A stretch of DNA of 30,445 nucleotides, taken from IMG/VR virus record IMGVR_UViG_3300027753_000065, positions 1 through 30,445 of that record; one strand, written 5' to 3'. Of this stretch, positions 1-30,445 are shown in pieces (position 1 is the stretch's first letter; every line of letters begins with the position of its first letter). Made by a program: the position numbers and the translations under genes. The stretch comes from a virus (Duplodnaviria; Caudoviricetes). The notes beneath the pieces were generated by a model. The model searched no databases. It worked only from the letters and a program-made list of their open reading frames with translations, and was not told the origin of the DNA.

Positions 1-2
1 TC

Positions 3-716
3 TTCGACTACAACCCGAGTGAGAGTGCATCCTGGTTGTATGAGCTGCCGATGGATGAAAGCATCATCATCAAGTCAACCTACAAAGACAACCCATTCCT
101 TCCCGAAAGCATCAAGCGACAAATTGAGGACCTCAAGCGCACCGATGAGTCGCTGTATCAAATCTATGCCCTCGGTGAGAAAGCAATCAGCAAGAGCAAC
201 ATCTATTCGAACTGGAGCTTTGTGAAGCATCGCCCGGCAAGGTTTGTGAACTTTGTATATGGCCTTGACTTTGGATACAATCACCCGACTGCCCTCATCA
301 GGGTCTACTACTGCGACAATGACATCTACATCGAGCCAGTCATCTATGAGAGCTACCTGACCACCACCAACCTCATCGATAGGCTCGGCAACCTCAATAT
401 CGAGAAGCACGTCACCATCGTGGCTGACTACGCACGGCCCGAGATTATAGCTGAGATGAATAACGCTGGCTATGATGTGCAGAACGCAAACAAGGTGGTC
501 AAGAAGGGCATCGACAACATCAAGACCTTCGGAGTAATCTGTGAGGATGACCCACGCATCAAGAAGGAATATGAGAACTACAAGTGGAAAAAGATTGGTG
601 ACTTCATCGATGATACACCCGTGAAGCTCTTCGATGATGCCATGGATGCCATCCGCTACGCTGCCACGCACATACGCCAGGAGTACTATACGGATGACTC
701 ATACTTCGCCTTCTAA
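3..716 (+). CDS. terL: Terminase large subunit, 3' part (5'-truncated by window edge; allele of 28457..29617)
   Basis: Nuclease-domain motifs GLDFGYNHP and DDAMDAIRYA; near-identical to the C-terminal half of the full copy. Confidence 0.93.
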   Translation, partial: FDYNPSESASWLYELPMDESIIIKSTYKDNPFLPESIKRQIEDLKRTDESLYQIYALGEKAISKSNIYSNWSFVKHRPARFVNFVYGLDFGYNHPTALIRVYYCDNDIYIEPVIYESYLTTTNLIDRLGNLNIEKHVTIVADYARPEIIAEMNNAGYDVQNANKVVKKGIDNIKTFGVICEDDPRIKKEYENYKWKKIGDFIDDTPVKLFDDAMDAIRYAATHIRQEYYTDDSYFAF

Positions 717-743
717 ACATTTGGCTCACTTTCTGCAATATAA
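716..743 (+). promoter_or_regulatory. Putative phage late promoter AACA-N14-TGCAATATAA
   Basis: Motif recurs at four independent loci, always 2-5 nt before an ATG. Here it is 2 nt before ATG 746. Confidence 0.7.
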
Positions 744-745
744 GC

Positions 746-1981
746 ATGGCATTTAGAACTCAGAAGATATCCCAGATGACTCCGAAGGGAGCCGACCTGG
801 AAGCAACCGACCTCATCGAGGTATCCACGCTGGAGAGTGGAAGCTACGTCACACGATCAATCACGGGTCAAGAACTCATCGACGCGATACCGTTACCGCC
901 GTCAGGCTTAACCATAGGCACTACACCGATTGCTTCGGGTACAATAGGACGTGTATTGTTTGAGGGTACGGGCAACGTGCTTCAGGAAAGTGCTAACTTG
1001 TTTTGGGATAATACGAATGGACGTTTGGGCATTGGTACTTCAAGTCCTTCTCAAACTTTTCAAGTTTATAGAAATACTTCAGCGGGTTACTTGGCATCCT
1101 TTAATAGTGGCGCAACGCTAAACACGAATGCAAGTTTAACAGTAAGAATTGAAAACGCTAATTTACCAAGTTTACAAGCACTAAATGCAGGTGCAGGAGC
1201 ATTTAACACTTTTGCTTTAAATCCTTTAGGCGGAAATATCCTCATAGGAACAACAACCGACGCAGGCTTCAAGTTAGACGTCAATGGTACTGCGAGGGTG
1301 CAGGATAATTTTACTATTGCCAAAACAACGGCTTCAGCTTTGACTGTTAATTTAACATCTTTAGTTGCACAAAATAATTTTCTAAATATCTTGAATGGTA
1401 CTGATGGTTTGTTGTTTACTTCTAGAGGAAATGCCACAACGGGTAGTATGGGACTTCCTGCAAATAGCGCAGAAATAACATCTTTTCAAAAAGCAGCTTT
1501 AGGTATTATTTTACATAACACGGCGTATTTAGCTATTGGAACAAATACAACCGAGCGAATGAGATTAGTTGGCTCAACGGGCAACGTCTTAATAGGCACC
1601 ACCACAGACGCGGGATACAAACTTGACGTTAATGGTACTGCTAGAATATCAGGTGCAGTAACTACAACAACTACAATTACTGCAGGTGGAAATATTCAAG
1701 GAACAAACTTAATCAGCACCGCAAATATGTGGTGTCAAAATATTTTATACGGAACTAATTTTTTCGTGTCATTAAATGGTTCGGCAATTTTTGGTGGAAC
1801 ATCGTCTAATGCATCAGCAATACTTCAAGCTGATTCAACAACCAAAGGCTTCCTACCCCCACGAATGACCACAACGCAACGCAACGCAATAGCTTCACCT
1901 GCCGCAGGATTGGTTGTCTACGATAACACGGACAATAAACACTACGGATACAACGGAACAACTTGGAACGCATTTTACTAA
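746..1981 (+). CDS. Modular tail fibre / receptor-binding protein (allele A)
   Basis: G/T/N/S-rich; contains LFWDNTNGRLGIGT, two GN(I/V)LIGTTTDAG(F/Y)KLDVNGTAR repeats, and a C-terminal STTKGFLPPRMTTTQRNAIASPAAGLVVYD motif typical of Bacteroidota phage fibres. Confidence 0.8.
   Translation: MAFRTQKISQMTPKGADLEATDLIEVSTLESGSYVTRSITGQELIDAIPLPPSGLTIGTTPIASGTIGRVLFEGTGNVLQESANLFWDNTNGRLGIGTSSPSQTFQVYRNTSAGYLASFNSGATLNTNASLTVRIENANLPSLQALNAGAGAFNTFALNPLGGNILIGTTTDAGFKLDVNGTARVQDNFTIAKTTASALTVNLTSLVAQNNFLNILNGTDGLLFTSRGNATTGSMGLPANSAEITSFQKAALGIILHNTAYLAIGTNTTERMRLVGSTGNVLIGTTTDAGYKLDVNGTARISGAVTTTTTITAGGNIQGTNLISTANMWCQNILYGTNFFVSLNGSAIFGGTSSNASAILQADSTTKGFLPPRMTTTQRNAIASPAAGLVVYDNTDNKHYGYNGTTWNAFY
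1232..1300 (+). repeat. Tail-fibre junction repeat 1 (GNILIGTTTDAGFKLDVNGTARV)
   Basis: 23-codon peptide repeated at 1580-1648, with a variant at 30268-30345. Confidence 0.9.
1580..1648 (+). repeat. Tail-fibre junction repeat 2 (GNVLIGTTTDAGYKLDVNGTARI)
   Basis: Same peptide as 1232-1300 with diverged codons. Confidence 0.9.
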
Positions 1982-1993
1982 TTAACTAAAAAT

Positions 1994-2263
1994 ATGACAA
2001 CACAACCAACACAAGGAGTAGCAATCGAGCCGATTGTCTACCCACTTAACGCAGGAACGGCAACGCAAATGTCCGTTTTAGTTCTTAACTTTACAACTGA
2101 AGCAACGACTTGCACAACGTACTGGCAGTTGCTAACTGAAGACGGACTCCAACTTTCGCAAGGTAACTACACCTTAACCGAAGATGAGTTCGCAGCTTGG
2201 GGTACTGACAACAACTACGTTAATCAGGTCGTTGCTCAAGCAATCGGAGTAACTTTAATTTAA
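1994..2263 (+). CDS. Small acidic protein, likely tail-fibre associated
   Basis: 89-aa ORF directly after the fibre gene with an A-rich start; function inferred from position only. Confidence 0.65.
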   Translation: MTTQPTQGVAIEPIVYPLNAGTATQMSVLVLNFTTEATTCTTYWQLLTEDGLQLSQGNYTLTEDEFAAWGTDNNYVNQVVAQAIGVTLI

Positions 2264-2267
2264 GATT

Positions 2268-2414
2268 ATGATTCAGCTGACTGAAGAGAATGTGAAGGCA
2301 TTGGTGGAATTCGCCAATGAATTGCCAACCAAGTATGGTCTGCCGTTATTGCAGTTCATAGAGAAACTCAAAGAGAATGGCTCAGACAACCATAGCGAGG
2401 CCGCAGACGTTTAG
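2268..2414 (+). CDS. Hypothetical 48-aa protein (MIQLTEENVKALVEFANELPTKYGLPLLQFIEKLKENG...), not in ORF track
   Basis: Read by hand from ATG 2268 to TAG 2412-2414; fills the gap and overlaps the next gene start. Confidence 0.75.
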   Translation: MIQLTEENVKALVEFANELPTKYGLPLLQFIEKLKENGSDNHSEAADV

Positions 2415-3861
2415 TCCGGCATACAACCCACTGAAGTTCATCATCGATTCCACCAACAAAAACTTGGCTGGCTTTCGATATATCTTTGATGTGTATGAGG
2501 CTGGCACTGCAACCAAGATTGCCGAGTACAAAGTGCTTCCAACATTCGGCACGGGCTATGGTGAGGAGGACTTATCCAAGCTGCTGCAGAGCAAAGTATC
2601 CTGGGACCTGAACACCGAGCTCACCTCAAGCTATGGCGCACCGAATTCATACTACAACTTTGACGTCAACATCGGTGAGGAGTATGTCACCGAGGTGGCC
2701 TACACGAGCAGCCTCACGAATGCAAGTGGCAGCGTACAGATAAACGTGGCAAACTCATTCGCACCAGGTGACCAAGTCATCATCACACAAGCTGATGCTG
2801 GAGTGGCCAACCCACAGCTCGAAGGACTGCACACCGTGGTCAGCGCAACGGGCTCAGTATTCGTGGTGAACGTCAACTGGTCCACGATCACTGACGCTAC
2901 AATCAATGGCTCGGTGAGCTACGCTGACAAGCGCAAGACCATCGTGCGTGATATCACTGAGCTGAATGGCAACAGTGTGTTCAACGGAGCCTTCAGATGG
3001 ATTGATTGGTCCGTATATGACAAAGATGACTTCAAGCTCAACGGAGTCACCAAGCAATGGTTGACCAATCAGCCGACAGCGAACTTCCACTGCACCCTGG
3101 GCCAAGACTTGTATCTCAATTTACAAAACCCAAAGGGCACTGACCGCATCATTTTTGACAACAGCAACGGTGCATCATTCTACAAGGTGCCAACATCAAG
3201 CGATGACATCCTCCAGGTGCCGGTTGGCCCAAACAACTATGGCATATTGGTTGGCACTGGTGACCTCATCGACAACAACACCGAGTGGTACGATGTGTAC
3301 TTCGGCAACGGCACCACACTGCCACTGCAAGATTCGGTCAAGTACAGAATCTATTTAGACCGTCGAGTGCTCATCTCAGAGTATCATGTGCTCTTCCTTG
3401 ACCGATTAGGTTCTTGGAGTTCATTCGCCTTCCAGCTGAAAAACTATGAGCGTGGAGAAATCAGCAGAGATATGTACAACAAGGATGTCACTGGCTATGT
3501 CAACGCATCAGATGAGTGGACCTACAAAACCGAGGAGTTTGGCTTCAACACATTCAACTTAAATCTCATCAAGAGAGTGGAGCTCAACACCAACTGGATG
3601 ACTCAGAACATGGCGACATACTTCGAGGAGCTGGTCACATCGCCACAGACTTTCCTCAAGATTGTCACCTACGTCACAACTGAAGATGGCATTCCGCTCA
3701 TCGATGAGGATGGTTGTCCGATACACATTCCTGAGTCCACAGCTTATCAGCCATGCATCGTGGAGAACAACGCATACGAGATGCTCAACCAACGCAATAA
3801 GAATCTGATGCGCCAATCAATCAGCGTGCGCCTCGCAAACCAGGACAACATAAATGGTTAG
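2377..3861 (+). CDS. Virion structural protein (tail/baseplate)
   Basis: 494 aa, beta-rich, in the tail block; PAYNP near the N-terminus and LFLDRLGSWSSFAF near the C-terminus. Confidence 0.7.
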   Translation: MAQTTIARPQTFSPAYNPLKFIIDSTNKNLAGFRYIFDVYEAGTATKIAEYKVLPTFGTGYGEEDLSKLLQSKVSWDLNTELTSSYGAPNSYYNFDVNIGEEYVTEVAYTSSLTNASGSVQINVANSFAPGDQVIITQADAGVANPQLEGLHTVVSATGSVFVVNVNWSTITDATINGSVSYADKRKTIVRDITELNGNSVFNGAFRWIDWSVYDKDDFKLNGVTKQWLTNQPTANFHCTLGQDLYLNLQNPKGTDRIIFDNSNGASFYKVPTSSDDILQVPVGPNNYGILVGTGDLIDNNTEWYDVYFGNGTTLPLQDSVKYRIYLDRRVLISEYHVLFLDRLGSWSSFAFQLKNYERGEISRDMYNKDVTGYVNASDEWTYKTEEFGFNTFNLNLIKRVELNTNWMTQNMATYFEELVTSPQTFLKIVTYVTTEDGIPLIDEDGCPIHIPESTAYQPCIVENNAYEMLNQRNKNLMRQSISVRLANQDNING

Positions 3862-6568
3862 AATACAACTTGAGAACGGATTCCTTGATGTAAAGGAGGG
3901 CACTGTCTTTCCTTTGAACTTTGCAGTCGGGGACATTCGTGACCTCACCAAGCGCAGCGGAGCGTTCTCCAAGACCATCACTTTGGTTGGTAGCAAGAAC
4001 AACAACGAGCTGCTCAACCACTACTATGATGTCAACATCCAGGCTGGCACCTTTGACATCAACGCACTGACCAAGTGCAGCGTCATTCAGAACAACGTGC
4101 CAATCATGGAGGATGCGCTGCTTCAGCTGCTCTCAGTCAACAAGAATCAGCAGACAGATGCGTATGAGCAAGCTGTCGAGTATGAGGTCCTCATCAAAGA
4201 TACGAGGGTCGAATTCTTTACAGCGATAGCCAACCAGGAACTCACTGCTCTGGACTTCACTGACCTCAACCACATCTTCACATCGGCTGACATTGTGGCC
4301 ACATTTGACAACACTGTCGCTGATGGCTTCAAGTATGTGCTGCCGTATGATTCTGACAACATATACAACGTGCGTCAGATGAAGCCAGCCATCTATGCGA
4401 AAACTTACCTTGATCGTATCTTCTCGAATGCTGGCTTTCAATACGAGTGGAGTGACCTGGCTGCTGCTCGCTTTGATAAGCTGCTCATCCCATACAATGG
4501 AGATAGCAACACATTTGACACAGCTGACTATTTGGTGGAGGCAACCATCAATGGCATTCAGCAAGAGACACTCACAAACTCATTCGGCTCTTATGACAAC
4601 GTCACCGGATGGACTGAAATCACTGACGTGCAAGGCTCATTCAATCCGAGCACTGGAGTCTACACCGTGCCAATCACCACGAGCTCGGCAGCTGGTGAAG
4701 GATACACCGTGGAGTATGAGGTCAATTATGAGTTCTATGTTGACAACACCAACAGCGTGAATGTGTACAATATGTACAATGGATATTCTGCAAGGCCGAG
4801 AATAGCTGTGAGCGTGGAAGGATATCAAGACCAGGTATCAAATGTGGCACCATTCCAAAACATTGCCAATCAATTCACACTTGCTCCAGGTATACACAAC
4901 TTCTCACCAGCAGCAGCAGGCATCAAAACGGGTGGAGTAATTGCAATGCAGAACGCATCTGGCTCTCAACAGATTCTTGCTGCCGATGATATCAAGATTC
5001 AAATCGGAGTACAGCAGACATTCACTGCATGGTTCACGAATACAGTATTCCCATACACACCAGCACCTGACCCAGTATACTCAGTATTCAAGGTCAACAG
5101 CCTGAGAGTGCGCATCCTTCCAACTGCCAACATCCAAGTGATTGGTGGTATCCTGGACATCAACCAATATGTGCCGCTCAAAATCAAGCAGAGCGACTTT
5201 GTGAAGTCCATCTTCCAGATGTACAATCTCTTCGCTGACACCGATGTGGACCAACCCAACAACATTGTCCTTCGCCACCGTGATGAATACTATGACAGCG
5301 GAGCAGAGAAGGATTGGTCTGAGAAACTCATGAAGGACCGGGAGCAGAATCTCATATTCCTTCCAGACCTATCAGCCAAGAAACTCAAGCTAACATACAA
5401 GGCCGACACTGACTCACCCAATGTTGTATACACACAGATGACCGATGAGATTTATGGGCAGCTTGAGTACACCTTTGACAATGAGTATGTGAAGGACACC
5501 GATACCAAGGAACTCATCTTCTCACCGACTCCAGTGGTTGCCACTTCATTCGATGCTTATGTGCCATCACTGAATGGTGAGGCACCCAAGACCAACATCC
5601 GCATCTTATATGATGGTGGCGAGCAGACTTGCGGCACCTGGGACTTGATTGAGTACGGCACCACGGGCACACTCGGACTGACAACCTATCCGATGATTGG
5701 CCACTTTGATGATGCGCTCACGCCAACCTTCGATATCAACTTCGCAACGTGCGATTATTATTTTTACACACCGAGCACACTGACTGCCAACAACCTCTAC
5801 AATCTGTACTGGCGCAGAACAGTCAACCAGATAAATGTAGGCAAGATGTTGGTGGCTTACTTCCATTTGACCGAGGCAGATATCCAAACGCTGAAGCTCA
5901 ATGACAAAATCCGAATCGACAACTCATGGTGGAACATCAACAAGGTCATCGACTATGATGCCAATGCAGAGGTGCCAACCAAGGTGGAGCTCATCAGCAT
6001 CGACAGCGAGATTGAGCTTGCTCCATTCGTAACGAATCCGGGCACACCCACATCACCACCAATCACAGCGACAACTCATTCCACCAATTTAGTCACACGA
6101 TCAACAGAGGCAAATGTCAACCTATCAGGTGATGACGTCATCGTGCGTGGTGAGGGCAACAACATCGGTGATGGTCTCAGAGGCGTGGTCATCGGTGACA
6201 ACAGAACACTCCAGGAGGATGGTATCATCACACCACGCATCAACGGAGCTGCTGCTGTGGGTCAAACTTATGTGGCCTTACTAACGCAGAGCGGCACTGC
6301 TGCACCAAGCGCAGTGGTATTGGCTGATAACATCGGAGCAATCACCTGGAGTCGTACAGCAGTTGGTGAATACAAAGGAACACCGACCACACCATTCGAC
6401 TCTCTAAACACTTTCGTGATTATTGGCAATGTAGAGCATGACTATCAAGCTTCTGCCTACGTCAACAGCGATGGTGACATCGTGGTCATAACGTGCCGAA
6501 ATAGTGGTCACCAGCATGATGATTCAAAATTATTAAACTCACCTCTCGAAGTCCGCATATATGAGTAA
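3854..6568 (+). CDS. Large virion structural protein (tail tip/hub-like)
   Basis: 904 aa; N-terminal DIRDLTKRSGAFSKTITL, late LKLNDKIRIDNSWWNINKVIDY and an appended C-terminal domain; adjacent to the tape-measure-like gene. Confidence 0.7.
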   Translation: MVRIQLENGFLDVKEGTVFPLNFAVGDIRDLTKRSGAFSKTITLVGSKNNNELLNHYYDVNIQAGTFDINALTKCSVIQNNVPIMEDALLQLLSVNKNQQTDAYEQAVEYEVLIKDTRVEFFTAIANQELTALDFTDLNHIFTSADIVATFDNTVADGFKYVLPYDSDNIYNVRQMKPAIYAKTYLDRIFSNAGFQYEWSDLAAARFDKLLIPYNGDSNTFDTADYLVEATINGIQQETLTNSFGSYDNVTGWTEITDVQGSFNPSTGVYTVPITTSSAAGEGYTVEYEVNYEFYVDNTNSVNVYNMYNGYSARPRIAVSVEGYQDQVSNVAPFQNIANQFTLAPGIHNFSPAAAGIKTGGVIAMQNASGSQQILAADDIKIQIGVQQTFTAWFTNTVFPYTPAPDPVYSVFKVNSLRVRILPTANIQVIGGILDINQYVPLKIKQSDFVKSIFQMYNLFADTDVDQPNNIVLRHRDEYYDSGAEKDWSEKLMKDREQNLIFLPDLSAKKLKLTYKADTDSPNVVYTQMTDEIYGQLEYTFDNEYVKDTDTKELIFSPTPVVATSFDAYVPSLNGEAPKTNIRILYDGGEQTCGTWDLIEYGTTGTLGLTTYPMIGHFDDALTPTFDINFATCDYYFYTPSTLTANNLYNLYWRRTVNQINVGKMLVAYFHLTEADIQTLKLNDKIRIDNSWWNINKVIDYDANAEVPTKVELISIDSEIELAPFVTNPGTPTSPPITATTHSTNLVTRSTEANVNLSGDDVIVRGEGNNIGDGLRGVVIGDNRTLQEDGIITPRINGAAAVGQTYVALLTQSGTAAPSAVVLADNIGAITWSRTAVGEYKGTPTTPFDSLNTFVIIGNVEHDYQASAYVNSDGDIVVITCRNSGHQHDDSKLLNSPLEVRIYE

Positions 6569-8480
6569 TGAAATAGAAATTCCTCTCAAGCTCTCCGGTG
6601 TTCAATCACTGAAGGCAGAGCTCCGCTCACTCAAGGCAGCCATTGCTGAAGCATCTGACCCAGAGCAAATGGCCGCACTCGCTGCCCAAGCTGGTAAGGT
6701 AGCGGATAGAATAAAGGATGCCAATGATGCTGTGAATGTGTTCGCCTCAGGGTCAAAATTCGAGCAGATAAAAAACTCATTTGGCGGCATCCAGGACTCA
6801 TTGATGTCACTCGACTTTGAAGAGGCATCTGATAAGGCAAAAGTATTCGCCAAGAATCTTGGTGGTCTTAATGCTGGCGATATAAGCAAATCACTGAAGG
6901 GCCTCACGAGCACTGTCACCACTATGGGTGGCGCATTCGTTAAGCTTGGATTGCAGATTCTTGCGAATCCAATTTTCTTATTGGTCGCAGTCATCACAGC
7001 TATTGTGGTCGGCATCGGAATCTTCCTCAATAAGATTGGTGTGCTCCAGAAAGCCATTGACTTCTTGATGGCCCCAATCAATTTGCTCATCGATTCATTC
7101 AAGGAGCTGACCGATTGGCTCGGGCTCACAAGCTATGCAGCAGAGGAGAACGCTCGCAAGATGGAGAAAGCCAATGAGAAGGCATTCAAGTCATCTGAGA
7201 AGCGAGTGGCTGCTATCTCTGACTCATACGATATCGAGATTGCCAAGGCCAAGGCAGCTGGTAAGGATACCACTGACCTCGAGCTCAAGAAATCAAAATC
7301 CATCAGCGATGCTGCAAAGAAAAGACTTGGAGATGCTCGTAAGGAATATGCTGAACTCAAAGGTCTGTCAGACAAGGACAGCATCGAGAGACGCAAGGCC
7401 CTAAAAAAGCGAATCGAGGAAGAGAATAAAATTGTCAAGGATGGCTCCAAGGAGCGCAAGCTTATTCAGATTGCTGATGACGCAGAGGAGAAAGCGGCTG
7501 AAGATAAGAAAGCAGAGGAAGCCAAAGCCAAAGCGTCAGAGAATGCCAAAGCATATGCAGCTGGAAGGGCAGCAATTCAAAAAGAAATTGCAGCAGCCAA
7601 CAAGCTGGTGGTTGACTCCACAAAAACTCAATCGCAAAAAGAGATTGATGATACCAAAACAAAGTACGCTGCACTAATTGCAGAGGCTAAAAAATACAAG
7701 CAAGATGTCACTGCTCTTGAGGCTGCCCGTGATTTAGAAATAAACACCATCAGGCAAGAATCTGCAAACGAATTTGTAAAGCTCGAGACCAAAAAATCAA
7801 CTGATATTGTCAAGGGATTGGTTGACACCAAAACCAAAGAGCTTCAGATTCAGGGTGAGGGCAACATGAAAGCATTCGGTGAGCAGCAAGCAGCGGATGC
7901 TAAAGTCATCGCAGCAGCAGCAGCAGTCGAAGAGCAGAAGCGAGCGATTCAGCAGCAAGGTCTTGAGGTCGCTGCTCAAGGTATCAACTTAATCAAGGGC
8001 CTATTCGAGAAGTCCAAAGGCGTGCAGAAGGCAGCAGTCATCGCTGAGTCAGCCATCGGTATTGCCAAGATGATAATTGCCAACAAGGCAGCGAATGTCG
8101 GAGCATTGGCAACACCTCAAGCAATCGCCACATCAGGTGCAGCAGCAGCTCCAGTCATTGCGCTCAACAATATCTCCACAGCAATCGGTATCGCTGGTAA
8201 CATTGCAGCGACAGCCAAGGCATTGCAGTCATTAGGTGGTGGTGCAGCCCCAACAGCCCCATCAGTTGGTGGTGGTGGTGGTTCAGCTGGAGGAAACTCA
8301 GCCGTGCCAGCATTCACACCTGGTAACCTATTCGGCCAAGGCAACGCAGCCAACAACGTAGGTTCTCCGAATGGCATGGAGTCAGGTCAGAATATAATGG
8401 TCACAGCTGTGGTCAGTGAGACCGAGATGACAGCCACACAAAGTAAGGTCAACAAAATCATGAAAAATTCAGTACTATGA
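6561..8480 (+). CDS. Tape-measure-like protein
   Basis: 639 aa, Ala/Lys/Glu-rich and helical, with a hydrophobic segment (ANPIFLLVAVITAIVVGIGIFL) and a Gly/Ala-rich C-terminus. Confidence 0.75.
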   Translation: MSNEIEIPLKLSGVQSLKAELRSLKAAIAEASDPEQMAALAAQAGKVADRIKDANDAVNVFASGSKFEQIKNSFGGIQDSLMSLDFEEASDKAKVFAKNLGGLNAGDISKSLKGLTSTVTTMGGAFVKLGLQILANPIFLLVAVITAIVVGIGIFLNKIGVLQKAIDFLMAPINLLIDSFKELTDWLGLTSYAAEENARKMEKANEKAFKSSEKRVAAISDSYDIEIAKAKAAGKDTTDLELKKSKSISDAAKKRLGDARKEYAELKGLSDKDSIERRKALKKRIEEENKIVKDGSKERKLIQIADDAEEKAAEDKKAEEAKAKASENAKAYAAGRAAIQKEIAAANKLVVDSTKTQSQKEIDDTKTKYAALIAEAKKYKQDVTALEAARDLEINTIRQESANEFVKLETKKSTDIVKGLVDTKTKELQIQGEGNMKAFGEQQAADAKVIAAAAAVEEQKRAIQQQGLEVAAQGINLIKGLFEKSKGVQKAAVIAESAIGIAKMIIANKAANVGALATPQAIATSGAAAAPVIALNNISTAIGIAGNIAATAKALQSLGGGAAPTAPSVGGGGGSAGGNSAVPAFTPGNLFGQGNAANNVGSPNGMESGQNIMVTAVVSETEMTATQSKVNKIMKNSVL

Positions 8481-8926
8481 TAAGCTATCAAGCACTCATC
8501 AACGAAATCATCGCATTCTATGATGCACACCTCCAGGTGAAAAAGGTTGGCTCTGACTTCAAGGAGCAGCTCTTCAACTTCGCCACCAAGGATGAGAAGT
8601 ATCCGATTGTTTACATCGTGCCAATCGATGCGATTCCAACGGACAACACCAATGATTTCACCCTGGAGATTTATTGCTTTGATATCATCCAGAAGGACCG
8701 TGCAAACATCAACGTCATCTTGAGTGACTGCCATCAGATTCTCATGGACTTGTATTTAAACTACACTTTCAATCTTGATGATCGTGACTTTGATGTGGTC
8801 GGCTTACCAGCTCTCGTGCCACTCAACAATGACCTCCTCGACTATGCTGCTGGATGGTTGATGACCATAACATTCACCATGGATTCATGGACCGATTGTC
8901 AGATTCCTAAACAAATTGCAGACTGA
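8477..8926 (+). CDS. Putative tail terminator / completion protein
   Basis: 149-aa acidic protein (YPIVYIVP...FTLEIYCFD...AGWLMTITF); size and pattern fit tail terminators; assignment is inference. Confidence 0.55.
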   Translation: MISYQALINEIIAFYDAHLQVKKVGSDFKEQLFNFATKDEKYPIVYIVPIDAIPTDNTNDFTLEIYCFDIIQKDRANINVILSDCHQILMDLYLNYTFNLDDRDFDVVGLPALVPLNNDLLDYAAGWLMTITFTMDSWTDCQIPKQIAD

Positions 8927-8937
8927 TTGCAATATAA
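8910..8937 (+). promoter_or_regulatory. Putative phage late promoter AACA-N14-TGCAATATAA
   Basis: Exact motif, 3 nt before ATG 8941. Confidence 0.7.
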
Positions 8938-8940
8938 GTA

Positions 8941-9366
8941 ATGGCAAGATATAAAAACACCGGTGAATACAACTACAAGTATCCCCTCAGAAGGAGAGTC
9001 GCCAACACACTCAAGAAAGTCATCAAGGATGAAGCACTCATCGACACATACACGCTGTATGATTCTGTGCGTATCAATGCCAAGGTGACAACCGAGGGCA
9101 ACATCCGCATCGAAATCCTTGCCGCCTATTATTTTGGGTATCTAAACAACGGCACCGAGAGCATTGCGCCATTCAGATTGGTCAGAAAATTCAATGATGC
9201 ACTCGAGATGAATGGATTGATTGGTGAAATGTATGGAATGTATGTGGCTGATTTGGCTCAGAGATTCCCAATCCTGGAGCTTGGCAATTTATTGCGCAGA
9301 AAGCCCAAGGTGATTTATGACTTTGTGCCGCTATACGGAGATTTCAACTACGCACTGGACTATTAA
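8941..9366 (+). CDS. Putative neck / tail-completion protein
   Basis: 141 aa with a basic N-terminus; IDTYTLYDSVR and YYFGYLNNGT resemble the DTG.L..SI / Y..Y...GT pattern of HK97 gp10-like proteins. Confidence 0.5.
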   Translation: MARYKNTGEYNYKYPLRRRVANTLKKVIKDEALIDTYTLYDSVRINAKVTTEGNIRIEILAAYYFGYLNNGTESIAPFRLVRKFNDALEMNGLIGEMYGMYVADLAQRFPILELGNLLRRKPKVIYDFVPLYGDFNYALDY

Positions 9367-10100
9367 ATCTCCAGCTCCTTTCGCATCGCCAAGAAATTAA
9401 ACACAAGCACGAGCTTCATGTTTATCACCTGGTCATATTTGGTCAGGTCACCATTGCACATGGACCAGATAAGCTGCTCCCATCCCCACTTCTGCGATGA
9501 CTTCTCACGCTCCGCTTCCTTCTTTTCCTCCGGGTCAGTGATGTCATTGACATCTTCACCCACTTGCTCGCTCATTAGATTCTTGTGGCTGGTGATGAAG
9601 CTATCACGGAACTTGATATACTCGGTAAGTACCCCATACATCTTGGTGATTGGTTGGTCGAGGAAGTAATGCACCCGACTTGAGGTCTTGAAATCAGTTG
9701 ACTCCCATTTTGCAACCACATTGTCCTCCACAATTTCAGGGATTCGATACAGCAGAGCGCAGATGTTGGGCAGATACTGAAGGTAGTCAGTGGTGAAGTA
9801 GTGCTCCAGGTCGATGAATTCACCGAGAGTCAGGTCAGTCATTGGCTTGAGATAGAACTTTCCTATCCTATCTGTGTACAATTTGCTCGGCTCAGTGTAG
9901 AGCCACGGCAGCTCCTTGAAGATTTCGCCCACATCTGCGATGTCGATGTCATCGAAGTCATCAGGTAGCCCATCAGTGAGCGTACAGAGGATATCGATGT
10001 TGTGGTTGAATACACCATCCTCACCTTTCAGTTGTCTCAGTTCAATGAACTGCTCAAGACTGACTTGATTCCACCCCTTGGGTAGTGTTGGCTTGGGCAT
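9363..10100 (-). CDS. Hypothetical protein, possible tail assembly chaperone (paralog of 10054..10602)
   Basis: 245 aa, fills an otherwise empty region; LPKGWNQVSLEQFIEL, DLTLGEFIDLE and WGWEQLIWSMCNGDLTKYDQV. Confidence 0.75.
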   Translation of the reverse strand: MPKPTLPKGWNQVSLEQFIELRQLKGEDGVFNHNIDILCTLTDGLPDDFDDIDIADVGEIFKELPWLYTEPSKLYTDRIGKFYLKPMTDLTLGEFIDLEHYFTTDYLQYLPNICALLYRIPEIVEDNVVAKWESTDFKTSSRVHYFLDQPITKMYGVLTEYIKFRDSFITSHKNLMSEQVGEDVNDITDPEEKKEAEREKSSQKWGWEQLIWSMCNGDLTKYDQVINMKLVLVFNFLAMRKELEI

Positions 10101-10602
10101 ATTCAGCGATTTTGTCAGTCACAAAAACAATGTAAGGCACGCACAACTCAGCCTTCTGAGTGCGGAACAACTTTGACTTGTGCTTGAGGTGCGCATCGGT
10201 GAAGTGCTCGGTGTTGGATAGGTCAGCACGTTTGAACATGATGGCCATAACATCACTCAGGTAGTGGTTCGGCTTGGTGTTCACAATCTTCTCGATGAGC
10301 TTGGTCTCTTTGACTGACAGCTTGAGCTGCGCCTCGTATGTGTAGCCATCCATCTCGATTGATGTCACTGCTTCACTTGGTGTGAATGAGTTCAGATTGA
10401 ATTCTTTTATCAGCTCAACAAACTTGCTGAATGGGTAGTCATCCCATAGGCTCTCCTTGATGCCGAGATAGCTGAACATCTCAACATATCTCTCGATGTT
10501 GTCGAAGTCGGGATTGTTTAGGATTTGGCTGATTTTTTCAAACTGCTCGATGGTCAGCTCATTCATTTTGTTAGGAATCTCCTGGTCAAATACTTGTATC
10601 AT
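10054..10602 (-). CDS. Hypothetical protein, possible tail assembly chaperone
   Basis: 182 aa; IPNKMNELTIEQFEKI resembles the N-terminus of the neighbouring ORF; AT-rich start region. Confidence 0.75.
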   Translation of the reverse strand: MIQVFDQEIPNKMNELTIEQFEKISQILNNPDFDNIERYVEMFSYLGIKESLWDDYPFSKFVELIKEFNLNSFTPSEAVTSIEMDGYTYEAQLKLSVKETKLIEKIVNTKPNHYLSDVMAIMFKRADLSNTEHFTDAHLKHKSKLFRTQKAELCVPYIVFVTDKIAEYAQANTTQGVESSQS

Positions 10603-10617
10603 AATTATTGATTTATG

Positions 10618-10644
10618 AACAAAGATACAAATTTTGCAATATAA
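10618..10644 (+). promoter_or_regulatory. Putative phage late promoter AACA-N13-TGCAATATAA
   Basis: Motif lies 2 nt before ATG 10647. Confidence 0.65.
10620..10627 (-). promoter_or_regulatory. Bacteroidota-type -7 box TATCTTTG for the inverted gene pair
   Basis: Matches TAnnTTTG, 17 nt upstream of the minus-strand ATG at 10602; no ideally spaced -33 element. Confidence 0.55.
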
Positions 10645-10646
10645 GC

Positions 10647-11624
10647 ATGACCAAAGATATTCCTATTTACAAAATCACCATTGATGATGAGTATGCCGAT
10701 GGCGAGAATCTTGGAATTGAGATGATTGCGTTCACGAGTACACCGGCCATAAAGGTTCGTGGACTTGCATTCGGAGCAGAGAAAAAAATGATTTTCGCTG
10801 ATGACTTGAAGTACCGCATCACAGCACCGGCAATGATACCAATGGACATCTACCGCAAGAGCGATGATGAGGGTGAGTATTATGTGCAGTTCACTGCTGA
10901 GGTCATTGAGCAGATTCACACCAAGTTCATGGCTGACCTCCGCAATCGTGACATCTTCAACCTGGAGCATGACACTGACAAGAAGGTGCCAGCTTATATC
11001 CTTGAAACATGGATCGTGGACAACCCAACCCAAGACAAAGCATTTAGCACATTTGGCATCGAGGTACCAAAAGGCACTCTCATGTTGACAGCCCAGGTAA
11101 CCGACAAAGACTACTTTGAAGAGCTGGTTGCCAAGGAGCAAATCGGATTCTCCATTGAGGGCTTTCTTGGTCTTAAATTAAGTAAACACTTAAACCAAAA
11201 TAACATGAACAAATTACCAGATGGGGAGCACTTAATCGATGGCAAAATCTACGTCGTAGTGGATGGCGAAATCATTGAGATTAAAGATGCGCCAATTGAA
11301 GAGGTCGCAATGGAAGAGCTTGCAGCTGAGCCAGTAGCTTTGGAAGATACAACAGTTGAAGAGACAACTGAAGAGTCAACCACTACTGATGAGGCTATGG
11401 CTATCGACCCGACAGCAGACGCAGAAGCAATTCTTGCAATTGTCTTGCCAGTGATTGAGGAACGTGAGAAGGCATTGATCGCCATGCTTGCAGACCTTCG
11501 CAATCAGATGGAAGAGATGTATGGCGAGAAAGAAGTTGAAGTTGAGGCAACCGACAACAAAACAAAAATGTCGGTGCAAGACAAATTCAGTGCAGTGAGT
11601 AAATTTTTAAACGCAAATAACTAA
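10647..11624 (+). CDS. Prohead protease (XkdF/S78-like serine peptidase) fused to acidic scaffold domain
   Basis: FNLEHD and GFSIEG catalytic-type motifs; acidic C-terminal half; lies just before the capsid gene. Start moved from 10608 to 10647. Confidence 0.8.
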   Translation: MTKDIPIYKITIDDEYADGENLGIEMIAFTSTPAIKVRGLAFGAEKKMIFADDLKYRITAPAMIPMDIYRKSDDEGEYYVQFTAEVIEQIHTKFMADLRNRDIFNLEHDTDKKVPAYILETWIVDNPTQDKAFSTFGIEVPKGTLMLTAQVTDKDYFEELVAKEQIGFSIEGFLGLKLSKHLNQNNMNKLPDGEHLIDGKIYVVVDGEIIEIKDAPIEEVAMEELAAEPVALEDTTVEETTEESTTTDEAMAIDPTADAEAILAIVLPVIEEREKALIAMLADLRNQMEEMYGEKEVEVEATDNKTKMSVQDKFSAVSKFLNANN

Positions 11625-11643
11625 TAACAAAAAACCAAAAAAA

Positions 11644-12579
11644 ATGAGCAGAAAATTAAAATTTGATTTAGACATTGACGCATCAGCGTTATTGCAAGCA
11701 AACAGCGAGGCATTCTATTCTCGTGCGTATTTGAATGAGGAAGTAGTTGACAACTACCGCACACTTCCTGGTGTCAAATATAAGACAAAAATTTCGACCG
11801 TGACTTTCGGTCAGGTCCTCCAGGCAGAGAACTGCGGATGGAACTCAAGCACTGATGACCTCTCTTCGGTTGAAATCGACGTATGTGGATTATCGGCCAT
11901 GGCTGAGATTTGTCAGTTTTCGTTGGAGCAGTCATTCGTATCTCTTCAAATGACAAAAGGTTCAAACGGTGATTTCACTGTTGCATCTTTCATGGACTTC
12001 TACTGGGGAGAAATGGCGAAAACAATCGCAGAGAACATCGAGAAACTTCGCTGGTTAGGTGACACCGAATCTGAAGTTGCTGCACTTGCTTTGTGTGATG
12101 GTTATGTGAAAGGATTGGTTGCTGATTCAGCTAACGTAATCGACATCGCTTCACCAGTTGCGATCACGCCTTCAAATGTACTTGCAAAATTGGCTTTAGT
12201 TTACGCTGCTATTCCAGCTGCTGTAATCGCCAACCAAGGTGATTTGAGAATCTATGTATCAACACCAGTTGCTACGGCTTACCGTGCTGCTGTTGCTGCT
12301 GCCAACACTCAAGCTAACTTGACTCAAGCTCTTGACTTCTCTTACTTAGGTATCAAGATGGTAATGTGTCCAGGAATGGGTACAACTTCCAAAATTGTTG
12401 CTACGTTGAAAGGCAATCTTATCTATTCTTTCGATGCTGAAGGTGATGGTAAAGCATTGCGTGCTATCAACTTGGCTGACACAGTTGCTGAGCCGGTCAT
12501 CCGTACTCGTGCTAACATGAAAGTTGGTTTCACTCACGTTAATGGTGCCGAGATTGTATTCTACAATTCAGCAGCCTAA
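11644..12579 (+). CDS. Major capsid protein
   Basis: 311 aa after the protease/scaffold; codon usage biased as for a highly expressed gene (GCT, GTT, ACT); followed by a terminator. Confidence 0.8.
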   Translation: MSRKLKFDLDIDASALLQANSEAFYSRAYLNEEVVDNYRTLPGVKYKTKISTVTFGQVLQAENCGWNSSTDDLSSVEIDVCGLSAMAEICQFSLEQSFVSLQMTKGSNGDFTVASFMDFYWGEMAKTIAENIEKLRWLGDTESEVAALALCDGYVKGLVADSANVIDIASPVAITPSNVLAKLALVYAAIPAAVIANQGDLRIYVSTPVATAYRAAVAAANTQANLTQALDFSYLGIKMVMCPGMGTTSKIVATLKGNLIYSFDAEGDGKALRAINLADTVAEPVIRTRANMKVGFTHVNGAEIVFYNSAA

Positions 12580-12587
12580 CATATTTT

Positions 12588-12614
12588 AGGGGGTGAAATT
12601 CCCCCTTTTTTTTT
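12588..12614 (+). terminator. Rho-independent terminator
   Basis: AGGGGG-TGAAATT-CCCCCT followed by a T run. Confidence 0.85.
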
Positions 12615-12636
12615 AAACTGATAAATCAAAAAAATT

Positions 12637-13155
12637 ATGGCTTGTGAAGCTTTAGAAACAATCGTAAAATCGTGCGACAACAATAGTGGTGGCATCGAGA
12701 AAATTTGGGTTAATCAGCAAGACAACATCTCATCCATTGCTTTGGATGCTACCAATACCTGGACTATTGAAACAATCACTTTGACTGGTGGTGCTCCTGA
12801 CTATACTCCTTTCGAGATACGTCGCAACACTGGAAGCTATGTTGAAGATGCTGCAATTGACCTTGTGAATGGTTCATCTTATGTCACTGCGACCATCTCT
12901 TTGATGTTCCACCGACGTGACCAAGACAAATCTCAAGCAATCAAAATCTTGGGTGCTGGTCAGCAATACCTTAACGCAATCGTGAAGGATATGAATGGTA
13001 AGTACTGGTACTTCCCGTTCCTTCAATTGAGTGCAGTTGGTGAAGGTTCTGGTACAGCTCGTGCAGATGGTAGCAAGTATTCTGTGACATTGGTTGCAGA
13101 GAATGACTTCCTCGCATACGAGATTGAAGAGGCTGCTGTTCTCGCTGTTATTTAA
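12637..13155 (+). CDS. Major tail (tube) protein
   Basis: 172 aa; MAC...C..NSGGI, AIVKDMNGKYW and GTARADGSKYSVTL pattern of Bacteroidota siphovirus tube proteins. Confidence 0.7.
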   Translation: MACEALETIVKSCDNNSGGIEKIWVNQQDNISSIALDATNTWTIETITLTGGAPDYTPFEIRRNTGSYVEDAAIDLVNGSSYVTATISLMFHRRDQDKSQAIKILGAGQQYLNAIVKDMNGKYWYFPFLQLSAVGEGSGTARADGSKYSVTLVAENDFLAYEIEEAAVLAVI

Positions 13156-13172
13156 TTTCAAATAACCTACTC

Positions 13173-13203
13173 AAAGAGCCATCCAAAAGGGTGGCTTTTT
13201 TTA
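13173..13203 (+). terminator. Rho-independent terminator
   Basis: AAAGAGCCATCC-AAAA-GGGTGGCTTTTT followed by further T. Confidence 0.85.
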
Positions 13204-13209
13204 TTTGTG

Positions 13210-13237
13210 AACATTTTTTGACCTTATTGCAATATAA
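13210..13237 (+). promoter_or_regulatory. Putative phage late promoter AACA-N14-TGCAATATAA
   Basis: Exact motif just after a terminator and 5 nt before ATG 13243. Confidence 0.72.
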
Positions 13238-13242
13238 CTATA

Positions 13243-13584
13243 ATGATATACATTAACAAGGGAGAGGTGAATTCGATTGTGCTGACACTCACAGAAGTGT
13301 CGACACTCAGTGCACCATACTATCTATTCGTTTTTCAGAACGAAATGAACCCAACATCCGACCCGATTCTATTCACAGCACCTGATGACTCCGACTATCC
13401 AGAGCGATTCAACCTATTCTACCTGGATGAGCCGATTGATGTGGAGCTGGTGAAGGGACAATATACATACAGCGTTTATGAATCAACCATACCTCCAACA
13501 GAAATCAGTGACACTACTGGAGTCGTTATTGAGGAGGGCAGAATGGTTGTAAGTGGCGCAGCAATCTCATCAATTTACGATTAA
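13243..13584 (+). CDS. Hypothetical beta-rich virion protein upstream of portal
   Basis: 113-aa acidic ORF (GQYTYSVYE, IEEGRMVV). Confidence 0.7.
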   Translation: MIYINKGEVNSIVLTLTEVSTLSAPYYLFVFQNEMNPTSDPILFTAPDDSDYPERFNLFYLDEPIDVELVKGQYTYSVYESTIPPTEISDTTGVVIEEGRMVVSGAAISSIYD

Positions 13585-13586
13585 TT

Positions 13587-14918
13587 ATGGGCATTTTTGA
13601 CCGATTCAGAACAACAAAACAAGACGCACCTGAGATGGTGGAGGGATATCAGTCCTTTTCAACACCATTCTTAAACATTGGTGCTGGCAATTTATCTCTG
13701 CCATATGTAAATGGTAGACATCAAACAAGCGGATGGATTCCATTTGGAGATTCGAATCTTTTTCCAAGCGTCTTGAATCAGCTGGTATACTCATCGCCTC
13801 TGCATGGTTCCATCGTGGACTACAAAACCAATGCAGTAGTTGGTGGAGGCATTGAGCTGAAAACATCCACGACCACACCTCAAGAACTTCTTGAATTGTA
13901 CACATTCGAAAAGAAATCTCGCTTGAAAAAGACAGTGAGAATCACCACTGAACAATTGATTGTGCACAACCGAGTATATTTCAAGCTCTACTTCGATGAG
14001 AAGATGAAGCTGAATCGCATCGAGAACGTATCCCCCGACAAAGTGCGAAGAGGTAGAGACCCACAAAGCTACTTTGTTTGTGATGACTGGAGCAGCCGCA
14101 TTGATGTGATGTCGATAAAAAGATATCACCCAACGTGCACTGATCGTTGTCAGTTATTTGTGTATGAGGTCGAGTGCTTGGGCCAGGAGTGGTATCCGCT
14201 GCCAAAATACACATCGGCACTCAATTTCGCATATCTCTCTGGCGAGCTTTCGTACTTCGCAAAGTCAAACATTCAGAACAGTGTGTTCCCATCATTTGCC
14301 ATGATGTTCCCGAAGCGACCACAGAGCGAAGAGGAGAAAAATGTCTTGAGAAATACCATCGATAAGATGAAAGGAGCTGCCAATGCTGGCAAAGCTGTCG
14401 CATTTTTTGCTAACTCACAAGACCAGCTTCCAAAGATTGAGAGCATTCCAACCAATCAAAATGATAAGCTCTTCCAGGAGGCCTCAGGATTGAATACTGA
14501 GCAGATTTGTTTCGCTCACACCATCGACCCTATCTTGATGGGTGTCCGCACCACGGGCTCACTTGGTTCTGGTAGCGATATCAAGCAAGCATATGTAATT
14601 TTTGAAAAGAATGTCGTGATGCCATTGCGTGAGCAAGTGGTTGACATCTTCAATGACATCCTTCGCATTGCCAAAATCAATGCAGATTTCACAATCAACA
14701 ACTTCCAAATCATCAATGAAACAATTGTTGAAATCGAAGGCGATGCAAGCAAGACATCTGACGCACTCAACTCACTCAGCCCATTGGTTGCTACCAAAGT
14801 ACTCGAGCAGATGACCACCAATGAAGTCAGAGCACTCGCATCACTGCCACCGATACCAGGTGGTGACCTTACTCAAGCTCAAGCAGCAGCAGCACAAACC
14901 ATAACACCTCAAGCATAA
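13587..14918 (+). CDS. Portal protein
   Basis: 443 aa; MGIFDRF start, SPLHGSIVDYK, YPLPKY, KMKGAANAGK, ICFAHTIDPILMGV and MTTNEVRALASLPPIPGGD, as in HK97/PBSX-like portals. Confidence 0.88.
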   Translation: MGIFDRFRTTKQDAPEMVEGYQSFSTPFLNIGAGNLSLPYVNGRHQTSGWIPFGDSNLFPSVLNQLVYSSPLHGSIVDYKTNAVVGGGIELKTSTTTPQELLELYTFEKKSRLKKTVRITTEQLIVHNRVYFKLYFDEKMKLNRIENVSPDKVRRGRDPQSYFVCDDWSSRIDVMSIKRYHPTCTDRCQLFVYEVECLGQEWYPLPKYTSALNFAYLSGELSYFAKSNIQNSVFPSFAMMFPKRPQSEEEKNVLRNTIDKMKGAANAGKAVAFFANSQDQLPKIESIPTNQNDKLFQEASGLNTEQICFAHTIDPILMGVRTTGSLGSGSDIKQAYVIFEKNVVMPLREQVVDIFNDILRIAKINADFTINNFQIINETIVEIEGDASKTSDALNSLSPLVATKVLEQMTTNEVRALASLPPIPGGDLTQAQAAAAQTITPQA

Positions 14919-15484
14919 TGTTGTATTTCATCACCGAATCATATCTCAAGACCAACACACCCATCACAGCAAATGTGGATGTTACTGATGTGTTCCCATA
15001 TGTAGCCACTCAAGCGCAGCTCCGGGTGATGCCGATATTGGGCACCGTATTCTACAACCATTTGCTCGAGGCATACAACGATCAAACTCTCACACCTGAA
15101 GAGGAGCAGCTGGTATTGTTCATTCAGCCGGTCATCGCATGGAGGTCCGCTGAAGATGCTGTCTTTGGTTTGACCTATCAGCTCAAGAACAAAGGACTCC
15201 AGCAGCAGAGTGGTGACTTCTCGCAGCCAGTAGGTCGCAGTGAGGTCGCATTCGGCATGGAGCACTTCGCACAGAAAGCATCATTTTTCGAGATGCGCCT
15301 CATCAGATACCTGGTCAAGAATCGTGCAGAATATCCTATCTTCATCAGCCACGAGAATCGTGACACTGACCTTCGCCCACAAATCGAGTGCGTGCAGTGC
15401 ATCGGTGATTGCTTCATGAATGGTGAGTGGAGCTGTGGATATCCACGCAATAATGGATACAACAACCAAATTCTTGTCATCTGA
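14918..15484 (+). CDS. Putative head-tail adaptor
   Basis: 188 aa, helical, coupled to the portal gene (LYFITESYLK...AQ...PILGT.FY); assignment is inference. Confidence 0.55.
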   Translation: MLYFITESYLKTNTPITANVDVTDVFPYVATQAQLRVMPILGTVFYNHLLEAYNDQTLTPEEEQLVLFIQPVIAWRSAEDAVFGLTYQLKNKGLQQQSGDFSQPVGRSEVAFGMEHFAQKASFFEMRLIRYLVKNRAEYPIFISHENRDTDLRPQIECVQCIGDCFMNGEWSCGYPRNNGYNNQILVI

Positions 15485-15711
15485 TGACTGAATTCGTCAC
15501 CATAGTTAAAAAATACGGAGTCACTGGAGTGCTGTGCTTATGGTTGTGGCACACTGACCACCGATTGAACAAGGTGGAAACCGCACTGTATGATTGCTAC
15601 AAAGAAAAGAGCTATCGACAAGCTACACACACACGAATCGAACTACCTGAGAGACTATATGCAGTGCTGCCAAATGATAAAAAAACTAATAAGCGACACA
15701 CTAAAGCCTAA
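15484..15711 (+). CDS. Small single-TM membrane protein (holin/antiholin-like)
   Basis: N-terminal hydrophobic segment YGVTGVLCLWLW; first gene of the lysis cluster. Confidence 0.55.
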   Translation: MTEFVTIVKKYGVTGVLCLWLWHTDHRLNKVETALYDCYKEKSYRQATHTRIELPERLYAVLPNDKKTNKRHTKA

Positions 15712-15901
15712 CGGCAAGTGGTCAATGAAGCGATTGAGCGCATTCACATCCTTTTGGATGGCGATTGTATATGCTCTGCTGCCACTATTCAAGCCATTCA
15801 AGGTGCATGAGTTTGTCTTTGTTGGGCTGCTCACCTACTCAGCTACTGCCATCGGGCTCACCGTATGGAATAAATCAATAAAAGATGGTCAAAACATATA
15901 G
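15674..15901 (+). CDS. Putative holin (2 TM)
   Basis: MIKKLISDTLKPNGKWSMKRL followed by two hydrophobic helices; directly before the endolysin candidate; start moved to 15674. Confidence 0.6.
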   Translation: MIKKLISDTLKPNGKWSMKRLSAFTSFWMAIVYALLPLFKPFKVHEFVFVGLLTYSATAIGLTVWNKSIKDGQNI

Positions 15902-16460
15902 CGATAAGCAACTACTTGACCGAGTGAAATCACTTGGCAACTATCATGGTATTCCATCGAGCCATTGGATTCTCGGAGTCCGGTCAAATGAGGATACAGC
16001 CAACAGCTTCGATGATAAATTCTACCTATTCAAAGGAGAGGAATTCATTTGGGTCACATCAGGTACCACCAATCCAGGAACACCGACTCTCAAGCAGTTC
16101 GAAAAAGTCAACAAGAAAGGAGCAGCTGTGCTCAAAGCAGACACCTGGTACTATAATGTTTGGAAGTTTGGCAAGCACAATGGCAAAGTCGATGCACTAC
16201 TCCAGCTCGGAGCTGCTATGCAAGTCTATCGGGACACCGATAAGGATAACAGCAGCGAAGAGCAAGGCACACTTGACAGCGGATACTTCGGCATCAACTT
16301 CCACCCAAACACATACGACTTGAGCAAGCCATCAGGCACCTCCATTGGTTGGTGGTCAGCTGGTTGCCAAGTGGTCAACAATGTCACCAAATACAAGGAG
16401 TTCATCAAGCTCTGCAAGCCACAGAAATTCACCTCTTATTGTCTGATTCATGAATTTTAA
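15885..16460 (+). CDS. Putative endolysin with L,D-transpeptidase-like (His...Ser-x-Gly-Cys) motif
   Basis: GINFH...WSAGCQV; lies between holin-like and spanin-like genes. Confidence 0.65.
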   Translation: MVKTYSDKQLLDRVKSLGNYHGIPSSHWILGVRSNEDTANSFDDKFYLFKGEEFIWVTSGTTNPGTPTLKQFEKVNKKGAAVLKADTWYYNVWKFGKHNGKVDALLQLGAAMQVYRDTDKDNSSEEQGTLDSGYFGINFHPNTYDLSKPSGTSIGWWSAGCQVVNNVTKYKEFIKLCKPQKFTSYCLIHEF

Positions 16461-16860
16461 GTCACTATTTTTGCTCATTCTTGTGACAAGTTGCACGGCC
16501 AACTATCACCTCACCAAAGCAATCAAGAAAGGATACCGCTGCGACACCGTAGCTGATACCATCCGCATCACGGCAGTGGACTCTTTTCCGGTCATTGTAG
16601 ACAATAAAATTGTGTATGAATACTATCACACCACCAAGGACACCATCGTGCGTTACAACACATCCTATGTGCCACAAACAAGATGGCAAACTCGCATAGA
16701 ATACAAGCTCAAGCGTGACACCATTCGCCAGGTGCAGAAGATAGAGGTGGCAAAGTACAAATCACAAAAAGATAAGCCCATTTTTTGGGTGCTGATTCTC
16801 GGCTTTGCGATTGGTATGGGTACCATGTACCTCTTCAGATATTCTAAAAACCAAATATGA
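16450..16860 (+). CDS. Lipoprotein with C-terminal TM, putative unimolecular spanin
   Basis: Signal peptide and lipobox (LLILVTS-C16); C-terminal TM IFWVLILGFAIGMGTMYLF. Confidence 0.62.
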   Translation: MNFKSLFLLILVTSCTANYHLTKAIKKGYRCDTVADTIRITAVDSFPVIVDNKIVYEYYHTTKDTIVRYNTSYVPQTRWQTRIEYKLKRDTIRQVQKIEVAKYKSQKDKPIFWVLILGFAIGMGTMYLFRYSKNQI

Positions 16861-17735
16861 TTGTAAAAAAGCACGCCAAGAACATCCACGAGATTCAACT
16901 CGAGGGTGAATTGGTGAAGATTGCCATGCTCTCTGACCTCCACTGGGACAATCCAAAAAGTGACTGGAAGATTCTAAAGCGTGACCTCGACTATTGCCTG
17001 GAGAACAACATCCCCGTGATGATTAATGGTGATATGTTCTGCCTAATGCAAGGCAAGGGTGATCGTAGAGGCAACAAATCTGACATCCGACCAGAGCACA
17101 ACAATGCAAAGTACCTGGATAGTGTGGTTGAGACTGCTGTGGAGTGGTTTCTACCGTATGCCCACATTTTGACTGTCATCGGATACGGCAACCACGAGAC
17201 AGCAATCATCAAGCATCAAGAAACCGACATACTTCAGCGATTCGTGGACCTACTAAACTACAAAGCTGGTAGCAATGTGTTCACTGGAGGGTATGGTGGT
17301 TGGCTTATAGTGAAGCAGCTCTTCAACGGCAATGTGCAGATGACTACCAAAATCAAATACTTTCATGGTTCAGGAGGTGGAGGGGTGGTCACCCGTGGTG
17401 CCATCAACTTGACCAGGGCTTTGGAGATGTATGAGGACTTCGATGTGTTCACGATGGGTCACATACACGAGAACGCAGCTCGCAATGACGTGCGTGACAC
17501 CGTTACCTTCCATTCCAAGACCGGATACAGAAACCATCACAAGGACATTCACCTCATGCTGACCGGTACATATAAGGAAGAGTATGGAGATGGCTCCAAA
17601 GGATGGCACGTTGAGCGTGGTGCTCCAGTGAAGCCAACTGGAGGGCGCATCCTTACCATTGAATGTGGAAGATATGAGGAGGATAAGATGAGAAAAACTG
17701 CAAAGAGTATCGATTCAATCAAATTTCCTTTGTAA
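16857..17735 (+). CDS. Calcineurin-like metallophosphoesterase
   Basis: All five motifs are present: SDLH, NGD, GNHE, FHG, GHIH. Confidence 0.88.
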   Translation: MIVKKHAKNIHEIQLEGELVKIAMLSDLHWDNPKSDWKILKRDLDYCLENNIPVMINGDMFCLMQGKGDRRGNKSDIRPEHNNAKYLDSVVETAVEWFLPYAHILTVIGYGNHETAIIKHQETDILQRFVDLLNYKAGSNVFTGGYGGWLIVKQLFNGNVQMTTKIKYFHGSGGGGVVTRGAINLTRALEMYEDFDVFTMGHIHENAARNDVRDTVTFHSKTGYRNHHKDIHLMLTGTYKEEYGDGSKGWHVERGAPVKPTGGRILTIECGRYEEDKMRKTAKSIDSIKFPL

Positions 17736-17744
17736 CTTTATATC

Positions 17745-17792
17745 CGTATTCATAATACGTTGTTTTGGGGAGCTTTCGGGCTCCCTTTTTTC
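17745..17792 (+). ncRNA. Candidate ~48-nt small RNA (CAU-loop hairpin plus terminator)
   Basis: TAACTTTA (-7-like) at 17733-17740, CGTA-TTCATAA-TACG hairpin at 17745-17759, then a terminator. Expression is unproven. Confidence 0.3.
17767..17792 (+). terminator. Rho-independent terminator ending late region
   Basis: GGGAGCT-TTCG-GGCTCCC followed by a T run. Confidence 0.88.
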
Positions 17793-17992
17793 GTATCATA
17801 CTGTGACTTTTGTATAATATACTATACCTAATCGGGTATAAACCGATTAAACTCACACTATATTGCACCTTTTCGGGTACGTTTTGTCACAAAACTTGAC
17901 CGAAAACCTTACGAAAATTGTAACAAAATAAGGGTAAAACCTTACGCTCCAAAAATAAATGTGAAAAAAAAATAAAAAAATGTTTACAAAAG

Positions 17993-18023
17993 TTTGCAGA
18001 TATGCAAAAGATGTGTATCTTTG
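17993..18023 (+). promoter_or_regulatory. Bacteroidota primary-sigma promoter (early)
   Basis: TTTG (17993-17996), 19-nt spacer, TATCTTTG (18016-18023), with A-tracts upstream; matches the -33/-7 consensus. Confidence 0.85.
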
Positions 18024-18047
18024 TCAGGTAATCAAAAACAAAACAAC

Positions 18048-18224
18048 ATGAAAACAATTAATTACAAAGGTTTCGAAGTAAGTGAAACAACTCAAGAAGG
18101 TGGCGCTACTACAGCAGTAGCTTATTTAAATGGTTCTATGATGTTTGGAACATTTAGTCACCTCGATTCATTAAGCGCAATCGATAAGATGATTGTAAAA
18201 ATTGATAACTACTTAAATAAATAA
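18048..18224 (+). CDS. Hypothetical early protein (58 aa)
   Basis: ATG 18048 follows the promoter and an A-rich leader; the track's TTG start lies within the promoter. Confidence 0.75.
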   Translation: MKTINYKGFEVSETTQEGGATTAVAYLNGSMMFGTFSHLDSLSAIDKMIVKIDNYLNK

Positions 18225-18228
18225 CGTT

Positions 18229-18414
18229 ATGACCAAAGAACAAATCATCGACCTAATCAAAGCCCAAGAGCAAGAGCTGTATGCTGATTTCAAACATTGC
18301 GAAAGGCAATACTGCGTAGAGCATAAGCATACAAGATTTGCATTCGGACAATGGGGTGCATTAGTGAACTTACTTGAAACAATCAAAAACAACGAAAACA
18401 ATGAAAACAATTAA
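18229..18414 (+). CDS. Hypothetical early protein (61 aa)
   Basis: Tightly packed ORF in the early operon. Confidence 0.7.
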   Translation: MTKEQIIDLIKAQEQELYADFKHCERQYCVEHKHTRFAFGQWGALVNLLETIKNNENNENN

Positions 18415-18628
18415 AAACCTAACACAAGAGGAGCGTGAGCTCCTTGGTGGTGCAGCTGTGATGGTTGCTGGACTCGCATTCTTATTTTGGCTTTGCACAA
18501 CCGTATCAAGACCAGTGATGGACCATCCAAGCATCGACCAACAAATCTATCATGAGCAGAGCTATGAGCTCCCAGCTTCATTCGATAAGTATGTCAACCA
18601 TGTATATAACGACAAATATGGAAAATAA
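18401..18628 (+). CDS. Small single-TM membrane protein
   Basis: MKTIKN start with an A-rich leader; hydrophobic segment LLGGAAVMVAGLAFLFWLC. Confidence 0.72.
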   Translation: MKTIKNLTQEERELLGGAAVMVAGLAFLFWLCTTVSRPVMDHPSIDQQIYHEQSYELPASFDKYVNHVYNDKYGK

Positions 18629-18929
18629 GTATTGGTTTTCAGAAGAGTCATCGAATGCCTCAGCCAACAGCATCATTGTTGATGTGTTCAATCGCTATGA
18701 TGATGAGCAAATCGGCACAATAAAACTAAATTACAGCTATGACAAAAACAACAATTATGAAGAATGGACAATTGAATCAACAGAGTGGCACCAGGACCTC
18801 ACCCTTCAAGAGTGCGATGAGGCAATGCAAGAACTTCTTGACAGCGCAACCGATAACTTCCACGAGTTCGCCTTCGAGTGCTACAACTATGACCCCAGAG
18901 AGGACGATGACGAGTGGTGGTGCGTTTAG
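18618..18929 (+). CDS. Highly acidic hypothetical protein
   Basis: MENKYWF... ~103 aa, D/E-rich, overlaps the upstream stop. Confidence 0.72.
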   Translation: MENKYWFSEESSNASANSIIVDVFNRYDDEQIGTIKLNYSYDKNNNYEEWTIESTEWHQDLTLQECDEAMQELLDSATDNFHEFAFECYNYDPREDDDEWWCV

Positions 18930-19014
18930 CCACTACCAGCGCAACCGATTCTGGACATCATTCGACCACGATCTATATAACCGAATTTGTGAAATTAAAA
19001 TGCAAGAGATATGA
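18907..19014 (+). CDS. Short hypothetical peptide (...RFWTSFDHDLYNRICEIKMQEI)
   Basis: Fills a gap; ATGA-coupled to the next gene; start uncertain. Confidence 0.45.
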   Translation: MTSGGAFSHYQRNRFWTSFDHDLYNRICEIKMQEI

Positions 19015-19394
19015 GCTATACAGAAATAACAGAATTAATTGGTAAGACATTAATAAACATAGATGTCGATATGGAGAAAGATGAAATTATTTTCACTTGT
19101 GACAATGGTGATATGTACAAAATGTATCACCAACAAGATTGTTGTGAATCAGTAGTAATTGATGATATAAATGGTGATATCAATGATTTAATTGGCTCAC
19201 CTATATTGATTGCTGAAGAGTTAACATTTTTAGATGAGAATCCAGATAATGTTGAAAAGCCAGAATATCAAGATTCATTTACATGGACATTTTACAAGCT
19301 CGCAACTATAAAAGGATTCGTTGATATTAGATGGTATGGAGATAGTAATGGGTATTATTCAGAAAGTGTTGATTTTAAAAAACTAACAAAATGA
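19011..19394 (+). CDS. Conserved phage hypothetical protein (HQQDCCESV / WTFYKLAT / SNGYYS family)
   Basis: Recognisable widespread phage family; visibly more AT-rich than its neighbours. Confidence 0.82.
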   Translation: MSYTEITELIGKTLINIDVDMEKDEIIFTCDNGDMYKMYHQQDCCESVVIDDINGDINDLIGSPILIAEELTFLDENPDNVEKPEYQDSFTWTFYKLATIKGFVDIRWYGDSNGYYSESVDFKKLTK

Positions 19395-19537
19395 GATTCA
19401 AACTAACATACCACATCGGCCCAGTATTGGTGCAAGAGTGGATATTCACCAGCAAAGGGCTGGCCTATTGGAAAAAGATGGACCTGATTGAAACGGGTCG
19501 ATTCAATGATGGCAAATTTAAAGTAACACCGGTATGA
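19391..19537 (+). CDS. Hypothetical 48-aa protein (MRFKLTYHIGPVLVQEWIF...), not in ORF track
   Basis: ATGA overlaps at both ends. Confidence 0.72.
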   Translation: MRFKLTYHIGPVLVQEWIFTSKGLAYWKKMDLIETGRFNDGKFKVTPV

Positions 19538-20631
19538 GAGTAGGTTCAGACTTCAGTGGTGTAGGAGCATTCAACCAAGCTCTAATGCGTTTAGGAGTAA
19601 ATTACGAAGAAGAGTTTGCCTGTGATATGGATAAATATGCACGAGACACATTCATCCACAACTATGGCGAGCCAAAGTACTATCCAACCAACGTATATGA
19701 CCGAGAGATTCCAACCGACTCACTCGATATTTACATGACATCACCGCCTTGTCAGGCATTCAGCTTGGCTGGAAAGAGACTCGGCAAAGAGGATAAGAGA
19801 GGAATCTTGTTTTTCAACTCACACGAGTTCATTCAGGTAAACAAGCCGAGATTCTTCATATTCGAGAACGTCAAAGGATTGCTCTCTGATGATGGCGGAA
19901 GGACATTCCAGGAGTGGGTGAATATGCTTGGAGGAAAATCAGTCAACGGAGTTCCAGTTCTATTCCCACACGATGACGCAGTTCCATACCATTTGTATTG
20001 GCAAGTTCTCAATGCAAAAAAGCACGGTGTACCGCAGAATCGTGAGCGAGTTTTCTTGATTGGAATCAGAGACGATCAAGACAATAAATTCCAATTCCCA
20101 CGAGAAGAGCATTTGACCAAACTATTGAAGGATGTGCTGGAGCTTGCTGTTGATGATAAGTATTTTTTGAGTGACACTAAAATTGAATATCTATTGAGAA
20201 CAGAAGGAACAACATTTGATGTAAATTCAAAAATTTTAGAAAATGATTTGCCTAATGAATCAAGAACAATTAAATCCGGTTACTGGAAATCAAATAGAGA
20301 TTGTCAATTTTTAAGAATCAAATCAGCCACAACCAAAGGATACGAACAAGCCACTGAAGGTGATTCAATCAATTTAAAAAACATAAACTCAGAAACAAGA
20401 AGAGGAAGAGTCGGAAAGGGAGTCGCACAAACAATCGAATCAAACAACATGAGTCAATTTACACTCAACAAAGGTTCAATCCGCAGACTCACACCAAGAG
20501 AATGCTTCAGATTGATGGACTTCCCAGATACATTCACCTGGAAGGTAAGCGATTCACAAGCATACAAGCAAGCTGGCAACTCAATTGTTGTCAATGTACT
20601 ATATAAAATTTTAAAACAACTACCGTTATGA
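19534..20631 (+). CDS. C5-cytosine DNA methyltransferase (orphan)
   Basis: Motifs I (FSGVG), IV (PPCQ), VI (ENV), VIII (QNRER), IX (RRLTPRECFRLM) and X (YKQAGNS). Confidence 0.95.
   Translation: MRVGSDFSGVGAFNQALMRLGVNYEEEFACDMDKYARDTFIHNYGEPKYYPTNVYDREIPTDSLDIYMTSPPCQAFSLAGKRLGKEDKRGILFFNSHEFIQVNKPRFFIFENVKGLLSDDGGRTFQEWVNMLGGKSVNGVPVLFPHDDAVPYHLYWQVLNAKKHGVPQNRERVFLIGIRDDQDNKFQFPREEHLTKLLKDVLELAVDDKYFLSDTKIEYLLRTEGTTFDVNSKILENDLPNESRTIKSGYWKSNRDCQFLRIKSATTKGYEQATEGDSINLKNINSETRRGRVGKGVAQTIESNNMSQFTLNKGSIRRLTPRECFRLMDFPDTFTWKVSDSQAYKQAGNSIVVNVLYKILKQLPL
20605..20631 (+). repeat. 27-nt direct repeat, copy 1
   Basis: AAAATTTTAAAACAACTACCGTTATGA. Confidence 0.9.
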
Positions 20632-20783
20632 AATGTCCAATGTGTAATGAAGAAATAATAATAGAAGGGAATCACACCTATGAAGAGTATGGAATTGATG
20701 ACCAAATTGGTTATGTATACAATATGACTTGTTACAATGAGGATTGCGATGTTGAGTCAATAATAATATACACAAAATCTTAA
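20628..20783 (+). CDS. 51-aa zinc-ribbon-like protein (MKCPMC...TCYNEDC), not in ORF track
   Basis: CxxC and Cx4C pairs; ATGA-coupled to the methyltransferase. Confidence 0.75.
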   Translation: MKCPMCNEEIIIEGNHTYEEYGIDDQIGYVYNMTCYNEDCDVESIIIYTKS

Positions 20784-20800
20784 AGCAACTACCGTTATGA
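20774..20800 (+). repeat. 27-nt direct repeat, copy 2
   Basis: AAAATCTTAAAGCAACTACCGTTATGA, 25/27 identical to copy 1. Confidence 0.9.
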
Positions 20801-21201
20801 CAATTCAAGAACTAATCGAACAAATCAACGTTGAAATCAAAGCAAGAGACCTGGCCTATTATCCTGGCTCTGATAATCGTGCACGATACAAAACATATCA
20901 GCGATTCTACCTATTCACATTCTTGAGGAAGCACAAGCTCACGCTGGTAGAAATCGGTGAACTATTCGGACTGGACCACTCAACAGTAGTGTATGGCCTC
21001 AAGCAAGCCAATAACATGAAAAAGGATAGGTTGTATCTCAAGATGACAGATGAGCTGCGTCAAAAATTCGAGCAATACACCGCTCTGAACTATCCCATCA
21101 CAAGAAGTATAGCTCACGATGTGATGCAATGTGGCTCATTTTGGGAGTTCAGAAAGCTCCAAGATGACATCAAGAATGGTATGTACAGCGTGACGGTATG
21201 A
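20797..21201 (+). CDS. DnaA C-terminal (domain IV)-like HTH protein
   Basis: TLVEIGELFGLDHSTVVYG matches the DnaA signature S/TLxxIGxxFGxRDHTTV. Confidence 0.75.
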   Translation: MTIQELIEQINVEIKARDLAYYPGSDNRARYKTYQRFYLFTFLRKHKLTLVEIGELFGLDHSTVVYGLKQANNMKKDRLYLKMTDELRQKFEQYTALNYPITRSIAHDVMQCGSFWEFRKLQDDIKNGMYSVTV

Positions 21202-21375
21202 CACATTCTCTTATATACCGATTTGCAGAGTATTGCCAAACACACCAAGAGCAAAAAATTTTTGAGAGCGTCACCGTCACGGAAAAACGTTAAGTCGCAC
21301 AGAGTCAGCTTTTTAACCCTTATGATTTGCATATTTACCGTCACGCAGCGTCACGAAAGAGCTAATTAGCGTCAC
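21190..21375. repeat. CGTCAC repeat cluster, candidate replication origin
   Basis: Direct copies at 21269, 21275, 21339, 21349 and 21370, and an inverted copy at 21190, in the gap before the primase-helicase. Confidence 0.65.
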
Positions 21376-21380
21376 GAAAT

Positions 21381-21391
21381 GCGTATATTTA
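21381..21391 (+). promoter_or_regulatory. GCGTATATTTA, -7-like promoter element
   Basis: The same 11-mer occurs at 24270-24280; both lie shortly before a replication/recombination gene. Confidence 0.5.
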
Positions 21392-21412
21392 TAGCCCAAC
21401 TAACAACAATTT

Positions 21413-23812
21413 ATGAAAGTTTCAATCTTTAAATCACTATTTAACATTAAAGAAACCCCATTTGAGCTGTCCATTCAGGATGTGTACAACCGCATCAGAC
21501 TCGGCAATCCAGAGCTCATCAAAAAGGTGGCAACAATACGATCACTCGAGAAGGCTGACCCAGAGCATGACCGCCTCAAGTCATCACTGAATGCAATCAT
21601 GTTCAATGGGACATTCACCGAGCGAAATGACAGCAGCCTGGTTGAGCATTCTGGTCTGTGCATCCTGGACTTTGACCAATATCCAACCAAGAAGCTAATG
21701 ATGGATGAACGCAAGCGGCTGATTGCTGACCCCCATGTGATGATGGTGTTCACCTCTCCCAGTGGGAATGGTCTCAAAGCTGTCATTAGAATCCCAAAGT
21801 CTGATAAGGTAGAGCATAAGCGCAGATTCACAGCATTCGGCAAGTACTTCGACAGCGAATACTTCGACACCAAGAATAGCAACGTCAGTCGGGTGTGCTT
21901 TGAATCCTATGACCCTGACATCTACTTCAATGAGTTCTGTCAAGTCTATGAGGGCATCGAGCAAGACCAGGGCTTCAGCTACACCGAGAGAACCCCCACT
22001 TGCATTCTGTCTGATGAGGATAAAATCATCAACCTGATTGAGAAGTTCGACCACGGATGTCGATTTGCCGATGGCAGTCGCAATGAGTTTGTGTTTAAAT
22101 TGGCAGCAGTACTGTGCGAGTATGGCATCAGTAAGGATACAGCAGAGCAGTACATATTCACCAAGTATGCTCAAGGCACCAGCTTCACCGAGCAAGAGAT
22201 GGTGACAACCGTGCGCTCGGCATACAAGAAAGCCTCCTATGGCATCAAGTACTTCGAAGATAAGGATACCTTCCAAAAGGTACGACAGAAGCTCAAGAGT
22301 GGTGTGGCTGACCATGACATCAAGAAACAGCTGAACGTGCGAGAGGATGTCATTGAGGACATAAAAAAAGAGATACAAACAGGTGATGATATCTTCTGGT
22401 CAGTCAATGAGAAGGGTGGCATCACGATTCAGCCATCAAATTACGCTGAATTCTTGGTCAAGAACGGATTCAACAAGTACTATCCTGAGAATGCTGAGAA
22501 GCCAACCTTTGTGAGAGTCAAAGAAAACAAGGTCAGAATATCATCAGCAGAACAAATCAAGGACTTTGTGCTTACCTATCTGCAAGGAAAGGGTGAGATG
22601 GATGTGTGGAACTACTGCTCGAGGAATGCGTTTCTCTTTAATGAGAACTTCATAAATATGATTGACAGTATCAACATACTGATGCTTCAGGATAGCAAGA
22701 GCTCCTCATACATCCCATTCAAGAATGGAGTGGCCAAGATATCTAAGAGCAAAGTGGAGCTCAAGAGCTACATCGATGTGGATGGCTATATCTGGGAGAA
22801 TCAAATCATCGACAGAGATTTCACCAAGCTGGATGACTGCACAAATGACTTCCAAGATTTCGTTAGCAAGGTATCAGCAGATGACAGCGGAAGAGTCGAT
22901 GCACTGGAGACAACCCTTGGCTACCTGATGCACACATTCAAAGACAAGACTGACCAAAAGGCAATCATATTCAATGACCAAGAAATCGATGACAACCCGA
23001 ATGGAGGCTCAGGTAAGTCACTGATGTTGGCAGCACTGAACAATCTGCGCAGAGTGGTCAAGATAGATGGCAAGAGCTTCAACCCATCAAAGTCTGATTT
23101 CGTTTATCAGCGAGTGAACCTGGACACTCAGATACTTGCATTCGATGACGTAAGAAAGGCATTCGACTTCGAGCAGCTCTTCAGCCTCATCACAGAGGGA
23201 ATCACCGTGAATCGAAAGAATAAGGATGAGATTTTTATCCCATTCAACCGCTCACCCAAGATTGTCATCACCACCAACTATGTCATCAGTGGTGCTGGCT
23301 CTTCTCATGATCGCAGAAGGCATGAGCTGGAGTTCTATCAGTACTTCCATTCCAAGCGCAGCCCACTTGATGAGTATGGTCGCCTATTATTCGACTCCTG
23401 GGCAGATGAGGATTGGCTCAAGTTCGACAACTACATGGTCAAGAACCTACAAAAGTACCTGACAAATGGATTGATGAAAGCCATCAGCATCAACGCAGAT
23501 GCCAAGCGACTCATCCAGGCAACTTGCAAAGATTTCTTTGATTGGGCTGAAGAGGGCAACCTCGCTCTGGATGTGTACTACTACAACGGAACCAAGATAC
23601 AAGAATTCATTTCCGAATTTACCTCATTCAAGGAGCTCGAGCCACGCAGATTCCTGAAATGGGTGCAGTCGTATGCCGATTATAAAGGCTATAATGTCAC
23701 CAAAGGTCGCAATCACAACGGCAGATATTTCATTCTCGATTCGGGAACTGCCAAACCGACTCCAGAATCTGATGATATTTGGGATGAACTAAACGAAAAA
23801 GCGAAACAATGA
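21413..23812 (+). CDS. Primase-helicase (BT4734/VirE_N-like N-terminus, PriCT, SF3-type P-loop helicase)
   Basis: SGLCILDFD, FTSPSGNGLK and SRVCFESYD; GSRNEFVFKLA; Walker A GGSGKS; Walker B LAFDD; motif C IVITTN. Confidence 0.9.
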   Translation: MKVSIFKSLFNIKETPFELSIQDVYNRIRLGNPELIKKVATIRSLEKADPEHDRLKSSLNAIMFNGTFTERNDSSLVEHSGLCILDFDQYPTKKLMMDERKRLIADPHVMMVFTSPSGNGLKAVIRIPKSDKVEHKRRFTAFGKYFDSEYFDTKNSNVSRVCFESYDPDIYFNEFCQVYEGIEQDQGFSYTERTPTCILSDEDKIINLIEKFDHGCRFADGSRNEFVFKLAAVLCEYGISKDTAEQYIFTKYAQGTSFTEQEMVTTVRSAYKKASYGIKYFEDKDTFQKVRQKLKSGVADHDIKKQLNVREDVIEDIKKEIQTGDDIFWSVNEKGGITIQPSNYAEFLVKNGFNKYYPENAEKPTFVRVKENKVRISSAEQIKDFVLTYLQGKGEMDVWNYCSRNAFLFNENFINMIDSINILMLQDSKSSSYIPFKNGVAKISKSKVELKSYIDVDGYIWENQIIDRDFTKLDDCTNDFQDFVSKVSADDSGRVDALETTLGYLMHTFKDKTDQKAIIFNDQEIDDNPNGGSGKSLMLAALNNLRRVVKIDGKSFNPSKSDFVYQRVNLDTQILAFDDVRKAFDFEQLFSLITEGITVNRKNKDEIFIPFNRSPKIVITTNYVISGAGSSHDRRRHELEFYQYFHSKRSPLDEYGRLLFDSWADEDWLKFDNYMVKNLQKYLTNGLMKAISINADAKRLIQATCKDFFDWAEEGNLALDVYYYNGTKIQEFISEFTSFKELEPRRFLKWVQSYADYKGYNVTKGRNHNGRYFILDSGTAKPTPESDDIWDELNEKAKQ

Positions 23813-24267
23813 CAAGACAACACCGAGCAATGCTCAAAGACCTCCAGCTCAAGCACAAGATGGAAAAGTATACAACCATTCCACCGCACCTGATTGCCCT
23901 GGACCAATGGAATGACAACTCAGCCAATGCTCTGACTAAATCCATCATCGCATTCCTTCAGTTTAGCAACTGCCAAGCGGAGAGAATCAATACGATGGGA
24001 GTCTATCGCAAAAAATACCGCACTGATGGAGTCGCCATCGGTGGTCAGTGGACCAAGGGAACCGGAACACCAGGCTCGGCAGATATCTCCGCAACGATCA
24101 AGGGCCGCTCAGTCAAGATTGAGGTCAAGTATGGCAAGGATAGGCAGTCAGATGTGCAGAAAGCATACCAGAAAGCCATCGAAGAGGCTGGTGGTGTGTA
24201 TGTTATTGCAAAAGATTTTGAAGGATTCTTAAATTTTTATGAGCAGTTTTGCGAATCAATCAAATAA
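23809..24267 (+). CDS. VRR-NUC / PD-(D/E)XK nuclease
   Basis: GSADI...IEVK...RQSDVQK...IEEAGGVY. Confidence 0.85.
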   Translation: MTRQHRAMLKDLQLKHKMEKYTTIPPHLIALDQWNDNSANALTKSIIAFLQFSNCQAERINTMGVYRKKYRTDGVAIGGQWTKGTGTPGSADISATIKGRSVKIEVKYGKDRQSDVQKAYQKAIEEAGGVYVIAKDFEGFLNFYEQFCESIK

Positions 24268-24280
24268 AAGCGTATATTTA
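24248..24280 (+). promoter_or_regulatory. Putative Bacteroidota-type promoter
   Basis: TTTG (24248-24251), 21-nt spacer, TATATTTA (24273-24280). Confidence 0.55.
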
Positions 24281-24307
24281 CAATTCAAAACAACAAAAAC
24301 AACAATT

Positions 24308-24841
24308 ATGACTACAAAAAAAGCGGAGGCTACACTCGCAGAGCCAATGAACATTTGGCAAAAATTGCACGCTGCCAAGCAGCAAATCGGAAAGGTTGCT
24401 AAGAATGCAACGAATCCACATTTCAAAAAGAGCTATGCTGACATCAATGCGCTGCTCACAACGGTGGAGCCTATTCTCCACGAGCATGGACTGCTACTCT
24501 TGCAGCCAGTGGTTGGCAATGATGTGGTGACTCGTATCATCGATATCGACTCTGGTGAGATAATCGAGTCATTCATGAGCCTTCCAGTCATCACAGACCC
24601 CCAAAAGGTGCTCGCTGCCGTCACTTATTTCAGAAGAGGTACTTTGCAGTCACTGCTATCACTTCAAGCCGTAGATGATGATGGCAATGGTGCAGCAGAT
24701 TCACAGAAAGGAAAGCCAACGATTAATGCAGAGCGATTCAAATCAGCACTCGAATCAATCGAAGCTGGAAAGTACACAGCACAGCAGTTGGCCACCAACT
24801 ATGCACTCACTGAAGCTCAATCTAAAATGCTCGCACTATGA
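24308..24841 (+). CDS. erf: ERF-family single-strand annealing protein
   Basis: KNATNPHFKKSYADI and AAVTYFRRGTLQSLL...DDDGN; start set at ATG 24308. Confidence 0.85.
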   Translation: MTTKKAEATLAEPMNIWQKLHAAKQQIGKVAKNATNPHFKKSYADINALLTTVEPILHEHGLLLLQPVVGNDVVTRIIDIDSGEIIESFMSLPVITDPQKVLAAVTYFRRGTLQSLLSLQAVDDDGNGAADSQKGKPTINAERFKSALESIEAGKYTAQQLATNYALTEAQSKMLAL

Positions 24842-25455
24842 AATGGCATCCATCGCAAATCGGGAAGCTGATGACCAATGGCAGAGCCAAGGACAGCATC
24901 GGAGAAACAGCCAAGAGCTACATCAAGCAGTGTGCAAAGGAGGACTTCTACAACTACACCACAGAACTCAACAACAAATACATCTGGAAAGGTAGAGAGC
25001 AAGAGCTGGAGTCCATCAACCTCATCAACTCGGTGAGATTCACTGACTATGTAAAGAATGAATGGACCATTGAGAATGACTATCTCATCGGAACTGCTGA
25101 TATTGTCATCGAGTCAAGAGTAATTGACGTCAAAACATCATGGTCACTGGATACATTCCCGGCACTGATGGAAGATGCTGTCAATCCACTCTATGAATGG
25201 CAGCTGCGTGCTTACATGATGTTGTATAACAAGCCATGTGCTGAGCTCATCTACTGCATGGTCACCACCTGGGATGAATTCCTTAATGAATACGAGAATC
25301 TCCAGCTGCACAGAGTCGACCACATCAATCCTGAGAAGCGCATCACAGCTCTCTGGTACGATAGAGATGAAGATATTGAGGCCAAGATGGTTGCTCGCCT
25401 TAAAGAAGCATCAGACCTATATCACGAATATTATGAACAACTAAATAACAAGTAA
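24838..25455 (+). CDS. YqaJ/lambda-exonuclease-like 5'-3' exonuclease
   Basis: PSQI, GREQE, GTADI...IDVK and YEWQLRAYM; adjacent to ERF. Confidence 0.82.
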   Translation: MKWHPSQIGKLMTNGRAKDSIGETAKSYIKQCAKEDFYNYTTELNNKYIWKGREQELESINLINSVRFTDYVKNEWTIENDYLIGTADIVIESRVIDVKTSWSLDTFPALMEDAVNPLYEWQLRAYMMLYNKPCAELIYCMVTTWDEFLNEYENLQLHRVDHINPEKRITALWYDRDEDIEAKMVARLKEASDLYHEYYEQLNNK

Positions 25456-25456
25456 A

Positions 25457-25777
25457 ATGGAAGAGCTAAAAGCAAAAGGCACCATTCACCACATCGGTGA
25501 AGCCAGACAAGTGAGTGAGAAGATGAATATCAGAGAATTTGTTCTCTCAATCGGTGACAAGTATCCACAGCTGGTACAATTTCAAGCAGTCAATGAGCGA
25601 GTGAGATTCCTGGATGGAGCCAAAGTCGGTCAAGAATGTGAGGTCAAGTTCGACCTGAGAGGCAGAGAGTACAACGGCAAGTATTATGTGAGCCTCAATG
25701 CTTGGGATATCCGAATCGATGCAGCAGCACCATCAACACCAATATCAGATGAAATCGATGACGATCTACCTTTCTGA
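25457..25777 (+). CDS. DUF3127-like single-stranded DNA-binding protein
   Basis: REFVL...KYPQ...FDLRGREYNGKYY.SL.AW and an acidic DDDLPF tail. Confidence 0.85.
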   Translation: MEELKAKGTIHHIGEARQVSEKMNIREFVLSIGDKYPQLVQFQAVNERVRFLDGAKVGQECEVKFDLRGREYNGKYYVSLNAWDIRIDAAAPSTPISDEIDDDLPF

Positions 25778-25958
25778 TGGGGAGAATATCCGGGACTTCA
25801 TACACAAGGAATTGAGGTCCCGAATCTCCAAGAGATATCGAATGACTCACCTGGCTGAGGACATGAATCTCAATTACTATACTGTCACCCGATTTATGAG
25901 GGGTCAAGGTGTGGGTGATGAGTTCTATATCCAAGCCTTCAACTTCCTGATGAAATGA
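25749..25958 (+). CDS. Small HTH (Cro/XRE-like) protein
   Basis: MTHLAEDMNLNYYTVTRFMRG; start is 25749 or 25758. Confidence 0.6.
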   Translation: MKSMTIYLSDGENIRDFIHKELRSRISKRYRMTHLAEDMNLNYYTVTRFMRGQGVGDEFYIQAFNFLMK

Positions 25959-26143
25959 AGTACTTTATTGCATACATAGGAAGCAAGAATGACAACCTCG
26001 ATAAGCTAATTGCAAGAGTCGATGATTTATTCAAGATGATGCCAGGTGTCAACACTTGCATCGTGATTACCTTATCAGATGAGGTGCACATCTCGGAAGT
26101 GACTGCTGATGAATTCTATGAACAATGGTCAAGCCTTAACTAA
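25955..26143 (+). CDS. Hypothetical protein (62 aa)
   Basis: Coupled ORF. Confidence 0.7.
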   Translation: MKYFIAYIGSKNDNLDKLIARVDDLFKMMPGVNTCIVITLSDEVHISEVTADEFYEQWSSLN

Positions 26144-26358
26144 TGGAAGAGCAAATACAAGACACAATACTAATCAAGGTGCTTGGCAAGTATTATGAGC
26201 GCAGCCAGCTCGGCATCGAGAAGTATGGGCGCACTTTAGATCGTGATGACCTGAGCCTCACCGATTGGCTCAACCATCTCCAGGAGGAGCTGATGGATGC
26301 CACGCTGTATATTGAGAGGCTCAAATCAGAAGTCAAAACCTTTAAACAAGAACAATGA
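26143..26358 (+). CDS. Small conserved phage protein, all-alpha NTP-pyrophosphatase-like
   Basis: RSQLGIEKYG...WLNHLQEELMDATLY (EExxD motif). Confidence 0.65.
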   Translation: MEEQIQDTILIKVLGKYYERSQLGIEKYGRTLDRDDLSLTDWLNHLQEELMDATLYIERLKSEVKTFKQEQ

Positions 26359-26459
26359 GACCTGACCAAGAATACTGCGCAGCACTCGCCACGATGATAC
26401 TCGTGACCACAGTGGCTATCATATTGATTTTTAAACTTATCTTTGACGTATGGAACTGA
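26355..26459 (+). CDS. 34-aa membrane peptide, not in ORF track
   Basis: MRPDQEYCAALATMILVTTVAIILIFKLIFDVWN; ATGA-coupled. Confidence 0.55.
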   Translation: MRPDQEYCAALATMILVTTVAIILIFKLIFDVWN

Positions 26460-26701
26460 TACTATCATACCTCGCCCTCGGATGGCTCATCGCCAACTTC
26501 GAGCCTCTGCACTGGGTCATCGACCTACTATTCATCAAGGTGATTCCCAATGGGAAGCTCGGTGATTACATTCATGCTGCATTCGGTTGCTGGAAGTGTA
26601 CGTCATTTTGGACTGCGCTGATACTTTCAGGCAATATATATACGGCAGCAATCACAGCGATGGGTGCCTACATCATCAGCGAATGGATAGAGAGCAAATA
26701 G
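26450..26701 (+). CDS. Small membrane protein with CxxC (DUF1360-like)
   Basis: Hydrophobic, with FGCWKCTSFW. Confidence 0.65.
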   Translation: MELILSYLALGWLIANFEPLHWVIDLLFIKVIPNGKLGDYIHAAFGCWKCTSFWTALILSGNIYTAAITAMGAYIISEWIESK

Positions 26702-26883
26702 ATATCATCACAGCAGTCAGGGAAATGCCCGAGACAGAGCGATACAGCAAGAAAACGCTGAACGTGCTCAAGCGCATCAAGGTCACCGAGACCGGAATGC
26801 CTGACCGTGAATGCTTCTGCTCCCAGCTGAGGCGCAAAATTTGGTACAAAGAATTCATCAACTGGTATGAAGGCAACGCTTGA
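26683..26883 (+). CDS. Hypothetical protein (66 aa, CFC motif)
   Basis: Start set at ATG 26683, overlapping the upstream gene end. Confidence 0.65.
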   Translation: MDREQIDIITAVREMPETERYSKKTLNVLKRIKVTETGMPDRECFCSQLRRKIWYKEFINWYEGNA

Positions 26884-27400
26884 CCGTTACATATCATCTC
26901 ACTACGAGGAGCTATACCGATACACCAGGTATTTCTGCTCCAAGTACAATCCGAAACTCACAATCGATACGGTCATCTCCAACGCATATCTGCACTGCAT
27001 CGAAATCAATGACAATACAGAGGATGTCGGGAAGGTCAAGAGCTATATACTGAACTCAATCAAGCGTCAGGTGATTTGGAAAAATGTCGACAGCTACAAA
27101 GATGAGCGAATCCTGGCATCAGAAATCGCAGTTCCTGACACTTTCGATGATGGGGAGGACCTGAACTACAAAATCGCAATCGAACAGCAATACCAGGGGT
27201 GGAAGTCATCGGTGGACATCTACCGAGATGGGCTGACAGACAACGTCAAGATTGCAGTGGCCAAGGCTTACTTCGATAAGAACTTCACAACAGCACGATC
27301 AATGGCCGAGTACTTCAACATCCCAGTGACATCAGCTCACTACCTAATCACAGAGATAAAAAACACACTAAAAACCATACACAATGAAGATAAAAGATGA
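26867..27400 (+). CDS. ECF-like RNA polymerase sigma factor
   Basis: 177 aa; region-2-like YEELYRYTRYF...DTVISNAYL...KSYILNSIKR and region-4-like HTH TARSMAEYFNIPVTSAHYLITEIKNTLK. Confidence 0.7.
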   Translation: MKATLDRYISSHYEELYRYTRYFCSKYNPKLTIDTVISNAYLHCIEINDNTEDVGKVKSYILNSIKRQVIWKNVDSYKDERILASEIAVPDTFDDGEDLNYKIAIEQQYQGWKSSVDIYRDGLTDNVKIAVAKAYFDKNFTTARSMAEYFNIPVTSAHYLITEIKNTLKTIHNEDKR

Positions 27401-27629
27401 ATACAAAGGCATGACCCTAATGAAAAACACCGCTCTCGGAAACATAACCGTGGTTGTTGACAATATAGATATGAATAAATATGACTACTATGTCAGCATA
27501 GGATTCGGATATCTATTTGAAAAGGAGACAATCCGATATGAAGGCATCGAGGCAGATGAGCAGACTGAAGCTCCGAAAGTAATTAAACCAAAAAAAAAAC
27601 GTAAACGAGCAAATGGCCCTATTGAGTAA
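27384..27629 (+). CDS. Hypothetical protein with basic tail
   Basis: 81 aa, overlapping both neighbours. Confidence 0.7.
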   Translation: MKIKDEYKGMTLMKNTALGNITVVVDNIDMNKYDYYVSIGFGYLFEKETIRYEGIEADEQTEAPKVIKPKKKRKRANGPIE

Positions 27630-27954
27630 ATACATGGCAGCATTCGCAGAGGATAGCTACTCCGATTATCCCGACAGCGTGAGAAACAACGCACGCAGAG
27701 GCATCGAACTCAACAAAGAGCTCGGCAACAAGTGCGCCACACAAGTCGGCAAGGTCAGAGGACAGCAGCTCGCAAATAAGGAGCCAATTTCAATCGACAC
27801 AATCAAAAGGATGTACTCATACCTATCCAGGGCAGAACCAACATTCGATGATGCAGCACCAGAAGATTGCGGATACGTTTCATTCCTTCTGTGGGGTGGC
27901 AAAACCGGACTTGATTGGGCAGAAAGTAAACTAAAAGGATTAAAAATTATATAA
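27613..27954 (+). CDS. Conserved phage protein (YPDSVRNNA...RMYSYLSR...LLWGG domain)
   Basis: Distinctive motif set; function unknown. Confidence 0.75.
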   Translation: MALLSKYMAAFAEDSYSDYPDSVRNNARRGIELNKELGNKCATQVGKVRGQQLANKEPISIDTIKRMYSYLSRAEPTFDDAAPEDCGYVSFLLWGGKTGLDWAESKLKGLKII

Positions 27955-28379
27955 TGGCTGGTAGACCAAGAAACTTCGAAACACCGGATGACCTTTATCA
28001 GCTTTTTGTTGAGTACAGAAAGTATGTTAAGGACAATCCACGATATTCATATGCCCTCTCAAATAAGACTGGGAAGGCTGAACCGATTCCACTGGAGCCT
28101 CCGTTAACAATTAGCGGATTCAGAGTGTTTTGTCATGATAAGGGTCTTGTTGTGAATGATTACTTCGCAAATACGGATGGGAGATATTCAGCATTTGCTA
28201 CAATCTGCACGCGCATAAGCGATGAAATCCGCAATGACCAGATTCAGGGCGGCATGGTTGGGCAGTTCAATGCATCCATCACTCAGCGACTGAATGGTCT
28301 GACTGAAAAAACTGACGTGACCTCTGGAGGGCAAACTATCTCCGAGGTGAAGGTGAATATAATTAAAGCTACTGAATAG
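27954..28379 (+). CDS. terS: Terminase small subunit (P22 gp3-like)
   Basis: MAGRPR.FETPDDL, PLTISGF and GQFNASITQRLNGL; upstream of TerL. Confidence 0.85.
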   Translation: MAGRPRNFETPDDLYQLFVEYRKYVKDNPRYSYALSNKTGKAEPIPLEPPLTISGFRVFCHDKGLVVNDYFANTDGRYSAFATICTRISDEIRNDQIQGGMVGQFNASITQRLNGLTEKTDVTSGGQTISEVKVNIIKATE

Positions 28380-28404
28380 TATTATTTACTATATTTGTAG
28401 AAAT

Positions 28405-28432
28405 GTCATATAAGGGAAAACTCTTGTATGGC
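28405..28432 (+). other. RNA hairpin between terS and terL
   Basis: GTCATATAAGGG-AAAA-CTCTTGTATGGC forms a 12-bp stem with three G-U pairs; preceded by TATATTTG at 28390-28397. Confidence 0.6.
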
Positions 28433-28456
28433 TTTCGTATTGCCTAAACTTTACCT

Positions 28457-29617
28457 ATGGCTGAAATCACAATCGACAGCACTGTCATCTTCGAGAAAAA
28501 CTTCACAGCCCTGGTTGACCCGAGCATCAGGTTCATCATCAATGAGGGTGGCAGCCGATCCAGCAAGACCTACTCGCTCTGCCAAATGATCGTGGTGTAC
28601 TGCTTGCAGAATCCTGGCAAGGTGGTCAGCATCGTTCGCAAGACCTTCCCAGCTCTCAGGGCAACGGTGATGCGTGACTTCTTTGAAATCATGAAGGAGA
28701 TGGAGATTTATGAGGTGAGCAGCCACAACAAGTCAGAGCACATCTACACCTTCCCGAATGGAAGCATCGTGGAGTTCTTCAGCGTGGATGATGAGCAGAA
28801 GATACGAGGGCGCAAGCGTGACCTTGGTTGGTGCAATGAAGCCAATGAGCTGTGGTTCGAAGATTTTCAGCAGCTGAACATGAGGACCGAGACAAAGCTC
28901 ATCTTCGACTACAACCCGAGTGAGAGTGCATCCTGGTTGTATGAGCTGCCGATGGATGAAAGCATCATCATCAAGTCAACCTACAAAGACAACCCATTCC
29001 TTCCCGAAAGCATCAAGCGTCAGATTGAGGACCTCAAGCGCACCGATGAGTCGCTGTATCAAATCTATGCGCTCGGTGAGAAAGCCATCAGCAAGAGCAA
29101 CATCTATTCGAACTGGTCATTCGTGAAGCATCGCCCAGCAAGGTTCGTGAACTTTGTGTATGGGCTCGACTTCGGATACAATCACCCGACTGCCCTCATC
29201 AGGGTCTACTATTGCGACAATGACATCTACATCGAGCCGGTCATATACGAGAGCTACCTGACAACCACCAACCTCATCGACAAGATTGGCAACCTCAACA
29301 TCGAGAAGCACGTCACCATCGTGGCTGACTACGCACGGCCCGAGATAATCGCTGAGATGAATAACGCTGGCTATGATGTGCGAAACGCCAACAAGGTGGT
29401 CAAGAAGGGCATCGACAACATCAAGACCTTTGGAGTGGTGTGCGAGGATGAGCCAAGACTCAAGAAAGAATACGAGAACTACAAGTGGAAAAAGGTGGGT
29501 GACCAAATCATGGATGAGCCCGTGAAGCTGTACGATGATGCCATGGATGCCATCCGCTACGCTGCCACGCACATACGCCAGGAGTACTATACGGATGACT
29601 CATATTTCGCCTTCTAA
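28457..29617 (+). CDS. terL: Terminase large subunit (PBSX/SPP1-like family)
   Basis: Walker A EGGSRSSKT, Walker B GWCNEANE, DYNP, GLDFG and DDAMDAIRYA. Confidence 0.95.
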   Translation: MAEITIDSTVIFEKNFTALVDPSIRFIINEGGSRSSKTYSLCQMIVVYCLQNPGKVVSIVRKTFPALRATVMRDFFEIMKEMEIYEVSSHNKSEHIYTFPNGSIVEFFSVDDEQKIRGRKRDLGWCNEANELWFEDFQQLNMRTETKLIFDYNPSESASWLYELPMDESIIIKSTYKDNPFLPESIKRQIEDLKRTDESLYQIYALGEKAISKSNIYSNWSFVKHRPARFVNFVYGLDFGYNHPTALIRVYYCDNDIYIEPVIYESYLTTTNLIDKIGNLNIEKHVTIVADYARPEIIAEMNNAGYDVRNANKVVKKGIDNIKTFGVVCEDEPRLKKEYENYKWKKVGDQIMDEPVKLYDDAMDAIRYAATHIRQEYYTDDSYFAF

Positions 29618-29644
29618 ACATTTGGCTGACAATTTGCAATATAA
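29617..29644 (+). promoter_or_regulatory. Putative late promoter, allele of 716..743
   Basis: AACA and TGCAATATAA are unchanged while the spacer differs (TTTGGCTGACAATT vs TTTGGCTCACTTTC). Confidence 0.7.
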
Positions 29645-29646
29645 GC

Positions 29647-30445
29647 ATGGCATTTAGAACACAGAAGATATCCCAGATGACTCCGAAGGGAGCCGACTTG
29701 GAAGCAACCGACCTCATCGAGGTATCCACGCTGGAGAGTGGAAGCTACGTCACACGATCAATCACGGGTCAAGAACTCATTGACGCTATTCCGTTACCGC
29801 CTTCAGGCTTAACAGTCGGCACTACCCCGATAGCTTCGGGTACTGCTGGTCGTGTATTGTTTGAGGGTACGGGCAACGTGCTTCAGGAAAGTGCAAACTT
29901 GTTTTGGGATAACACGAATGCAAGGTTAGGGATTGGTACGAGTACGCCTAGTGCTTCAGTTCATTCAGCGGGTTCGGTAAATGGTTCTTTTAGTTCTTTA
30001 TTTCAAAACACTTCAACGGGAATTCAAGGTAGCACTGGAATAAATGTAGCAAATAATTCAGCCACAATAGGTGGTGTATCAACTTATTCATCGGCTAATA
30101 ATACTGCATATCTTCGAAGTAATGTTGTTTTAGCTTCATATCCAACTGCGAGTAATGTATTACTTGCAACTAATTTTGACGTAGCAACGGGTGGAACTGG
30201 AAGCATTCAATTACTAACGGGTGGCTATGCTGGTAACCCTACCAAAATGATTGTGTTTGGAACTACGGGCAATGTACTAATTCAAAACGGAGGAACACAC
30301 ACCGATGCAGGCTTCCGTTTAGACGTCAATGGTACTGCGAGGGTGCAGGATAATTTTACTATTGCCAAAACAACGGCTTCAGCTTTGACTGTTAATTTAA
30401 CATCTTTAGTTGCACAAAATAATTTTCTAAATATCTTGAATGGTA
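29647..30445 (+). CDS. Tail fibre allele B, 3'-truncated by window edge
   Basis: Same N-terminus as 746..1981, open to the end of the window, with a different first module. Confidence 0.85.
   Translation, partial: MAFRTQKISQMTPKGADLEATDLIEVSTLESGSYVTRSITGQELIDAIPLPPSGLTVGTTPIASGTAGRVLFEGTGNVLQESANLFWDNTNARLGIGTSTPSASVHSAGSVNGSFSSLFQNTSTGIQGSTGINVANNSATIGGVSTYSSANNTAYLRSNVVLASYPTASNVLLATNFDVATGGTGSIQLLTGGYAGNPTKMIVFGTTGNVLIQNGGTHTDAGFRLDVNGTARVQDNFTIAKTTASALTVNLTSLVAQNNFLNILNG

Follow-up and report, generated by a model that had tools for sequence, protein, structure and literature searches.

A conserved candidate small RNA gene with a seed complementary to early gene starts in a phage of Bacteroidota-type bacteria

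The window, i.e., the whole stretch of DNA analysed, comprises the 30,445 bases of a virus record that carries terminase, capsid, endolysin-like, primase/helicase, ERF and methylase genes. Judging by its sequence, it is a phage of about 29 kb of Bacteroidota-type bacteria: A-rich starts without Shine-Dalgarno motifs, together with TAnnTTTG boxes before several units, point to a Bacteroidota host, and Bacteroidota, to our knowledge, lack Shine-Dalgarno sequences. The phosphoesterase, our anchor gene, has 476 relatives in IMG/VR; four of its six relatives in genome collections lie in records titled Flavobacterium or Flavobacteriaceae; as these are binned contigs, they make such a host of the window a putative one. 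Among annotated phages none is close (the phosphoesterase has one 35% match, the capsid none). The two ends of the record, 1-750 and 28902-29650, are redundant, and the two copies, which cover the terminase end and the tail-fibre start, differ in sequence, which suggests two strains in one assembly.

The element under study occupies 17733-17792; the late/lysis block lies before it and the first early promoter box (18016) after it. Its features and the gene before it are as follows.

16857-17735, plus strand: calcineurin-like phosphoesterase gene (phrog_7339, E 1e-16; PF00149 on homologs)
17733-17740, plus strand: -7 box variant TAACTTTA of the Bacteroidota sigma-A type, predicted small-RNA promoter (conservation in relatives)
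17745-17791, plus strand: predicted small RNA of about 46-47 nt, with the start placed at the fifth to sixth base past the box
17745-17759, plus strand: weak 5' hairpin exposing CAU, CGTA-TTCATAA-TACG (-2 kcal/mol; closest lineage only)
17749-17766, plus strand: U-rich CAU seed antisense to A/C-rich leaders and AUG (sequence, shuffles, covariation)
17767-17791, plus strand: intrinsic terminator (stem 17767-17786, T-run to 17791)

The phosphoesterase is the last gene of the late/lysis block, and the TAA inside TAACTTTA is its stop codon, which thereby provides the TA of the box. Direct reading of the sequence found every part that the first-pass annotation had listed: the -7-like box, the hairpin, TTGTTTT (17760-17766) and the strong terminator. 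Its remark that a -33 box is absent also holds, TTG at a spacer of 17-21 occurring in just 18 of 105 relatives. The 60-mer folds with z = -3.7, nearly all of it due to the terminator; the best fold of the small hairpin has 6 bp and a CAU triloop, not a 7-nt loop.

According to the accessible part of PMC9723704, the -7 box of Flavobacterium psychrophilum sits at -12 to -5. This spacing places +1 at 17745-17746 and thus predicts an RNA of about 46 nt. Applied to the TATCTTTG box at 26438 (26438-26452), it puts +1 on the ATG of gene 26450, whose transcript is predicted to be leaderless and sigma-A dependent, with a similar arrangement in relatives. Two RNA runs (contigs only, small shares) cover only bits of early genes and leave the element uncovered.

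Conservation was studied behind the phosphoesterase. The first sample consisted of the best 80 of the 476 IMG/VR relatives (79 usable, one incomplete), to which 80 more distant loci and six from genome contigs were added; 104 distinct 3' sequences were left after partial matches, short 3' flanks and duplicates had been removed. A terminator is present in 63 of the 104, and the box TAnnTT[TAC][GA] accompanies it in 62 of these 63, being on the stop in 53. Where no terminator was called, the box is on the stop in 3/41, and these three exceptions have long-loop terminators that the call had missed. Since the box pattern had been set on the first-sample data, it was retested out of sample, on at least 238 loci found by the last codons of the protein only (at least 207 confirmed as the same gene). 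Among the matches listed, the new terminator-bearing sequences have the box anywhere in 70/71 cases and on the stop in 64/71; those without a terminator, again among the matches listed, have it on the stop in 1/11 and some box within 45 nt in 11/11, a frequent occurrence at such loci that speaks against the promoter reading.

Pooling all terminator-bearing elements among the matches listed gives the box in 132/134, with positions 5-8 kept. It persists through a change between TAA and TAG, sits off the stop in some lineages and is also found behind unrelated upstream sequence; terminator stems are exchanged between relatives while the CAU-containing U-rich core stays. By sequence and conservation only, the element thus has the promoter and terminator of its own that belong to the class of trans-acting anti-start small RNAs. 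The layout and its conservation are observations, and transcription and its start point are predictions from them.

The first-pass annotation had left open whether this is a small RNA or a 3' fragment of the late mRNA. In the latter case the pairing described below would be the same, the RNA would be the late-mRNA 3' end (whole or cut by an RNase) shutting off early genes late, and the box would be incidental. We see several points in favour of this: the element stands where the late block ends, the TA of the box is part of a stop codon, a -33 box is lacking, and in families B and D second seed-like copies precede the tail-gene terminator without a canonical box. However, box positions 5-8 are kept in 132/134 elements (among the matches listed) whether after TAA or TAG, and the box relocates off the stop and is missing at the stop where the terminator is absent. 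A promoter of its own is, on this sequence evidence, better supported than a pure fragment, and we consider the fragment explanation unlikely.

The seed was compared in 97 distinct single strands (14-57 nt after the box) pooled from the 134 elements among the matches listed. CAT is present in 81 of the 97; in 1000 shuffles the mean was 29.4 and the maximum 42. The first-pass annotation had suggested looking for a conserved TTCAT-plus-terminator element behind the lysis genes. Seed families were defined by seed sequence. Within families A-C (26 distinct seeds, read off the list) the core changes are C>U and A>G, both compatible with G.U pairing; two family-D variants break pairing. The 5' hairpin is confined to the closest lineage (79 loci from the best 80 of 476 relatives). 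In Rfam scans, the region and 17 related loci had no matches beyond terminator-like ones below the threshold.

Some related arrangements were noted in passing. In six genomes (G012, G013, G014, G023, G025, G026) the tail-gene terminator is directly preceded by another stretch resembling the seed (TTCATAGTTGTG or TTTCATA..CGTTAA), which lacks a canonical -7 box; the window has no such stretch. A variant behind the phosphoesterase (L273, L277, L288, L291, L320, L329) combines a -7 box with a 5' hairpin whose loop is of the GUAUUA type and a terminator with a U-rich long loop, and longer units (L309, L321, L324, L531, L564, L587, L551) have two CAU seeds in tandem. At L275, L553, L572 and L606 a different conserved non-coding stretch, beginning with GTCAGTTGGCGTAATGAAG past a promoter-like box, follows the phosphoesterase and is possibly a structured RNA. 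A pattern scan for seed-terminator units in other phages found a real hairpin at 67/93 loci, many of them in phosphoesterase-linked families. A seed with a strong terminator is also seen in further phage records (L421, L405, L354, L417, L351, L410, L355, L359, L380), some of which have a TATATTTG box further upstream; their own-genome pairing ranks are mixed. An unconstrained seed-plus-terminator scan gave 120 loci, mostly chance.

The predicted targets and the early promoter boxes in the window are listed below. Net energies count the opening costs and require a helix over the AUG.

18016-18023, plus strand: -7 box TATCTTTG of the first early unit (sequence)
18040-18055, plus strand: target at the start of the first early gene, 18048 (net -5.8 kcal/mol; covariation across families)
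18218-18232, plus strand: target at the start of gene 18229 (hybrid -11.1, net -4.6 kcal/mol)
18386-18408, plus strand: target at the start of gene 18401 (net -8.7 kcal/mol)
20613-20635, plus strand: target at the start of gene 20628 (net -5.8 kcal/mol)
20782-20800, plus strand: target at the start of gene 20797, DnaA-type HTH below the Pfam cut-off (net -5.3 kcal/mol)
21384-21391 and 21402-21417, plus strand: box TATATTTA and target of the primase/helicase gene (net -7.2 kcal/mol; phrog_18375)
24273-24280 and 24296-24315, plus strand: box TATATTTA and target of the ERF ssDNA-annealing gene (net -11.4 kcal/mol, rank 1; phrog_2324)

The reverse complement of 17749-17766 had been said to resemble four start regions, and it does so at 21402, 24296, 18040 and 18218. 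The eight best accessible start sites in the window all belong to early genes, the eighth being the start of gene 23809 (net -4.3 kcal/mol). A net energy of -5.3 kcal/mol is reached by 6/20 early starts, 0/21 late starts and 13/644 internal ATGs. By hybrid energy six early genes are at the top among start sites, and the early mean is -9.05 (n=19) against -6.12 for late genes (n=23; p 3e-4); with hybrid energy alone, 14 internal-ATG windows are stronger than the best start. The comparison with shuffled controls, also suggested in the first-pass annotation, favours the seed: its top-5 mean is matched by 6/500 plain shuffles and 15/500 that keep CAT.

A -7 box stands 25-35 bases upstream of gene 18048, the primase and ERF in the window; in relatives it is found before ERF in 21/23 and before the primase in 9/13 cases; four control genes have it in 1-3 of 13-23. 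The primase and ERF boxes share the TAnnTTTA form with the small-RNA box. Four late genes begin 2-5 bases past the motif TGCAATATAA, which is likely, judging by its position, a late promoter giving leaderless mRNAs; the starts so close to it are consistent with such mRNAs. The motif was noted 2-5 bases before ATG at 734, 8928, 10635, 13228 and 29635; at 10635 it is back to back with a TATCTTTG box at 10627, and a two-gene minus-strand unit lies inside the late block at 9363-10602. For gene 26867, a candidate regulator, no family match exceeds the cut-off.

Between lineages, seed and leaders vary together. For six families the pairing of the seed family with its own ERF start, 6.5 kb away, is the best of 720 permutations, whereas the control genes rank 701/720 (exonuclease) and 31/120 (capsid); the choice of ERF followed its top rank in the window, families E and F are represented by one genome each, and the families are related rather than independent, so that these permutation counts are not strict probabilities. 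Among all called starts ERF is first in 12/24 genomes and within ranks 1-4 in 22/24; the simple caller used for relatives recovers 32/38 of the curated window starts. With the first downstream early gene (the 77 loci where it could be called, eight families) the own-family pairing is equalled or bettered by 332 of 40,320 permutations when scored by energy and by 665 when scored by perfect match. The match between seed and ERF leader runs over AACAATTATGA in family B, ACGCTATG in family D and CACTATGAAA in family F. At one family-D gene start the complementarity to the seed is perfect over 17 bases, and AACGCTATG, the complement of the family-D seed, begins 7/49 early genes in D versus 1/392 in A-C.

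Complementarity to start regions is thus above chance and covaries with the targets, some tests being weaker. Ranked by energy over whole genomes, the own genome comes 1st-3rd of 18 for seven short-seed groups; by perfect 8-nt match it is 12th, 14th and 10th of 18 for families A, B and C. The longer seeds (F, G, I, J, K) give energy ranks of 5-14.5, and when phages without the phosphoesterase anchor are taken with them the ranks run from 1st to 17th. An early-versus-late preference at p <= 0.05 is seen in 6/7 family-A, 4/5 family-B and 0/5 family-C genomes. If the RNA starts at the fifth base past the box, many family-D RNAs miss part of CAU; in this trimmed form the family did not pass the shuffle test that requires pairing over the AUG (25 and 63 of 100), and it did pass when two bases were added at the 5' end and the pairing rule was relaxed (0/200 in three genomes, 12/200 in G022). 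The outcome for family D depends on the position of the RNA start.

The first-pass annotation proposed that leadered A-rich AUG regions would be blocked in the phage early genes or in the host. Conservation, covariation and the sparing of late genes support the phage part. The host part found no support in Flavobacterium: the target motif has 46 matches in 21 genomes of the genus versus 41 for a control pattern, i.e., no enrichment, and the family B/C pattern was not found in 151 genomes of Flavobacterium (the genus of G051) or in three MAGs.

The complementarity would also be compatible with an RNA acting mainly through a protein, as a sponge for an RNA-binding protein like RbpB, or stabilising or activating its target mRNAs rather than repressing them. 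The pairing energies are modest, and FopS RNAs, which have a similar U-rich anti-AUG seed, bind RbpB (PMC11697453, accessible part). On the other hand, the lineage-specific covariation of the seed with the phage's own leaders points to base pairing, and pairing over AUG and the A-rich enhancer positions (PMC7366714, as far as its available text goes) predicts blocking. We regard a protein-mediated or activating role as improbable.

The match could, further, belong to the DNA as an inverted copy of a repeated gene-start motif, acting as an operator or as one side of a segment that can invert around the early promoter. The seed does form an imperfect inverted repeat with the start of the first early gene, 150-400 bp away; yet the best partner is 6.5 kb away, the core changes in families A-C are of the G.U type, the motif is enclosed by a promoter box and a terminator, no inverted arrangement occurs among the 3' sequences inspected, and no PF00589 tyrosine recombinase was found in the five genomes searched (nor was an integrase). 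This possibility appears very improbable to us.

Two further ideas of the first-pass annotation can be set aside. A tRNA anticodon arm has a 5-bp stem, a conserved 7-nt loop and an invariant CAU. A mimic of the tRNA-Met anticodon loop that decoys anticodon nucleases such as VapC is hardly credible here: UUCAUAA is closed by 4 bp in the window and the closest relatives, but a 5-bp stem occurs in 0/97 seeds and a 4-bp one in 10/97, all of family A, YUCAUR is present in 44/97 and lacking in 53/97, CAU becomes CGU or UAU in relatives, the predicted fold is the CAU triloop at -2 kcal/mol, and there is no tRNA call. We give next to no credit to the seed being the start of a small minus-strand gene, as the 12-codon frame with its strong-looking A-rich start region does exist in the window, but neither frame nor length is conserved (115 elements among the matches listed are spread over three registers, 73/26/16, with 1-71 codons) and the ATG is lost in 16/97 seeds.

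We believe that the stretch is probably a real, conserved and functional gene of an anti-start small RNA. As it mirrors early start regions and changes together with them from lineage to lineage, it likely gives rise to an RNA of about 46 bases. With a probability of roughly 0.7, in our estimate, the element is the gene of a trans-acting small RNA of about 46 nt, transcribed from a host sigma-A -7 box placed on the late stop codon, that pairs with early leaders and their AUG and damps their translation. The host sigma-A polymerase would produce the RNA from injection onward, and the terminator hairpin would stabilise it. Its seed would cover the A-rich positions and AUG of early mRNAs and so block initiation, mainly at the heads of early units (the first early gene, primase/helicase and ERF) and at a few small genes; once the leading gene of an early unit is blocked, expression of the coupled genes downstream would presumably fall as well. 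Late genes, whose pairing is poor, would escape, and late transcripts, ending at the same terminator, could add more seed later in infection. Complementarity and covariation are what we observe; repression and its timing are predicted from them. The likeliest role, on this model, would be negative feedback on early replication and recombination functions, to limit them or to time them.

It is tempting to go further, although we consider the following doubtful as a whole: in integrase-less phages of Bacteroidota the early programme would be governed not by a protein repressor but by one master RNA of 35-60 nt, transcribed by the host polymerase, that silences every early operon at its head. Such an RNA would set the moment of the early-to-late switch, keep a carrier state without integration quiet and shut out related phages that superinfect, and co-evolution of seed and leaders would produce RNA-defined immunity groups. 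The element presents a natural case of coevolution at a distance between a small RNA and its targets in an abundant group of uncultured phages. It suggests how one very small RNA could switch off several early operons in hosts without Shine-Dalgarno sequences and, if true, would give a compact design rule for translational silencing in Bacteroidota.

An RNA of a phage that represses its own early genes in trans is known from P4 (CI RNA). The C4 antisense RNA of phages P1/P7 (RF01695; PMC8198154, accessible part) likewise represses the phage's own early genes in trans; it is structured and serves one antirepressor operon of a temperate phage, whereas the seed here is unstructured and fits several early starts. 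The C4 model matched 0/5 genomes at E <= 1. In the csRNAs of the Streptococcus CiaRH regulon (PMC3091779, in the text available) an unpaired anti-start-codon CAU, present in 53/61 of them, is predicted to block initiation, as here; these RNAs are chromosomal and have two stem-loops and an anti-Shine-Dalgarno part, while the present seed covers an A/C-rich leader. The short RNA StxS of lambdoid phages (PR'-tR'), according to the accessible part of PMC7547250, is a short promoter-to-terminator phage transcript with a small-RNA function, as we predict for the window; it is a by-product of late antitermination preceding late genes, and here the downstream early genes have a promoter of their own. 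In the literature searched, with most subscription papers outside it, we came across no RNA of a Bacteroidota phage described as targeting the phage's own early start codons; one FopS copy has been noted in a phage (PMC11697453, accessible part), which may bear on the novelty of the element.

The closest likeness is to FopS (RF04319) and GibS (RF04182) of Bacteroides thetaiotaomicron, for which we rely on the available portions of PMC11697453 and PMC7366714. Both repress by pairing at start codons, typically that of the first gene of a polycistron, and A-rich positions together with AUG drive initiation in Bacteroidota (PMC7366714). Both have a single-stranded 5' part followed by an intrinsic terminator, as the window element does, and promoters of the sigma-A type, as predicted here; FopS also has a U-rich seed with TTCATA (consensus in PMC11697453). 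At E <= 10 neither the FopS model (gathering score 56 bits; above the cut-off in one named genome, our control) nor the GibS model, with its two seeds R1 and R2, matches the window genome (G000). A FopS-like element of 28.6 bits, below the 56-bit cut-off, was seen in a 78-kb phage (G037:C1:50677-50752, L744), which also has a short TTCATAATTGTT-terminator unit (L357). With the 35-nt seed consensus of FopS R1' the window seed shares, in the text available, the TTCATA core only. FopS comes as multicopy paralogues, whereas the window has one seed-plus-terminator copy (some relatives have a second, box-less one), and the predicted size is about 46 nt versus 71 and 142 model positions for FopS and GibS. 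As far as the accessible descriptions allow a comparison, the element also differs from both in its promoter box, which overlaps a stop codon, in its predicted targets, which are the replication and early genes of the phage itself, and in its seed, which is retuned in each lineage. By analogy, we presume that the window element works like FopS and GibS while not being a member of either family.
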